A stretch of DNA of 64,000 nt. It comes from Cyanobacteria bacterium auto_48_18. Lineage in GTDB: Bacteria; Cyanobacteriota; Vampirovibrionia; Obscuribacterales; Obscuribacteraceae. A program made the position numbers and the translations under genes. The stretch lies in contig JAVHQC010000035.1 in the NCBI GenBank assembly GCA_036170915.1, positions 64,001 through 128,000 of the forward strand, read 5' to 3'. Under the pieces are notes generated by a model. The model was not told where the DNA came from and did not search any database. It saw nothing but the letters and a program-made list of their open reading frames with translations. Positions 1 to 64,000 of the stretch are shown here, one piece after another (the stretch's first letter is position 1; each line of letters opens with the position of its first letter).

Positions 1-1701
1 TCTTCAACCACGCACTTCTGGGTAGCAGCCGACATTGCCACCATATCTAATGGCGCCATATCAGTGCCTGTCTATCCCACATCTTCCGCCAGCGACATTG
101 AATTTATTATCAACAACAGTCAGGCGAAAGTACTTTTCGTGCAGAACGAAAACATCCTCAAACGCGCTCTGGCAGTTAGAAGTTCTCTGCCAACAGTGCA
201 GAAAATTGTGCTCTTTTATTTGCCAGCTGATGTTAAATCGGTAGACGAACTGGCAGACAAATATAATTTGCCTAACGGCTATTTAGTCGACATCGAGTCT
301 TTGCGTAAACTCGGTGCCAGCCTCGATACAGCTCACTTGAAAATTCTTGAAGATAGAATGAAAGGCACACCAAAAGATGGTATTGCCACCATCATTTATA
401 CCTCTGGAACAACCGGAGTGCCAAAGGGCGTGCCTCTTACTCACAGTAATATTATGGCTGTGATTGAAGACATGAAGCCAATTCTCTCGGTAGATGAAAG
501 AGCAGTTTATCTTTCCTATCTGCCGCTCTCACATATATTCGAACGCATTTGCGGCGAATTTTACTGGCTTACCCATGGCGGCGTTTGTGCCTTTGCCGAA
601 AGTATTGAGACCATGGGCCGCAACATGGCTGAGGTCGAACCGACTCTTATGCTAGTGGTGCCAAGAGTACTTGACCGCATTTATGCGAAAGTAAAAAGCG
701 GCATCGACGGTGCTTCTCCAAGACGCAGAGCCCTGATTGATTGGGCTATTGCTACCGGTGAAGAAATTGTCGAAAAACAGGCCGACGGCAAGAAGATTGG
801 TCCAATTTTGTGGGCCAAACAAAAAATTGCCGACAAAATGGTTTTGCAAAAATTGCGCGAAAAAATTGGCCCGGGCTTAAAGCTTATAGTCAGTGGTGGT
901 GCCCCTGCCACTAAAGAAGTACTGACATTTTTCAATGCCATCGGCATCAGTTGTCTTGAAGGTTACGGCCTCACCGAAACTTCTGCACCCACTAACGTCA
1001 ATCGCCTCGGTAAGGTGCGCATAGGCACCGTTGGCCCGGCGCTTGATTCAGTGCATCAAAAATTGGCTGACGACGGTGAAATTCTCGTTAAAGGTCCAAC
1101 CATTTTTAAAGGGTATTACAACAATCCTGAAGCCAATCTGGAAGCCTTTGACGGTGAGTGGTTCAGAACCGGAGACATCGGCACAATTGACGCTGACGGC
1201 TTCTTGAAAATAACTGACCGCAAAAAAGATTTGATTATCAATTCCGCCGGCAAAAATATTGCTCCACAAAAAGTTGAAGCGGTATTAAAGACGGTGCCAT
1301 TTGTTACGCAAGCAGTTGTCTTTGGTGACCAACAGAAGCACCTGGTGGCGCTAATAACTTTAGACGAGCAGGCCGCCTGTGATTTTGCCCGCGAGCGTAA
1401 CTGGGAATTTGATTCTTACTTTGATTTGAGCCGCTCCAGTGCTTTGCTCGGATTTCTCAAACGGGAACTGCAAAACCGCTCATCAGCTCTGGCAGAGTAT
1501 GAGCAAGTAAAGCGCTTTGCCATTCTTGCAAATGAACTTTCCGTAGAAGCCGGAGAACTGACTGCCACTCTTAAGATCAAACGCAATGTAGTCGGTCGCA
1601 ACTACAAATCGCTGATTGACCAGCTCTACAGCAGTCCAGATCCTGTTGCCTATGACCATGAAAGTCAGGGCCAACGTGAACTTGCGCACACGAGCAAATA
1701 A
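1..1701 (+). CDS. fadD: Long-chain-fatty-acid--CoA ligase (AMP-binding family), 5'-truncated by the window
   Basis: Frame is open from base 1; motifs IIYTSGTTGVPKG, EGYGLTE, WFRTGDIG, ITDRKKDLI, ELTATLKIKR. Confidence 0.92.
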   Translation, partial: SSTTHFWVAADIATISNGAISVPVYPTSSASDIEFIINNSQAKVLFVQNENILKRALAVRSSLPTVQKIVLFYLPADVKSVDELADKYNLPNGYLVDIESLRKLGASLDTAHLKILEDRMKGTPKDGIATIIYTSGTTGVPKGVPLTHSNIMAVIEDMKPILSVDERAVYLSYLPLSHIFERICGEFYWLTHGGVCAFAESIETMGRNMAEVEPTLMLVVPRVLDRIYAKVKSGIDGASPRRRALIDWAIATGEEIVEKQADGKKIGPILWAKQKIADKMVLQKLREKIGPGLKLIVSGGAPATKEVLTFFNAIGISCLEGYGLTETSAPTNVNRLGKVRIGTVGPALDSVHQKLADDGEILVKGPTIFKGYYNNPEANLEAFDGEWFRTGDIGTIDADGFLKITDRKKDLIINSAGKNIAPQKVEAVLKTVPFVTQAVVFGDQQKHLVALITLDEQAACDFARERNWEFDSYFDLSRSSALLGFLKRELQNRSSALAEYEQVKRFAILANELSVEAGELTATLKIKRNVVGRNYKSLIDQLYSSPDPVAYDHESQGQRELAHTSK

Positions 1702-1733
1702 TCTAGCTTAACCTTTAGCAGTATCGCTGATTC

Positions 1734-2882
1734 TTAAGACAGAGCTTTAGCTGATTCGCTTCTTTCGGTTTTATCGAGAGCAGCTACTTTAAGCACTCTT
1801 GAGCGTCCGGCTTCGAGCACAAAAAGCGCACCGTCGTGGCCGAAGGCGACACCTGTCGGATTAACGAGCCCGGTGAGGAAAGTCTCAGCCCGGCCTTCGC
1901 GATTAACGCGAATCACGGTTCCGGCTCGTCCAGCAGTGATGTAGAGCCTGTCGAGGCTGTCCATGGCCAGGTTGCCGTCGTATCCGTCAGCGAAATTGAA
2001 ACTTTCAGATTCGGCTACTTGTATGCGCGCGACTTCGCGGCCATCAAGTGAACGTTTGACCACACAACCGGAAGCGTGCTCTAAGCACCACAAGAATCCG
2101 TCTCTTTCAAGCAAAAGACCTTGAGTGCCGTGGCCGGGACCACCTAGAAGAACTTCGTATTCACCAGTTTTATCTATCTTAAAGACGCCACCAGTGTTAG
2201 ATGGAAAATTAGAGACGTAGACTTCTTCACGAGCACCAATGGCGATGTCGGAAAGGAAAGTGCCGCCGCCGGTAAGATTGCCGTCAAGCTGAGCCAGGAT
2301 GCGGCCCGACTTGTTGGGATCAATCTTGTAAACGGTACCTTGGATGGTGGCTACATAAAGCACACCTTTGCGATCGAAGCGGAGACCAGATATGGTGCTG
2401 TTGCCTCGAATGCGCGCATATTCACTCAATTGTCCGTTGCTGTCGATGAACCAGACAGAACCGTCGCAAGAGAAATAAATGCCACCAGGCCCGGCAGTCA
2501 TGCGGGAGAAGCGATTGGAATATTGCGAGTTGAGTTGAGAAAGAATCCGTACAGCGTATCCTCGGGGAGCATCGGGAAGGTCAATTACGGATAATGACGA
2601 ACCGCTCCCCTTAGACTCCTTTTCGGTGACTAGCACTCCTTCATCTTCTTCAGCCGTCTCCGCAGACGTGATGTCGATATGAAGTATCAAATGAAGCGGT
2701 ACGAGAATACGACGAATGTGAATCTGGCCATCGCTCTCATGCGAATAAGACTCAACATCTATGTGGTCATGGTCAACAGAAAGAACGCGTCCGGTGACGG
2801 TGTTATGGCAGCCCATACCGTACCAGATTTGAATTTTCTGCCGGCTATCGACGAACCCCTGTAGCCTGGTCCTAAAGCTCAT
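1734..2882 (-). CDS. Hypothetical: N-terminal Sm/Hfq-like domain plus C-terminal NHL/SMP-30-like beta-propeller
   Basis: Propeller blades GLRFDRKGVLYV, DIAIGAREEVYV, NLAMDSLDRLYI, NPTGVAFGHDGALFV; N-terminal 70 aa has an Sm-like pattern. Confidence 0.7.
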   Translation of the reverse strand: MSFRTRLQGFVDSRQKIQIWYGMGCHNTVTGRVLSVDHDHIDVESYSHESDGQIHIRRILVPLHLILHIDITSAETAEEDEGVLVTEKESKGSGSSLSVIDLPDAPRGYAVRILSQLNSQYSNRFSRMTAGPGGIYFSCDGSVWFIDSNGQLSEYARIRGNSTISGLRFDRKGVLYVATIQGTVYKIDPNKSGRILAQLDGNLTGGGTFLSDIAIGAREEVYVSNFPSNTGGVFKIDKTGEYEVLLGGPGHGTQGLLLERDGFLWCLEHASGCVVKRSLDGREVARIQVAESESFNFADGYDGNLAMDSLDRLYITAGRAGTVIRVNREGRAETFLTGLVNPTGVAFGHDGALFVLEAGRSRVLKVAALDKTERSESAKALS

Positions 2883-2985
2883 AGCAAATGCCCCTCACCA
2901 ATCACCAACAAATTCCCTAATCACTCGCCTAGCTTAAATGCTAGCTCAACTTCTATAAGTCGAGAGATCAATACTAACCCTACGC

Positions 2986-3396
2986 TTATTCTTCTACCCA
3001 TTCTTGGCGATCAACAATCAATGCGTGATTCCAAAACTGCTCAATTTTGTAAAAGCTGCGCTCTTTCTCTTGCAGAACATGCACGATCACCGAACCGTAA
3101 TCTAACAAAACCCATCTGGCCTCGCTCAGCCCTTCAATTGATTTGCGCTTGAAATTGTGGCTCCCAAGTACTTGATCAACTGCATTTGCTATAGCTTTTA
3201 CCTGTGCAGCGGATTCACCTCCAGCAAAAACAAAATACTCTGCCAGCACTGTTACCGACGCCACATCCAGCACCACAGTCGACTGGGCTAACTTACTTTC
3301 ACAGGCATTGGCTGCTAAGAAGGCAGCGGTCCTGGCATCGATGTTGCCGTCAACGGTTATTGGTCTCAAAGGAGGCCCACTCGAAGGATATGACAC
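2986..3396 (-). CDS. rsfS: Ribosome silencing factor RsfS (Iojap)
   Basis: QVKAIA, EG..EARWVLLDYGSVIVHV, RSFYKIEQFW; GTG start. Confidence 0.95.
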   Translation of the reverse strand: MSYPSSGPPLRPITVDGNIDARTAAFLAANACESKLAQSTVVLDVASVTVLAEYFVFAGGESAAQVKAIANAVDQVLGSHNFKRKSIEGLSEARWVLLDYGSVIVHVLQEKERSFYKIEQFWNHALIVDRQEWVEE

Positions 3397-3658
3397 TATC
3401 TTTGTTCCCTTTCCATCTTGGATTTCACCATTTTCTTTGTTAAAAAGCGATTGCTTTACCTACCAGTTAAATCCGCCTGGCAAGCCATCTCTTTCCAATT
3501 ATGACGGCAAATGCTTATCAAGAGCGACAATTTATGCCAAGTCTCTTGTGTCAGCCCAACAGGTGCTGTATCTTTGTCGCTCAAGTGGTTATTAGACCGC
3601 CGAGAATACACTTTATGTTGTACTTTTGATTTAGGACCGGATACTAGGAGGAATCTCT

Positions 3659-3940
3659 GTGAACAAAGCAGAACTGGCTGCCGAAATTGCTGCTCGTACT
3701 AACACAACCAAGAAGTCCGTCGAAGAAATGCTTGCCGCTTTCACCGATTGCGTGACCGAAGTGGTAGCTAAAGGTGATCGCGTCACCTTGGTAGGTTTCG
3801 GAACATTCTTGCGCCGCGACAGACAAGCTCGCGAAACAAACAATCCACAAAAACCAGGTGAGAAAATCAAGGTGCCTGCTAAAAAGGTTCCTGCTTTCCA
3901 ACCTGGCAAAGAATTCAAAGACACCGTCGACAAGAAATAG
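3659..3940 (+). CDS. hup: HU family DNA-binding protein
   Basis: MNKAEL, VTLVGFGTF, VPAFQPGKEFKD; AGGAGG SD before GTG. Confidence 0.95.
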   Translation: MNKAELAAEIAARTNTTKKSVEEMLAAFTDCVTEVVAKGDRVTLVGFGTFLRRDRQARETNNPQKPGEKIKVPAKKVPAFQPGKEFKDTVDKK

Positions 3941-3993
3941 TCTACGGCCTCTCTCTGAAGTGGTTTGGCCCGAAGGGCTTACAAAAAAGTATT

Positions 3994-4023
3994 AAGGGGA
4001 AGGTTAAACTTCCCCTTTTTCTT
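3994..4023 (+). terminator. Rho-independent terminator after hup
   Basis: Stem AAGGGGAAG / CTTCCCCTT with 6-nt loop, followed by a T-run. Confidence 0.8.
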
Positions 4024-4108
4024 TGCAACTAACGAGTCTTTCTCTGGTGGAAAACTACGCCAAAGAAAAAAGCTTGAGCGATATCGCTCAAGCTTTTAAA
4101 ACCGACTC

Positions 4109-5002
4109 TCACTCCCCTGAACTTTCAGGCTCCGGTGGCCCTTCCGGGCTTTTAGCAGGCACGACTAAATCGGTCCCGGTGGCTCCAATATATGTCGACA
4201 ACTGGGTGGAAAGTTCATTGATTCTGGCGTCATGAGGGCATTCCTGCAGGCCCTCTTTGAGCCAGTTGGCAGCCAGCGGTAATTGACCATGAGTGGCCAG
4301 CAAATTAACGATATGCAGGTAGCCTTCCACAAAATTAGCTTTGGCCCGAACGCAATGAGCGTAAGAGTCGCGGGCAAGGATGAAATCTCCGTCTGCCTCG
4401 GCGGCCTCACCGAGCTCATAAAAGACCATTGATTCAAGGGTGCTGGGCACTCCATTGTGCTGATTGCTGCGAGCCTGATCAATTAAACTGACTGATTCTG
4501 CAAGCTTGTCAGTAGCGGCACCATAGTTGCCACGCAATTTTTCGTTAACGCCCTGGTCGTAAAGCGCATAAGCACGGGTGAGTAAAGCGTAGTTGCGAGC
4601 TCGCGGTGCGATGCCCAAATCTACTGGCCCACCCACATCAGGAGGAGCAACGAATCTTGTCTGCCCTCGTTGAGTATGACTAACTCTTTGTGTATGGCTA
4701 ACTCGTCGAGCATGGGCTCTATGAGCGCTGCGTGTGGTGCCATGACGGCGGCCAGCAGCTCTGCTGCTACGCGCGCTTTTGCGCCCGCTTCTGGTGCTGC
4801 TACGCTGGGAAGATTTTACCCGGGCTTTGGAAGAACGGCCGCGAGATACTGCTTTTTTTGTGCTTCTGGAGTGGCTCTCAGTACGACGGGCGAAAGCTGC
4901 TTGCTCTAAGCCCGTCAGGTCAAACCAGATGCAGCCGGCCTGACTGATTAACAGCAGGCCGGCTACCGCAATTGCCCTTAAATTAAGAACTTTGTTGCTC
5001 AA
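4109..5002 (-). CDS. Putative exported TPR protein with Arg/Ser/His-rich basic N-terminal region
   Basis: Hydrophobic N-terminus; R/S-rich tract; TPR-like helices (FYELGEAAEADGDFILARDSY); start uncertain, overlaps pnp end. Confidence 0.65.
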   Translation of the reverse strand: MSNKVLNLRAIAVAGLLLISQAGCIWFDLTGLEQAAFARRTESHSRSTKKAVSRGRSSKARVKSSQRSSTRSGRKSARSSRAAGRRHGTTRSAHRAHARRVSHTQRVSHTQRGQTRFVAPPDVGGPVDLGIAPRARNYALLTRAYALYDQGVNEKLRGNYGAATDKLAESVSLIDQARSNQHNGVPSTLESMVFYELGEAAEADGDFILARDSYAHCVRAKANFVEGYLHIVNLLATHGQLPLAANWLKEGLQECPHDARINELSTQLSTYIGATGTDLVVPAKSPEGPPEPESSGE

Positions 5003-7136
5003 GCTGTTGTTTCTCTTCGTCGCTGACGCCTTTCATGGTCAAGTTGACGCGATTGCGCTCGTCGATTTCTTTGACTTTGACCACTACTTTTTGGCCAACA
5101 GCCACCACGTCTTCCACTTTCTCCACTCGTCTGTTTTCCAGTTGTGAAATGTGCACCAGGCCTTCTTTACCAGGCAACACTTCAACGAAACAGCCTACGG
5201 GAATAATGCGGGTGACACGACCGTTGTAAACAACTCCCACTTCGATGCGTTTGACGAGATTTTGAATCCAGTCACGGGCAGCTTTACCGCCTTCTTGATC
5301 GACTGAGCCGATGCGCACGGTACCATCATCTTCGATGTCGATGCTGGCGCCGGTTTCTTCAATGATACGGCGAATCATTTTGCCGCCTGGTCCGATTACC
5401 GTACCAATATCTTCTTGATTGATATGGATAGTGATGATGCGTGGAGCCCATGGAGACATCTCTTCACGAGAAGCAGGCAATACAGCTTCCATCTTTTCAA
5501 TGATATGAACACGGCCTTTTTTAGCCTGGTCCAGGGCGATGCGCATTACTTCTAATGAGATGCCTTCGATTTTGATATCCATTTGCAGAGCGGTAATGCC
5601 GTCTCTAGAACCGGTGACTTTGAAGTCCATGTCGCCAAGGAAATCTTCCAGACCTTGAATGTCGGTAAGTACTGCAAAGCGTTCGCCTTCCAGAATCAGA
5701 CCCATGGCAATGCCACCAATAGTGGCTTTAAGCGGCACACCAGCATCCATGAGCGAAAGCGATGATCCGCATGTAGAAGCCATAGATGTAGAACCGTTTG
5801 ATTCCAATACTTCTGAAACCACACGAATTACATATGGGAAATCATCTTGACTGGGCAGAGCAGGCATCAATGCACGTTCAGCTAGAGCACCGTGGCCAAT
5901 TTCGCGGCGGCCAGGGCCACGCATTGGTTTGACTTCGCCCACTGAAAATCCGGGGAAGTTGTAATGGTGCATATAGCGCTTTTCAGTTTGCGGATCGACT
6001 GAATCTAATCTTTGAGCATCGGATCCGATACCAAGAGTAGCCACGGAAAGCACCTGGGTAGTGCCTCTTGTAAATAATCCGGTACCGTGTGCGCGTGGCA
6101 ATATTCCACATTCAATCGTTATCGGTCTGACTTCATCACAACGACGACCGTCAGCCCGAATGCCTGTATCAAGCACTTTGGCGCGCATCAATTCTGCTTC
6201 GTAATTTTCCAAATATTCGGCAATTTTGCTGCCGGATACTTTCTTTAGTTCATGATCATCAGCCAATTCAGCGATGGCGTCGACGATTGCTTTGGTGGCT
6301 TCATCAATGAAGCCTTGACGCACTGATTTGTCAGTAACTGAATCCATAGAAGCTTTAAGTGCTTCTGTAGCTTTAGACTCAACAATTTCTTTCAATGAAT
6401 CAATGGCAGGTGGTGCGACAAATTCTTTAACGGTGCGGCCGAAGGCTTTGACGAAGTCACGCTGCGCTTCTACTTGTTTCTTGATGATCTGGTGCGCGTA
6501 ATCGATAGCGCTCAAGATGTCTCTTTCGGTGACGAAGTCGCAGCCTGCTTCAACCATCATGATTGATGATTCGGTGCCGGCGACAATTAAGTCCATATCT
6601 GACAGTTCTAACTGTTCATATGTAGGGTTACCCACAAATTTGCCGTCAACGCGGCCAACGCGCACTGCGCCAATTGGCCCGTTAAATGGCAGCCCAGCCA
6701 GTTCTAAAGCGAAACTGGCACCCAGCATTGCCAGAGTTTCTGGTGGGTTTTCCATATCGGCACTCATAGTGGTAGCCACTATTTGCACGTCATTGCGATA
6801 GCCTTCTTTAAAGAGCGGGCGCACGGGTCTGTCAATCAAACGACTGGTGAGAATGCACTTGTCAGGCGCTTTGCCTTCACGACGGGGGAATGATCCGGGA
6901 ATGCGGCCAACCGAATAGAGTTTCTCTTCGTAGTCAACTAAAAGTGGGAAGTAATCGATTCCGTCTCTAACTTTTTTGCTTTCTGTACAGGTGACTAAAA
7001 CCATAGTCTCGCCGCAATAAATTTCTACGGCACCACCAGCTTGTTTGGCCATGCGACCGGCTTTAACTGTAATCGTTTTTCCGTCAATGACTAGCTCGGC
7101 TTTGTGTTGAGTGCCGGAACGTTCTTCTACTTGCAA
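4983..7136 (-). CDS. pnp: Polyribonucleotide nucleotidyltransferase
   Basis: RLIDRPVRPLF, RREIGHGALAERA, SNGSTSMAS, DFLGDMDFKV, KH and S1 domains. Confidence 0.98.
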   Translation of the reverse strand: MQVEERSGTQHKAELVIDGKTITVKAGRMAKQAGGAVEIYCGETMVLVTCTESKKVRDGIDYFPLLVDYEEKLYSVGRIPGSFPRREGKAPDKCILTSRLIDRPVRPLFKEGYRNDVQIVATTMSADMENPPETLAMLGASFALELAGLPFNGPIGAVRVGRVDGKFVGNPTYEQLELSDMDLIVAGTESSIMMVEAGCDFVTERDILSAIDYAHQIIKKQVEAQRDFVKAFGRTVKEFVAPPAIDSLKEIVESKATEALKASMDSVTDKSVRQGFIDEATKAIVDAIAELADDHELKKVSGSKIAEYLENYEAELMRAKVLDTGIRADGRRCDEVRPITIECGILPRAHGTGLFTRGTTQVLSVATLGIGSDAQRLDSVDPQTEKRYMHHYNFPGFSVGEVKPMRGPGRREIGHGALAERALMPALPSQDDFPYVIRVVSEVLESNGSTSMASTCGSSLSLMDAGVPLKATIGGIAMGLILEGERFAVLTDIQGLEDFLGDMDFKVTGSRDGITALQMDIKIEGISLEVMRIALDQAKKGRVHIIEKMEAVLPASREEMSPWAPRIITIHINQEDIGTVIGPGGKMIRRIIEETGASIDIEDDGTVRIGSVDQEGGKAARDWIQNLVKRIEVGVVYNGRVTRIIPVGCFVEVLPGKEGLVHISQLENRRVEKVEDVVAVGQKVVVKVKEIDERNRVNLTMKGVSDEEKQQLEQQSS

Positions 7137-7245
7137 TTCTTCATCCTCTTCTTCTTTGTACTTCTTTTTATCTTAAATACCAGGGCGCCAATGGGAACAG
7201 GCCTTGTTGCAGCGCGCACAAAGCTAGCCAGTACTTGCCAAAAAC

Positions 7246-7272
7246 AAAAAAGGCGAGCCAAAGGCCCGCCTT
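7246..7272 (-). terminator. Rho-independent terminator between rpsO and pnp
   Basis: Minus strand AAGGCGGGCC-TTT-GGCTCGCC followed by a T-run. Confidence 0.75.
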
Positions 7273-7287
7273 CAAATAACAAGTTAA

Positions 7288-7557
7288 CTAGCGTCGTAGT
7301 CCGAGCTTTTCAATGAGCTTGCGATAGCGCTCATTGTCTTCCTTCATCAAATATTGAAGTAGACGGCGACGCTTACCAACCATCATCAGAAGCCCGCGTC
7401 GGCTGTGAAAATCTTTCGAGTGCGTTCTCAGGTGGTCAGTTAATTGATTGATTCTGTCTGTGAGCATAGCCACCTGCACTTCCGGCGAACCGGTGTCTTT
7501 TCCGTGCGTCTGGTGACCTTGAATCAGCTCTTGCTTGCGATCAGCTAAAAGTGGCAT
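7288..7557 (-). CDS. rpsO: 30S ribosomal protein S15
   Basis: [27 protein letters not shown]; rpsO-pnp synteny. Confidence 0.98.
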
Positions 7558-7842
7558 TTACGTCTTTTTCCATTTAAGTTGAAGTTAGATATTAGCATAT
7601 ACAAAGCGTGCGGCTTACCACCTGCGGGTCTTAGCGTGCTTGAAATCTTCATAATCAGCACAGTTTTTTCTCATATTGGCCGAACTTTTGAGTCTGTTAT
7701 TGAAATAATCGCTACTTGACACGGGTGAGCGGCACTGGCTGAAATTGAATAATCAATGCAATAAACGTTACACCACCTTCTATATGTAGAAGATCAAATA
7801 CACTTGAGGTCGGCACCATCAAGCAACAGGAGCAAACAATTC

Positions 7843-8133
7843 ATGGCTGATGTAAAGGTCAGTGTTTACACCCCGGCAGGTAAACATGTGGGTTATTTCG
7901 TCAATCCGCAAGTGAAAGCTCACGCCGACGGCGACTATGAACTGAGCGGCGAATTCTTCGATGCCAACGGCGAAAAGCCAATACGTATCGATTTTAATCC
8001 CCAGGCCATGCCATATTCAGCTGATCTTGGCGAAGTGGTCGCCAACGACAGCAAAATTGCTCATCGCCAATTGCGCGCCGTTTACATTCAAAGCGGCAGA
8101 CAGCCAGTGAAAATGAGCGGCCAGGGCCAATAA
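7843..8133 (+). CDS. Hypothetical small beta-rich protein
   Basis: AGGAG SD at about 7828 before ATG 7843; fills the intergenic gap; family not recognised. Confidence 0.7.
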   Translation: MADVKVSVYTPAGKHVGYFVNPQVKAHADGDYELSGEFFDANGEKPIRIDFNPQAMPYSADLGEVVANDSKIAHRQLRAVYIQSGRQPVKMSGQGQ

Positions 8134-8447
8134 TTTTCCGCGTCCGCAAAATGGGCCAATAGCTAAACAAAAGAGCAGCGGTGGAGGGAAACCAGCTGCT
8201 CTTTAGTTTTATACCTTGTGAATACTTTGGCTTGAATCCTAACAATGCTTGGGCTGGGGGGCTTAGTGAGGGTCAGGGTCAAATCAATCAAATAGATCTT
8301 AAAGGCATTCACAAGGTTAGGTCAGGGATCGATTTACTAAAATTATCGAACTCCATAATGCTGTTATAGCAGTCGGCTGTATAGGGCACCCTATAGGTGG
8401 GACAATAAAAGCGTATAGGGTTTCTTATGTAAAAGTGGATTACCATC

Positions 8448-9770
8448 GTGGACGACCATTCAGCCCCTACCAATGTAAAAACCGCAGACGGTGGAGAACC
8501 TGCCGCCGAGCTGGCGCAGATTCATAGGGAGCGCCGGGTGCTCCTTATAGAGCCTGTGGATAAAGAGATGCAGCTGATTAAGAAGGCTATTGTCTCTCAA
8601 TCTCCCTTATATGATGTTGACACCGCCAGCACTGCCAAAGAAGCACTGGCACGCATTAAATCCATTCCTTATGATGTGCTCGTAGTAGATAACGACCTAC
8701 CTGACAGTAGCGGCGTCGAGCTGGTCACGACTCTGGTGGCCGAAGCACCCAACTCGCCCATTATCGTTATTACCAGCGTCGATTCGCCAGAGCTGGCCCT
8801 AAAATTGCTCACTGTCGGCGCCAGTGATTATTTGCCAAAAATAGGCGAATATCAAAAGTTCTTACCGCGCATGATTACCACCAATTTGCAGCGCGCCATC
8901 ATTATTGAAAATCTAAAAGAGATGTACGATCGGGTGGAAAAATCGTCAAGAGACGAGGCACTCTTCAATCGATTTGTGGTCAACATTCACGGATCACTTG
9001 ATCAGGCCGATATTCTTGAACGTGCCACGCAGAGCCTGCTGACTGAGTTTGAAGCTTCGCGCGCGCTCATTTGTTTGATTGGCGATCCTGATAATTCTAT
9101 GCGCATCGTCAGACAAATGACCAGTGACAGCCTGGCGCCTATTTCAGATAAAAGCAGTCTCTTTTCCAAATATCACGATCTACTTTTAGACGTGGGCGAG
9201 CGCCGACCTCTCATGGTGATGCAAGATGATACTTTTGCTTTTGCCAAAGACGTGCGTCTTGAACTTATCAACTATAAAATTTCATCAATGGTGATGGTGC
9301 CTCTGGTTTACAGAGGCAGACTGATGGGGCTTCTGCATCTTGATGCTCACGTTGGCACCAAGCATGATGCGCGCATGTGGACTGTGCGCGATATAACTTT
9401 GCTTTCACGCATCGCTAATCAGCTTTCTATTGCTCTCAGTCAGGCCAAGCTTTATCAAATTGTAGAAGCGCAAAGTACGTCAATCAGCAAATTGACTGAC
9501 TTGTGCAGCCAGCTGACACAAGTGGTGCACAGCACCAAAGAGCTCACAGAGCGCACGGAAAGTCGCGAGAAAGTACGCATTAAACTCAGTACCAGAGAAA
9601 TTGAAGTATTGAAGCAAGTGGCTCTCGGTCTATCAAATAAAGAAATTGCAGAAGAGTTGCACATAACCGAAGGCACTACAGAAGTACACGTATCGCGCTT
9701 GCGCAAAAAGCTCAATTTGAGCACGCGAGCTGCCTTAGTGCGTTATGCCTATGAAAACCACTTGAGTTAG
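8448..9770 (+). CDS. Response regulator, REC-GAF-LuxR HTH
   Basis: REC (DVLVVDNDLPD, GASDYLPK), GAF (VPLVYRGRLMGLLHL), LuxR (LSTREIEVL..GLSNKEIAEEL). Confidence 0.9.
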   Translation: MDDHSAPTNVKTADGGEPAAELAQIHRERRVLLIEPVDKEMQLIKKAIVSQSPLYDVDTASTAKEALARIKSIPYDVLVVDNDLPDSSGVELVTTLVAEAPNSPIIVITSVDSPELALKLLTVGASDYLPKIGEYQKFLPRMITTNLQRAIIIENLKEMYDRVEKSSRDEALFNRFVVNIHGSLDQADILERATQSLLTEFEASRALICLIGDPDNSMRIVRQMTSDSLAPISDKSSLFSKYHDLLLDVGERRPLMVMQDDTFAFAKDVRLELINYKISSMVMVPLVYRGRLMGLLHLDAHVGTKHDARMWTVRDITLLSRIANQLSIALSQAKLYQIVEAQSTSISKLTDLCSQLTQVVHSTKELTERTESREKVRIKLSTREIEVLKQVALGLSNKEIAEELHITEGTTEVHVSRLRKKLNLSTRAALVRYAYENHLS

Positions 9771-9795
9771 AAATTAACGTCAGAAAGTTAGTCAA

Positions 9796-11196
9796 TCAAA
9801 CAATGTGATTCTGAGGCAAAGTCACATAGAAGCAAGTACCCTGGCCATATTCACTGGTGCAGGTAATGGTGCCACCATGCAATTCGGTCAGCGCTTTGGC
9901 GATGGCCAAGCCTAAACCACTGCCGCCCTTTTTTTTGGTTTCTTCAGAGCGTACCTGGCGATAGCGATCAAATATGAAAGGCAGATGATGGGCTTCAATG
10001 CCTATGCCATGGTCTTTCACTACTATTTCAATATTGTGCCCGACGAGAGAGGCATGCAAATACACCGCACCATTTGGGTGGGAAAATTTGATGGCATTGG
10101 CCAAGAGATTGATCAAAATTTGCCCAAGGCGCTCACGGTCGGCGATTAAAATCAAACCGCATTTCTGATGCTTGAGCACCACTTTCTCTTTTTCAGCCAC
10201 AGCGCCCATCATGCTTAGTACATTGGTAAATAATTCGTCCAGGTCTACTTCTGCATACTCAAGCGAGAGCATGCCAGATTCCATTTTGTCTAAAGCGAGA
10301 AGGTCACCAGTTAGTGTCAGTAGCTTGGCGCAAGCCCGTTCGCCGCTTTGCGTGAGTTCGATGGCCTTCTCACTAAGTTGGCCATAGCCGCCGGTTTGCA
10401 GCGAAGCAAATATCAAATTGATGGTGGAAAGAGGCGAACGTATATCATGGCTGACCATATTTACTATTTGCTGGCGCATGTTTTCCGCCAGTTTGCGTTC
10501 TGATATATCTTGAATCAAACATATCCAGGTGCCTTTATCTTTCGACCACTTGATCATCCAGAAACTATCAATAATGGTGCCGCCGGCAGTTTTCATTTGC
10601 AGCTCGAGTACAGACTCGGAGGCAGAATAGCGTACTTGATAAAGTGTCTCCAGAAGCAGCTCTTGCTCAGATCCACCCAGCAGATTTAAAACGGAATTGC
10701 CCATCAACTGGCTTATTTTAAAACCGAGAAGTTTTTCTGCAGCAGGATTGATTGTTTGAATGATAAATTCACCATTGATGGCACAAATAATGGTGGCGGC
10801 ACTTTCGATTAGATCTCTTTCTCTGGCAATAGACTCGCCTAAAGCCGCAGCCATTTCATGAAAGGATTGATCGAGAGCAGCAAGCTCATCATCACCCTCT
10901 TGCAAATAGTGCAATTTTTCCTGCCGCCGCAATCTTGCCACATTGTCTGTAAGCACCATAAATCGCTCGCCTACATTTTTATAAATTCGCAAGCCGAAAA
11001 ATGCCACCAGAGCCACATTCAGAAGCAGGCTGCCGCAAACAATCATGGGCACAGTGGTTTTGGCAAATTGAATCACTTCTAAATTTTCCACCTGCGCCAG
11101 CCAGCCGAGCACAATTAGCACTGACAGGGCCTGGATAGCCTGCGGTAGGCAGATCAAAAGAATAAATTGAGTTTTTAAACTGGTCTTCCTATCCAC
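9796..11196 (-). CDS. Membrane sensor histidine kinase (2TM-HAMP-PAS-HisKA-HATPase)
   Basis: VSHDIRSPL H-box, NLLANAIKFS, DHGIGI, GSGLGLAI. Confidence 0.93.
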   Translation of the reverse strand: MDRKTSLKTQFILLICLPQAIQALSVLIVLGWLAQVENLEVIQFAKTTVPMIVCGSLLLNVALVAFFGLRIYKNVGERFMVLTDNVARLRRQEKLHYLQEGDDELAALDQSFHEMAAALGESIARERDLIESAATIICAINGEFIIQTINPAAEKLLGFKISQLMGNSVLNLLGGSEQELLLETLYQVRYSASESVLELQMKTAGGTIIDSFWMIKWSKDKGTWICLIQDISERKLAENMRQQIVNMVSHDIRSPLSTINLIFASLQTGGYGQLSEKAIELTQSGERACAKLLTLTGDLLALDKMESGMLSLEYAEVDLDELFTNVLSMMGAVAEKEKVVLKHQKCGLILIADRERLGQILINLLANAIKFSHPNGAVYLHASLVGHNIEIVVKDHGIGIEAHHLPFIFDRYRQVRSEETKKKGGSGLGLAIAKALTELHGGTITCTSEYGQGTCFYVTLPQNHIV

Positions 11197-11200
11197 TCAA

Positions 11201-11782
11201 TCATTCATCTCTATCTGTGGATTTAACTTCAGGTATCACCGGTTGGTCAACTTGGACATCTTGAGGTTCTTGCAAATCTTGCACTTCCTGTACTTTCTCT
11301 ACTTTGCGTACATTCTGTACTTTGCGCGGCGCCGGATATTTGCCGGTGGCCAGAATTAACCAGGTAGCGCGCTTCAGCTCATTAACTCGGCCGGGCTCCT
11401 GGCTTTCCTTTCTCAGAGCCTGAGAATATTGAGCGATTCTTTTGTTGCCGGAAGCAGGTTTATTTTTTAATTCAACCCAATCTTGATAGCGATACCATTG
11501 TTGTGCTTCTTGTCTTTGTAAGGCCATGCGATACAAGAGTGCATAATCTTCATTATCTGGAAAACTTCTATTTAGTGCTGCCAGAGACCTGATAGCACCT
11601 TCCATGTCGCGCCCTCTAAGCTTTTGCAAAGCCTGGGTCAAGACTCTCTCCTCTTGACTAGCCTGGTCTTCCAGGGAACTTGCGAAGACTGAAGGCAGTC
11701 CATGAAAATAGGAGAAGCAGACCAGTAGAATAGGCAAGGCATGCCCGAAGCTGCACTGTTTGGAATATTTGCTTCCCGACAC
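11201..11782 (-). CDS. Hypothetical putatively exported helical protein
   Basis: Signal-like N-terminus; TPR-like helix pair; low-complexity C-terminal tail. Confidence 0.55.
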   Translation of the reverse strand: MSGSKYSKQCSFGHALPILLVCFSYFHGLPSVFASSLEDQASQEERVLTQALQKLRGRDMEGAIRSLAALNRSFPDNEDYALLYRMALQRQEAQQWYRYQDWVELKNKPASGNKRIAQYSQALRKESQEPGRVNELKRATWLILATGKYPAPRKVQNVRKVEKVQEVQDLQEPQDVQVDQPVIPEVKSTDRDE

Positions 11783-11905
11783 CTTCAGTGGTCCTCATCG
11801 TCTATGCCACTTAGTTAATCTGCCCAAGGCCAAACACTTTGATCTTAAACAGCTTACGGCAACATTTGGCAGTTAGCATATTGCTATTCAAAGATAGCGA
11901 AAGAA

Positions 11906-14900
11906 ATGGGTAAAAAGCAGGCACTGTTGATCGAGACTCAACAATCAGAAGAAAAAATCACCACAGAGGCGTTAATGCGGCCTCGCTGGTTGATTGTGCG
12001 CTTTGTGCTGGGCTGGATTCTTTCCATCGCCATTCTTTTCATCCTGGCATTGATGATCGATATAGACTGGATGAAACCCCGGTTAGAAGCGGCAATTGGC
12101 GAAAATTTGCACCGCTCGGTAAAACTTGGGCACCTGAGATGGCACTTTGGCCTCAATGGAATCACGGTGCTAACTCGCACCCTCAAAGTTAATGAATTAG
12201 ATGGCGACCCGTTTATTCTCGCCAAGAGAAGCAATATTGGTATTGCCTTTACACCACTTTTGCAAGGCAAGTTGATTGTCAAGTTTATTCAAATAGATCA
12301 CCCTGAAATCTGGGCTGTGAAATTAAAACCCGGCGCCTGGAACTTTGAAGATCTGCTTGAGCCAACCATTGATGTTCGGTTCATCGAAGTAGATGCAGGC
12401 ACTGTGCACTTAAGCGATCAAAGCAAGGAGGCGATTTCTAAGGAATCACTCACCTTGAAAAATGTAGACTTAAAGCTCAACTGGCCGTCTCGCGGCATGA
12501 GTAGCCCACTTTACCTTTCCTTCAATACTGATACCGTCAACAAAGAAAAAATTCCCGGTCATGTGCGCTTAGACGGATTAGGGCGAGCCACCGATAAAAG
12601 TTTCGAGCGCACCAATTACACAGTCAAAGTTAATGCCACGAACCTTCAGGCCAACGACCTGAGGCGATTTATGGCTGTGGTGGGCGACGACAAACGGATG
12701 AAAGAAGCTCTTGATCCCCAGGGCCAAAATCTTTCAGTAAAAGGCATGCTCGATTTTGATGCCGAAGTTGTGGGCAGCCTCACTGATGGTTTTGCCGCCG
12801 ACATCAAAACTCACATCAAAGATTTCGTGGTGGCCTCACGAGATATGGGCAAAGTTCATACCAAAGGTATGAGTACTGCAGGGGCGGTGCAACTGACAGA
12901 TGGTTTGATCGGTTGGCAAGATCTTGATTTAAGTCTTGGTCCGCTCAAAATAAAATCCAACGGTGAGCTGCGCGACTGGAAAGAAAAAAAGGCCAGCTAC
13001 TCTGTCACCGCTAAAAGTCAGATTAACGACCTGGCTAACTTGACAAAACATATTGATATCACCGGCTACAAACAAAATGCCAAGCCGGCCGAGCAGCTCA
13101 TTCACGTTATTAAAACAGCCACTTTGAGCGGCAAAGCCTTTTTTGATCTCAAGTTCACAGGCAACGAGACTAAATCAAAAATTCTTTCAAAATTAAGAGC
13201 GGAAGGTTTACCGGTACAAGAACTGGTGCAAGCATTGGCGCCCGGATATGCTCCTTATTTAGCAATCACTGGCATCGGCCCTAATTCAGTGGTCACCGGC
13301 GTTTTTGAAGCTTTACCGGGGCGAAGAATTTCAATTAAAGACGGCCAGATTACTGTGCCTGACTCGGTAATTAAGCTCTCTGGCGAAGTTGACCTGCTCA
13401 AAGATTCTTACGACCTGACTTTCGATGCCGACAAGCTTTCGCTCAAAAAAGCCTGGAGTGCCGCACTTAATGACCCTAAAGCAAGAAAACAAATATCCAT
13501 GCGCATCAGGCGCACCAATTTAAGCACTCTATTTGTTGATGGCCTGGTGCGCGCCTCAGGCAATGTTAAAGGAAACAGGCGCAGCAATGAAGCCAACGTG
13601 GTGGCACACCTGACTAATGGTGGATTTGCCACCGCCGATCACACTCTTAATGCCAATGGCATTTCTGGTGAGGCACTGATTAACGGCACCACTCTTAAAT
13701 TCAGGAATGTTCAAGGAAAAGTGGGCGCCCTTGGGCGCTTTACCCTGACTGGTGGGGCGGTAAGACTGTTCAATCCCGGCACGGCAATAGATCTGGCTTT
13801 GCGTGGCACCAACGTCAATTTCGAAAACCTCAGTACGATCATGAATTTGTTCGAGCTCAATTTTCCTGCCATTACCGATCAACATTTAACAGGCCAGGTG
13901 CGCGAACTGGTAATTAAGCTCACCGGCCGTCCGCAAGGCCCTCAAGTTTATATGAGCGCCTCACCGGCTGATATTGCTTATCGTCCGCCCGGTCTAACCA
14001 GGCCTATTCGAGCGGTTTCAGGCAATATTCTCTATGAGCACGATAACGTCACCCTAACTGACGTGGGCATCATCACTAGAGGCATGCGGCTTACCACCAG
14101 CGTGCGCATTGAAGCACTATCTACGGTGGCGGCTCTCAAACGTGTACACGTCAAAAGTGATGGTATCGATATTGGTGATATCGATTACTATTTAAGCTCC
14201 CCTGTGCTGCCGACGCCTTTGCGCTCAGCGTATAAAAACCTGCTCAACACTTACAAAATCAAAAATCTGCACGGCAAAATTTACGGCGATGTGGTCGTAA
14301 TGCCGAAGAACAAAAAAGACTTCAATTTAGAAGGTGTACTTGGTTGCTACAGCGTTGGAGCTACGGTAAGCAGCCTTGAGGTACCCCTTGAGCGCATTGC
14401 CGGTATTCTGGCCGCTTCCGGTGACGAACTTTTGATTCAAGACATGAGCGGTTACGCGCGCTCTACTCACTTTGATCTCGACGGTTATGTGAAAAATTAC
14501 AGATCGGACCATCCCAGCTGGAAAACCGAACTGCGCTCTACTATCGCCCCTCAAGAATTTCTTGACTTGGTGCCGGCTTTAACATCCTCGATGATGAACG
14601 GGCAGTTAAAGATATACTCTGCCGGCCCCTTGCAACTGAGAGCGCAGATCGAAGGCAACAACAAGAAAAACGAAATTATTTTCTCTGCCCATGCTGATGC
14701 TGCAGACCACTTAAAACTGAGCATTCCTATATTTACCGTCAACCAGCCAGCCGGAGAGGAACTCAATCTTGATGGTTCCATGACTGTAACTAACGAAGGT
14801 TTAGAGTTACACAGCACAAACTTATTGCTGGGCGAAGCAGCAATCAAAGCGCAAGGAAACTGGATCTGGAGCTCACCGGAGCAGCCTGTAGTACTCACAG

Positions 14901-16087
14901 TTCTTTCACCAAATCCGGTGCCAGCTAAGATTCTTGTCGGTTTAATTGATCCAACATTTGACACTAAGAATCTGACCGGTACCCTTGACGGATTTATCAC
15001 TCTGGATGGCCCCGTACGCCATCCTAAACTGAGCGGAAAAATTTCACTTGATCGCATTAGTAATCCGGATTTCAATTTATTTGGTTTGACCGGCACTATT
15101 TCGGCAGACAATACGAAAAACAATAAAAGTGATCCATACGCTGTTTCGGTAGCCCATATTGATATTAATCATCTGAGACTGCAAAAGCTTTCTATCAATG
15201 ATGTGGGTGGCCTTTTACAGATCGAAAGTCAAGAAGGAAAAGACGGCAAGGTAATGGCACCACGAATTGCCATGAAAGAAGGCACTGCGCGTGTAGCCGG
15301 TGGTTTATTGAAAATGGACGGCTACGTCGACCTGGAAAAAAGGCTGACAGTCTTTAACGCACAAATGACCCAGGTGCATATGGAGGAAGTTTCTGACCGG
15401 CTTCTGGGCACCCCAGGTGAGCTCACCGGTGCCATGGACGGCGAATTACATCTAACCGCATCTGGTGGCGGCACGCCCAAAGAGTTTATAAAGCATCTAG
15501 AAGGCACAGGTGCCTTTACTATCAAAGACGGCATTGTCGCCCGCTTCGGTCAATTGCAAACTAAACTGACACAGGCTAATTTATTGCAACAAGGTATCTT
15601 AGGCTTCAATTTCAACAACTTGATGCAGAGTGTGGTGCCTGTCAGAACTGGCGAGTTCAATGAACTTAACGGCCGCTATTCGATTTATCAGGGCATGCTT
15701 AATATCAAAGAAATTCGCTTCAGCGGCGATGACTTACGTATGTGGGGAGCCGGCACTGTCAATCTTGCGGCCAATACCATTGATGTGGAAATTGCCGGCA
15801 CCATTCCCCGGGTAACGAAATCAAGGCTCGGTGGAGTCATGGGTGATCTTTCGCGCCGGGTGACTATCTCTAAATTACTCAACGCAGTCACGTTCGGACG
15901 TTTGGAAAATCTCCCTTCTTTGCCGCTATTAGGTGACATCGCTTCAGATAAACCTAGAACCTTCAGTTTTACAACTGAAGCTAATATGGCAGATGCCAAA
16001 CAAATCACTAAATCAATAGAAAAGACATTTAAGTGGCTACCGAATAAACAAGCGGCTAGTGCTCACCCTGTACCCGGTCTCAACTAA
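11906..16087 (+). CDS. AsmA-like / YhdP-TamB superfamily envelope protein
   Basis: N-terminal TM anchor, AsmA N-terminal motif (WNFEDLL), long beta-rich body, AsmA_2-like C-terminus (LEGTGAFTIKDG, GAGTVNL). Confidence 0.85.
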   Translation: MGKKQALLIETQQSEEKITTEALMRPRWLIVRFVLGWILSIAILFILALMIDIDWMKPRLEAAIGENLHRSVKLGHLRWHFGLNGITVLTRTLKVNELDGDPFILAKRSNIGIAFTPLLQGKLIVKFIQIDHPEIWAVKLKPGAWNFEDLLEPTIDVRFIEVDAGTVHLSDQSKEAISKESLTLKNVDLKLNWPSRGMSSPLYLSFNTDTVNKEKIPGHVRLDGLGRATDKSFERTNYTVKVNATNLQANDLRRFMAVVGDDKRMKEALDPQGQNLSVKGMLDFDAEVVGSLTDGFAADIKTHIKDFVVASRDMGKVHTKGMSTAGAVQLTDGLIGWQDLDLSLGPLKIKSNGELRDWKEKKASYSVTAKSQINDLANLTKHIDITGYKQNAKPAEQLIHVIKTATLSGKAFFDLKFTGNETKSKILSKLRAEGLPVQELVQALAPGYAPYLAITGIGPNSVVTGVFEALPGRRISIKDGQITVPDSVIKLSGEVDLLKDSYDLTFDADKLSLKKAWSAALNDPKARKQISMRIRRTNLSTLFVDGLVRASGNVKGNRRSNEANVVAHLTNGGFATADHTLNANGISGEALINGTTLKFRNVQGKVGALGRFTLTGGAVRLFNPGTAIDLALRGTNVNFENLSTIMNLFELNFPAITDQHLTGQVRELVIKLTGRPQGPQVYMSASPADIAYRPPGLTRPIRAVSGNILYEHDNVTLTDVGIITRGMRLTTSVRIEALSTVAALKRVHVKSDGIDIGDIDYYLSSPVLPTPLRSAYKNLLNTYKIKNLHGKIYGDVVVMPKNKKDFNLEGVLGCYSVGATVSSLEVPLERIAGILAASGDELLIQDMSGYARSTHFDLDGYVKNYRSDHPSWKTELRSTIAPQEFLDLVPALTSSMMNGQLKIYSAGPLQLRAQIEGNNKKNEIIFSAHADAADHLKLSIPIFTVNQPAGEELNLDGSMTVTNEGLELHSTNLLLGEAAIKAQGNWIWSSPEQPVVLTVLSPNPVPAKILVGLIDPTFDTKNLTGTLDGFITLDGPVRHPKLSGKISLDRISNPDFNLFGLTGTISADNTKNNKSDPYAVSVAHIDINHLRLQKLSINDVGGLLQIESQEGKDGKVMAPRIAMKEGTARVAGGLLKMDGYVDLEKRLTVFNAQMTQVHMEEVSDRLLGTPGELTGAMDGELHLTASGGGTPKEFIKHLEGTGAFTIKDGIVARFGQLQTKLTQANLLQQGILGFNFNNLMQSVVPVRTGEFNELNGRYSIYQGMLNIKEIRFSGDDLRMWGAGTVNLAANTIDVEIAGTIPRVTKSRLGGVMGDLSRRVTISKLLNAVTFGRLENLPSLPLLGDIASDKPRTFSFTTEANMADAKQITKSIEKTFKWLPNKQAASAHPVPGLN

Positions 16088-16151
16088 CGGCTGATAAACA
16101 GTCGATAGTCAGATTTGTGAAAGTTGAAGCCACCACTGGTGATGTACACGC

Positions 16152-16179
16152 TTGCCAACATTTTGCATATGTGTATGAT
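16152..16179 (+). promoter_or_regulatory. Candidate sigma70 promoter of the xer gene
   Basis: TTGCCA-N16-TATGAT with a TG extension, 7 nt before the ATG at 16187. Confidence 0.45.
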
Positions 16180-16186
16180 ATAGGCA

Positions 16187-17362
16187 ATGACACAATTGAA
16201 TAATTCTATGGCAGGGCTGACCCACATCAGCCCTAAATTTGTCTCCGCTCGCAGCGACGCAAATAGCGCTGCTGGCAGCGCCTTGCCAGTTCAAGGCGGC
16301 CAGAAGTGGCAGGCCGCCCCTTACAAAAATTTGGCGACATTGCTGCCACCATATCTGGAGCACATTCAGGCTGAACGCAGCCTTTCGCTCAACACTGTGA
16401 TTTCGTACAGAAGAGATTTGACATTTTTTGTCGCCTGGTTCAACAGCGTCAATTTTTCCGGGGCACCAGCTACAGTGCCGAGCCGGGGCGAAATTCTGCA
16501 ATATCTATCATCGCTTAAGGCCAAAGGGCAAAAACCTGCCAGTGTCACGCGCATGCTGGCCAGCCTGCGTGGCTGGTTCAGCTGGCTTAAAGATATGCAT
16601 TTTATCGCCAGAGATCCCCTGGAGCATTTTGAAAATCCACATCGAATTAAAAAACTGCCGCAAGTTTTGACCACTGAAGAAATTTCCATGCTCTTTGCCG
16701 TCAGCAGTACGGCAAGAGAGAAAGCCTTACTTGAGCTTATGTACGGCTGCGGCCTGCGTGTTTCTGAGCTGGTTGGTCTCAATGTTTCTGATTTGAATGT
16801 TGGTCATGGACTGATCAAATGCCTGGGCAAAGGCTCTAAAGAACGCATTGTGCCTATGGGCAATCAAGCCATAAACGCACTGGCACTTTATCGTGCCGAT
16901 CAGGAGGCGCGCGCAGCTGAACAGTTGAAAAAATCAGCTGACGCTCGGTTGGTTGAAGCCGCTCGGGTGGCCAAACCAGGGGCCAAAGCAAAACGAGGCA
17001 GACCACGCAAGGTAAAAGAAATTGCTGAAATGGCCGTGGCAGTAAGTAAGACTCGGCCGCGAGCAATTAAAGCTGAGCCTCTATTTAAAGATGAACAAGG
17101 TGAGAGACTTTCACGCCTGGTGGTCTGGCAAATCATCAAAAGGCTAAGTCAAAAAGCCGGTATCAAAAAGTCGATTTCACCGCACACTTTGAGGCACAGC
17201 TTCGCCACCCATCTACTTGAAAACGGTGCCGACCTGCGGGCAGTGCAAGAACTTCTAGGCCACTCGAATCTCGTCACCACCCAGCTCTACACCCATGTGT
17301 CGCGCGCACATCTAAAGAGCGCCTATACTCAAGCACAAACTAACTTTGGCCTTGCTCTATAA
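16187..17362 (+). CDS. xerD: Tyrosine recombinase XerD/XerC family
   Basis: [43 protein letters not shown]-terminal SAM-like domain. XerC versus XerD not resolved. Confidence 0.85.
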
Positions 17363-17388
17363 TGGAGATTCGTTAAAGTATAGGTAGA

Positions 17389-18861
17389 TTGACCATGCGC
17401 TTGTCTTCAGGCCTGCAAATTGTTTATACGCTTTTGGCCTCGGTTTTCCTTTCTCTGGCTTTCGCATTACCACCAGCCCTGGCCCAAGCATTCAGTAACG
17501 GCAGCGAGCTGGGCATTTTCTATGCCACCACCCGCGATAACGAAGGCACCGCCGCCAGGCCATCTTACGGTAGCGGCAGGCATCTTGATTTAGGACAGGG
17601 CTCACTTGAATATGGTGTGGCACCACTTAACCGCGGCAATTTCAACTCTATTGTTGAAAGCAAAAATTGGCAGCAATTGCGCAGCGAAATGGCCAAGCGA
17701 GACACTTACTGGACCAATGCCAAAGTCGGTCAAGCGTCTAAATTGTCTGATACTGATTTTTTCAATCGTGTGAAAAACTTTCACGGCTTGATCTGTATTT
17801 ATGTTCATGGTTACGACATTACTTTTGAAGAATCAGCAAGAGAGCTGGCCGAACTGGCTGACGAATACGAAAAGCGTTCAGGGCAGCCGGTTTTCCCTAT
17901 TCTCTTTTCCTGGCCGTCTACCGGCAGTAAAGTCGACTACAGCGGCGATGAAGCCAGTTTAGAATGGTCAGCGGTGCCTTTTCGTGATTTCGTTAATCGC
18001 TTAAACAACGAAAAAAGCTCTGATTCTTCAATAGATTTATTGGCTCACTCAATGGGTTCGCGTCTGGCTTTCTGGTATGCCATGGCAGCTGCACCAACCA
18101 TTTCTTCGAGTGGCAGACAGCCTTTTCGCAATATATTTCTCTCCTGCGCCGATATTGATTATTACACTGGCGAACAGCGCAAAGATGAATTGCAAAAATG
18201 CGCTGAGAAAAACGTTTTCATTCTTACTAATGATAATGACGGACCACTGCTCACCTCTCAAGCATTACATGCTCAAACCCGACTTGGTCGCCCCGCTGAT
18301 GGTGGCATCGCCATCAGGCAAATTGTCAATCAACCGGGCGGCGCTCGTTTGCCGCGCAATGTTAACGATTTGCGCAATATGGCTACCAGTGCCAAATCAG
18401 GCGAACTCTTAAACCAAGTAGGAAATCTGCTGGCCGGCTCACAACCCTCAGTCAACAGTGGTAACAACAATAATAGTTTGGCTCAGTTTGCCCTCACTAC
18501 ATTTTTAAACAAACCTAGCTCTAGTAGCGCATCTGGTGGCTTACTTGCAGGCCCCAACACCGCTGGCAGCGCCGAATCACCAGACGTGCAGAGCTGGCTA
18601 GCCGCCAACAGCCAACTCAGTCGTGACTGGAACAGCCGAACCAAACTAATTGACGACACCGGTCTGGTGACAGTCAACATGGGTCATCGCCTAGCTTGGC
18701 CGCTCTTAGCCGGGCTGATGTTAAGCGAACCCACTCTGCCACCTTTCGTCGCCACTGTGGTGCATAAACGTCCGAGCTCTATGCTCTTGCGTGAAATGGG
18801 CGGCACTCCCACTTATCTGTATCGCTATTACAAAATCGATCTTGACCGCTTGACTAGATGA
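17389..18861 (+). CDS. Exported alpha/beta hydrolase (DUF900-like)
   Basis: Signal peptide; IFYATTR, YVHGY, FSWPS, AHSMG nucleophile elbow, RLG. Confidence 0.85.
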   Translation: MTMRLSSGLQIVYTLLASVFLSLAFALPPALAQAFSNGSELGIFYATTRDNEGTAARPSYGSGRHLDLGQGSLEYGVAPLNRGNFNSIVESKNWQQLRSEMAKRDTYWTNAKVGQASKLSDTDFFNRVKNFHGLICIYVHGYDITFEESARELAELADEYEKRSGQPVFPILFSWPSTGSKVDYSGDEASLEWSAVPFRDFVNRLNNEKSSDSSIDLLAHSMGSRLAFWYAMAAAPTISSSGRQPFRNIFLSCADIDYYTGEQRKDELQKCAEKNVFILTNDNDGPLLTSQALHAQTRLGRPADGGIAIRQIVNQPGGARLPRNVNDLRNMATSAKSGELLNQVGNLLAGSQPSVNSGNNNNSLAQFALTTFLNKPSSSSASGGLLAGPNTAGSAESPDVQSWLAANSQLSRDWNSRTKLIDDTGLVTVNMGHRLAWPLLAGLMLSEPTLPPFVATVVHKRPSSMLLREMGGTPTYLYRYYKIDLDRLTR

Positions 18862-19153
18862 ATAATTCTATTAGTAACAATTAATTGCCTCTCGGGCATG
18901 TCAATGCTCTTGATGCGATACCTTATAAGCAGGTTTTTGATGTTTTCTGTTTGATGTCGTCTTTTGAAGTCACGGCCGGTTTTGACCTCGCGCCTCTTAA
19001 ATGACCAACTAGAGCATCCATCACCAAAAAGGCTGAAGAGTTTAAAACAGCATTGCCTCCTTGAGCGGTGCCTTAAGAATCAATGTCACGATGCGACGCA
19101 CAGTGCGAGCACTCAAAGCTAAGTAAAACAAACACTTTTATCAATAAGGTAAT

Positions 19154-20458
19154 TTGATGAGTCGAAGCAAGGTAGAGGGCACCAAGATTGCCCAGGCTGC
19201 AAAAGATCTCAATGTCACCAGCGTTACAATCAGACGCTACATTCAAGAGTTCGAGATCGAGACAGCCACTGACGAAAATGGCATAAAAGTTCTTCCCGCC
19301 CAGGCTTTAGAAGAACTGCAAGAAATTCGCAAACTTAAGGAAGATGGGCTGACCAATCCTAAAGTGATGGAACAGCTGGAAGAAATGCGTTCAGCAAAAC
19401 CGGATGAGAAACCGGCTAAGGCAAAAGCAAAAGCTAAACCAGTAAAAGTTGCAGCCGCAGCAAAAGGCAAAAAAGCCGCAGTTGAAGTTGAAGCCGATGC
19501 TGATGACGAAGACGAAGAAAAAGAATCAGTTAAAGAAGAACCGGTTCGCAAAATACGTGCCACCAAAATCTTAAAAGCACAACCGGCACAGGAAGAAGAA
19601 AAAGACGAAGCCGCCGCTGATTCTGAAGGTGAAAGCGACGATGAGGAACAGTCTGGCCAGGCTGCTGCCGGCGTTGACGGTGACCGCTTCATGCACGCTT
19701 TAACTTGTCAGACTTGCAGCAAAACTTTTGAACACAATAATCCTCGCCTGAGAGATTGTCTTGAGTGCTACCGCGCCAAGCGCAAAGAAAGAAGACGTGG
19801 TGGTGGCGAGAAACACAAAAAAGTAATTGAGAATCCGCTAGCCACGCAGGTCTTAAGCAGAACCCAGTCTCCTCCTGCCGCTTCGGCTTTAGCTGCCTCA
19901 GGCGAGAGAGATGTTATTGATCGCACTTCAGATAGACCAGATAGATCAGATAGACCAGAGCGCACGGAACGTCCTGATCGACCAGATCGTGAACCTCGTC
20001 GCGATCGCTCTGATAGAGAAGGCCGCACTCCAAGTGGTAACGACAGAGCCGATCGACCTGATCGCTTAGAGCGCCCTGATCGCCCGGAAAGAGAAGGTCG
20101 TGATCGTGAAGGCCGCGCTCCAAGCGGAAACGACAGAGAGAAGCCAGGCCTGAATGGTCATGAAAGAGCAATTGCTGCTGCTTCAGCGCAAGCCTTGACT
20201 CAAGAAAAACGCACTGTAGAGCCATCTTCATGGGCTCAAATGCAAAAACCAGTGCGTTCATATCGCAAAGCCATCGAAGAAACCAGACTAATCACAGGCT
20301 CCCTGAAACGACGCCTGGAACGGCCTGACCTGCCAGAAGGCGAGCGCCGCTGGCTGGAGCAAATCTATGCTTATCAGCTGATATTGCACCAAGGGTGGAG
20401 GCACCTGGCTGAATATAAATCAGGCAGCCCGACACAAAAACCTCAGCAAGAAGATTAG
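19154..20458 (+). CDS. MerR/RacA-type HTH protein with Zn-ribbon and charged low-complexity regions
   Basis: IAQAAKDLNVTSVTIRRY HTH; CQTC..CLEC; K-rich, D/E-rich and RD/RE-rich blocks. Confidence 0.75.
   Translation: MMSRSKVEGTKIAQAAKDLNVTSVTIRRYIQEFEIETATDENGIKVLPAQALEELQEIRKLKEDGLTNPKVMEQLEEMRSAKPDEKPAKAKAKAKPVKVAAAAKGKKAAVEVEADADDEDEEKESVKEEPVRKIRATKILKAQPAQEEEKDEAAADSEGESDDEEQSGQAAAGVDGDRFMHALTCQTCSKTFEHNNPRLRDCLECYRAKRKERRRGGGEKHKKVIENPLATQVLSRTQSPPAASALAASGERDVIDRTSDRPDRSDRPERTERPDRPDREPRRDRSDREGRTPSGNDRADRPDRLERPDRPEREGRDREGRAPSGNDREKPGLNGHERAIAAASAQALTQEKRTVEPSSWAQMQKPVRSYRKAIEETRLITGSLKRRLERPDLPEGERRWLEQIYAYQLILHQGWRHLAEYKSGSPTQKPQQED
19917..20140 (+). repeat. Coding repeats (DRP/ERP units; duplicated REGR(T/A)PSGNDR)
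   Basis: gaaggccgcactccaagtggtaacgacaga versus gaaggccgcgctccaagcggaaacgacaga. Confidence 0.75.
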
Positions 20459-20467
20459 CTCACTGCC

Positions 20468-21490
20468 TTAGAATGGCTCAGGTAGCTCTTTTGGCAAAAG
20501 CGGCTGGGAGAATGCTCCGGGTTGAGCTTTCGCTTGACCGTATTGACTATAGTCGTGATTGTTGTTCGCTGAAACTCCCGGTGCACCAAGTAGACCAGGC
20601 ATTGGCCCAGCGTTGAATGGATTGGCCAGTGGTGCATTGGGCGGAGCGGTGGGCGGAGTCATTTTAGTCAAATCAACCGATCTGGTTAATCTCACAGGCA
20701 CCACATCACCTTCCTCAAGCAATAAATCTTTGCCGCGATAAGCGCGGCTGCTTCTGCGTGTTAAGCCAAAGGTCATGGAATTGACCATTGATCCGACTGA
20801 GTTTTTGTAGTCAGCCAAAGACAAACCTGGCCCGCGCACTATGGGTGCTTTTTTCATATCATGGGCGGGATTACGATCGATAAAACCAGTAAATGGTGTA
20901 GAGCGGCCGTCAGGAAACACCAGGGTAGTTAGACCAATCTCGACATTACCGGACGCGCCTCGCTGTCTCTGTATAGCCGCAGGAGCGGCCACCACAACTT
21001 TGCCGATGATGCGCGAGCCGCGTGGTATCAGTTCATTGCCATTTTGAGAATAGCCGTCTACAAGGACGATGGAAAACAGATCTCCAGACATACTTTTTTT
21101 TGAAGAAATATCGTCACCCAGAACACCGGTCAAGACAGAACCGGCACCAATGCGCGAATTGATCATCTGTTGAATCATTTCATTTGAAACTGCACCAGGA
21201 CGATTGAAGGCACCAGGTCCTGCGTACGGCGCTTCAGGTGCGGCCATCAACGAGGGAGCCATACCACTGGAATTGGCATTATTGCCAGCACCAGATCCAG
21301 AATTAACCAGCCCAGGAACCGAACCAGGTGGTGGTGGAACATAGCCTTTGCCCATGGGACCAGATGGTGGCGCTCCTTCTGGATGCTGCATTTGCCACTG
21401 TTCACGGCTACTTGCCGGTGAAAGAGAAAGACACAAGCAGAGCATTAAAGCTGCTGTCGCGTTCAGGTTTGCTTGCGCTTTAACCTGCAT
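20468..21490 (-). CDS. Exported Pro/Gly-rich protein with TrbI/VirB10-like beta domain
   Basis: Signal peptide; ISSKKSMSGDLF..LIPRGSRIIGKV..LVFPDGR pattern. Confidence 0.65.
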   Translation of the reverse strand: MQVKAQANLNATAALMLCLCLSLSPASSREQWQMQHPEGAPPSGPMGKGYVPPPPGSVPGLVNSGSGAGNNANSSGMAPSLMAAPEAPYAGPGAFNRPGAVSNEMIQQMINSRIGAGSVLTGVLGDDISSKKSMSGDLFSIVLVDGYSQNGNELIPRGSRIIGKVVVAAPAAIQRQRGASGNVEIGLTTLVFPDGRSTPFTGFIDRNPAHDMKKAPIVRGPGLSLADYKNSVGSMVNSMTFGLTRRSSRAYRGKDLLLEEGDVVPVRLTRSVDLTKMTPPTAPPNAPLANPFNAGPMPGLLGAPGVSANNNHDYSQYGQAKAQPGAFSQPLLPKELPEPF

Positions 21491-21656
21491 ATTTTTCCTC
21501 CCCCAGAGTCTAAAAAGAAAGGAAAGATTATTTTCTTTCGGTTCTTAAGCCTATTCTATGTGGATTTTAAGCTAATTAGCAAATTATTGCGTAATAGAAG
21601 CGACCTTTGAAAATTCTGAAAGTGCGCACTGTGTTACGATCTCCCCTTCATATAAG

Positions 21657-21700
21657 TACTCCTTTGCCTGCCGAGCAGGACGTTTAGACCATAGGGGATA
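21657..21700 (+). promoter_or_regulatory. Candidate S6:S18 ribosomal protein mRNA leader
   Basis: CTCCT anti-SD, CCTGC-CGA-GCAGG hairpin, then ACGTTTAGACCATAGGGG directly before rpsF. Confidence 0.65.
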
Positions 21701-21705
21701 AAGCA

Positions 21706-22035
21706 TTGGCTGAATCTAAAAAACAAAAACAGTACGAATCGGTTTTCATCGTCAGACCAAATCTGGATGAAGACGCTGTAGACCGCACCATCAGCGCCGT
21801 TGAAGAATTTATCAAGGCTCAGGGTGGCTCAGTCGACTCAGTAGACAAAAAAGGCCGTAAAAGATTGGCCTATGAAGTGGAAAAAATGCGTGATGGCTAC
21901 TATGTCGTCATTACTTTCACAGCTAAGACCGAGTCTATTTCACCGTTGAAGAGAATGATGGTTCTATCAGAAGACATCATCCGCTCACTCATTGTTGTGT
22001 TGGAAGAAGAAGCGAAAGCAGCTACTAATCAGTAA
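21706..22035 (+). CDS. rpsF: 30S ribosomal protein S6
   Basis: YESVFIVRPNL, GRKRLAYEV, GYYV; TTG start. Confidence 0.97.
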   Translation: MAESKKQKQYESVFIVRPNLDEDAVDRTISAVEEFIKAQGGSVDSVDKKGRKRLAYEVEKMRDGYYVVITFTAKTESISPLKRMMVLSEDIIRSLIVVLEEEAKAATNQ

Positions 22036-22067
22036 TACACAGTAATTCAGAGTAAGCAGGTAATGCC

Positions 22068-22547
22068 ATGAGTTTGAGCAAAATAGTCATTTCAGGGCGG
22101 GTAGTGAAAGCTCCAGAAAAGCGTTTCACACCTAACAACAACGTGGCCGTTACTGAATTCACCATTGGTGTGGATTCACCTAATCGTCAAGACGGTGGAG
22201 TAGATACCAACTTCGTCAAAGTAATCACCTGGAGAGATCTGGCTGAGCGTTCCGCTCTCGAGATCAAGAAAGGCGATTATGTGGCAGTTGATGGTCGGCT
22301 ACAAGTAAACAACTACACCACAGCTGAAGGCGCCAAACGCCGCGATGTGGAAGTAGATGCAGTGGCAGTGGAAAATCTTTCGCTCACAGTGAGCGGAGAG
22401 GGAGAAACCAAGAGCAAAGGTCCGGAAGACGAAAGTCGCCTGGCTGCTGTATCAGGTAAGAAGCCACAAGGTAAAAACATAGTAGAAGGTAAAGAACCGG
22501 AAGACCTCGACGCCATCTTCTCTTCAGAAGACGAGATTCCGTTCTAA
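22068..22547 (+). CDS. ssb: Single-stranded DNA-binding protein
   Basis: OB fold (KGDYVAVDGRL), acidic C-terminal DEIPF; between rpsF and rpsR. Confidence 0.95.
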   Translation: MSLSKIVISGRVVKAPEKRFTPNNNVAVTEFTIGVDSPNRQDGGVDTNFVKVITWRDLAERSALEIKKGDYVAVDGRLQVNNYTTAEGAKRRDVEVDAVAVENLSLTVSGEGETKSKGPEDESRLAAVSGKKPQGKNIVEGKEPEDLDAIFSSEDEIPF

Positions 22548-22572
22548 ATTGCATTTTCAGGAGAATTTTTAA

Positions 22573-22815
22573 ATGGGCAGAATGTCAAATGACTCAGCAC
22601 CACCACGCCGTCGCAAGACATGTGGCTTTTGCGCTGACAAAGTAGAATTTATCGATTACAAAGATCCGAACCGTTTGAAAAAGTTCGTCACTGAGCGCGG
22701 CAAAATTTTGCCACGCAGAATCAGCGGCAACTGCGCTAAGCACCAGCGCTCACTTACTGTTGCCATTAAACGGGCTCGTGATATTGCTCTTATGCCTTAC
22801 ATGGCTGAAGGCTAG
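22573..22815 (+). CDS. rpsR: 30S ribosomal protein S18 (Zn-binding form)
   Basis: [28 protein letters not shown]. Confidence 0.98.
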
Positions 22816-22909
22816 ATCGCTGTTGTATAGAATTAGTGCAAGTAGTCTTATAACTAGCCGAAATAGAGATTCTATTTTCATTTCGGCTGTTGTAAGATTA
22901 TTTGCCCGC

Positions 22910-22992
22910 GCCGAAGTGGTGAAATGGCAAACACGCTACGTTCAGGTCGTAGTGAGAGCAATCTCTTGGGGGTTCAAGTCCCCCCTTCGGCA
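22910..22992 (+). tRNA. tRNA-Leu(CAG), CCA not encoded
   Basis: Acceptor GCCGAAG/CTTCGGC plus A; anticodon arm CTACG-TTCAGGT-CGTAG; long variable arm; GGTTCAAGTCC T-arm. Confidence 0.96.
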
Positions 22993-23029
22993 GTTTTTTG
23001 TTAATAGTTATTGATTTTACGAGGTACGC

Positions 23030-23593
23030 TTGAGCACAATCGATCCCCGTCGTCCGGACGCAAGACGAGACCTTCCCCCTCTCAACGAACGCATCCGCGA
23101 TCGTGAAGTCAGACTTATTGATGAGGATGGTAGTCAGCTGGGAATTGTGCCTACTCGTGAGGCCCTAGCTGCCGCCAAAGAAAAAGGTCTTGATCTTTTA
23201 CTCGTCCAGCCAGATGCTAATCCTCCTGTAGCCCGCATTCTTGACTATGGCCGACACAAGTTTGAACTGGAGAAACGCGCCAGAGAAACGAAGAAAAAGC
23301 ATCACATCCAGGATGTGAAAGAAATCAAGATGCGCTACAAAATCGAAAATCACGATTTTGATGTGAAGTTACGCAGCGCTCAAAAGTTCTTAATCGAAGG
23401 CGACAAGATAAAAGTCTTGATTCTCCTGCGTGGCCGCGAGATGCAGCATGCCAACATGGCAATCGATCTCATGAATCGTTACGCAGAAGCCCTCAAAGAT
23501 TTATGTTTGATTGACAGAGAGGCCAAACTCGAGGGCAAGAGTGTTATCATGATTCTTTCGCCCCTTCCTTCAAGGGGCAAATCGCCTGCTTAA
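23030..23593 (+). CDS. infC: Translation initiation factor IF-3
   Basis: NERI..EVRLIDEDG, PPVARILDYG, KEIKMR, LRGRE; GAGGT SD before TTG. Confidence 0.97.
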   Translation: MSTIDPRRPDARRDLPPLNERIRDREVRLIDEDGSQLGIVPTREALAAAKEKGLDLLLVQPDANPPVARILDYGRHKFELEKRARETKKKHHIQDVKEIKMRYKIENHDFDVKLRSAQKFLIEGDKIKVLILLRGREMQHANMAIDLMNRYAEALKDLCLIDREAKLEGKSVIMILSPLPSRGKSPA

Positions 23594-23710
23594 CTGGATT
23601 TCAGAACTCTGAGAACAGTAAAAGTTGTCGAAATTGTGACTGTCCAATTATTGCGATGCTTGTTGCAATCACTATTGCAATAGAACGTTCACCCAGAGAG
23701 TGGAACCAAA

Positions 23711-23920
23711 ATGCCTAAGATGAAAACCAATAAGGCTGCCGCTCGCCGCTTCAAAATCACCGGTACCGGTAAGATTTTGCGCAGGCAAGCTGGTAGTCGC
23801 CACTTAAACGAGTGGAAGTCAGCCAAAGTGAAGCGCAATCTGCGCGGAACTACAGCCGTGCATCCTGATGTTGAGGAACACGTACTGTCCATGTTCCCTT
23901 ACAGAAAATACTTGCGTTAA
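23711..23920 (+). CDS. rpmI: 50S ribosomal protein L35
   Basis: [21 protein letters not shown]. Confidence 0.98.
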
Positions 23921-23939
23921 TCCAGTTCGAAGTCCGCAA

Positions 23940-23976
23940 GCCAGGTCCAAGGGATTACTCCTCTCCGACGACCGGC
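23940..23976 (+). promoter_or_regulatory. Candidate L20-binding mRNA element between rpmI and rplT
   Basis: GCC(A)GGUC/GACCGGC stem, CAA/GAC internal loop, GG/CC stem. Confidence 0.5.
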
Positions 23977-24049
23977 ACCGTTTTCGCTAAAGCTAAGTAG
24001 CTATCAAGCCTAAACATCTACACATCTCTTCTTTGAAGAAGGAGCAAAA

Positions 24050-24418
24050 ATGCCCAGAGTAAAAAGAGGCAACGTCCTCCAGAAACGCCACAAGAAAATC
24101 CTCAAGTACGCTAAAGGTTTCCGCGGCTCCAAATCCAAAATATTCATAGCTGCTAACCAGGCAGTAATGCAGGCCTGGAAGAATGCTTACAGAGATCGTA
24201 AGAAACGCAAACGGGACTTCAGAAGTTTGTGGATCACCAGAATCAACGCTGCCGCCAGAATTCATGGCATGAGCTACAGTGTGATGATGAATGGTCTGAA
24301 GAAAGCCAATATCGAAGTCAATCGCAAGATGCTTGCCGAACTGGCAGTCACTAACAAAGAAGCCTTCACCAAACTGGCTGAATCAGCCAAAGAAGCCGTT
24401 GGCGCTGCTAAAAAATAA
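24050..24418 (+). CDS. rplT: 50S ribosomal protein L20
   Basis: [30 protein letters not shown]. Confidence 0.98.
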
Positions 24419-24445
24419 GTGTGTTTTTGTGGAGATTGAGTTGAA

Positions 24446-25249
24446 GTGAGAATAGTCACTCTCAGCTCGCCATCAAACCCGCTTCTTAAAAGGATTCGCT
24501 CACTTCATGAGCGCCAAGCCCGGCACAAAGCCGGGCTTTTCCTTATTGAAAGCGAAACTGTGTTGATGGAAGCTTTTGCCCGTGATTTTGAAATTGAAGC
24601 TGTTGTTGTGGACAGAGAATATTTCGAAAAGGGATTTCCTGAAACTTTCGATGACAATTTAATTGAACTCAACGTTGTTGAAACAGCGCTATTTAAAACT
24701 CTGCCAACTACATCTACTCCAAGTGGTGTCGTTGCTATTGCAAAGGCGCGTGACCACAGCCTGGACGGTTTGCTGCAAGCAATAGATCACGACCACGTCA
24801 CTCTTGTAGTTTGTGAAAATGTGCAAGATCCGGGCAACCTTGGCACCATCATTCGCACCGCTTTAGCCTTTGGTGCCGGCGGCTTGATTTTAACGCGCGG
24901 CTCCGTCGACATATACAATCCAAAGGTAGTGCGCTCGGCCATGGGAGCTCTTTTTCAATTGCCTATTGCCACAAACGTTGAGCTTGGCGAATGCCACCAA
25001 CAACTAAAAAGTCGAGGCATTGATATTGTCGCGCTTAATCCCGAGGCAGAACAATCATTTACCGATTTGAAATACGGAAAAAAGGTCGCGCTACTTCTGG
25101 GTAATGAAGCCAACGGCCTAACTCTAGAAGCTGAAGCAATGGTGACTAGAGCCGTAAGAATACCGATGCACGGAGATGTAGAGTCGCTAAATGTTGCCAT
25201 CGCCGCTGGTGTCGTCTTGTTTCATGTCAGCAGTATGGCTGCGCGTTAA
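24446..25249 (+). CDS. TrmH/SpoU family RNA methyltransferase
   Basis: VQDPGNLGTIIRTA, LGNEANG, ESLNVAIA. Confidence 0.93.
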   Translation: MRIVTLSSPSNPLLKRIRSLHERQARHKAGLFLIESETVLMEAFARDFEIEAVVVDREYFEKGFPETFDDNLIELNVVETALFKTLPTTSTPSGVVAIAKARDHSLDGLLQAIDHDHVTLVVCENVQDPGNLGTIIRTALAFGAGGLILTRGSVDIYNPKVVRSAMGALFQLPIATNVELGECHQQLKSRGIDIVALNPEAEQSFTDLKYGKKVALLLGNEANGLTLEAEAMVTRAVRIPMHGDVESLNVAIAAGVVLFHVSSMAAR

Positions 25250-25259
25250 TCATACTTAG

Positions 25260-25877
25260 TTAGTTGAAACCATATTCGTCGCATTCTTCTTCGACGGTTA
25301 AGTCAAGAATTACGTCCTCGTATATGGCTGAAACAGGCACTTCCAGAGCTGGCGACAAAGCGCTTAATGTCAACGAGTCACTATAAGTGAGGACTTTCCC
25401 TTCCCACTGGTTATCGCTAGCCAGTTGATATAGGTCTACTTGAAATTTGTTCTGATGAACTATGGCATATTGCTTGAGACTTTCTAGCAGCCTGTAAGCT
25501 ACTAGCTTCTCCCGTCGGTCGATGTGAGAAGTTGATGGTGATAAAACCTCCACAATTAATACAGGGGCTCGCTTAAAAACGCTCTTGCCCTCATAAGGCT
25601 CGCAGCTGACCATCAGATCTGGATAGTAAAAGCTCTTTGCCTTTTCCACATTGACTTTCATATCGTGCATAGAAACTCGACAACTTGTGCCTTTAAGGTG
25701 GTTGTGAAGCAAATTACAGAAATTTACGCAAATAACGTCATGGGCCTGAGTGGCTCCAGTCATAGAAAAAATCTGGCCACATACATATTCATTTCTGACC
25801 GTGGACGTTTCTTCTTGAGCCAAATACTCTTGGACAGTCAGGTCCGGCAATTTCAAAAATTGAGACATTGACTTCAC
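25260..25877 (-). CDS. Uma2 family endonuclease-like protein
   Basis: YYPDLMV, LIVEVLSPST..DRREKL..Y; start may be 25868. Confidence 0.9.
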   Translation of the reverse strand: MKSMSQFLKLPDLTVQEYLAQEETSTVRNEYVCGQIFSMTGATQAHDVICVNFCNLLHNHLKGTSCRVSMHDMKVNVEKAKSFYYPDLMVSCEPYEGKSVFKRAPVLIVEVLSPSTSHIDRREKLVAYRLLESLKQYAIVHQNKFQVDLYQLASDNQWEGKVLTYSDSLTLSALSPALEVPVSAIYEDVILDLTVEEECDEYGFN

Positions 25878-26022
25878 TCCTGCACAGTATCTCTAATTAT
25901 TATACGACGGTTGTCAAATCTCAAATTAGAGCGCGTGGGGTGCGCAAAACTAAAACGTCTACGCTCTAGTTTTGAGAACAACTAAACTGCGCAGCAAGGG
26001 CCATAATTGCTAAAATTAGGCC

Positions 26023-26832
26023 ATGGTGAAAAAACTCGAAAAAGTCAAAGCAGATGTTGATCTGGAGCCAAGTTCGGGCTTTCAGCCGATCACGGCAGCG
26101 GACGAAGAAAAATCTGCCGACGACGATCAGTTAGATTCGCACACCATGACTGTGGTTGAGCATCTAGATGAGTTGCGCTGGCGAATTATTCGTAGTGTTG
26201 GCTATATAACCGCGGCCTTCATCGGTTCACTCTTTCTCACTAAAAGCGTGCTACGCATTTTGCAAAAACCAGCAGGCAATATAGTGTTTCAAGCACTTTC
26301 AATAGAAGAGCCGCTGGTGGTATTCATCAAAGTGACTTCATACCTTGCTCTGATAATTGCCTCGCCATTTATACTCTGGGAAGTGGGACGTTTTGTGGCT
26401 CCTGGGCTAACCAGGCAAGAAAAACGCATTGTCTCGCCTGTGGTTTTCGGCAGCCCTTTATTGTTTTGTTGCGGCGCGATTTTCGCTTATTTTTGTTTGT
26501 TACCGCCGATGTTGAGCTTCTTCGGAAATTTCAGCCAGGGCATTTCGCCCATCAATCAGCGTCTCGACTACTACATTTCACTTGTATGTTCAATTCTGCT
26601 CTATATGGGCCTTTGCTTTCAAATTCCCATTGTCATATTTACTCTTGCTATGGCCGGCCTGGTCAATTCGCAGCAACTGATTAAAATCTGGCGTTACGCT
26701 GTCTTTGGCAGTGGCATGGTGGCATGCGTATTGACGCCTGACCCCACCGCTTTTTCAATGCTTATTGTTACAGCAGCATTGAGTGGCCTGTATTTCTTAT
26801 CGATTATTCTGCTCAAGTGTTTTGGTAAGTGA
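26023..26832 (+). CDS. tatC: Twin-arginine translocase subunit TatC
   Basis: EHLDELRWRI, FVAPGL..EK, FQIP, LTPDP. Confidence 0.95.
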   Translation: MVKKLEKVKADVDLEPSSGFQPITAADEEKSADDDQLDSHTMTVVEHLDELRWRIIRSVGYITAAFIGSLFLTKSVLRILQKPAGNIVFQALSIEEPLVVFIKVTSYLALIIASPFILWEVGRFVAPGLTRQEKRIVSPVVFGSPLLFCCGAIFAYFCLLPPMLSFFGNFSQGISPINQRLDYYISLVCSILLYMGLCFQIPIVIFTLAMAGLVNSQQLIKIWRYAVFGSGMVACVLTPDPTAFSMLIVTAALSGLYFLSIILLKCFGK

Positions 26833-28028
26833 TGGACTGGCAGCTGATCTCCCATTATCTTCTGGCGATACTGGCCCTGCCTGTCTCTGTCATTACTGTC
26901 AAGAGCGTAATAGAAAATTCAGGCACATTGTTTGATGAAGATCTGACGATAAAGGATCGAGTATTACTGAAACAATTTGCCTTCTTCGTGCTACTGCCCG
27001 TGGTGGTACTTTTTCATGAACTGGGTCACGCTCTTGCTGCGCGTGTTTTCGGTGCCACCATCAGCGCCTTTCACTGGAGCATGTTCTGGGGTGAAGTGAC
27101 AATTGACGGCAGGCTTACTCCGCTGCAACATTATGTAATTGCTCTGGCGGGAAATCTATTTCAATTAGCGGCCTGCTTTTTCGCCCTTGCTGTGGCCATG
27201 ATAGAAAGCTCTCCAGCCATAGTTGCTCTGTGTATTTATTTCTATCTCTTTGACGGATTGGCTTGTCTGCTTGGCTATCCCATACTATCGCTAACTTCAT
27301 GGAACGATGACTTTGCCATAATTTATGGACAGGGTGGCCCAGTACTCGGCACCGTCACCGGTATCATTCACTTGATTCTAATTGCTCTATTTCTTGCCTC
27401 TTACTTTAGTAGCCCGGCTAAATTATGGTTTGTACGCAAAACTAGACCTGCCTGGTATCGGGAATTTGCAAAAACGCTGGCCAGGGCCAAGCAAGAGAAT
27501 GATGCGGTCAACTATCTGGCGGTGGCGTGGCAGTATTATTTTGTCGGTTTAGACAAACTTTGCGAGCAGTGTTTGACCACCGTGGAGAAACTTGACGCAA
27601 AACTAATGGACGTTTGGTTATTACGTGGATATATCAATCAAAGTAAAGGCCGTTTTGACAGTGCCATTTTATGTTTTGAAGAAATTACCAGTAATGATGG
27701 TGACAGTGACAAGACTCTGCAAGCGCGGGCCTGGATGGCATGCGGTCACTGTCTGGCGCAAAAGCTGGAAAACGCCCGAAACCCCCAGTGGCACGATGTA
27801 TTAAAAACCTATAAGCAAGCTTCGACCGTAGCGCCGGAGCTGGCTGACCCACATTATTACCTTGGTGTAACACTGATTAAAGCCGGTCTATTAACTGATG
27901 CAGAAGCCGAGCTGCAACTTTGCCAGGGAAGCCAGGGACGGGTTCTGACCTGGCTTGACCCCATGCTCGGCTCGATGGTTCAGCAGGAAGTCAATACCAT
28001 TCGCAGTATGAGCAGGACCAAGCAATAA
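26829..28028 (+). CDS. M50-like intramembrane zinc metalloprotease with C-terminal TPRs
   Basis: HELGH in a TM helix, IALAG motif, multiple TMs, TPR helices. Confidence 0.8.
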   Translation: MMDWQLISHYLLAILALPVSVITVKSVIENSGTLFDEDLTIKDRVLLKQFAFFVLLPVVVLFHELGHALAARVFGATISAFHWSMFWGEVTIDGRLTPLQHYVIALAGNLFQLAACFFALAVAMIESSPAIVALCIYFYLFDGLACLLGYPILSLTSWNDDFAIIYGQGGPVLGTVTGIIHLILIALFLASYFSSPAKLWFVRKTRPAWYREFAKTLARAKQENDAVNYLAVAWQYYFVGLDKLCEQCLTTVEKLDAKLMDVWLLRGYINQSKGRFDSAILCFEEITSNDGDSDKTLQARAWMACGHCLAQKLENARNPQWHDVLKTYKQASTVAPELADPHYYLGVTLIKAGLLTDAEAELQLCQGSQGRVLTWLDPMLGSMVQQEVNTIRSMSRTKQ

Positions 28029-28114
28029 ATTTCTCTCACGCTTGTCAGGAGAATGCCTCCTATAATTACCGCAATCCGAAACAAATAACGGCGTTACTAA
28101 CGAAGGCATCTAAT

Positions 28115-29242
28115 TTGAACTTCAGCGCATTAGTCCATGAGCTGCTGACGCACCAATCCACTGCTATTGCCTGGGGCCTGGCGGTGCTAACTCTAGCCCT
28201 GGCGGCAGACACGCTAATCAGGCTTTATACAGAGCGTCACCGGCTGGTCAAAGAAGAGCTCAATGATGATGACCGGGCTTTTGCCTGGCGTCTTGTCATT
28301 TTTCTAGTCTTGCCGATTTTGGTTTTGATTGATCTTCGTGTCAGCGAAATCGTCATCGCTGCTGGTATCAAAGACGGTGGCACCATCGCACTATGTGGTG
28401 AATTGGTGCAATTGCTTTTTGCTCTGGTTTTGCTACCAGCATTACTAGTGCGGCCTCATCCATTCCTGGCCACCTTCCTCGGTTATACCGTCGCTTTTAC
28501 TCTCGGTCTCAATCTGGTACTAAATCCGACTCTGGCGCTGGCTGGTGTAGGCACCGAACGTCTCAATAATGCTTTCATCATTGTGCATACTCTGCTTACT
28601 GTGGCTTTTCTTTTTTGCTTGCGCTATTCGCCAGTGCGTCTGTGGTTTTCCGGTCTGACTCGGCCGCAGATTTCCAAAGAATTAGCTCAGTCAATTACGC
28701 TCTGGAAAGAGCACAAACATGACGCTAATTTGACTTTGCGCACCGGTTTGCTATACGTGAGAGCAGGCATGAATCGGCAGGCTAAACGACTGCTAAAACA
28801 TCTGGAATCAAATACTATTCATGCCACTTTTCTTAAGGCGCTAATTTGTTTTCGTCAGCGGCGTTATGCCCAAGCAAAAGTATTATTTGTGCAAACATCA
28901 GAATTTCAAGGTGTAGATGGAGAACTGAAAGCAACTTTACTAGCAGCTGCTGCCTGTGCCGCTTTTGCTAATGGAGAGATCATAAACAGCCTCAATCTCT
29001 GCGATCGCGCCCTTGAATTCGAAGATGCCTGCTTGACCGCTCGTATGGTTAGAGTTGATGTCTATCTGGCCCAAGGCAAAAAAGCTCAAGCGGCTCAGGA
29101 CATAATGGTGGCAATGCATCTCGGTTTAAATTTCGATCTCAAAGACAAAGTGCCGGTTGATATCGAGCAAACTTATATGCAAATAGCGGCACTATCAAAT
29201 CAAGCTCAGGAAGTGCGTTCTGAGATTCTTTTGAAAAATTGA
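28115..29242 (+). CDS. Membrane TPR protein, degenerate paralog of the upstream M50-like protease
   Basis: Colinear similarity to 26829..28028 but no HExxH. Confidence 0.7.
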   Translation: MNFSALVHELLTHQSTAIAWGLAVLTLALAADTLIRLYTERHRLVKEELNDDDRAFAWRLVIFLVLPILVLIDLRVSEIVIAAGIKDGGTIALCGELVQLLFALVLLPALLVRPHPFLATFLGYTVAFTLGLNLVLNPTLALAGVGTERLNNAFIIVHTLLTVAFLFCLRYSPVRLWFSGLTRPQISKELAQSITLWKEHKHDANLTLRTGLLYVRAGMNRQAKRLLKHLESNTIHATFLKALICFRQRRYAQAKVLFVQTSEFQGVDGELKATLLAAAACAAFANGEIINSLNLCDRALEFEDACLTARMVRVDVYLAQGKKAQAAQDIMVAMHLGLNFDLKDKVPVDIEQTYMQIAALSNQAQEVRSEILLKN

Positions 29243-29393
29243 TGCGGGTTATACGAAAAATCGCTTTCTTCTTTTTAGATAATACATATAATGGCAGAAG
29301 CCAAGTGTGAAAAAATGTCGCAAAGTAGCAAAAAGCTCAACGAGTCCAAAGAGTGTCTACAGGTATCCATGTCTTTGAGGTCCTGTTGCCAGC

Positions 29394-32213
29394 GTGCCAA
29401 TTAGTGCCAAAGTCAGATTGAACATCCGTGCCAGAATGGTGATTCTGTGCCTCGCGGTGGCAACTCCTTTGTTGGCCATAGGCAGCTTTTCACTTTTCAA
29501 AGAGTATCAAACGCTCAAGCACGAAGCCGAAAATGCCACCACTCTGCAAGCGGCAACCGGAGTGCGCACTTTAACTAACTGGATTGACTCACAGCTTGGT
29601 TCTTTATCAGCTGTAGCGGCCTTGAGTGCCAAGAACTCGCCACTCAGCACTAGCAATAGCTCAAGTGGTCTGAACACAGACACCACACTCTCAACAGCAC
29701 TGGTGGCGCAACCATCGTGGAGCAAACTAATTTTGACGTCGCCTGACGGCAGCAAGGTGATCGCGCAAGCGTATCGCGATAGCAGAAACAGTGCTGCGGC
29801 TAGTCTCACTGACAGTCTTATCTTCAAACAGCTTCTGGCAACCACTCTAAAAAGCTCTAAGCCGGCCATGGCATCAGCCACAGTCTTTGACCAGATGGGC
29901 AAACCTTACATAGTTGCCTGCGCACCTGTGGTTCAGAACAATAAGGTGCAGGCACAACTGGTTGCCGCCATAGAACCAAGGGCCGTACTCAATTTGTTTA
30001 CTGGTCTATCAGGCGACTCGAGTAAAACCAGCGCCGTTATTGCCGTCATCGACTCACAAAAGCGCGTGATCGCCAGAACCATCGAGAATGATTTCTGGCT
30101 GGGCAAAGATTTCTCCCATGCCAAAACAGTTCAAGCTGCGGCCGGCAAGCAGAAAGGTACTCTCGAGGCCATTGGCATTGCCGATCCAACACCTCGCGCT
30201 TACGCTTTCGATCATGTGCCGGGTACAAACTGGCAGTTGACTGTAGGCATGCCCACAAGACTTATATATGGAACGGCTCATGACCAGCTGATTTTAATGG
30301 TGGCGCTAGCGGCGTGTGCCATCGGAATTTCTTTTGTACTGGCCTATTCAGCTACTTCACACTTCACTCGGGCTATTAATAGCCTGGTGCGAGAAGCGCT
30401 TGCCCTGGGCAAAGGCGACTTCTCCAAACGAGTCGAAGTCAAATCAAGTGATGAGCTTGGCATGCTCGCTCGAGCCTTCAACGAAATGGCTATTACCCTA
30501 GAACTTGACCGTGATCAAAAGAACATGGTTAATCGCATTTCTGAGTCGGTCAGGCAATCTTTAGATATGGACGAAATTCTAAACACCACCGTCAAAGAGT
30601 TAGGGCTCGCTCTCAATGCCAGCCGCTGCTGTCTGGCCTTGATTGACACCCACAACACCACAGAGCTCGAAGATGACGAGCTTTCTTTCGACTATGTCTG
30701 GTGGAATGAAAAATTCAGCGGCAACGCGCTAACCAATCGCAAAGTGCTAATTTCTGAAAACACCACCTTGCGTCACATTATCGATCAGGGCTCAATTATC
30801 TGGCTTGATGTATTGAGCGAGCAAGACTTCAACAACTTGATTGACGACAGCGGGGGTAGCGACGCTGCTGACTGGCGGTCAATTAAAACTCTGATTGCTT
30901 GTCCTATTCAAGCGGCCTCAGGTATCATCGGTTTGATTCTAGTACACCAGTGTGACGACGTTCGCGCCTGGTCACCGTCAGAGCTCGAACTTGTAGAAGC
31001 AGTGGCCAACCAGGTTTCATTGGCTATTGATCATGGCCGACTTTACAGCCACGCCAAAACTCTGGCCGAAAAAGAGCAGCTAATCAATCACATTGTTCGC
31101 TCGGTGCGTACCTCACTAGACGTTGACACCATCCTTGATACCGTTACCAGTGAACTGTCAAAAGCACTTGGTGCCGATCGTGTGCAGATTGCTCAGCCCC
31201 GGGCTGAAGGGCCACTGGTTGTCACTCACGAACACCATTCAGCAGAATTGGAAAGTCACAAAGGCTTGAGTCTGTACGGCAACAGCATCGATTTTCATCC
31301 TAACGCCACAATCAACAGTTTCGTCAGTGACACTGGTAACACGGTGCTCGGAATTGATTTAGCAGCAATTGCAGGCGACGGCAATCAATCAATTGCATCG
31401 CTTTCAGTAGTGCATCAAGTCGCCGGCGATCACGGCTGCCTGCCGTTCTCAGAATATCTTGCCACTATCGGTTCGCAGTCTTTGATTGCGGCACCGCTGC
31501 TCAATGAAAATCAACTGATGGGCGTTTTAATTGTGCATCAATGCAGCAGCTTGAGACAATGGTCAGAACACGAAATTCGTTTGGTTTCTGCCATTGCCGA
31601 CCAACTGGCCGTGGCCATTGCCCACGCTCAGCTCTTCGCACAAGTGAGACACCAGGCCATAACCGACGGGCTGACTGGTCTGTATAATCACGTTTATTTC
31701 AAAAATCGCCTCACTGAAGAACTGCGCACTGCTGAAAGAAAAGGCCAGCCAGTTTCACTGATTATGATCGATCTCGACAAACTCAAGGTTATCAACGACA
31801 CCCACGGACACCCGGTGGGAGATTCTGCCATCAGGCAAATCGGCGCTATTCTCAAGACACTCTTGCGCAGTGGCGACACTGCAGCGCGCTATGGTGGAGA
31901 AGAGTTTGGCATTATTCTGCCAGAAACATCACTTCTAGAAGCGGCCTTAATTGCCGACAGGTTGTGCAGCCAGATTCGCAATACTCATGTGCCTGGTCTA
32001 GGAAAAATTACCGCCTCTCTTGGTACTGCCTGCTATCCTAAGCAAGCACGCAATTCTTCTGAACTAATTGAAAAGGCTGACAAGGCGCTTTACGCAGCCA
32101 AAAACAGTGGCCGCGACCAGGTGCGCGTGTTTGAAGAAGATTTGCAAATAGGTGCATCGCCTACTTTTACAAACGTCACTCGTGAACAAGAGCGGTCAAA
32201 TCAAGAGTCGTGA
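29394..32213 (+). CDS. Diguanylate cyclase (Cache-HAMP-GAF-GAF-GGDEF)
   Basis: TDGLTGLYN, NDTHGHPVGD, RSGD I-site, RYGGEEF; two GAF domains. Confidence 0.93.
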   Translation: MPISAKVRLNIRARMVILCLAVATPLLAIGSFSLFKEYQTLKHEAENATTLQAATGVRTLTNWIDSQLGSLSAVAALSAKNSPLSTSNSSSGLNTDTTLSTALVAQPSWSKLILTSPDGSKVIAQAYRDSRNSAAASLTDSLIFKQLLATTLKSSKPAMASATVFDQMGKPYIVACAPVVQNNKVQAQLVAAIEPRAVLNLFTGLSGDSSKTSAVIAVIDSQKRVIARTIENDFWLGKDFSHAKTVQAAAGKQKGTLEAIGIADPTPRAYAFDHVPGTNWQLTVGMPTRLIYGTAHDQLILMVALAACAIGISFVLAYSATSHFTRAINSLVREALALGKGDFSKRVEVKSSDELGMLARAFNEMAITLELDRDQKNMVNRISESVRQSLDMDEILNTTVKELGLALNASRCCLALIDTHNTTELEDDELSFDYVWWNEKFSGNALTNRKVLISENTTLRHIIDQGSIIWLDVLSEQDFNNLIDDSGGSDAADWRSIKTLIACPIQAASGIIGLILVHQCDDVRAWSPSELELVEAVANQVSLAIDHGRLYSHAKTLAEKEQLINHIVRSVRTSLDVDTILDTVTSELSKALGADRVQIAQPRAEGPLVVTHEHHSAELESHKGLSLYGNSIDFHPNATINSFVSDTGNTVLGIDLAAIAGDGNQSIASLSVVHQVAGDHGCLPFSEYLATIGSQSLIAAPLLNENQLMGVLIVHQCSSLRQWSEHEIRLVSAIADQLAVAIAHAQLFAQVRHQAITDGLTGLYNHVYFKNRLTEELRTAERKGQPVSLIMIDLDKLKVINDTHGHPVGDSAIRQIGAILKTLLRSGDTAARYGGEEFGIILPETSLLEAALIADRLCSQIRNTHVPGLGKITASLGTACYPKQARNSSELIEKADKALYAAKNSGRDQVRVFEEDLQIGASPTFTNVTREQERSNQES

Positions 32214-32908
32214 CAGTGAAAAAAAGACTGGTGCTCTTCGATATTGACGAAACAATGATTTCTTCAGATGGTGCTGGCAGAAGAGCTCTGGCGCGCGCTT
32301 TACGTGAACAACATGAAATACCTGAAGAGCATACCCGCATTTCAATGTCCGGAAAAACCGATCCACAAATTCTCATGGAAATTTTTACGGCATATGGTTA
32401 TGACAAAGCCAAAGCGCTTTCGCATATTGATGACCTGATTGCCTGCTATCTCACCTATCTTGAAGACGAGATGCGGGCTTCGCAGACACTTATTTTGCAT
32501 AAAGGCGTGGTGGCGATTTTAGAGCGGCTGGCGGCAGACGAAAATAGCTACCTGGGTTTATTGACCGGCAACGTAGAAACCGGCGCCCGCAAAAAACTCG
32601 ATTTTTTCAATCTCAACGGTTATTTTCCAATTGGCGCTTATGGCTCAGACTCAGCCAATCGTCTAGATTTACCGCAATTTGCCGTGGGCCGAGCACAAAA
32701 GCATTTTGAAACCGAATTTGCGCCACCGCATGTGGTGATAGTAGGTGACAGTGTCAACGATATTGCTTGTGCGCATGGTTATGGTGCCAGCGTAATCGCC
32801 GTCAATACAGGCAAAACTTCATGGCAAGAACTTGCTGATTGCAAACCGCAGCATCTTTTTCAAGATCTAGCTGACACCGAAGCTGTTTACCAGGCAATAT
32901 TCAACTAA
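32210..32908 (+). CDS. HAD family hydrolase
   Basis: LFDIDET, LLTGN, VGDSVND. Confidence 0.9.
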   Translation: MTVKKRLVLFDIDETMISSDGAGRRALARALREQHEIPEEHTRISMSGKTDPQILMEIFTAYGYDKAKALSHIDDLIACYLTYLEDEMRASQTLILHKGVVAILERLAADENSYLGLLTGNVETGARKKLDFFNLNGYFPIGAYGSDSANRLDLPQFAVGRAQKHFETEFAPPHVVIVGDSVNDIACAHGYGASVIAVNTGKTSWQELADCKPQHLFQDLADTEAVYQAIFN

Positions 32909-33381
32909 TTTCGGCGGCTGACGATATATTTTAAAATTGCTGCCCGCTGGTGCTGATTGAGCGTTGCGTCCCAGTGCAGCGCTTTATAACGAATGGGGGG
33001 CATACTGCCCTCTTCCACTACCGTAGAAATTTTGGCCAGATCAATATTTGAAATTAGCTCTTTTCCTGAAACCTGATCATGAGTCAATTTAAAAGACTTT
33101 TGTCCTTCCAGCATGTCGCGCGCAATGGTATCGCGAGCGATAGGAAAAGAGGCATAGTAAGGGTGAGCGATCAAGTCGGGACTTACACTATGACAGTCAA
33201 CACAACTGCTCTGTAGTATTTTTGCCACCGGCGCAAAGTCTGGGTTATTGCTCACATCGGCAACGGTCTTACGCACCACAAAAAAATTAGACAGTGGAAA
33301 AGCCAGACCAACGGCAAAAACCACAAACAGCACAATGAATGGTAAAAGCCGATTGAGAGAGCTGCCTCTTGTGCTGCGCAT
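32905..33381 (-). CDS. Membrane-anchored c-type heme-binding domain protein (Haem_bd-like)
   Basis: TM anchor, CVDCHS, MPPIRY..LH. Confidence 0.85.
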   Translation of the reverse strand: MRSTRGSSLNRLLPFIVLFVVFAVGLAFPLSNFFVVRKTVADVSNNPDFAPVAKILQSSCVDCHSVSPDLIAHPYYASFPIARDTIARDMLEGQKSFKLTHDQVSGKELISNIDLAKISTVVEEGSMPPIRYKALHWDATLNQHQRAAILKYIVSRRN

Positions 33382-33461
33382 CGGTGAAAATCCTTATGAG
33401 ACTTTAGACAATATAGCTCATAGAAATAACTATAATTGTTCAGAACATCATAAAAGAGGAA

Positions 33462-34037
33462 TTGGTCTTGTCAGGCGAAAGAAGACCGCGCGGAAATAGA
33501 AGAACAATCAAGGCATACATCGGCCTTGGTTCTAATGAAGGTGACCGACTGGGCTACGTGCAACAGGCGATGCAACTTTTGAAAGACGTTAACGGCATTA
33601 AGGTGACTGAATGCTCAAGCCTCTACGAAACCGAACCCGTGGGAGATTTGTACACTGAATGGTTCGTCAACGCCGTTGTCGCTATCGAAACCAGCTTGAC
33701 GGCAGAAGATCTGTTCGATGTATGTCGTGATATCGAAAAAAGATTGACCGAAATGCATCGCCACAATTCCACAGCGCGAACTCGCGAGCGCATAATCGAT
33801 CTCGACATTCTATTTTATGGCGACAGCGTGATCGAGAGCGCCGGCGGCCTACGCTTACCGCATCCAAAAATACATTTGCGCTCTTTTGCCCTGGTACCGC
33901 TGCTTGAAATCGCACCAGACATTCGTCATCCTGGTTTCGACAAGAGCGTGGCACAACTGCATGAAGAACTGGCCGAACCAGAGCAGGTTTTCCTGTTTGG
34001 CACTCGAGCGGCAGAATCAAGCGAACTAGATCGATAG
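33462..34037 (+). CDS. folK: 6-hydroxymethyl-7,8-dihydropterin pyrophosphokinase
   Basis: AYIGLGSN, SSLYETEP, RIIDLDIL, LPHP..R.F.LVPL. Confidence 0.96.
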   Translation: MVLSGERRPRGNRRTIKAYIGLGSNEGDRLGYVQQAMQLLKDVNGIKVTECSSLYETEPVGDLYTEWFVNAVVAIETSLTAEDLFDVCRDIEKRLTEMHRHNSTARTRERIIDLDILFYGDSVIESAGGLRLPHPKIHLRSFALVPLLEIAPDIRHPGFDKSVAQLHEELAEPEQVFLFGTRAAESSELDR

Positions 34038-34039
34038 CA

Positions 34040-34420
34040 ATGAATTTTAAAATCGGCTCCGACATTTGTTCAATCAAAAGAGTAGAAGACGTATACACGC
34101 GTTTCGGTGAGCGTTTTCTCGACCGAATTCTAACCAGCGGCGAAAAAGCGTATGTGATGTCGCGGCCCAAAGATTTTTTGTCCAGAGTAGCTGCGCGCTT
34201 CGCTGCTAAAGAAGCCACGTCTAAGGCCTTGGGCACGGGCTTTATTGGCGTTGGCTGGAAAGAAATCGAAGTTGTACGCTTGCCTTCAGGTGCGCCGACC
34301 ATAAAATTACACGGTCGCGCACAGGCTGTGGCCGCACAGCGCGGTCTGACAACTTTTGAATTGACTATGAGCCACGAGCAAGAATATGCCATTGCCTTTG
34401 TTCTGGCAGTGGGAAATTAG
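34040..34420 (+). CDS. acpS: Holo-ACP synthase
   Basis: IGSDI, RFAAKEA.SKALGTG, SGAP, MSHE. Confidence 0.96.
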   Translation: MNFKIGSDICSIKRVEDVYTRFGERFLDRILTSGEKAYVMSRPKDFLSRVAARFAAKEATSKALGTGFIGVGWKEIEVVRLPSGAPTIKLHGRAQAVAAQRGLTTFELTMSHEQEYAIAFVLAVGN

Positions 34421-34431
34421 CTCAAATTTTG

Positions 34432-34851
34432 CTATTTGCCAATTTCAGGACCTGGCTGCCCTACGGGCCTGCCGATAGCCATAGCGATCATCAAACACTG
34501 GTCGACTTTCTCCATCACTTCTTGAGGGAAGGCGCCAATTTTGCTCACCATTAGTGTTTTGGGAATAGTCGCGATAACGGTGCAATCAATGACGCTGTCT
34601 AATCGTAGACCCGCCGCTTTGCCTTCAGGAGTATCCATCAAAACTTCTACTTGTGTGGGTTCACGAGCAGCTCTTGTGGTATTGCTGGTTAAAGGCACCA
34701 GCAGCACGTCGTCGAGACGTGCGTTGTTGTAGTCATTAGAAATCAGTACGGCAGGTCGGCGTTTTGTCTGAGTCGATCCGTCATCAGTTGTGTACGGAAA
34801 GGACACTAGGACGACGTCACCTTTCCTGTACGTTGTCGGCTTCGAAGTCAT
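34432..34851 (-). CDS. PemK/MazF family toxin (endoribonuclease-like)
   Basis: GDVVLVSFPY, KRRPAVLIS, VPLTS, GLRLDS, KIG. Confidence 0.9.
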   Translation of the reverse strand: MTSKPTTYRKGDVVLVSFPYTTDDGSTQTKRRPAVLISNDYNNARLDDVLLVPLTSNTTRAAREPTQVEVLMDTPEGKAAGLRLDSVIDCTVIATIPKTLMVSKIGAFPQEVMEKVDQCLMIAMAIGRPVGQPGPEIGK

Positions 34852-34976
34852 TGGCTAGTCGGAAGAGACCGTTAAATGGTAAGTCCGTTAAAAAAACGGC
34901 TGCCCAGGTACACCTGGTCAGCTTGTAATTGTAGCAAGTTTGAAAACTTTTGAGGCGGCCTATAAAAACACAGCAC

Positions 34977-34998
34977 AAAAGGGCTCTTTCGAGCCCTT
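34977..34998 (-). terminator. Terminator after the 74-aa ORF
   Basis: Minus strand AAGGGCTC-GAAA-GAGCCCTTTT (GNRA loop). Confidence 0.75.
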
Positions 34999-35028
34999 GG
35001 TCAACCAGACCGGGGGATTAGCCTTTAG

Positions 35029-35253
35029 TTAGGCGTAACCATGACCATATACGGCATCGGTTTCATGATCTTCACGACAAAGGATGGCAGATGATGCCTG
35101 AGCGATACCTCTGACGGTCTCCTCACGAGCTGCCGGCATATAGGACATGGCCAAATCTTTGAAGCCGTGTCTTATTTCCCAGAAGTTCGGAGCGCCTTCA
35201 AAGACACTCTTTTCCGATTTATCGTTGTCATTTCCGAAGAAGTCGTTATCCAC
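35029..35253 (-). CDS. Small acidic hypothetical protein (74 aa)
   Basis: GGAGAGG SD before GTG, TATAAT at 35293-35298 (minus), terminator downstream. Confidence 0.65.
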   Translation of the reverse strand: MDNDFFGNDNDKSEKSVFEGAPNFWEIRHGFKDLAMSYMPAAREETVRGIAQASSAILCREDHETDAVYGHGYA

Positions 35254-35490
35254 TAATTTCCCTCTCCATTTGGAGATGAGTTACTTGACGCAATTATAAC
35301 CGGCTTTCAAGAGATAAGTCCAGCAGAATTAATCTACCAAACCACACTTTTGATTACTTCGATCTTTATCAGTCCACAGTTGTACTTACCCAGAATCGAA
35401 GATCAAATAGACCCTCTCCGGGTAAATTTAATATAGCGCTTGGCGAGCCACCTGCCAATGGTGGTTTTACGATGTAAAGCGGACAGGCTG

Positions 35491-35895
35491 CTATTCTCGG
35501 TCAGGGAATTGCTTGCGTAAAAACTCAATAGTGCGCACTGTAGCCCCACCTGGCACGAAGACTTCAGCTATACCCTGGCTCAAAAGCGAATCGCGGTCTT
35601 CATCAGGCATGACGCCGCCGCCGAACACGAGAATATCGTCTACGCCTTGCTCTTTGAGCAATTTGACCACCTTAGGCAACAAAGTGAGGTGGGCCCCAGA
35701 CAGGATGGAAAGGCCAATGGCATCAACGTCTTCTTGAATTGCCGTTTCCACGATTTCTTCAGGAGAACGGTGCAAGCCAGTGTATACAACTTCCATACCA
35801 GCATCGCGCAGAGCCCTGGCAATCACTTTGGCCCCACGATCGTGGCCATCCAGCCCAGGTTTGCCAATTAGAACGCGAATTTTGCCCTTAGTCAT
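35491..35895 (-). CDS. Methylmalonyl-CoA mutase C-terminal cobalamin-binding subunit
   Basis: KPGLDGHDRG, SILSGAH, GG motif. Confidence 0.93.
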   Translation of the reverse strand: MTKGKIRVLIGKPGLDGHDRGAKVIARALRDAGMEVVYTGLHRSPEEIVETAIQEDVDAIGLSILSGAHLTLLPKVVKLLKEQGVDDILVFGGGVMPDEDRDSLLSQGIAEVFVPGGATVRTIEFLRKQFPDRE

Positions 35896-35964
35896 GGTGC
35901 CTCACATCTATATAGATACATAGTTTAGACCAGTCACTACCAGCGGCCCAGTCTTTTTGAAAAC

Positions 35965-36450
35965 CTACGGCGTGCCGGAAGGCAGTTTGGGAGCCACGAG
36001 CGACAAAAGTTCTTCAAAATTTGGAATATCGCGCCTGTTAATCAAATAAAAACCTCTTTTCGTCCTCAGCACCGCCCAGACCAGAAATTTTGGCAACTTC
36101 AAACTAACAATGTCTTCGTCGGCAATGGTGTGACGACCGAACAGAGTTTCAATAATCAAGCTGCCTTTGGCAACGATTACGCCATTTACTTCAAAAAGCA
36201 GGGAAGGCAACATCACCAGATCAAGGCCAAAAATGAAGACCAGCAAGAAAACTTCGGCGCCAAAGTCGACGGCCAATTTGTGCTGCGCGCGCTCTATCAT
36301 GCTCATCGGCATAGATATATTGAGACCAAGCAGAATCAGCAAGTAAAAATATCGCACCAGGCTTTTGCGCGCCTTACGCCTGAAGCTGGGCAAGTCTTCG
36401 GTTGCAAGCACAGTTTTCTCGGATTTTGCGGGTTTCTTAGTGTTCGCCAT
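35965..36450 (-). CDS. Hypothetical 2-TM membrane protein with small beta C-terminal domain
   Basis: Two hydrophobic helices; ATG 36450 chosen because TATAAT lies just upstream. Confidence 0.65.
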   Translation of the reverse strand: MANTKKPAKSEKTVLATEDLPSFRRKARKSLVRYFYLLILLGLNISMPMSMIERAQHKLAVDFGAEVFLLVFIFGLDLVMLPSLLFEVNGVIVAKGSLIIETLFGRHTIADEDIVSLKLPKFLVWAVLRTKRGFYLINRRDIPNFEELLSLVAPKLPSGTP

Positions 36451-36547
36451 GGGCTCGATATTATACTTCTCCAACCTGAGCAAATGAACTATCGGCAAAG
36501 CGACAATTGGAGCTAATCTTTAGTGTTTGGACCCATAAGAGTAAATC

Positions 36548-38185
36548 ATGAAGCTAGCCGATTATATTTTCCAGCGCATTGAAAAGACCGGAGTGCAGCA
36601 TACTTTTGGCATTCCTGGCGATTTCGTTTTACCACTTTATGCAGCCCAGACCCGCACCAGCCTTAAGACTGTTGTGCTCACCCATGAGCCCTCGGTAGGA
36701 TATGCAGCCGACGCCTACGCACGTCTGCGGGGCCTCGGTGTAGCGCTGGTCACTTATGGTGCCGGCGGACTGAATATGGTCAATCCGGTGGGCCTGGCTT
36801 ACGCTGAAGAATCACCACTGCTGGTGATCAGTGGCGCGCCAGAAACAAGATTTCGTCAAGACAAACCTCATTTGCACCACTGCGTCAAAAGTTTCGATAC
36901 TCAACACCGCGTCTACGCCGAAGTGACTGAATCAGACGCTTTGATTGACAATATCAAAACTGCTCAAAGCGAAATCGACCGAGTCTTTGATACCACCCTA
37001 TCTGCCTCAAGACCAGGATATTTAGAGCTGCCACGCGACATGGTTAACCAGGAACTGGTTATTGAACCAGCAAAATTACCAGAGCTGCAGCCAGTACATC
37101 CAGCCCTGGCCGCGGCCGTCAGCGAAATTGCCATGCGCTTAAAAGCAGCAGTTCAACCGGTTTTAATTGTTGGGGTGGAAGTGCGACGCTTTGGTCTCAA
37201 AGACGCGGTGATCGCCTTTTCAGAAGCATTAAATATACCTGTGGTGACTTCAATTTTAGGCAAAGCAACTTTCCCTGAAACGCATCCAAATTTTATCGGC
37301 AATTATTTTGGCCAGTTTGGTAATCCTAAAGTCAAAGAGTTTGTCGAAAGCTCTGATTGCATTATCGCACTAGGGGCGGTGATGACTGAGATGGAGAGTG
37401 GTGGCTATACAGCCAAACTAAAAGCTGAGTGCCTGACTCAAATAAACAATCACGAAGTAAAAATCGGCTATCACAATTATGGCAATCTTAAGCTCGATCA
37501 AGTCTTGAAAGAACTGCTCGATTCAGTCACTTCAAAATTGACGCCAACAAAAAGATTCACGGTGCCATCCATTGCGAGAGAAGTGATTGAAGCACCTGAA
37601 GGAAGTAAAAAACTGACAGTGGCAGCCATGATCGGTGCTCTCAACGAAGTTTTAAAAGACAGCCAGGAATTTTCTGTAGTCACCGATACTGGTGACTGCA
37701 TGTATGCCGGAATGAGTTTGCAAACCGATATTTTTCTGGCGCCTGGTTACTATGTCAGCATGGGATTCGGTGTACCTGCAGCCATCGGCGCTCAGCTTGC
37801 TATGCCTAGTCGCCGGCCCATAGTGCTTGTTGGTGACGGTGCTTTTCAGATGACAGGAATGGAAATTAGCACAGCCGTCAAAATGGGGCTCAGTCCAATT
37901 GTAATTGTTTTCAATAACGCCAGCTATGCCATGCTGCGTTTCATCGATCAAGAGCGCGACTATTTTGATTTGCCGCGCTGGGATTATGTCGAGCTGGCAA
38001 AGGCAGTGGGCGGAAATGGCGTGCAGGCCTCTTCGGCAGCTGACTTCAAAAAAGCTCTGGCAGTGGCGCAAAAAAGCGACAAGATGTTTTTGATTGACGC
38101 TGTGATTGAAAACGACGACATTTCACCGACACTGCGGCGACTGACTGATCACTTTGGCAAGAAAGTCAAAGCGGCAATTTCTTAA
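36548..38185 (+). CDS. TPP-dependent 2-keto-acid decarboxylase (indolepyruvate/phenylpyruvate decarboxylase family)
   Basis: FGIPGDF, HE..GYAADAYAR, LHH, GDGAFQMTG..NN. Confidence 0.9.
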   Translation: MKLADYIFQRIEKTGVQHTFGIPGDFVLPLYAAQTRTSLKTVVLTHEPSVGYAADAYARLRGLGVALVTYGAGGLNMVNPVGLAYAEESPLLVISGAPETRFRQDKPHLHHCVKSFDTQHRVYAEVTESDALIDNIKTAQSEIDRVFDTTLSASRPGYLELPRDMVNQELVIEPAKLPELQPVHPALAAAVSEIAMRLKAAVQPVLIVGVEVRRFGLKDAVIAFSEALNIPVVTSILGKATFPETHPNFIGNYFGQFGNPKVKEFVESSDCIIALGAVMTEMESGGYTAKLKAECLTQINNHEVKIGYHNYGNLKLDQVLKELLDSVTSKLTPTKRFTVPSIAREVIEAPEGSKKLTVAAMIGALNEVLKDSQEFSVVTDTGDCMYAGMSLQTDIFLAPGYYVSMGFGVPAAIGAQLAMPSRRPIVLVGDGAFQMTGMEISTAVKMGLSPIVIVFNNASYAMLRFIDQERDYFDLPRWDYVELAKAVGGNGVQASSAADFKKALAVAQKSDKMFLIDAVIENDDISPTLRRLTDHFGKKVKAAIS

Positions 38186-38196
38186 GAGAATAATTT

Positions 38197-38706
38197 ATGC
38201 CTAAAAATAAGTTTGCCATTTTGACCATATCAGCCCTCATGGCTAATAGCTGCTGCATCGCTCATGCTCAAGAGCTAGTTGAAGACGACACAATCAACAT
38301 CAACGATTATCGTATTCAATCAACTGCTATAGCCGAGAAAATTGACATGCCTGAACAAAAAAGCAAAGCCACAAGCAAAGGTAAATCTCTACTTGCAGCA
38401 CCAAGAGTGGTGGGTGGAATAATTTCAGGAATTACCGTAGGCGTTCCGGTGCGTATAGCTCATGATGTCTCTTTTGAGACTAAGCGTATGCGTAATCAAA
38501 TTACCGATGACATGGATGGTTCAGCTAGACCCGACTTTCTTGCCCGCACTATCGGCACCTGCACCGGTGTCGCCTATGGGCTCGTGAGCGGAGTGATCAA
38601 GGGTTCAATCAAAGGAACTGAACGAGGGCTCGAGTGCGGAGCCCGCAAACCCTTTTCGCAAGAATCAATGAGTCTAAAGGACACTGAGCTCAAGGCTGAG
38701 CCTTAA
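38197..38706 (+). CDS. Hypothetical exported protein with Gly-rich hydrophobic helices
   Basis: Signal peptide (AHA-Q); glycine-zipper-like segments. Confidence 0.7.
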   Translation: MPKNKFAILTISALMANSCCIAHAQELVEDDTININDYRIQSTAIAEKIDMPEQKSKATSKGKSLLAAPRVVGGIISGITVGVPVRIAHDVSFETKRMRNQITDDMDGSARPDFLARTIGTCTGVAYGLVSGVIKGSIKGTERGLECGARKPFSQESMSLKDTELKAEP

Positions 38707-38854
38707 GTTTGCAATTTCAGTTTTCATTTGGCAAAGCCGGAAAAATCGACTAACATAGACCCCTTGGCAACCGCGCGGCTTTTTCGGCGATAAAAAAGGC
38801 GCCCTAATGGGTATGAAACAGACGTGCTGGCCAAAATGCGTTTGAGGGAATCTC

Positions 38855-40969
38855 GTGCCGATTCACAGCAATAGCAAGTCCGGAACTGATAGCTCAACTG
38901 CCAATTCATCAGAAGTGGCAAAAGCAGATCCGGGATTTGTACCTTCACTGCTCCACTCTGCAGCCTACGAAGGGCTGCAAGCACCGGTTCAGGGTTTGGC
39001 GCAAATCGTAGACCAGACTGCGGGTACGAAGCTGCAAAAAAGCGTCACCTTTATGGACGCTCCAGAACGGGCAGAATTTCAGTCAGCCAGCTGGTACGGC
39101 CAGCAGTTTGGTTCAGTGGGCAAACTCGTTCCCTTTATTGCCGCGTATGCCGTCACTCATAAGGCTTTTACCGGTGCAGGATTAACTAAAGGCACCGAGA
39201 ACGCCGCTAAAACTCTGTTTAGCAAATCTAACGGCACTCACATCGCCGAAATTGCCGTGGCCGGTTTCGCCACGGAGGCAATTTTTGTGCCTGTGGTAGG
39301 TGCAGACCATAAACGCGGCCAGCCCTTGAGTAATTTTGAATTTATCGAAGCACGGGCGAAAAATGGCGCCGTGGGCGCCATTACATTTGCCACTCTTTCC
39401 AGTGGCATGATTGGTTTGAGACATGCGGGCATGGCTGTTGAAAATAAGGCCGTCAAATCTGTTTTAACTAACAACGCTTTTGGTGCGGCCATATCAGGCA
39501 TTCCCACAGGCATCGTCAGTGCCGATACTCACGCTCGCATTGTAGAAGGCCGCTCCGCCACCAATCAAGAACGGGTTGAATCGGCCTATTCCATGTTCAT
39601 AATCGGCGGTGCTCTAGGTGGTCTGAGCAGAAACCGCTCTGCCAAAACCGAGACCACAGGCATAGAAGCAAAAAGTACACCAACCAAATCGACTTTGCTC
39701 TCGTCAATCAGCGAGCGAGTACAGAAAAAAGTTAGTGCTGGTTACGAAAGTTTCGACAGTTTTATGGCCTCAATCAATCCGCTGCTCAAAGGCCCTGAAT
39801 TGCAACCGGCCCATATTCAACCGGGTGGACGCAGTGGCCTAGGCAACCGAGCGATGGAATCAACTTTACATGAGCTCGGCAAACCGGTGGTTTTGGAGAA
39901 TCGCAGTGCCACTGTCAGTAGTGCCACTATAGAAGGTTCAAACCCATCGAGCAGTGCTGTAATTAGAAATGCTCCTGAGGCTGTTAAAGAAGCAAAAGCA
40001 AAAGACAAAGCTTCTGAAAATACAAAACTCGAATCGACTGATGGCTTGACTTCAGCCTCAAAATGGCTCGATCAGCTTGGCATGTCCGATATAGCCGAGT
40101 TTGTTAAAAACGACCGGGTCTTGAAAAAACAAAAAGTGGTGAAAACACTTGGTCAGGGAAATGACTCACCTGCAGTGCTCGAGCTTGCCCCGAGCAAAGA
40201 ATTTCCCAATGGTGGTGCTCTGAAAGTGACCATAGCCGAAGGCGGTTTCGAGAGCAACTATGGCAAACGCCCTGGTGACGCCAAAATTTATGGCAAAGTA
40301 CACGAAGTTGACTTAAACGGCAGCGGTTTCTCAGGCTCGGCTGCACTCTATGTGCAGGAGCTGGCTGACCCTGTCTCCAGGCCGGCTCCACAACTGGTTG
40401 ACGCACTATCGCGCCGACTGGACAAGGCCGGTTTGGAAATCACCGATGTGGGCTCTGGAATCGAAGGTCAAGTCGGTGTGAGCAGAGTGACAGGAGATCT
40501 GGTTGTTATCGATTATCCGGCTGTGACCAAAAAGGGTGGCGGCAACGAAACTTTAGAAGCAATCCGCGGCGGCTACGAGCGTGTCGAACAGCAGTATGAG
40601 GCCGAAAACAGTGCTATGAGGCGCGGCAAAAGCCTTGAAGAAGCTGAGCCTCTGCCAGAAGTCAAAGTTGACGTCGAAACCATGGCCAAGAGACAAGAAG
40701 TGCTAGAAGGCACCAAATTGACCCCAGCTGAGAAAGATATTTTGAAGCAGCTCAGTCAAGCTGAAGAAGGTTTCTTTAGCATGAAGGAAGTTTATGAAAT
40801 GGCCGCTTACGTAGACGGCAAATACAACGCTAAAGGCACAGGTGCTGATTTAGCTTATGGAAAAAAAGTAGTTGAAGCCGTAGTTAAGAAAGCTCGTACA
40901 ATGGGAGCGCTGCAAAAGCCAGCGCGTGCAGCTAAAATAGAAAAAGACTTAGAACACGACGACTACTAA
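38855..40969 (+). CDS. Hypothetical: Gly/Ala helical N-terminal region plus C-terminal kinase-like domain
   Basis: 704-aa ORF; LGQG, ALKV, YVQE, D..GQVG, VVIDY in kinase motif order. Confidence 0.6.
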   Translation: MPIHSNSKSGTDSSTANSSEVAKADPGFVPSLLHSAAYEGLQAPVQGLAQIVDQTAGTKLQKSVTFMDAPERAEFQSASWYGQQFGSVGKLVPFIAAYAVTHKAFTGAGLTKGTENAAKTLFSKSNGTHIAEIAVAGFATEAIFVPVVGADHKRGQPLSNFEFIEARAKNGAVGAITFATLSSGMIGLRHAGMAVENKAVKSVLTNNAFGAAISGIPTGIVSADTHARIVEGRSATNQERVESAYSMFIIGGALGGLSRNRSAKTETTGIEAKSTPTKSTLLSSISERVQKKVSAGYESFDSFMASINPLLKGPELQPAHIQPGGRSGLGNRAMESTLHELGKPVVLENRSATVSSATIEGSNPSSSAVIRNAPEAVKEAKAKDKASENTKLESTDGLTSASKWLDQLGMSDIAEFVKNDRVLKKQKVVKTLGQGNDSPAVLELAPSKEFPNGGALKVTIAEGGFESNYGKRPGDAKIYGKVHEVDLNGSGFSGSAALYVQELADPVSRPAPQLVDALSRRLDKAGLEITDVGSGIEGQVGVSRVTGDLVVIDYPAVTKKGGGNETLEAIRGGYERVEQQYEAENSAMRRGKSLEEAEPLPEVKVDVETMAKRQEVLEGTKLTPAEKDILKQLSQAEEGFFSMKEVYEMAAYVDGKYNAKGTGADLAYGKKVVEAVVKKARTMGALQKPARAAKIEKDLEHDDY

Positions 40970-40972
40970 AAA

Positions 40973-41707
40973 ATGACTAAACACATTGGCATTGTCGCCT
41001 GTAGCGCTGAAGGCGCGGCGCTCTGTTATCGCACCATATGCAGTGAAGCTCAAACAATCATGGGCCGCCACTGGCATCCTGAAGTCAGCCTGCACACCCA
41101 TCCTATGGGCCGATACCTTCAAACTCTAGAAGGTAAAGGTGGATGGCAAGGTGTGGCGGAACTAATGATTGACTCATCTGTACGCCTGTCACGCATGGGC
41201 GCTGATTTCATCATTTGCCCAGACAATACGGTACATCAGGCTTTCGACTTAGTTGCTCCTGCTTCGCCTCTGCCGTGGTTGCATATTGCCGAAGTGGTGG
41301 CAGGTGAAGCTCAACTGAAAGGCTTGAAAAAGCTGGGCGTTTTAGGCACTCGCTATTTGATGGAAGGCCCAGTCTATCAGGTCAAGTTGGAAGCTCTGGA
41401 TATCAACTGGGAAACACCTAGCGACAGCGATAAAAAAGAAATCAATCGCATTATTTTTGACGAGCTGGTTAACGGTAAGTTCAAAGATTCTTCTCGCAGT
41501 TATTTTCAAGAAGTGATCACCGTTCTGAAGCGCCGCGGATGCGACGGTGTAATACTGGGATGCACCGAAATTCCACTATTGATTGACCAACAAGACTCAG
41601 TATTACCCGTACTTGACTCAACCAGGTTACTGGCCAGAGCAGCGCTTTTCATGGCCATGCAGAATAAACCGGTCAAGCGACCACGGTCAACACTGGCACC
41701 ACAATAA
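40973..41707 (+). CDS. Aspartate/glutamate racemase family protein
   Basis: CPDNTVH, LHIA, LGT, ILGCTEIP, DST. Confidence 0.92.
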   Translation: MTKHIGIVACSAEGAALCYRTICSEAQTIMGRHWHPEVSLHTHPMGRYLQTLEGKGGWQGVAELMIDSSVRLSRMGADFIICPDNTVHQAFDLVAPASPLPWLHIAEVVAGEAQLKGLKKLGVLGTRYLMEGPVYQVKLEALDINWETPSDSDKKEINRIIFDELVNGKFKDSSRSYFQEVITVLKRRGCDGVILGCTEIPLLIDQQDSVLPVLDSTRLLARAALFMAMQNKPVKRPRSTLAPQ

Positions 41708-43074
41708 TGACCATCACTGCACCAAAAGATCTGACCCCTCTGGTCACTGGCAATCTGTGGCGAGCAATCTGGATCATGAGCTGGCCTCTGCTACTGATGA
41801 CCATCGCCAATTCGTTTGTTGGATTAGTTGATGTGTATGTGGCCAGCTTTCTTGGCTCTAACACGCAAGCGGCAGTAGGTCTAGCTGAGCATGTGCTCTT
41901 TCTCTTTTTGCTATTTATCCTTTCGGTTGGTGTCGGCTCAACCGCAATTGTGGCGCGAGCATTTGGCGCCGGCGACAAGGCTTCGATGATACGCGCTACT
42001 GGTCAATCATTCGCTCTTTCTATTGTGCTTGGTCTGGGTATGACAGTCACAGCCACCCTGTTGGGTCATTACGCACTTCCATTTTTCACCAGCTCGCCAG
42101 AAGTATTGCAGGTAGGGCGAAGCTATCTGATCGCTTACAGTTTCGTACTAATTCCTTTTAGTATGACTTGCATTGCTAACGCAGTTTTTCGAGCGATCGG
42201 CGATAGCAAGACGCCACTATATATAGTGTCAGTGGTGACCGCCATCAATATTGCCGGTGACTTTCTTACCGTCATGTATGGCTGGCCGGTCAAGGGGCTC
42301 GGTGTATTAGGCATGGCTTATGCCGCCCTGGTGGGAAGCTCTGTTGGTGCGGTGCTCGCAGTAATCGCCATTCGCAAGTCGATTCTGAAGGATAGCCTGA
42401 AAAGCATATATCCTTTCGACAGAGATGAAATTATGCGTATTGTCAGAATTGGCATACCATCAGCCTTGCAAAGGCTGGCATGGTCACTTTCAGTCTTTGT
42501 CGTCTTCTTTATTTTAGCCCGTTGTCCTGACTCGGTGAGCTCACTGGCATCATGGACAATTGGTATGCGCGTCGAATCACTGATATTCATGCCGCTTATG
42601 GCTCTTAGCTTGGCAGTAGCATCTATAGTCGGTCAAAATCTTGGTGCCAATGAATACGACCGTGCTTTCAATGCTGGTTGGCGCGTCACCTGGATCGGCA
42701 TCTGGTCAATGACTGTGCTTGGTTGCGTGCTGTACTTTACCGCCGAGCCAATTGCTCGACTCATGAGTCACGACCCAGGCACCATTACCTACACCACTAA
42801 TTATTTGAGGATAAACGCGCTGGGTGAGCCCTTCCTGGCATTGGGAATGGTCTTAACCGGTGCGCTGCAAGGAGCTGGTGATACCAAGACACCAATGTAC
42901 GTCACTCTGATTTGCAATTGGGTCATTCGCTTACCAATTGCATTCTTTCTGGCACTAAGCCTCAATTTGGGCCCTGATGGCGTCTGGTGGGCAATGATAT
43001 TTTCAGTAGTTATTCAGGGCTGTTTGATTGCCTGGCGTTACCAGTCAAAAGGCTGGATGCAGGCGCGACTCTAA
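41707..43074 (+). CDS. MATE efflux transporter
   Basis: 12-TM pattern; RAIGDSKTP and QGAGDTKTP internal repeats. Confidence 0.93.
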   Translation: MTITAPKDLTPLVTGNLWRAIWIMSWPLLLMTIANSFVGLVDVYVASFLGSNTQAAVGLAEHVLFLFLLFILSVGVGSTAIVARAFGAGDKASMIRATGQSFALSIVLGLGMTVTATLLGHYALPFFTSSPEVLQVGRSYLIAYSFVLIPFSMTCIANAVFRAIGDSKTPLYIVSVVTAINIAGDFLTVMYGWPVKGLGVLGMAYAALVGSSVGAVLAVIAIRKSILKDSLKSIYPFDRDEIMRIVRIGIPSALQRLAWSLSVFVVFFILARCPDSVSSLASWTIGMRVESLIFMPLMALSLAVASIVGQNLGANEYDRAFNAGWRVTWIGIWSMTVLGCVLYFTAEPIARLMSHDPGTITYTTNYLRINALGEPFLALGMVLTGALQGAGDTKTPMYVTLICNWVIRLPIAFFLALSLNLGPDGVWWAMIFSVVIQGCLIAWRYQSKGWMQARL

Positions 43075-44320
43075 CTTGGGCAGGAGTAACCAGCAGTGCC
43101 AGCAATACCCATTGCACGAGCTTTATATGACCACTGTTGAAATTGTATTCAAAGATTCCAGCAAAGCTTAAAGAGATCATTGCCCCCAGCAAACCTAGTC
43201 CGATGGCGCTGTTGAAGACGCTTAGATTGTCAGTCGACGATAATTTAGATTGCCTGTAAGAAAAATAAAGGGCACTGCCAAGCAAATACAAAAATGCAAC
43301 TGCTCCTAAAACTCCTGTAGTTGACAAAATTTGCAGATAATTACTGTGAGCATGGTTCAAGTCGGTAGAACGGCCTGCCACCACCGCTTCAGATATGGGT
43401 AAACGAGGAAACTTACGCGGCCCCACACCAGTAACAGGATGCTCTTGAAAAAGTTGCCAGGCAGTGGACCAAATTTTCAGACGAGCAGTAACGCTTACAT
43501 CAGTTTGCCAATGAGCTAATGGAGCGATTCTGGCCTTCACCAGCGGAACAAAGCAATAACTGAGCACTCCCACCACCAGCAGTACCATAGCGCCGCGCAG
43601 AAGCATTTTTGGAGAAACGTACAAACAGATACTGAGAAAAGCAAACATCATGCCTACCCAGGCGCTGCGCTCGCCACAAAAAAGCAAACCGAGTAAATTG
43701 GCTAGCAGCACAGCCAGAAAGACTTTGCCGTTGTGCAGAAGAGGTAAATGCTGGTAACCTTTTTTAATCAGAAATCCCAGGGCCATAAAACTTGTCAGTT
43801 GAATAACACCAGCAAAAGACATTGGTTCACTAAGAAATCCGGTGGCTTGCAAAAACGGATAAGTAGTGAAAGGACGAAAATTAAAAATCTGCTGCGGCAC
43901 GGCAAACAGCCCGGAAAGCGCACCAGCTAAGAGCAAAACTGTCAAAGTCCAGGCAGCAGTACTATATTTACCGGAAACTTCCGATCTTCGAAACATTTGC
44001 AAGGCCACCAGATACGGTACCATCATGCCCCGCATGCTCCAGAGAGCCTTAACTCCTTCATCAATGCCGCCACTAGCCAATCCGGAAATTAAAACCGGCA
44101 CGGCAAACAGGCAAAGCGGCAGCAGTAGGGGGGCTTCCCTCAATACTTTTAGACGTTCAAGCCGGTCAGGCTGAGCCAGTGCCACAAGCAAAAGTAGAAT
44201 TAGACAAATCCATGAAGCGGAGACACTGCAACAGAAACAAATTGCTAAAGCCATAGCAAGATAGCGTTCGATGGTCGCAAGAGAAAAAGAGAAAGGAAAA
44301 GAAAAAGGAATGTTAGCCAC
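43010..44320 (-). CDS. O-antigen ligase (Wzy_C) family protein
   Basis: RSAW, R..IW..A..HPVTGVG, HAHSNYLQ; 3' end overlaps the MATE gene by 65 bp. Confidence 0.88.
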   Translation of the reverse strand: MANIPFSFPFSFSLATIERYLAMALAICFCCSVSASWICLILLLLVALAQPDRLERLKVLREAPLLLPLCLFAVPVLISGLASGGIDEGVKALWSMRGMMVPYLVALQMFRRSEVSGKYSTAAWTLTVLLLAGALSGLFAVPQQIFNFRPFTTYPFLQATGFLSEPMSFAGVIQLTSFMALGFLIKKGYQHLPLLHNGKVFLAVLLANLLGLLFCGERSAWVGMMFAFLSICLYVSPKMLLRGAMVLLVVGVLSYCFVPLVKARIAPLAHWQTDVSVTARLKIWSTAWQLFQEHPVTGVGPRKFPRLPISEAVVAGRSTDLNHAHSNYLQILSTTGVLGAVAFLYLLGSALYFSYRQSKLSSTDNLSVFNSAIGLGLLGAMISLSFAGIFEYNFNSGHIKLVQWVLLALLVTPAQVRVAPASSLLTGNARQSNSPE

Positions 44321-44331
44321 CTGACTTCAGA

Positions 44332-45348
44332 CTACTTATTCCAGTTGACCATGCCCATAATTTCGCGTACTTCAGTCAATGTCTGGCTTGCCACCTTGCG
44401 GGCTTTAAGATTGCCATGCTCAATAATCTTGCGCACATTCTCAGGATCTTTAGCCAAGATTTCACGCTTCTCGCGGAACGGTCTGAAATAGTCATTAATA
44501 TGCACAGCCAGGCGCTTCTTGCAGTCAACGCAGCCAATTTTTGCTGTCTCGCATTCATCTTTGGCTTGAGCCAAAATATCTTTGGCAAAAATATTGTAGA
44601 GAGGCCATGGCACTTCACAAAGATCCGTATGGCCAGGGTCGCTTCTGGCGATGCGAGTGCGATCGGTAATCGCTTGCTTGATTTTCTTTTCGGTATCGCT
44701 GTCAGTGTCAGCTATTTTTATATCATTGTTAAAAGACTTGCCCATTTTCTGCCCGTCAATGCCGCGCAGTAAAGGTGTCTCTGTAAATTCAGGTTTGGGC
44801 TCGGGGAAATAATCGACGCCAAATAGATGATTAAAGCGACGTGCTACATCACGAGCAAATTCAAGATGCGACTCCTGATCTTTACCCACAGGAATAAGCT
44901 CACCTTTAAAAGACAAAATGTCGGCAGTCATCAAAACCGGATAGCCGAGCAAACCATAGGTGATTTTGTCGTGGGCGGCATTCTCGTCTGAATCAAGCAT
45001 TTTGACCATGTCTTTCAAAGTCGGCTCACGCTCAACCCAGTTGTGGGGCGTAATCATTGAAAGCAGGAGGTGTAGCTCGGCAATTTCAGGAATGGCCGAC
45101 TGCACATAAATGGTTGAGACATCAGGATCAATGCCGACGCAAAGCCAATCTAGAGCAATTTCCCAGATGTGACCCTGAACTTCTTTGGTATTTTGAAACT
45201 TTGTCGTCAGCGCATGCCAATCGACAATTGAGAAATACGATTCATAGCGGCTTTGAAACTGTATCCAGTTTGAGAGCGCGCCAAAATAGTGTCCCAGGTG
45301 CAGACGTCCGGTTGGACGCATACCCGACATTATTCGCTTTGATGTCAT
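44332..45348 (-). CDS. trpS: Tryptophan--tRNA ligase
   Basis: SGMRPTGRLHLGH, YPVLMTADIL, PVGKDQ..H, KMGKS. Confidence 0.97.
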   Translation of the reverse strand: MTSKRIMSGMRPTGRLHLGHYFGALSNWIQFQSRYESYFSIVDWHALTTKFQNTKEVQGHIWEIALDWLCVGIDPDVSTIYVQSAIPEIAELHLLLSMITPHNWVEREPTLKDMVKMLDSDENAAHDKITYGLLGYPVLMTADILSFKGELIPVGKDQESHLEFARDVARRFNHLFGVDYFPEPKPEFTETPLLRGIDGQKMGKSFNNDIKIADTDSDTEKKIKQAITDRTRIARSDPGHTDLCEVPWPLYNIFAKDILAQAKDECETAKIGCVDCKKRLAVHINDYFRPFREKREILAKDPENVRKIIEHGNLKARKVASQTLTEVREIMGMVNWNK

Positions 45349-45359
45349 CTTCGGTCTTT

Positions 45360-45470
45360 CTATTTACCAGCTTGAGATTTAGCAATGTTCTCTCTAACAA
45401 TTGCTTTCTTTCTGTTTACTTTGTTTTTGCGGCGAGTCTTCTTCTCACGGCGATTATGCTTGTCGGTCAT
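45360..45470 (-). CDS. Small highly basic protein (36 aa), below the ORF-track cutoff
   Basis: ATG..TAG, MTDKHNRREKKTRRKNKVNRKKAIVRENIAKSQAGK; AGGA upstream; stop 11 nt before the trpS ATG. Confidence 0.6.
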   Translation of the reverse strand: MTDKHNRREKKTRRKNKVNRKKAIVRENIAKSQAGK

Positions 45471-45535
45471 CTTCCAGTCCTAACTTGACGGTAAAGAACT
45501 GAGTTTACCTAATGCGAGCGCTAATTGCAGGAAAT

Positions 45536-47242
45536 TTAGCGAGGTGCAAACCTTTCTTTTTCACGAGTGAGGCGGTCCCAGTCAGAATCGGTCATGAAGC
45601 CCATTTTAACTAAAAGTTCTACAAGCTTGACGCCCTTCTGCCTGGCGAGCTCAATTACGTCTCTCAATTCGTCGCCGTTGAGGCGCCGACGCTGCAATAG
45701 ATACTGCTCCAGCTCTACTCGACCCAGCAGAAGATCGGCCGTCAAGCTGACAACCTGATCAGGCGGGTCGATGTAACCGCGCTCTAAAGCATACTTACAG
45801 TTATGTAATACCTGAGCCGGGTCTCGACCTAAGCCGCCATCTGTGGCAACGTTGATAAATGTTTTACCTGTCTTAAAAGCAGAAACAATTTTTTTCAAAT
45901 CGTCATCTAAAGCGTCATTATTCAAGGCTACCTGGCCAAAAGGAGCCACATGAAAGCAGGTTTGAAATAGCCTTTCAATATCAATGGCAACCAGAGGCAA
46001 AGGATCGGTGCGACGGATGTCAAAGGATTTTTTCTCGGGCTCCGGCTCCACATCAGCAGGTTTAAAGGAAGTTTGAGCCTTTGGTTTTTCTAAAACCGAG
46101 GTTTGGGTACCAGGCTTTTCGTCGTCATTTTTCAGAGAAGCAGTCTGAGCTTTGGCCATCAGTTCATTAAACTCAGCGCTGCCTACGGCAGGCAGGCTAT
46201 CAGATGTAATTACTTCTGCCGGTCTTTGAACCTCTGCTTCGGCAACAGGTGTCGAAACTGGCTCAGGAATAACTACTGGATCTGGCACTTGAGCTGGCAC
46301 TTGAACTTGAGCTGGAGCTGGCGCTGGAGTTGGAGCTGGCTCAGGCTTAGAGTCAGGCGCAAAATCAGAATCTATTTTTGGTTCTGATTTAAGTTCTGAT
46401 TTAAGTTCTGATTTAATTTCCGGTTGCTTGCTCGACAGCTCCGCCACTAAATCGGCAGCAGGCTGAGATTTACCGGCATGGCCGTTTTTGTTGGCACCAC
46501 CATCAGTGCCTTTGGGCTTAATGGATTTATCAGCAGCCGATTTTTCGCGGGATTTCTCTCCAGATTTATCTGCGGATTTTTCTACAGATTTCTCAACCAC
46601 TTCCTCAGCTGCCGTCGCCGCTGCTTTATCCACCAGGGCCTGTGCCTGACTGAGATCTTCCACCTGGTCTAGAATCGAGTCGAGACTGGGGCGAATGCTG
46701 TCCACAGAGCCGGTGCTCAGTAACCTGAAAAGCGAATTCGTGGCCTGCACCACGTCAAAACTAAACTCACGCATAGCCTGGCGCATGGTACGACCATCGG
46801 TGACCCAACCCAGCACCACATAATCTTCCTTATAAAGCGGTTGCTTTTGCAGCGCCTCTTGCCATTCTTGAGTGCCAAATTTAGGAGACGGCACAATTTC
46901 GGTATTCAGACCGACATTAGACTTCTGCAAAAAAAGCATTTGATCGGCAAAAGTATTGACTTGTTTAAGCGGTATCTTGAGATTACAGCTTTCCGCACTG
47001 GTGGCGCCCTGAGCCAGGCGCTCCACAATAAAAGTACCTTCATTCCAGAAGAGGAATTCAGTCAGGGCGTCATTGCCCTCTAAGAGGCTGAAATTAGCCG
47101 CCAAAATCTCACCGTCGCAGACGATTACTTCGCCTTTCTGAGTACCATTAGTAAGCTGAACGGAATAACTTTTATTTGATTCGGTGGCCAGAAATTGCAG
47201 CAGACCTGGCAGGCTGACATCGGACAAATTGCCTTCAATCAT
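45536..47242 (-). CDS. DUF4388 (PatA_N-like) domain protein with disordered linker and degenerate MshEN-like C-terminus
   Basis: IEGNLSDVSLPGLLQFL..GEV..DGEI..A..G.DAL..W.EGTF; C-terminal KLVELLVKMGFM. Confidence 0.8.
   Translation of the reverse strand: MIEGNLSDVSLPGLLQFLATESNKSYSVQLTNGTQKGEVIVCDGEILAANFSLLEGNDALTEFLFWNEGTFIVERLAQGATSAESCNLKIPLKQVNTFADQMLFLQKSNVGLNTEIVPSPKFGTQEWQEALQKQPLYKEDYVVLGWVTDGRTMRQAMREFSFDVVQATNSLFRLLSTGSVDSIRPSLDSILDQVEDLSQAQALVDKAAATAAEEVVEKSVEKSADKSGEKSREKSAADKSIKPKGTDGGANKNGHAGKSQPAADLVAELSSKQPEIKSELKSELKSEPKIDSDFAPDSKPEPAPTPAPAPAQVQVPAQVPDPVVIPEPVSTPVAEAEVQRPAEVITSDSLPAVGSAEFNELMAKAQTASLKNDDEKPGTQTSVLEKPKAQTSFKPADVEPEPEKKSFDIRRTDPLPLVAIDIERLFQTCFHVAPFGQVALNNDALDDDLKKIVSAFKTGKTFINVATDGGLGRDPAQVLHNCKYALERGYIDPPDQVVSLTADLLLGRVELEQYLLQRRRLNGDELRDVIELARQKGVKLVELLVKMGFMTDSDWDRLTREKERFAPR
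46381..46416. repeat. 12-bp tandem repeat x3 (codes KSE(L/P) units)
   Basis: gttctgatttaa repeated three times. Confidence 0.85.
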
Positions 47243-47541
47243 TGATCCTTACCTTGCTTCTTGCCTTGTTTCTTGCCTTGACCCATACCTTGTGAAATTG
47301 CGTCAATGCGCTCAAGTTGATCTCCCGAACTTAGTAGAGGTCGTAAGTAATTAGTCCCTTATAAAGGCTAGCGGTTCGCACCATGGTCTACCAAATTTAC
47401 AAAAGTTAATCAATATCTTGACTGCTTAGAGTTGACTGAGATTTGGGTAAATAGCAGGAAGAAGCACAGGCGATTTTCTGCCGATCCTCGATTGAGTTTT
47501 TTTACGAATTTTACTTCTCTACCAAATGGAGTTTAAGCGCG

Positions 47542-48483
47542 TTGGCCGCCAAAGTTACTGATGAACTCTCAGAAGATTACGCCGACGTCTTTGGCACTGG
47601 AGATGAGCCGGAGGCCGATGATGAGCCGGAGAAGGAGGTAGAGGCCAGCGGCTTCACTGAAGACTCTGTTCGCCTCTATCTGCGCGAAATCGGTCGCGTC
47701 AAAATGATCAAGCCAGACGAAGAAATTGAGTTGGCCAGACGTATTGCCAAAGGGGATGGCGAGGCGAAGAAAAAGCTGATTCAAGCTAACTTACGCCTGG
47801 TAATTTCTATTGCAAAAAAATATTTGAATCGCGGACTGCCCTTTCAAGATCTAATTCAAGAAGGCAATTTGGGCCTGATTCGCGCCGCCGAAAAATTTGA
47901 CCATACAAAAGGTTTCAAGTTCTCCACCTATGCCACCTGGTGGATAAGGCAGGCTATCAGCCGCGGACTGGCCGATAAATCACGAACTATCCGTGTGCCT
48001 GTACACATGGTCGAATCAATCAATAAATTGAAAAAAACCAGTGCAAAATTGGCTCAAGAGTTAGGCCGCAAGCCAAACGAGCACGAGCTATCATCGGCAC
48101 TAGAAATTCCTGTGGGTAAAGTGCAAGAAATCATGGCGGCCGACCGCGAACCTGTTTCAATGGAAATGCCGCTTAACCGCGATGATGAGACATATATCGG
48201 CGACCTGATTGAAGACAACGAAGCTACGCGGCCTGATGCCACCACAGCTGAAGAGCTGATGCGTCAAGACTTGAGCCGCATGCTCAGCCAGTTAACGCCC
48301 CGCGAACGTGACATCATGCATTTGCGCTATGGTCTTGAAGACGGCAGGCAACGCACTCTCGAAGAAGTTGGGCGGCTGTTCAACATTACCAGAGAGCGTG
48401 TACGCCAAATTGAACACAAAGCTTTTCGAAAATTGCGGCAGCCCAACTGGTCATCAAGACTGGCTGGATATCTGGACGATTAA
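47542..48483 (+). CDS. RpoD/SigA family sigma70 factor (short, probably non-primary)
   Basis: [47 protein letters not shown]; no region 1.1. Confidence 0.93.
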
Positions 48484-48548
48484 AATTCGCTAACTGTTAA
48501 CGAATTAGACAAAAGGCCTTCTGTCAACCTCTCAGGCTTGGTAGGGTT

Positions 48549-49940
48549 ATGTCTATGACAGAAAAGCAACTACTCGCGCCGAATGTGTTGACGGAGCTGG
48601 TTGACTTGGGCCAACGCCAGAAACTGCGTTTGCTTTTAAATGACCAGCACCCTGCCGATTTGGCTGAATGTTTTGAAGAGCTGGGACCGAGCTATCGAAT
48701 CTCATGCTTTCGCTTGCTCGATTTAGACAATGCTTCGGCCCTGTTAGCAGAACTCGAACCAGACGGGCAAACAGAGTTGCTGCGCGATTTGGGCGACATC
48801 AGTATTGTTGCTTTGATCAGCAACATGTCGCCCGATGACGCCGTCGATTTGCTCAGTGAATTGCCGCAAGAAAAGGCGCGCGATCTGATTCGCCAGGTCT
48901 CTGACGTAGAAGCGCAAGAAGATCTGACCCAGCTGATGACCTTCAAAGAAGACACTGCCGGCGGCATCATGTCCACCGATTATCTGGCTCTCCATGCCGA
49001 TATGACTGTGGCCGAAGCCCTTGTCTATTTGCGTGAAAAGTACGAAGACTTAGAAGAAGAGATATACGACGTCTATGTCGTAGATGAAAAAGAAGTGCTT
49101 GTGGGCGAAGTAACTCTCAAAGAATTACTCACCGCCTCGCCGGAAGTTTTAGTCAAAGACGTAATGGACGAAGACCTGGTGATGGTCGAAGCCGAGGTCG
49201 ACCAGGAGCAGGCTGCGGAAATTTTAAGCCGCTATGACTTGCTTACTTTACCAGTGGTCGATGCCCACAAAAAATTGCTTGGTATTATCACCGCCGATGA
49301 TGTCATCGACGTATTAAAAGAAGAAGCAATTGAAGATATTTTCCAGTCATCTGGTATTACCACAGGCCCTGAAAATCAGGATGTTCTTAACTACAACGTG
49401 CGCAGTGCTTTTTCTGCCAGACTGCCGTGGTTAATCATTACCCTCTTGATTGAAAGCGGCTCAGCGTCAGTGATCACCCATTTTGATTCTGTCATTCAAC
49501 AAATGGTTCAGGCAGCTTCATTCATGCCTCTGCTTTCGGGAGTCACCGGCGGAGTAGCCACACAGAGTACTTGTATTCAAATTCAAAGTAGCGGTAAAAC
49601 ACCTCTTAGCTTAAAAGCCGCTTTGCGCAGCATTTTTCATGAACTCAAAGTGGGCATGCTGCTGGGCCTTTTCTGTGGCCTGGCCACCTATTTGATTTCT
49701 CGCTTCCTGCACCAGTCCTCTTACCAACTGGGAGTGGTGGTGGGCGTTTCTCTTTTCATCACTATGACTTTTGGCGTCATTATCGGTACATTAATGCCGA
49801 TTATCTTCCGCAGACTGGGTGTAGAACCGGCTCATGCCAGTGGTCCATTTATTACCAGCATTCTTGATGTGTGCACCATGTCGATTTACCTTACAATAGT
49901 GCACTACTTCCTCGTTGCCTCCAAGGGCATTGCATTCTAA
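48549..49940 (+). CDS. mgtE: Magnesium transporter MgtE
   Basis: [17 protein letters not shown] pair, [19 protein letters not shown]. Confidence 0.95.
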
Positions 49941-49972
49941 TCGGCTTTATTTTCTCCATGAGGTCAAATTCG

Positions 49973-51574
49973 ATGGAACTGGTCAAAGACAAAGATCCAA
50001 ACAAAAAGCTGGTGGATAAACGAGAGAAAGCGTCCACCGTGAACCAGTCGGTGAGCGCTAAGCGACACGAACGTGGAGTACTAATGGCGCGGGAGCGCAT
50101 CGATCAGCTTGTAGATCCGGGCACTTTTCTGGAAATTGATCGATATGCCGTGCACAAATGCCTTGATTTCGGCATGGAAAATAAAGTAGCAGCCGGCGAC
50201 GGAGTAATCACCGGCCAGGCTCATATTGACGGTCGCCCAGTTTATTTGTTCGCTCACGATGCCACGTTTGTTGGTGGTGCTCTAGGCGAAGTTTTTGCTC
50301 GCAAAGTTTGCAAGATTATGGACCTGGCTAAACAAGCAGGTTGTCCGGTGATCGGGCTGAACGAGAGCGGTGGTGCGCGCATTCAAGAAGGCGTGCGTTC
50401 ACTAGCAGGTTATGCCGATATTTTTTATCGCAACGTCAGCTGCTCGGGAGTGATACCACAAATATCAGTAATCTACGGGGCCTGCGCCGGCGGTGCCGTT
50501 TACAGCCCGGCGGTGACCGACTTTACAATCATGGTTAAAGACAAGAGCTGGATGTTTGTCACTGGCCCTGAAATTGTGCGCACCGTCACTGGTGAAGACG
50601 TTTCTCTTGAAGAACTGGGTGGTGCCATGACCCACAACTCGAGATCTGGCGTAGCGCAGCTCTTGGCTGAAGATGAAGAAGACTCATTCTGGTTGACAAA
50701 AAAACTGCTCTCTTACTTGCCCGGCAACAATCTTGACGCACCACCGCAAGAACCATTTGACCTGGCCAACGATCATCTACAACCAGCTGACATGGCTGAA
50801 CTGAACAGCATCGTGCCAGTTGAAGCGGCAAAACCGTACGACATGTACGGAGTAATCAAACGTATCTTTGATAACGGTGATTTCTTTGAAATTTCACCAC
50901 ACTTTGCCACCAACATTATTACGGGATTCGCCAGATTGGGTGGCAGATCTGTAGGCATTATCGCCAACCAACCTAAATCGCTAGCTGGTTGTCTAGACAT
51001 CAACGCTTCTGTGAAAGCCGCTCGATTTGTGCGTTTTCTTGACGCCTTCAATATTCCGATTCTGACCTTCGTTGACGTGCCCGGTTATCTGCCAGGCACA
51101 TCGCAAGAGTACGGCGGCATTATTAGACACGGTGCCAAGTTGCTCTATGCCTACTGCGAAGCTACTGTGCCTATGCTCACTGTCATTACACGCAAAGCCT
51201 ATGGTGGTGCATTTGATGTAATGGGTTCAAAAAATGTGGGTGCAGATTTCAACTTTGCCTGGCCTACAGCCGAAATCGCAGTGGTTGGTGCCGAAGCTGC
51301 CGTCAATTTGCTCTATCGCAAAGAACTGAGTGATGAAGCCAGTAAAGCTGCTGGAAAAGCTAGTGGTGCAGCTACTGAAGGTAGCCGTTTCACCGAACTG
51401 GTCAGCGAATTTAGAGAGCGTTTTGCTAATCCATATATTGCTGCTGAAGAAGGCTATATAGATGATGTGATTATGCCTGAAGAAACCAGAGCGAAATTAA
51501 TCGCCGCATTAACTGTGCAAGCCAATAAAAGAGTGGAACGCCCCCGGCGTAAACATGGCAACATTCCTCTTTAA
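49973..51574 (+). CDS. pccB: Acyl-CoA carboxylase carboxyltransferase beta subunit (PccB/MmdA-like)
   Basis: [49 protein letters not shown] before ATG 49973. Confidence 0.88.
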
Positions 51575-51581
51575 CTGCTGA

Positions 51582-52397
51582 CTAATATTTATAGATGATT
51601 TGAGCTTTATTGGTGCTGCTGACGTCAGCTGGTCGCTTAGGCCGCCTCAGCTGAGGGTGCAGAAGAAATAGATGCCCACCCATCTCAATTGCCTCATTAT
51701 TTTCAAGACCATCTGCGTCGGCTTGATCATCTATTTTATGGTTGCCGTGCAGTTTTACTACTAAATTGATATGAGCGTTATAAGGTGCTGGCAATATGGA
51801 ATCAAATTTGGCCACCGGATCCGCCGCCCCAGTAACTTTTTCCACATGGGTTAGAACCGCCGGCGGAAAAGGCGAATCAAAAAAGACAAATACACCTCTT
51901 ACCTGATCGCCCTGCCGTGCTTGCATCTTGGCCATGCGTCCAAGAAAATCTTTGAATAAGTCAAGTTGAGCGTGAGCATTCTCATTTTCTGCGGTTTTAC
52001 TGAAAAGCGGCTCAACCACTAAAGCGCAGGCTAGTGTCTGGCCGGTGTTGGTTTTAAAGTTCAATTCGTAGACCGGCATTGCCACTTTTTGAAAAATGCC
52101 GCGCGCGAGCTGCTTTACGTCTACAACTGCAATTTTGGAAAGTGATTCCCACAGCTTTATTTGACGATTGTATAGCCCGCTTTGATGCGCCTGGGTAAAG
52201 TAATCGGTCAAAACAAACTTTGCCGCCGCCATTACCATGTCTGGCACTTTGGCGGAAGGCTCAAAGAGCAGATTGGCGCAAGCCGCTTCGAGATCTTGAG
52301 CTGTGGCGGTGCGAGGCGACTGAGTGACTGAACTAAGGTTAAAAGCCTCGGTGGTGTCATTTTTTATGACAATGGTTGAGCTATTTACAACAGACAT
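51582..52397 (-). CDS. Hypothetical protein
   Basis: 271-aa ORF filling the gap; family not recognised. Confidence 0.7.
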   Translation of the reverse strand: MSVVNSSTIVIKNDTTEAFNLSSVTQSPRTATAQDLEAACANLLFEPSAKVPDMVMAAAKFVLTDYFTQAHQSGLYNRQIKLWESLSKIAVVDVKQLARGIFQKVAMPVYELNFKTNTGQTLACALVVEPLFSKTAENENAHAQLDLFKDFLGRMAKMQARQGDQVRGVFVFFDSPFPPAVLTHVEKVTGAADPVAKFDSILPAPYNAHINLVVKLHGNHKIDDQADADGLENNEAIEMGGHLFLLHPQLRRPKRPADVSSTNKAQIIYKY

Positions 52398-52831
52398 TTG
52401 ATTTATCAGTCCTAACCACTGTAAAGAATGGGGAATTTGGTGCTATATCAGCCGGAAGTTTGGTAAGGCCGCTTAGCACCATTTAAACGTGGTACATCTA
52501 TGTTAGCGAGTTTAACCAGCGACATGCTATTACTCGAACTTGACGAGGGGGTGAATAAAAGTTCAAGAATATTCAGTAATTTAGCAAATCCATGTCCTTG
52601 GAGTACTCTCGGTAAAGCTTATATCAGGTAAACTGATAGTAGGCATCTTGGCGGTTGCAGCTTACTTTCAGAATTGGGGGAAGTAAGTGCGCAAGTGAGG
52701 GAAGTTAACCTCTATCTTATTGGCTAGTTTAATCCCCCCACAATGCGCACTATTTCACAGAGGCAGCCTTCAGGCTCCGATAGGTCCTGAGCACGCACGT
52801 CTATAGTTTCTGTGAGTTAACCATTTAAATA

Positions 52832-53410
52832 ATGCCTCTGCTTCCATCGAAGAACAACACCAAAGAATTTGATCAATCCGCCGTGTCAGTGCTGACCGAC
52901 CTGAAAAAAGGCGGTAGTGACAAGCGTAATGAATTTATCTGGGTGCACCAGGAACGTATCTACGCTGTAGCCCTGCTGGGTACCGGCGACCATGAGCACG
53001 CGGCCGAAGTCACCATATCTTCCTTCAACAATGCTTTCAGTGCTCTCAACCAGAGTTTGCCTAAAAACCCCGATATGTCAATCTGGGACTGGCTTTCTCA
53101 ATATGTCGTTGAGGCCATGGGTGAGTATCACAGCGCCAACAGCGGGCCACCTGACGAAGAAGAAGCAGACCCTGCTCAAGATGGATCCGCCAGCATGGAC
53201 TGGGAGACAACAGTTCTACTTGGCGTGCAGAGAGTCAAACGTTGCATTGGCTCATTGCCTCAAGAGTTGAAAAGAATCTTTCTGCTCAGGCACAGTCTTG
53301 ACCTCAATTACGAACAAATTTCCATCATTACCAATCAAAAAGTCGAAAGATGTATGGCATTGCTCTACCGCTCTCGAGTGCAAGTAGTGAAATGTTTGGG
53401 CCGCGGTTAA
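52832..53410 (+). CDS. Divergent ECF-type RNA polymerase sigma factor
   Basis: Region-2-like HQERIYAVAL..TGD..AAEVT..F..W.WL; region-4-like LPQELKRIFLLR..LNYEQIS..LYRSR. Confidence 0.75.
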   Translation: MPLLPSKNNTKEFDQSAVSVLTDLKKGGSDKRNEFIWVHQERIYAVALLGTGDHEHAAEVTISSFNNAFSALNQSLPKNPDMSIWDWLSQYVVEAMGEYHSANSGPPDEEEADPAQDGSASMDWETTVLLGVQRVKRCIGSLPQELKRIFLLRHSLDLNYEQISIITNQKVERCMALLYRSRVQVVKCLGRG

Positions 53411-53454
53411 AGTTTACAAGTTAGTGACAGTAAAGGTTTAAAGGTTGATATCTA

Positions 53455-56400
53455 ATGTCTGACGCCGAGTACAGATTACTGATTCAAAGATCATTCGATG
53501 AAGAACTCTCTAAACAAGAGCATCGGGCGTTCGTCAACCATCTGGAAACATCAGATTCCGGTCAGAAGTTTCACCATCAACTTGATCAAATGATCCAGGC
53601 CGCACAAGATACACCTTTGCCCGATGACCTTCGTCCACAAAACCCGGAAGCTCTTGCGAGAATGATTATGGAACAACTACCGCAGAAAAAAGGCTCTATT
53701 TTTGCCATGTTCACCAACTTGTTTGGTGGCGGCGGCGGTGGAAAAGCCAAACCAGGGGCAAGCAAGAACGGTCAGTCGAAAGGCTCGGTCAAAGTTAAAG
53801 GCGGCGACAAGAAAGCCGATGCCAACCGTGGAGCGAAAAAGGGCAAAGGTAATGTTCAAGTAGATGTCGATGACGAAAATGACGTCAGCGCACCAACCGA
53901 CAGACGCCTGCCCGGCATGAAGTTAAGCCGCAAAGAAAAGGCTGCTGAAGCTGCTGCAGAAGAGTTGGAAAACTCAATCGGCACTTTCTCGCGCCTGGGC
54001 AAAATTAATTCCCGTGCCAACGATGCCATGGAAAATCGTGATGCTCAATCAACCACCAGATCTCTTGGTGAAAAATTTGGCATGCCTGGTGCCACAAGCA
54101 ATCCACTTGACGAAGCACCACTAACACTGGCTGAATCAATCAAGCGCAAAGTTTCAGAATCGCAAAAGCTTTCGCCTCTAGACATGGAGAGCGAGGAGTA
54201 CAGTCAAGAAACGTCCGGCGCTCAGGCGCAAAGTGGTGGCAATTTTGCCAGGCCTCAAGACTACGCAGCACCAGAACAAGGCGCTTCAGCATGGAGCGCG
54301 CCAACACCAATCGGTTTACCTATTAAACAAAAAATGGGCGCACCGGTAACGGCTCAGGGCTTAGACTGGAGTGGTGCACCTGCTGGTAGTGGCACCGGCA
54401 GTTATGAAGAACACCCTGGTTCAGCTATTGGTTTAGCACCACCTGGGCAGAAGCCTCCTACTCAGCAAAACATGGGTGCCGTATCGAGCGCCGCATCGGG
54501 CGGGGGTCTTGATTGGGGTGGTGCGCCAGCAGCGGCGCAAAATAATCAAAGCGGCTGGGGAAGTAATCAGCCTGCAATGGAACCTACATCAAGTCAGCCG
54601 CAAGCATTTGCGCCTCCCACTGGCATGAACAATGCTGGTATTAGTATCAGTGCTCCAGCACCAGTAGCACCTGCTGCACCTGCTACTGCTGATGGTGGCG
54701 GCTGGGGTTCGGGCTGGGGCAATGAAAATCAAGCTCCGGCTCCCGGCGCGCCTGTTCAGGGCACCGGCGTGCCTCTAAAATCATCTGACTCGTGGGCAGT
54801 GCCCGGTTCTGAAGCAGCCAGCTCCTGGGGACAGCCCGGCGAAACTCCAGCAGCTGCATTCCAGCCTGAGCCTGTAGCTGCAAGCCCAGGCGTTGACCCA
54901 TGGGGAAGCGCTGCGGTAGCAAATTCTGGTTCTGAATCAAGCACCAGCACTGGTGGCTGGTCGAGCCTGAGCAATGGCAATGCATCAGCTCCAGCTCCAA
55001 TGTCACCGGCACAAGGTGAAGGTGATGGTGGCAACTGGGGCCAGGCAGGCACATGGGGCGCACCTGGTACGCAGGCCGACTCGTCTTCAACTGGTACTCT
55101 AGACTCGGTACATAATGCTGCTCCTGCCCCGGCTAACGACCCCTGGGCACAACCGGCTCAGCCAGCTGCAGCAGCTCCAACTGCTTCGACTAATGACGCT
55201 TGGGCCAGTGTAGCTGCTGAAGTAGCAAAGCCTGCCGCAGTCGCAGCTACTAATGATCCTTGGGCACAACCTGCTCCAGCTGCCGCAGTCGCTAACGATC
55301 CTTGGGCACAACCTGCCTCCATGGGCGCACCACCAGCTTTCCCTGCTCCTGTAGCAACGAATGACCCATGGGCACAGCCTGTATCCGAACCAGCTCCTGC
55401 CCCTAGTAATGATCCCTGGGGCCAAGCTTCACAGGCTCCACAAAGCGCACAAAATTTCGGCGCACCGGCTTCAACTATTCCTGCTTCCGCTCCGGCACCA
55501 GTCAATGACCCTTGGGCCCAGGCAGCGGCAGCACCCCAGGCATTAGCACCGGTTGCCAATGAAAATGTAGGTTGGTCAGCACCAGCAGCTCCTGCTGCTG
55601 ATGCCTCAGGCATGGCCTGGGGACAATCAGCATCTGGGGGTGGCGCTCAACCTATCGCTCCCGCTCCACTTGCTACTCCAGCGTGGGGCTCACCGGAATC
55701 GGCACCACCTGATGCTAGTGCAATGCAGCCGGTGGCTCGAGCAGCTTGGTCACCAGAAGCTGAACAGATGGAAACCGGCACCTGGCAAGCCTATGGGAAG
55801 AAAGAACAATCTACACCACTAGCACCAGCAGCCTCGGCGTTTGTGCCTCAGTCTGCACCAGCAGCCGCCCCGGCAGGCGATCGCTGGGATCAACCGATTC
55901 AAGATCGCAAGCCAGAACCGGCTGCCACTGAAGCTGCTCGTTGGGATGTGCCAATTCAAGCACGCACCACGGGAGCCGATCTACCAGCACCAGCACCAAT
56001 TGCACCGGTGATGAGTTCGGGTATTCCGGTCAATCAGATCGTAGAAAAAATGGGCGCGGTACTTGGTGGTGGGCAGGACAACCGTTGGGATGTACCTATT
56101 CAAGAACGGGCTAATAAAGATGCTGCACCAGAGCAAGCAGCTGAAGTTATGCCTGCAGCACCAGCTAATGCGGCACCATTTGGTGGCGCACCGGCACCTG
56201 CTGCACCATCAGCATGGGGCGATACTCCATCTCCATCTCCATCTCCAGCCCCGACAACCTGGGGCACACATCCGGAACAGCCTACTACAACTCCATGGGG
56301 GGCGGTGGAAAGCGCACCAGCAGCAGCTCCGGCAGGTGCTGCAGACGCGCCTGCAGCACCTGCCGCCTGGTCGGCACCAGCAGAAGTGGCACCTCAAACA

Positions 56401-58098
56401 CAACCAGCTGGATGGGGCAATGAAAAGCCACAAGTTCCTTCCTGGACAGCCGCCGCAGAAGCCGCTCCGGCTGCCGCGCCAGCATGGAACAGTGCTCCGG
56501 CAGCAGCAGCACCAGCTCCTTCTGGATGGGGTGTAGAACCACCTGCAGCAGCACCAACATTGCCAGCGCCTTCAGCCTGGGCAGCAGAACCACCAGCCGC
56601 ACCAGCAGCACCTGCAGGAGCAGAGGCGTGGGGTCAGCCACCAGCATGGGGTCAGGCTTCTCCAACTCCTGCTCCAGCAGCACCACCAGCACCAGAAGTA
56701 ACTGATCGCAACAATGCTGGTGGTATGTTCAATTTAGCCGACCGCGATATCGATAAGATTTTTGGCGACAATCTCGGCGTCAGCGAACCGGTTGGCAGAA
56801 CACTGGTAAATACTGGTGGAACGGATCCTTCATTAGCTGTGCCCGCGGCTGCAGTAAATAATTTTGCTCCACCGCAAGCTCCTGCAGCAGCGGTTCCACA
56901 AACACAGGCTCCAGCACCGATTGCACAAGTACAAGCTCCAGCAGCGGCACCACAAGCAACACCTGCCGCTCAAGAAAACAAAGGTCTGTTTTCACTAACA
57001 GATAATGATCTCGACAAATTGTTCAGCAATAATTTAGGAGTGGACGAACCCTCGACTCAAGTAGCGAACAATGCACCATCCATAAGTCCAGTGCAAGCCG
57101 CCAACAACTTTGCGCCACCAGCGCAAGCAGCCCCAGCAGGCTGGAGTGCACCAGCTGAAGCACCTGCAGCTCAACCGGCAGGTTGGGGTGTACCTGCACC
57201 TGCTCCTGTGGCCGGCGCCACTACATCTGGTGGCGGCTGGTCAGCCGCCCCACAAGCACCAAGCGGCTGGGGCATGGAAGCAGCTCAACCTGCAGCAGCA
57301 GCACCAAGCGGTTGGTCAGGCGCTACTCCTGCAGCACCTGCTGCCGAGGCACCAGGTGGTTGGGGCACACCCACACCACCAGCACCGCCAGCCTGGAATC
57401 AAGCTCCAGCTGCAGCGGCAGCACCAGCGCAAGAGCAAAAAGGTGGCTTGTTCTCAGTTGACGATAATGTGATGAACCGCATTTTCTCAGATAATCTAGG
57501 CATTCCAGAAGATGCAAATAGTTCTTCAGCTACAAATTCTTCTTTAGATTCGCAGACTGATATGGGCATGTCGGCTCCGCCTAAGATTGCTGGTATCGGC
57601 CGTCTTGACGCTTCTGCCGATCAGAACCAAGACGCTGGTTCAGGCAGAATTGCTTCCATCGGGAAATTCTTGCTCGATCAAAAAGACCTGGATAAAATCG
57701 GTAAACTAACAAGCTCCGACTTTAACGAAGGCAAAATGCGCATCCTCACTCTTGAGGCTTCGCAAGATTTGCAATCGTTGCTAAGCCAGATAGGCACTCA
57801 ACAGGGAGTCGTCGGCTCAGTAATTGTGGGTCATGACGGACTTCTGATTGCCAACACCATGCCTGGTGATATGGACGCTGAATCTGTTGGAGTATGGGCA
57901 CTGGGTGTTTATATGAACACTGAACACGTGACTAAAAAAATGGGTCACGATCGGGTGCACCAGGTTGTCTCGAGAACCCACCGCGGTTACGTGGTAATTG
58001 CCGACTTCGGCGGCGGTTTGCTCGTCACTGTAACTGACGGCAGAGACACTGATTCATTGATTCCGCTGATGCGTACCATCACACAGCTGGTTAATTGA
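53455..58098 (+). CDS. Anti-sigma-like N-terminus, long Pro/Ala/Trp disordered region, C-terminal Roadblock/LC7 (MglB-like) domain
   Basis: LIQRSFDEELS..E..F..HL; repeated motifs; GVVGSVIVGHDGLLIA..G at the C-terminus. Confidence 0.8.
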   Translation: MSDAEYRLLIQRSFDEELSKQEHRAFVNHLETSDSGQKFHHQLDQMIQAAQDTPLPDDLRPQNPEALARMIMEQLPQKKGSIFAMFTNLFGGGGGGKAKPGASKNGQSKGSVKVKGGDKKADANRGAKKGKGNVQVDVDDENDVSAPTDRRLPGMKLSRKEKAAEAAAEELENSIGTFSRLGKINSRANDAMENRDAQSTTRSLGEKFGMPGATSNPLDEAPLTLAESIKRKVSESQKLSPLDMESEEYSQETSGAQAQSGGNFARPQDYAAPEQGASAWSAPTPIGLPIKQKMGAPVTAQGLDWSGAPAGSGTGSYEEHPGSAIGLAPPGQKPPTQQNMGAVSSAASGGGLDWGGAPAAAQNNQSGWGSNQPAMEPTSSQPQAFAPPTGMNNAGISISAPAPVAPAAPATADGGGWGSGWGNENQAPAPGAPVQGTGVPLKSSDSWAVPGSEAASSWGQPGETPAAAFQPEPVAASPGVDPWGSAAVANSGSESSTSTGGWSSLSNGNASAPAPMSPAQGEGDGGNWGQAGTWGAPGTQADSSSTGTLDSVHNAAPAPANDPWAQPAQPAAAAPTASTNDAWASVAAEVAKPAAVAATNDPWAQPAPAAAVANDPWAQPASMGAPPAFPAPVATNDPWAQPVSEPAPAPSNDPWGQASQAPQSAQNFGAPASTIPASAPAPVNDPWAQAAAAPQALAPVANENVGWSAPAAPAADASGMAWGQSASGGGAQPIAPAPLATPAWGSPESAPPDASAMQPVARAAWSPEAEQMETGTWQAYGKKEQSTPLAPAASAFVPQSAPAAAPAGDRWDQPIQDRKPEPAATEAARWDVPIQARTTGADLPAPAPIAPVMSSGIPVNQIVEKMGAVLGGGQDNRWDVPIQERANKDAAPEQAAEVMPAAPANAAPFGGAPAPAAPSAWGDTPSPSPSPAPTTWGTHPEQPTTTPWGAVESAPAAAPAGAADAPAAPAAWSAPAEVAPQTQPAGWGNEKPQVPSWTAAAEAAPAAAPAWNSAPAAAAPAPSGWGVEPPAAAPTLPAPSAWAAEPPAAPAAPAGAEAWGQPPAWGQASPTPAPAAPPAPEVTDRNNAGGMFNLADRDIDKIFGDNLGVSEPVGRTLVNTGGTDPSLAVPAAAVNNFAPPQAPAAAVPQTQAPAPIAQVQAPAAAPQATPAAQENKGLFSLTDNDLDKLFSNNLGVDEPSTQVANNAPSISPVQAANNFAPPAQAAPAGWSAPAEAPAAQPAGWGVPAPAPVAGATTSGGGWSAAPQAPSGWGMEAAQPAAAAPSGWSGATPAAPAAEAPGGWGTPTPPAPPAWNQAPAAAAAPAQEQKGGLFSVDDNVMNRIFSDNLGIPEDANSSSATNSSLDSQTDMGMSAPPKIAGIGRLDASADQNQDAGSGRIASIGKFLLDQKDLDKIGKLTSSDFNEGKMRILTLEASQDLQSLLSQIGTQQGVVGSVIVGHDGLLIANTMPGDMDAESVGVWALGVYMNTEHVTKKMGHDRVHQVVSRTHRGYVVIADFGGGLLVTVTDGRDTDSLIPLMRTITQLVN
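54892..55525 (+). repeat. Coding (N/V)DPW(A/G) peptide repeats
   Basis: 7 DPW plus 1 DAW motif; recurrent aaYgaYccNtgggc. Confidence 0.85.
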
Positions 58099-58129
58099 TT
58101 CGCAAAATTCAGTTGCTCAACCAGTCAAT

Positions 58130-59809
58130 TTATGTGGCTTGTGAAAGCACATAATTGACCAGCGTGCGCGCACCAAAACCGGTGCCGCCTTTACAGAACT
58201 CGTCGCGCTCGCGATCGAGCCAGGCCATGCCGGCTATATCAAGGTGGGCCCAGGGTTTACCCTCAGTAAACTCCTTTAAGAACATGGCAGCACAACTAGA
58301 ACCTGCTTCGCCGCGCGAACCGGCATTTTTCAAATCAGCAATGTCACTCTTTAAGGCGTCTTTATATTCGACAAATAAAGGCAACTGCCAGTATTGCTCT
58401 GAGCTTGCGGCACCACTGGCGATGACAGAGTTCACCAGATTTTGGTCTGAGCCCATAATTCCGGCGGCTACACGGCCCAGGGCCGATACTACAGCACCAG
58501 TCAAAGTAGCGATATCGATAATCTCGTCAGCACCATTGCGCAGGGCATAAGTAATGGCATCAGCCAACACGAGCCGCCCTTCAGCGTCGGTATTATTCAC
58601 TTCAATGGTTTTACCATTCATCGATTTGAGCACGTCTCCCGGATGCAGCGCAGCTGAGCCCGGCATATTTTCAGTGGCGGGTATCACAGCTAACACCGAT
58701 ACCTCTGGTTTGACTTTAGCAATTACCTGCATGGCTGCAAGTACTGCTGCCGCTCCGGCCATGTCATATTTCATATGCTCCATGCCCACAGCGGTTTTCA
58801 ATGATAAGCCGCCAGAGTCAAAGGTAATGCCTTTCCCCACCAGACCAATAGTTTTTTTGCTTTTTGTTTTGGCAGCAGTGTACTTGAGAACGATTAAACG
58901 CAGAGGTTCTTTTGCTCCACGAGCTACACCAAGAAAAGCTCCCATACCAAGCTTTGTCACTTGTTCGGGATCAAGTATTTTAATAGTCAAACCATTGTCG
59001 GCGGCAATTTTGCTGGCCGCTTGAGCCAGCCTGGTTGGCGTCATCACGGCTGGCGGTTCGGCAATGAGCGCCCGTGCCATATTAGTCGCCTCAGCCATGG
59101 AAACGGCTAAGAAAGCCGCTTTCTTCACTTGAGCAGCGCTAAGATCGCGGCTAAAAACATTCAAAGTGCAATTGACTGAAGAATTGGCTGCTGCTCTTTT
59201 ATCGTCTGCTCTGGTTTTGTACTGAGCAAAATTGAAAGACGACAAGATCCACGATTCGACTAAAGAAGACAAACAGTCAGAAGCATCCAGCGTCTTTCTT
59301 GCGGCCGGTAGATCGGCTTTGCTTTTTTTGGCACCGACCGCTTTTGTGCCATTTGCCGTTGCAGTTGCACAAGTACGCATAAGCAGTGCAACGTTTCTCA
59401 CAACAATTGTTTTAGGGCTCTTCTTAGCTGCAGTCGCTTTATCTTTATCTGTGTCTTTGTCTTTATCGCTGAGAGCCTGAGCATTATTGAGGGCAGTAAT
59501 TTTCTTTGAAATTTGTACGCCCAGTTTGCGATATGCAGAGAGCGTCACGTCTGCTTCAGTACCGAGACCAAACAAGAATAATCTTTTAAATGGTGCTTTA
59601 CCATACGTGGGCAAAATCAGCTGCTGGCCTAATCTTCCGCCAAAACCGTCTTCTGCTGCCATGTTTGCCAGAGCAGTAATGAGGCTCTGATCTATTTTTA
59701 GCTCCAGAGCACTCAGGGCATCAAGAATTTTTTCCTGATTGAATACTCCCACTACCAGCAGATCCGCTGCCAGAGCGCCTGCAGCACCAGATTGTAATTT
59801 TACGTCCAT
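58130..59809 (-). CDS. pepA: Leucyl aminopeptidase (M17)
   Basis: GKGITFDSGG..K, MKYDMAG, NTDAEGRL, ATLTG, HLDIAG. Confidence 0.95.
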   Translation of the reverse strand: MDVKLQSGAAGALAADLLVVGVFNQEKILDALSALELKIDQSLITALANMAAEDGFGGRLGQQLILPTYGKAPFKRLFLFGLGTEADVTLSAYRKLGVQISKKITALNNAQALSDKDKDTDKDKATAAKKSPKTIVVRNVALLMRTCATATANGTKAVGAKKSKADLPAARKTLDASDCLSSLVESWILSSFNFAQYKTRADDKRAAANSSVNCTLNVFSRDLSAAQVKKAAFLAVSMAEATNMARALIAEPPAVMTPTRLAQAASKIAADNGLTIKILDPEQVTKLGMGAFLGVARGAKEPLRLIVLKYTAAKTKSKKTIGLVGKGITFDSGGLSLKTAVGMEHMKYDMAGAAAVLAAMQVIAKVKPEVSVLAVIPATENMPGSAALHPGDVLKSMNGKTIEVNNTDAEGRLVLADAITYALRNGADEIIDIATLTGAVVSALGRVAAGIMGSDQNLVNSVIASGAASSEQYWQLPLFVEYKDALKSDIADLKNAGSRGEAGSSCAAMFLKEFTEGKPWAHLDIAGMAWLDRERDEFCKGGTGFGARTLVNYVLSQAT

Positions 59810-59818
59810 TGGGTTTCC

Positions 59819-61783
59819 TCAAGTACTGCTATTGATCACGCGTGCCACTATTTCGTCTACGATTTTGCTGTCTACTTGCCGCCGACAATAAGCAAGGTAG
59901 GCTTCCATCCAGCGGCGCAATTCTAAAAGCACTGCTGAAACCGGCACACCATCACGTTTCATCTGAGCAAGATTAACTGATATACGACCTTCATGGTCTA
60001 CGTGAAAACGAGATTTTGCCGGCGAGTCGCCATGCACATAGTGCAAAGATGCTTGCAAGAGCGCCTTATTGTCTTCGCGACCGACTAGCTCTTGCATCTC
60101 AGCGCCGATTTTCTGCAAAACAATGAGCGGACGAAAGAGACTGGCCTGTTGAATATTAGCCAACTTCAGCTCAGTGAGCATATACAACGATTTGACAATT
60201 TTATGAGTGGGCCAGTTATCGAAAGCCTTAATTACTTCGTCGATGGTAGACAAACCGTCTATAAGAGAAGCCAGCTCAGCAATCATTGAGCGGTCTTCAC
60301 GACTCAATACAGTCTCGTCCATCAAGCGTATAGGCGCACCGTTATACTGCTGCCAGACCATCTCGAAATTCCAGACTCTCTCTAAAATCGAATCTCGCCC
60401 CTGGGGCAGACTGGCAAAAATTTGATTGACTTGATCTTGGCAGAGTGCCGAGTCTAAGAGCAAGCGCTCTAGTGTCTGAGTAATTTTGCAATTTTCATCA
60501 AATTCTTGAGACAGTCCTTTGTCTCGAAAAACAAAAATGCCCTCGCTCCAGACTGTAATAAATTCGACCATGGCGTGATAGCCGCGCAACTTATTCATTT
60601 TGGCGTGAGTGGGTTTGCCGTCCACAAAAGCGACAATCAATATTTTTTCGCGATCTTCTACGGTGAGCAAACCGGTTTTCTTGGCCGTTCCCAGTGACTG
60701 TAAAAGGCCAGCCGTATCAATAGCACCGAGGCTTCCGATCATAGAATCGCGCATAGTTTCAATATTGACTGTACGCGAGACGCCTGGCAGTTCGTCTTCG
60801 GTGCGCCTGTGATAGCCACCATAAAGATATTGATCGTCAAGCAAAACTTCTAGCTCACGAGTGTTCAAATAACCGGCACGCACGGCCAGAAGACCAAGGA
60901 AAGTGCGTTGCTGTTTGCCCCAACCTTCTTCTTGTTGCCGCTCAAGAAGCTCGCGTAACTGCGTTTCAGTGAGAATGCCGCAGGCCACCATATAGCGCCC
61001 AAGGCGGAAGGGCTTGCGATTATGATAACAATTTGACAAAAATTGAATGCGCGAAAATACAGGAAAAATTAAACGTGCCGCTTCCAGCTCTTGCAATATT
61101 CGCAAAGCTTCATCAGAAGGCAGTTGATGGTGCGATTCTACATTGCGCACAATCGACTCAACTGAAGCATAATCTTCTACCATCTGCATCACCCAGTTTT
61201 GCGGCGCAGGCAGGGTAAAGTCACCCTTTACTTGCTTACCGTCTGAGGTCAAAACAGGAATTGAAGTTGAGAGAATGTGATTGGCCAGAGTGCTGCCACC
61301 ACCTTTGAGGCGGCGGCGATCGATACCACTAACAGTGGCACAGGCATAGTCAGCCAGCAGCGGGTAGCGAGTGAAAATACCAAAGGGACTGTCGTAAATA
61401 TTGAACGTCAGACCACCAGCAGGATCGTCTTTCGTTAGAGTAATAGCGCCGTCGCCCTTTACAAAAAGCAGCACTCCTTGCGGGTTAAGGAGCTTCTTCG
61501 CGTACATAGCAAATTTAACTAAAGCATCTAAAGGCAGCGAAAAACCAGTCTGCATCAGATCAATGATCAGGCCATCTAAACTTTTACCGGTCTCCACCAA
61601 TTTGTCTAGTTGACTATATAGATTTTCGCGATAAGAAAATGTCAAAAAGGCCAGGGAAGAATTGAGATAATTTTCAGTTGCTTCTTTTTCGCTATTTGAC
61701 GGTCCAGAAGATCCAGATGATCCGGGCGACCCGGACGAACCAGATGCAGCCTGTGGAGCATCGTTAGGAGAGAAGTCAGCCAT
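59819..61783 (-). CDS. MshEN plus DUF4388 domain protein
   Basis: RLGRYMVACGILTETQLRELLERQ..FLGLLAVRAGYLNTRELEVLLDDQ; GSLGAIDTAGLLQSL..KKTGLL..F.DGK..W.EGIFVF. Confidence 0.82.
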   Translation of the reverse strand: MADFSPNDAPQAASGSSGSPGSSGSSGPSNSEKEATENYLNSSLAFLTFSYRENLYSQLDKLVETGKSLDGLIIDLMQTGFSLPLDALVKFAMYAKKLLNPQGVLLFVKGDGAITLTKDDPAGGLTFNIYDSPFGIFTRYPLLADYACATVSGIDRRRLKGGGSTLANHILSTSIPVLTSDGKQVKGDFTLPAPQNWVMQMVEDYASVESIVRNVESHHQLPSDEALRILQELEAARLIFPVFSRIQFLSNCYHNRKPFRLGRYMVACGILTETQLRELLERQQEEGWGKQQRTFLGLLAVRAGYLNTRELEVLLDDQYLYGGYHRRTEDELPGVSRTVNIETMRDSMIGSLGAIDTAGLLQSLGTAKKTGLLTVEDREKILIVAFVDGKPTHAKMNKLRGYHAMVEFITVWSEGIFVFRDKGLSQEFDENCKITQTLERLLLDSALCQDQVNQIFASLPQGRDSILERVWNFEMVWQQYNGAPIRLMDETVLSREDRSMIAELASLIDGLSTIDEVIKAFDNWPTHKIVKSLYMLTELKLANIQQASLFRPLIVLQKIGAEMQELVGREDNKALLQASLHYVHGDSPAKSRFHVDHEGRISVNLAQMKRDGVPVSAVLLELRRWMEAYLAYCRRQVDSKIVDEIVARVINSST

Positions 61784-61787
61784 AGCC

Positions 61788-63248
61788 TCAATTCTTGCGA
61801 ACAGCAGGAGATGTTGCAGCGGGTTTATCAGCGCCCGAATTTGTACCGCCAGTGGTGGCGCTTGAATTTACGCTCGAAGTAGCAGCGCCGCCTGGCAGCA
61901 CCATGGTGCCGCTCAATTTCTGCGCAATAGCATCTGAAGGGGCTACAAACAGGGCTTTAATCGCCAGTTGACCTCGACGTGGTCCGGGTTGGGTAATGCG
62001 ACCGACTTCTATAATCAAATCGTTTTTAGCCGAGGTAACGAGACGATAACGCGCTGCACCACCCTGAGAAGACATGGCCACAAGGCGCATGGGTGGGCTG
62101 ACTCTACCGAATAAACCAAGATATTTTGGAATCGAAACTAACTTACTATCCACAAGCCATGACTTAGCGATGTCTGGTCGGCTGTTAACTACAGCCTGGC
62201 AAAAGCTCAATGCAATAGATTGTGGTGCGTCGTCAGCGGCATGGCCAGCTAAAGTATATTTGCCGCCAATAAATTTGAGAATGACTTTGTAACCCGCAGT
62301 GCTGGCCGCAGCAACTGGTTTCGAAATTGTATCTTTGACCAGACCAGGAATTTTATCTTCGTCTCGCTTCTCTACTCGAGCTGGCGCTGGTGGCTGAATA
62401 GTGAGGACAATGTCATTTCCGGAAAAAGCTGCTTTTCCAGTGACGTTTTGGGTGAAGAACGCCGGCAGAGCACTAAAAAGTTCCGGTGCTTCAGGAATTC
62501 CCTCAACAAGCTGGAAGCCCTTAAACCATAATGCTGCAGTGGTGCGATCTGCACCAATCAAAACCAGTGACTTTGGCCCACTAGCGCTAACTGCAGGATG
62601 GACTACTTTGGTAACCTTAGTAATACTGCTTTTGCCTTTTTTGACCACCACCACTTTTGCTGGTGCGTGGGCAACACCACCAACTATGTGGGCATCACGG
62701 AAAGATACATTCTGAGGTAATGGAATAGCAGTAGTGCGTGCTGGTGTCTGAAAAATTACGGCATGACTTTCTCTTATTGACGGGAAACTCCACACTCTAA
62801 AATTACCGATTCCGGTTTCACTGACTTTGACTTTGAATTCGCCCAGTGAGGGGTTAGCTGCCACTACGTGGGCCGGCTCTGCGGATACATACTGGGGCAA
62901 AGCCAACAAATCACGCAGGTAAGTGGCGTAGCGGCTCCACGACAATTCGTCAGGATTACTGCGATAGTCCTCAGCCAGAGGAACCAGGTTGGCCGCCACC
63001 AGTGAAACGGCAGGTGCTGTGGCATTCTCTTTTGTGCTTGCAGAAGTGCTTGCATTTGCGGGAGCACTGGCAGCTGCTGTTTTTGCAGCCGCTTTAACAG
63101 CTGATTTCATCGCTGGTTTTGACGCAGGCGACTTAGCCGCCGGTTTATGTGCGCTGCGCTCAATTGCCAGACTGGCGGGAACCGAAATATAGGTTGCAGC
63201 CAGAGACAGCGACAAAAGTGAACTTGCAAGTTTTTTCGAATTTGTCAT
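61788..63248 (-). CDS. Hypothetical exported protein with Ala/Lys-rich N-terminal linker
   Basis: ATG 63248 gives a signal peptide (MTNSKK..ASLA). Confidence 0.7.
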   Translation of the reverse strand: MTNSKKLASSLLSLSLAATYISVPASLAIERSAHKPAAKSPASKPAMKSAVKAAAKTAAASAPANASTSASTKENATAPAVSLVAANLVPLAEDYRSNPDELSWSRYATYLRDLLALPQYVSAEPAHVVAANPSLGEFKVKVSETGIGNFRVWSFPSIRESHAVIFQTPARTTAIPLPQNVSFRDAHIVGGVAHAPAKVVVVKKGKSSITKVTKVVHPAVSASGPKSLVLIGADRTTAALWFKGFQLVEGIPEAPELFSALPAFFTQNVTGKAAFSGNDIVLTIQPPAPARVEKRDEDKIPGLVKDTISKPVAAASTAGYKVILKFIGGKYTLAGHAADDAPQSIALSFCQAVVNSRPDIAKSWLVDSKLVSIPKYLGLFGRVSPPMRLVAMSSQGGAARYRLVTSAKNDLIIEVGRITQPGPRRGQLAIKALFVAPSDAIAQKLSGTMVLPGGAATSSVNSSATTGGTNSGADKPAATSPAVRKN

Positions 63249-63481
63249 TAATTTGCCGGTGAGTGAGTAACAAGCGCTAATTCCTGCAAATTTTAACCGC
63301 TTGACCTCGAGCCGCGCGTAAGTAAGCTCTAACGCGACAGACCAGCAAGAGTGGAGAAAGATAAATCTTTTGCACAATCGTCAAAATCGAGGTGGAAATC
63401 GTGGGGATCCTCCCATGATTGCCATGGACAAGCGCTCCGGCCGGTTGTAGATTGAAAGGACGCCTCTCAAGGACCCAGCGA

Positions 63482-64000
63482 ATGTCACCCCTCGATTTCA
63501 GATCTTCCGAACCTTTAGACCAGGCAGCCAACAGCAACCTGGCTGGCGGCGGCGATTCTATTGCCCGTGAAGTGCAAAATCAATTCTCTGGCCTGGCTTC
63601 CGCTGGTAAAGATGCTGCTATGGCGGCAATTCCAGGTGGCGCCGAGTCTGGGCTAGGTGCAATTGGTGCTGCCGGCGAACAAGCCGTTTCACCTTTGATT
63701 AATATGATTACAAAGATGCCAGGTCACATCGGTTTGATGAGCAGCTTCTTTGAAATGTTGGGGGCATTCTTCAGCCCTCAGCTTGAAGCCCTTGGCCAGT
63801 TCGGCATGTCGCTTGGTCTCGATGGTTCCCTGTTGCAAGATCTTGGCGGCGACACTATTTCGACGTTGACTTCGATGACATCTGAACACTTTGCTCTCAA
63901 TCTTGGACTACTTCCAGGCAACGCACCTATATTTGGTAACCTGGGCGGCCTCCACGGCAGCTTCAATTCTGATTTACTTTCCAGCAAACTCAATGCCTCT
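63482..64000 (+). CDS. Hypothetical Gly/Ala/Ser-rich protein, 3'-truncated by the window
   Basis: AAGGA SD, ATG 63482, frame open to the window end (MSPLDFRSSEPLDQAANSNLAGGG...). Confidence 0.7.
   Translation, partial: MSPLDFRSSEPLDQAANSNLAGGGDSIAREVQNQFSGLASAGKDAAMAAIPGGAESGLGAIGAAGEQAVSPLINMITKMPGHIGLMSSFFEMLGAFFSPQLEALGQFGMSLGLDGSLLQDLGGDTISTLTSMTSEHFALNLGLLPGNAPIFGNLGGLHGSFNSDLLSSKLNAS

Follow-up and report, generated by a model that had tools for sequence, protein, structure and literature searches.

In Bacillus subtilis, SigW and RsiW (PDB 5WUQ/5WUR) are encoded by a sigma gene followed by a ZAS gene. This order recurs at the locus described here, where RsiW heads the sequence matches of the ZAS domain and SigW the fold matches found with the sigma model. 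Unlike RsiW, the ZAS-bearing scaffold has no transmembrane or extracellular sensor and carries about 1450 extra residues; moreover, its sigma partner is degenerate and its zinc ligands are lost in 15 of 49 orthologues. Myxococcus xanthus MglA-MglB (PDB 6IZW, 6H5B, 6HJM) shares with our system a group-1 MglA, the Roadblock fold and an acidic helix of the D-D-x-x-I-D-x-L-F type. In MglB, however, this helix is a single C-terminal tail, whereas the scaffold has several, placed internally and ahead of the Roadblock; the scaffold Roadblock is not orthologous to MglB, its gene is uncoupled from mglA, and the Myxococcus proteins lack an anti-sigma domain.

Other comparisons draw on the available portions of published texts. 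Bdellovibrio bacteriovorus (PMC3983030) has lost mglB and kept an MglA that is linked at one pole to type IV pili and to receptors for c-di-GMP, but there a TPR protein and RomR are the docking partners of MglA, and the portion at hand mentions neither a Roadblock scaffold nor a sigma module. M. xanthus GltJ and RomR (PMC11135422; PMC6785124) have disordered linkers with short motifs that bind MglA or replace the MglB helix, but these accompany other domains (ZnR, GYF, TonB-C, receiver) and, in those portions, no sigma partner. In PhyR-NepR-EcfG (PMC8999054), an anti-sigma is bound by a protein that has the sigma fold but does not work as a sigma factor; PhyR, however, carries a receiver domain, NepR is small, and a scaffold or GTPase link is absent from the available text. 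Actinobacterial conservons (PMC8510531) tie a Roadblock protein and a Ras-like GTPase to gene regulation, but through an operon of four genes, one of them for a kinase-like membrane protein, the text available showing neither an ECF/ZAS pair nor a giant linker. Our searches found no published work pairing Obscuribacterales with MglA, MglA with Melainabacteria, ECF sigma and anti-sigma with Melainabacteria, or roadblock with zf-HC2, and the accessible parts of the literature found on anti-sigma, roadblock and MglB describe no anti-sigma/Roadblock fusion.

The window, that is the whole 64-kb stretch of DNA analysed, comes from a lineage known here from genome bins only. It holds a 192-aa ECF-like gene and, 44 bp downstream on the same strand, a 1547-aa ORF, with the coordinates, sizes and spacing reported in an earlier note on this DNA. 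The features of the locus are as follows.

52624..52635, + strand: conserved upstream element TCAGGTAAACTG; probable -10 box of housekeeping type without a conserved -35; putative promoter
52832..53410, + strand: sigma-like ORF, 192 aa; ECF fold with degeneration of regions 2.2 and 2.4 and, in part, 4.2
53455..58098, + strand: giant scaffold ORF, 1547 aa
53455..53688, + strand: anti-sigma domain of the ZAS/zf-HC2 type, residues 1-78, in this copy without its zinc cysteines
53695..53727, + strand: amphipathic helix (residues 81-91), then a Lys-rich stretch; likely membrane anchor
54040..54168, + strand: conserved island A, residues 196-238
54175..57570, + strand: low-complexity linker with even Trp spacing, about residues 240-1370
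55738..55800, + strand: conserved island B, W-x-x-E-A-E-Q-x-E-T-G, residues 762-782
55876..56115, + strand: three RWDxPIQ repeats, residues 808, 827 and 875
56713..56784, + strand: MglB C-terminal-helix-like motif 1, GMFNLADRDIDKIFGDN
56974..57045, + strand: MglB C-terminal-helix-like motif 2, GLFSLTDNDLDKLFSNN
57436..57507, + strand: MglB C-terminal-helix-like motif 3, GLFSVDDNVMNRIFSDN
57577..57738, + strand: pre-Roadblock extension, residues 1375-1428; common to pilB-linked scaffolds
57739..58095, + strand: Roadblock/LC7 domain, of a subfamily distinct from MglB
59819..61783, - strand: protein with DUF4388 and an MshE-type c-di-GMP motif; conserved neighbour, possible hub member

The gene pair is kept across Ca. 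Obscuribacterales. A ZAS domain lies directly downstream of the sigma-like gene in all 48 related genomes that carry this gene; 37 of these loci encode the complete ZAS-linker-Roadblock fusion, 9 are broken by contig ends and 2 are apparently frameshifted. In a wider set, which overlaps the first, the fusion is a single ORF in 62 of 80 loci, and in genome G062 (98% complete) sigma-like gene and scaffold are absent together. A frameshift artefact was rejected on the strength of these 62 loci and of five examined split loci, all of them overlapping frames or N runs; a pseudogene was likewise rejected, dN being 0.03-0.04 with dS saturated. Against the three contrary outcomes that the earlier note had named beforehand, we found an anti-sigma (ZAS) N-terminus with a predicted interface, a Roadblock C-terminus, and a pair and fusion conserved in relatives.

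The reading that we put first, plausible but tentative, is that the scaffold is the Obscuribacterales member of a family of disordered, Roadblock-ended proteins in an MglA/type IV pilus polarity hub, and that it holds a pseudo-sigma. The main competing reading, which is that of the earlier note and which we consider rather unlikely, makes the small protein a genuine if atypical ECF sigma that is kept at the MglA/pilus hub until a signal (nucleotide state, pilus assembly or redox via zinc) frees it to switch on a regulon, as in an FlgM-like checkpoint for pili.

The competing reading draws on a full ECF fold and the classic sigma/anti-sigma gene order. The AlphaFold model of the 192-aa protein (pLDDT 82) combines a sigma2 and a sigma4 domain within about 190 aa, a fold for which Foldseek retrieves ECF sigmas, SigW being best (E 5e-6); the family profile matches AlgU, SigmaE and SigW, and Pfam Sigma70_r4_2 is matched above cut-off (E 8e-7). 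From the ESM Atlas, generic ECF clusters only were returned. In region 4.2, which recognises the -35, equivalents of R149, Y156, F175, R176 and R178 are retained, including the -35 contacts F175 (114/114 homologues) and R176 (113/114). The protein is under strong purifying selection, and the zinc site of the presumed anti-sigma is an intact C-H-C-C in 34 of 49 orthologues. Furthermore, ECFs without DAED can be activated by phosphorylation, according to the available text of PMC8999054, and Thr61 is nearly invariant in this family (106/114).

Against a working sigma stand losses in regions 2.2 and 2.4. In the region 2.2 LxQE motif, Gln occurs in 0 of 114 homologues and Glu in 6; this pair (Q406, E407) is listed as core-binding (10.1101/2020.09.07.285775). 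The last Asp of DAED is acidic in 48 of the 114, and in region 2.4 Asn survives in 5, Asn and Arg both being replaced mostly by acidic residues. Region 4.2 is altered, with G168 changed to Glu/Asp in 104 and S172 to Ala in 89; R171 is Met in 98, a residue that occurs at this position in working SigH/SigR too. Pfam Sigma70_r2 (PF04542) has no match in the 192-aa protein, nor, in precomputed annotation, in any of 120 homologues. The four canonical ECFs encoded elsewhere in the genome served as controls: all match PF04542 (E<=5e-15) and all carry the canonical region 2.2/2.4 residues. The pilus operon, moreover, already encodes a three-domain sigma of its own. As core-binding and -10-recognition residues are lost yet the protein is strongly conserved, a pseudo-sigma role is the most likely one, and the sequences would then form a candidate stand-alone pseudo-sigma family (189-207 aa and no fused receiver domain in 49/49).

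The upstream region adds a further argument against a real sigma: a scan for an ECF-type bipartite self-promoter recovered only the -10-like element. A sigma-70 consensus scan gave no match upstream of the sigma-like gene. GTAAACT is present in 15 of 22 dereplicated upstream regions (shuffle maximum 7), with no conserved block upstream of it. An 11-mer of the same type precedes trpS and ileS, and GTATAAT/GTAAACT is enriched upstream of genes genome-wide. Judging from these sequences, the promoter of the pair is probably housekeeping-type. The idea of a pilus regulon motif was rejected, the element being missing before mglA, pilB, pilA, the pilus sigma and the other Roadblock genes.

The anti-sigma assignment of the N-terminus, made in the earlier note from a residue pattern, is borne out by profiles. 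In this copy the Pfam zf-HC2 match is sub-threshold (E 0.022) and the zinc-binding cysteines are absent (D-H-S-G instead of C-H-C-C); zf-HC2 is matched in 32 of 33 orthologues at E<=0.1 (best 7e-7), and the orthologue profile finds RsiW at E 8.5e-7. Besides the 34 intact sites, 13 of the 49 orthologues share D-H-S-G and 2 have D-F-S-C. The ZAS domain is predicted to bind the co-encoded ECF-fold protein: the modelled complex scores 0.84 against 0.00 for the best control, with at least 90% of contacts in agreement between runs and partner pLDDT of at least 81, on a scale whose mark is reached by 116 of 157 solved pairs and 2 of 215 mismatched pairs. The score may stem from similarity to structures already solved, since the predicted complex resembles SigW-RsiW, and the predicted interface residues are no more conserved than the remainder (0.70 vs 0.66, p 0.24). 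Of the sigma sequestration first proposed, the predicted interface stands, but a working sigma is assumed there and the residue losses are family-wide.

Beyond the ZAS domain, the earlier description of a protein with no transmembrane helix holds, the top 19-residue hydropathy being 1.25, inside the Roadblock. Its cytoplasmic location is made doubtful by the amphipathic helix at residues 81-91, which on sequence grounds is likely to anchor the scaffold at the membrane: the hydrophobic moment is at least 0.5 in 49 of 49 proteins (median 0.58), a value that 12% of random windows reach, and a similar helix begins 5 of 5 examined TM-less sister-class scaffolds. The middle region had been described as about 1200 aa of Pro/Ala/Trp low-complexity sequence. 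The composition is as stated (rich in Pro/Ala/Gly, with 45 Trp), but the region is not featureless. Islands A and B are each present in 38 of 38 full-length proteins and in no shuffled sequence, as is the acidic helix motif, with 1-3 copies per protein; RWDxPIQ occurs in 82 copies among 24 of the 38, again with none in shuffles. Whole scaffolds span 744-1845 aa, with a linker dN/dS of 0.12-0.16 and close Trp pairs rarer than chance in 27 of 34 linkers. Minimal family members reduce to ZAS, one motif and Roadblock (273-282 aa). DPW repeats also occur, which we took to be reminiscent of epsin; this reading was rejected, the repeats being limited to close relatives.

At the C-terminus, a Roadblock/LC7 domain is found as anticipated, by Pfam Robl_LC7 at residues 1442-1526 (E 9.5e-9) and by fold (Foldseek E 5e-8; VIA Z 17.5, rmsd 1.3 A over 110 residues). 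The assignment to the MglB type is upheld for the fold but not for orthology: run against the PDB, the family profile gives no MglB match at E<=1, and Asgard or Ragulator Roadblocks are at least as close to the domain as MglB is. A quick tree (121 columns; the source genome's contig C20 protein was filtered out) separates the ZAS-type branch from the pilB-linked ones with support 94, and an ESM Atlas search returned one Melainabacteria Roadblock cluster. The pre-Roadblock extension, present in 38 of 38 proteins, has low confidence in the monomer model save for one helix and is matched in sister-class proteins. The genome encodes two further Roadblock proteins, on contigs C3 and C20.

As the earlier note had it, no MglA gene lies in the window; a search of the genome with the Arf family found the GTPase, encoded at 43972-44550 of contig C29, and a search with ATP_bind_1 found none. 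This MglA is group-1, about two-thirds identical to that of M. xanthus, and keeps the catalytic and pocket residues, including K181, K185 and L64 of the pocket for the MglB C-terminal helix. It is an orphan: a search with a true MglB (E 1e-20 to MxMglB) found none in 61 genomes of the order (positive controls 3/3), and no Roadblock lies within 1.5 kb of mglA in 12 of 12 order loci. The pocket lysines co-evolve with the MglB helix, according to the available text of PMC6785124, and their retention despite the missing MglB leads us to expect another pocket ligand.

The acidic helices of the scaffold are candidates. Their spacing fits MglB D150-152, D154 and F157, as given in the accessible part of PMC6785124. 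Among 177,635 PDB sequences, the top match of the motif profile, a weak one (E 3.3), is the helix at the C-terminus of Myxococcus MglB that binds MglA, and a second profile, whose source pattern was written with that helix already in mind, has it as sole match (E 5); neither match is significant alone. The two family-f3 scaffolds lack the motif by the pattern used, with MglA present in the genome.

Scaffold and MglA also co-occur, in 52 and 51 of 201 class genomes respectively and in the same three families, and MglA is present in 41 of 42 scaffold-positive genomes of the phylum. These co-occurrences across kin are not independent. Families f4-f11 yielded no Roadblock scaffold (0/149, plus 0/20), and none was found before 12 pilB-like genes. 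Homologous scaffolds of the sister class lie before pilB in 27 of 29 loci, plus 2 of 2 further ones; in Obscuribacterales, pilB linkage is found at 0 of 3 TM-type loci and not at contig C20. In 43 of 56 full-length loci the DUF4388/MshE-type neighbour is no more than 7 kb away, and DUF4388-like genes stand before mglB-mglA in the sister class. The GTPase or polarity link of the earlier note is thus favoured indirectly, by the orphan MglA, the helix-like repeats, the co-occurrence and the pilB linkage of homologues, but not through a Roadblock of MglB descent.

The same data bear on an improbable alternative in which the sigma-ZAS pair is real and the scaffold does not act on MglA, its helices binding a zinc ribbon, PilB/MshEN, DUF4388 proteins or the scaffold's own Roadblock, or the whole serving as a generic condensate tethered to the membrane, in which the sigma is parked. 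The weak motif statistics, the sticker-like Trp spacing and the absence of gene linkage between the sigma-scaffold locus and mglA suit it. The helices need not bind MglA, since the MglB helix is also known to bind the GltJ zinc ribbon (available text of PMC11135422), and zinc-ribbon relatives with motif and Roadblock exist. Both motif profiles nevertheless single out MglB, and the lysines kept without MglB and the co-occurrence also speak against it. Very improbable is a partner switch of the PhyR-NepR type (described in the accessible text of PMC8999054), in which the small protein would be a sigma mimic titrating ZAS away from a true target among the four canonical ECFs: a degenerate sigma fold with its anti-sigma surface retained and short ZAS-Roadblock paralogues with no adjacent sigma gene (11/11 loci) agree with it, but the mimic has no receiver or other switch domain, and strict operon pairing with joint loss indicates a fixed partner.

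Under our preferred reading, an MglA/pilus hub holding a pseudo-sigma, the scaffold would sit on the inner membrane face through its amphipathic helix. It would dimerise through its Roadblock, alone or with the genome's two other Roadblock proteins, as the fold and the fused or adjacent Roadblocks of relatives suggest. Two or three acidic helices would then occupy the allosteric alpha5 pocket of the orphan MglA in the manner of the MglB C-terminal helix, and would capture MglA or accelerate nucleotide exchange in a lineage without MglB; motif likeness, pocket conservation and co-occurrence point to this step. The N-terminal ZAS would bind the co-encoded ECF-fold protein, with which it is co-inherited, and the latter would most likely be a stable hub subunit or adaptor rather than a promoter-specificity factor. 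A related formulation, possible but doubtful, is that in this MglB-less lineage a tethered, condensate-like scaffold regulates MglA via docking helices, and that the state or position of MglA or the pilus pole controls the sigma-fold protein, as released sigma or pseudo-sigma adaptor.

The scaffold may tie a gene-regulation module to the pilus/polarity machinery. If so, a Ras-like GTPase polarity module would be physically joined to a sigma/anti-sigma module, two modules so far studied apart, in a signalling design not described so far, an MglA-regulating scaffold bearing an anti-sigma domain. It would offer an explanation of how a cell that has lost MglB still controls its orphan MglA, show the allosteric MglB helix put to new use as a transferable docking motif in several copies, and provide a candidate family of stand-alone pseudo-sigmas. 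For the non-photosynthetic relatives of cyanobacteria, it would mean an unrecognised pilus-polarity system.

The earlier note had placed an ECF-like gene just upstream of a giant ORF, and both ORFs and their spacing are as it described:

52832-53410, + strand: sigma-like gene, ORF of 192 aa
53455-58098, + strand: giant scaffold gene, ORF of 1547 aa, after a 44-bp gap

In Pfam, the small protein matches sigma region 4 and the giant one, in agreement with the C-terminal Roadblock proposed for it, Roadblock/LC7 at residues 1442-1526; the giant protein has, again as claimed, no transmembrane helix. The two genes are co-inherited. Across 200 further genomes from the class Vampirovibrionia, the sigma-like gene has a close orthologue (E≤8e-45) in 48/49 members of the same order (Obscuribacterales) and in 0/151 others. 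The proposed pair recurs in 48/48 cases, the gene lying 15-154 bp 3' of the orthologue starting with the same N-terminal domain, and the fusion is unbroken up to the Roadblock in 37 of these 48 downstream ORFs; of the rest, 9 stop at a contig end and 2 are split. Continuous fusions span 744-1845 aa, window copy included. In another set of 80 loci, which overlaps the first, 62 have both the fused ORF and the sigma gene, 14 are cut and 4 are split; overlapping frames or runs of N occur in all 5 split loci inspected. The sole order genome devoid of the sigma orthologue (G062, 98% complete) lacks the giant protein too. At genus level, the two terminal domains each show a dN/dS of about 0.01 and the linker one of 0.12-0.16; the sigma gene has 0.02 (1 pair of 5 with measurable dS). 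Separate tandem genes for extra Roadblock modules directly follow the giant gene in five genomes (L051-L054, L061).

Judged from its sequence, the N-terminus of the giant protein is a ZAS-type anti-sigma domain, the zf-HC2-like module that the earlier note had seen there, since its family profile finds RsiW (E 8.5e-7) and C-H-C-C zinc ligands are present in 34/49 copies; the window copy is among the 13/49 in which all three cysteines are lost. The sigma-like protein is predicted to bind ZAS: modelled with giant-protein residues 1-92, a check proposed earlier, it gave a complex score of 0.84 against 0.00 for the best control, a pass that may reflect likeness because a similar complex, SigW-RsiW, has already been solved. 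Contact agreement between runs was at least 90% and partner pLDDT at least 81; the score mark is attained by 116/157 solved pairs and 2/215 mismatched pairs. A PhyR-like switch is in our view the most doubtful reading of all. An amphipathic helix at residues 81-91, followed by lysines, is found in 49/49 copies, and a comparable N-terminal helix opens 5/5 TM-less scaffolds inspected in a sister class with homologous scaffolds. We read it as a putative membrane anchor, presumably of the MinD type, by which the protein may be tethered.

The description of the small protein as ECF-like stands for its fold and fails for signature residues of region 2. Pfam region 2 was recorded in 0/120 homologues, against 4/4 other ECFs of the window genome. 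The LxQE Gln occurs in none of 114 family members, the Glu in 6 and the region 2.4 Asn in 5, all canonical in the 4 control ECFs. Q406/E407 are given as core-binding residues in an excerpt of 10.1101/2020.09.07.285775, and DAED acids bind the beta' subunit according to passages of PMC8999054. Region 4.2 is changed at the S172 position (Ala in 89/114) and the G168 position (acidic in 104/114) and retains equivalents of F175 and R176; Met at the R171 position is found in working SigH and SigR (extract of PMC1540707). By these residues the sigma-like protein is degenerate. A true sigma factor under hub control, which the retained part of region 4.2 would suit and the losses in region 2 would not, is unlikely, albeit the best of the rivals. 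Predicted interface residues are no more conserved than the remainder (p 0.24), which counts against the reading we favour, a pseudo-sigma subunit. Upstream, only a GTAAACT box is conserved, unaccompanied by a conserved -35; it also precedes trpS and ileS. A 271-aa gene without Pfam family (51582-52397, - strand) diverges from the sigma-like gene in 51/56 full-length loci. Some 4 kb upstream is a group 1/2-type sigma factor (47542-48483, 313 aa), and in three loci, all from one relative group, a gene of this kind directly precedes the sigma-like gene.

The Roadblock is not of the MglB type assumed earlier, because a search with its profile does not find MglB at E≤1 and fold comparison places Asgard Roadblocks (Z 17.5) ahead of MglB (Z 14.9). 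A true mglB, followed by mglA in 5/5 loci, occurs in a different class of the phylum (probably Sericytochromatia); a search with this MglB gave no match in 61 order genomes and succeeded in 3/3 controls. The single MglA of the window genome lies, as noted, outside the window (contig C29, 43972-44586; E 4e-79 with Myxococcus MglA). In 47/49 order genomes its identity is 84% or more, and no Roadblock lies within 1.5 kb of mglA in 12/12 loci. This orphan gene (L083) is flanked by Hsp33-like and RecG-like genes and 100% identical in 7 genus genomes; many relatives have extra paralogues, and in 3 loci inspected the paralogue misses the K185 equivalent. Bdellovibrio, like this lineage, has lost mglB, and uses MglA at a pilus pole (PMC3983030).

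The low-complexity linker holds five conserved islands. One motif, G-L-F-x-L-D-D-x-x-I-D-x-I-F, is present in 1-3 copies in 38/38 full-length proteins and absent from shuffles. Against 177,635 PDB sequences, its profile ranks Myxococcus MglB residues 149-160 (ISDDDIDNLFSE) first (E 3.3); a second profile, built on paralogues and sister-class proteins, has MglB as its sole PDB match (E 5) and is not independent, since its members were chosen by a pattern written with the MglB helix known. Excerpts of PMC6785124 describe this helix as contacting MglA K181, K185, L64 and I67 and promoting nucleotide exchange, a role upheld in PMC13408092; the GltJ zinc ribbon is another ligand of it (extract of PMC11135422). 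The window-genome MglA retains K181, K185 and L64, with I67 replaced by Val. The pattern occurs in 3/11,870 ORFs of the window genome, the multi-copy ones being its two Roadblock scaffolds. Minimal forms occurring in nature comprise ZAS, a single motif and Roadblock (273-282 aa). Other proteins combine motif and Roadblock with a double zinc ribbon, or Roadblock with a Clp N-terminal domain (P0083, P0098, P0103; P0054, P0055).

Extended Roadblocks occur in 52/201 class genomes and MglA in 51/201, in the same three families; across a phylum sample, MglA is present in 41/42 scaffold-positive genomes, which as kin are not independent. A scaffold unconnected to MglA would leave this co-occurrence aside, would be compatible with the E values of the motif profiles, and seems improbable to us. 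Sister-class scaffolds carry the motif in 28/29 cases (1-8 copies each) and lie directly 5' of pilB in 27/29 loci, as does family f3 in 2/2; a pilB-pilT-pilC-sigma operon holds them in 3/3 longer loci. Obscuribacterales have lost this linkage, and ZAS-type and TM/pilB-type Roadblocks form separate branches (support 94, quick tree). Shorter ZAS-Roadblock paralogues adjoin a sigma gene in 0/11 cases. Some sister-class scaffolds (L193-L206) have up to 8 tandem GGG-L/M-F-D..LD..LDDLF repeats; MglB lacks the acidic C-terminal tail in the two multi-repeat genomes checked (G213, G263), and has a longer tail terminating in D-x-F or D-N-L-F in three one-repeat genomes (G247, G205, G271). Related loci of the window genome are:

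C20, 82315-85542 (L002, L081): TM-anchored scaffold, 1075 aa, with N-terminal membrane helices, acidic linker and extended Roadblock; after pheT
C3, 8654-9031 (L003): stand-alone Roadblock, 125 aa, upstream of an S-layer-homology-like exported protein
C15, 111800-124517 (L249): type IV pilus locus (pilB-pilT-pilC ... pilD-pilM/N) in which a three-domain sigma factor is embedded
Window, 45536-47242 and 59819-61783, - strand: DUF4388 proteins carrying MshE-type c-di-GMP motifs, one on each side of the locus

The C20 scaffold, with four motif-like copies (LF..gvD.DID.LF), is the apparent counterpart of the pilB-linked scaffold, and the C3 Roadblock is a candidate heterodimer partner. Several order members have two Roadblock modules. 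The three-domain sigma also follows pilC in sister-class loci L242-L244. A DUF4388 gene lies within 7 kb in 43/56 full-length loci, and the window genome has about 10 DUF4388-like proteins.

Each part is of a kind already known; neither the architecture nor the connection of the parts is described in the searchable literature, where coverage of subscription papers is thin, and the accessible parts of an MglB-family survey (PMC4316618) mention receiver-domain fusions and not anti-sigma fusions. Over the three rivals we tentatively favour a hub scaffold, with the sigma-fold protein as its putative pseudo-sigma subunit. The scaffold model itself, common to the pseudo-sigma and true-sigma readings, is probable: the giant protein would be tethered to the membrane, dimerise via its Roadblock and dock MglA, possibly at the cell pole.
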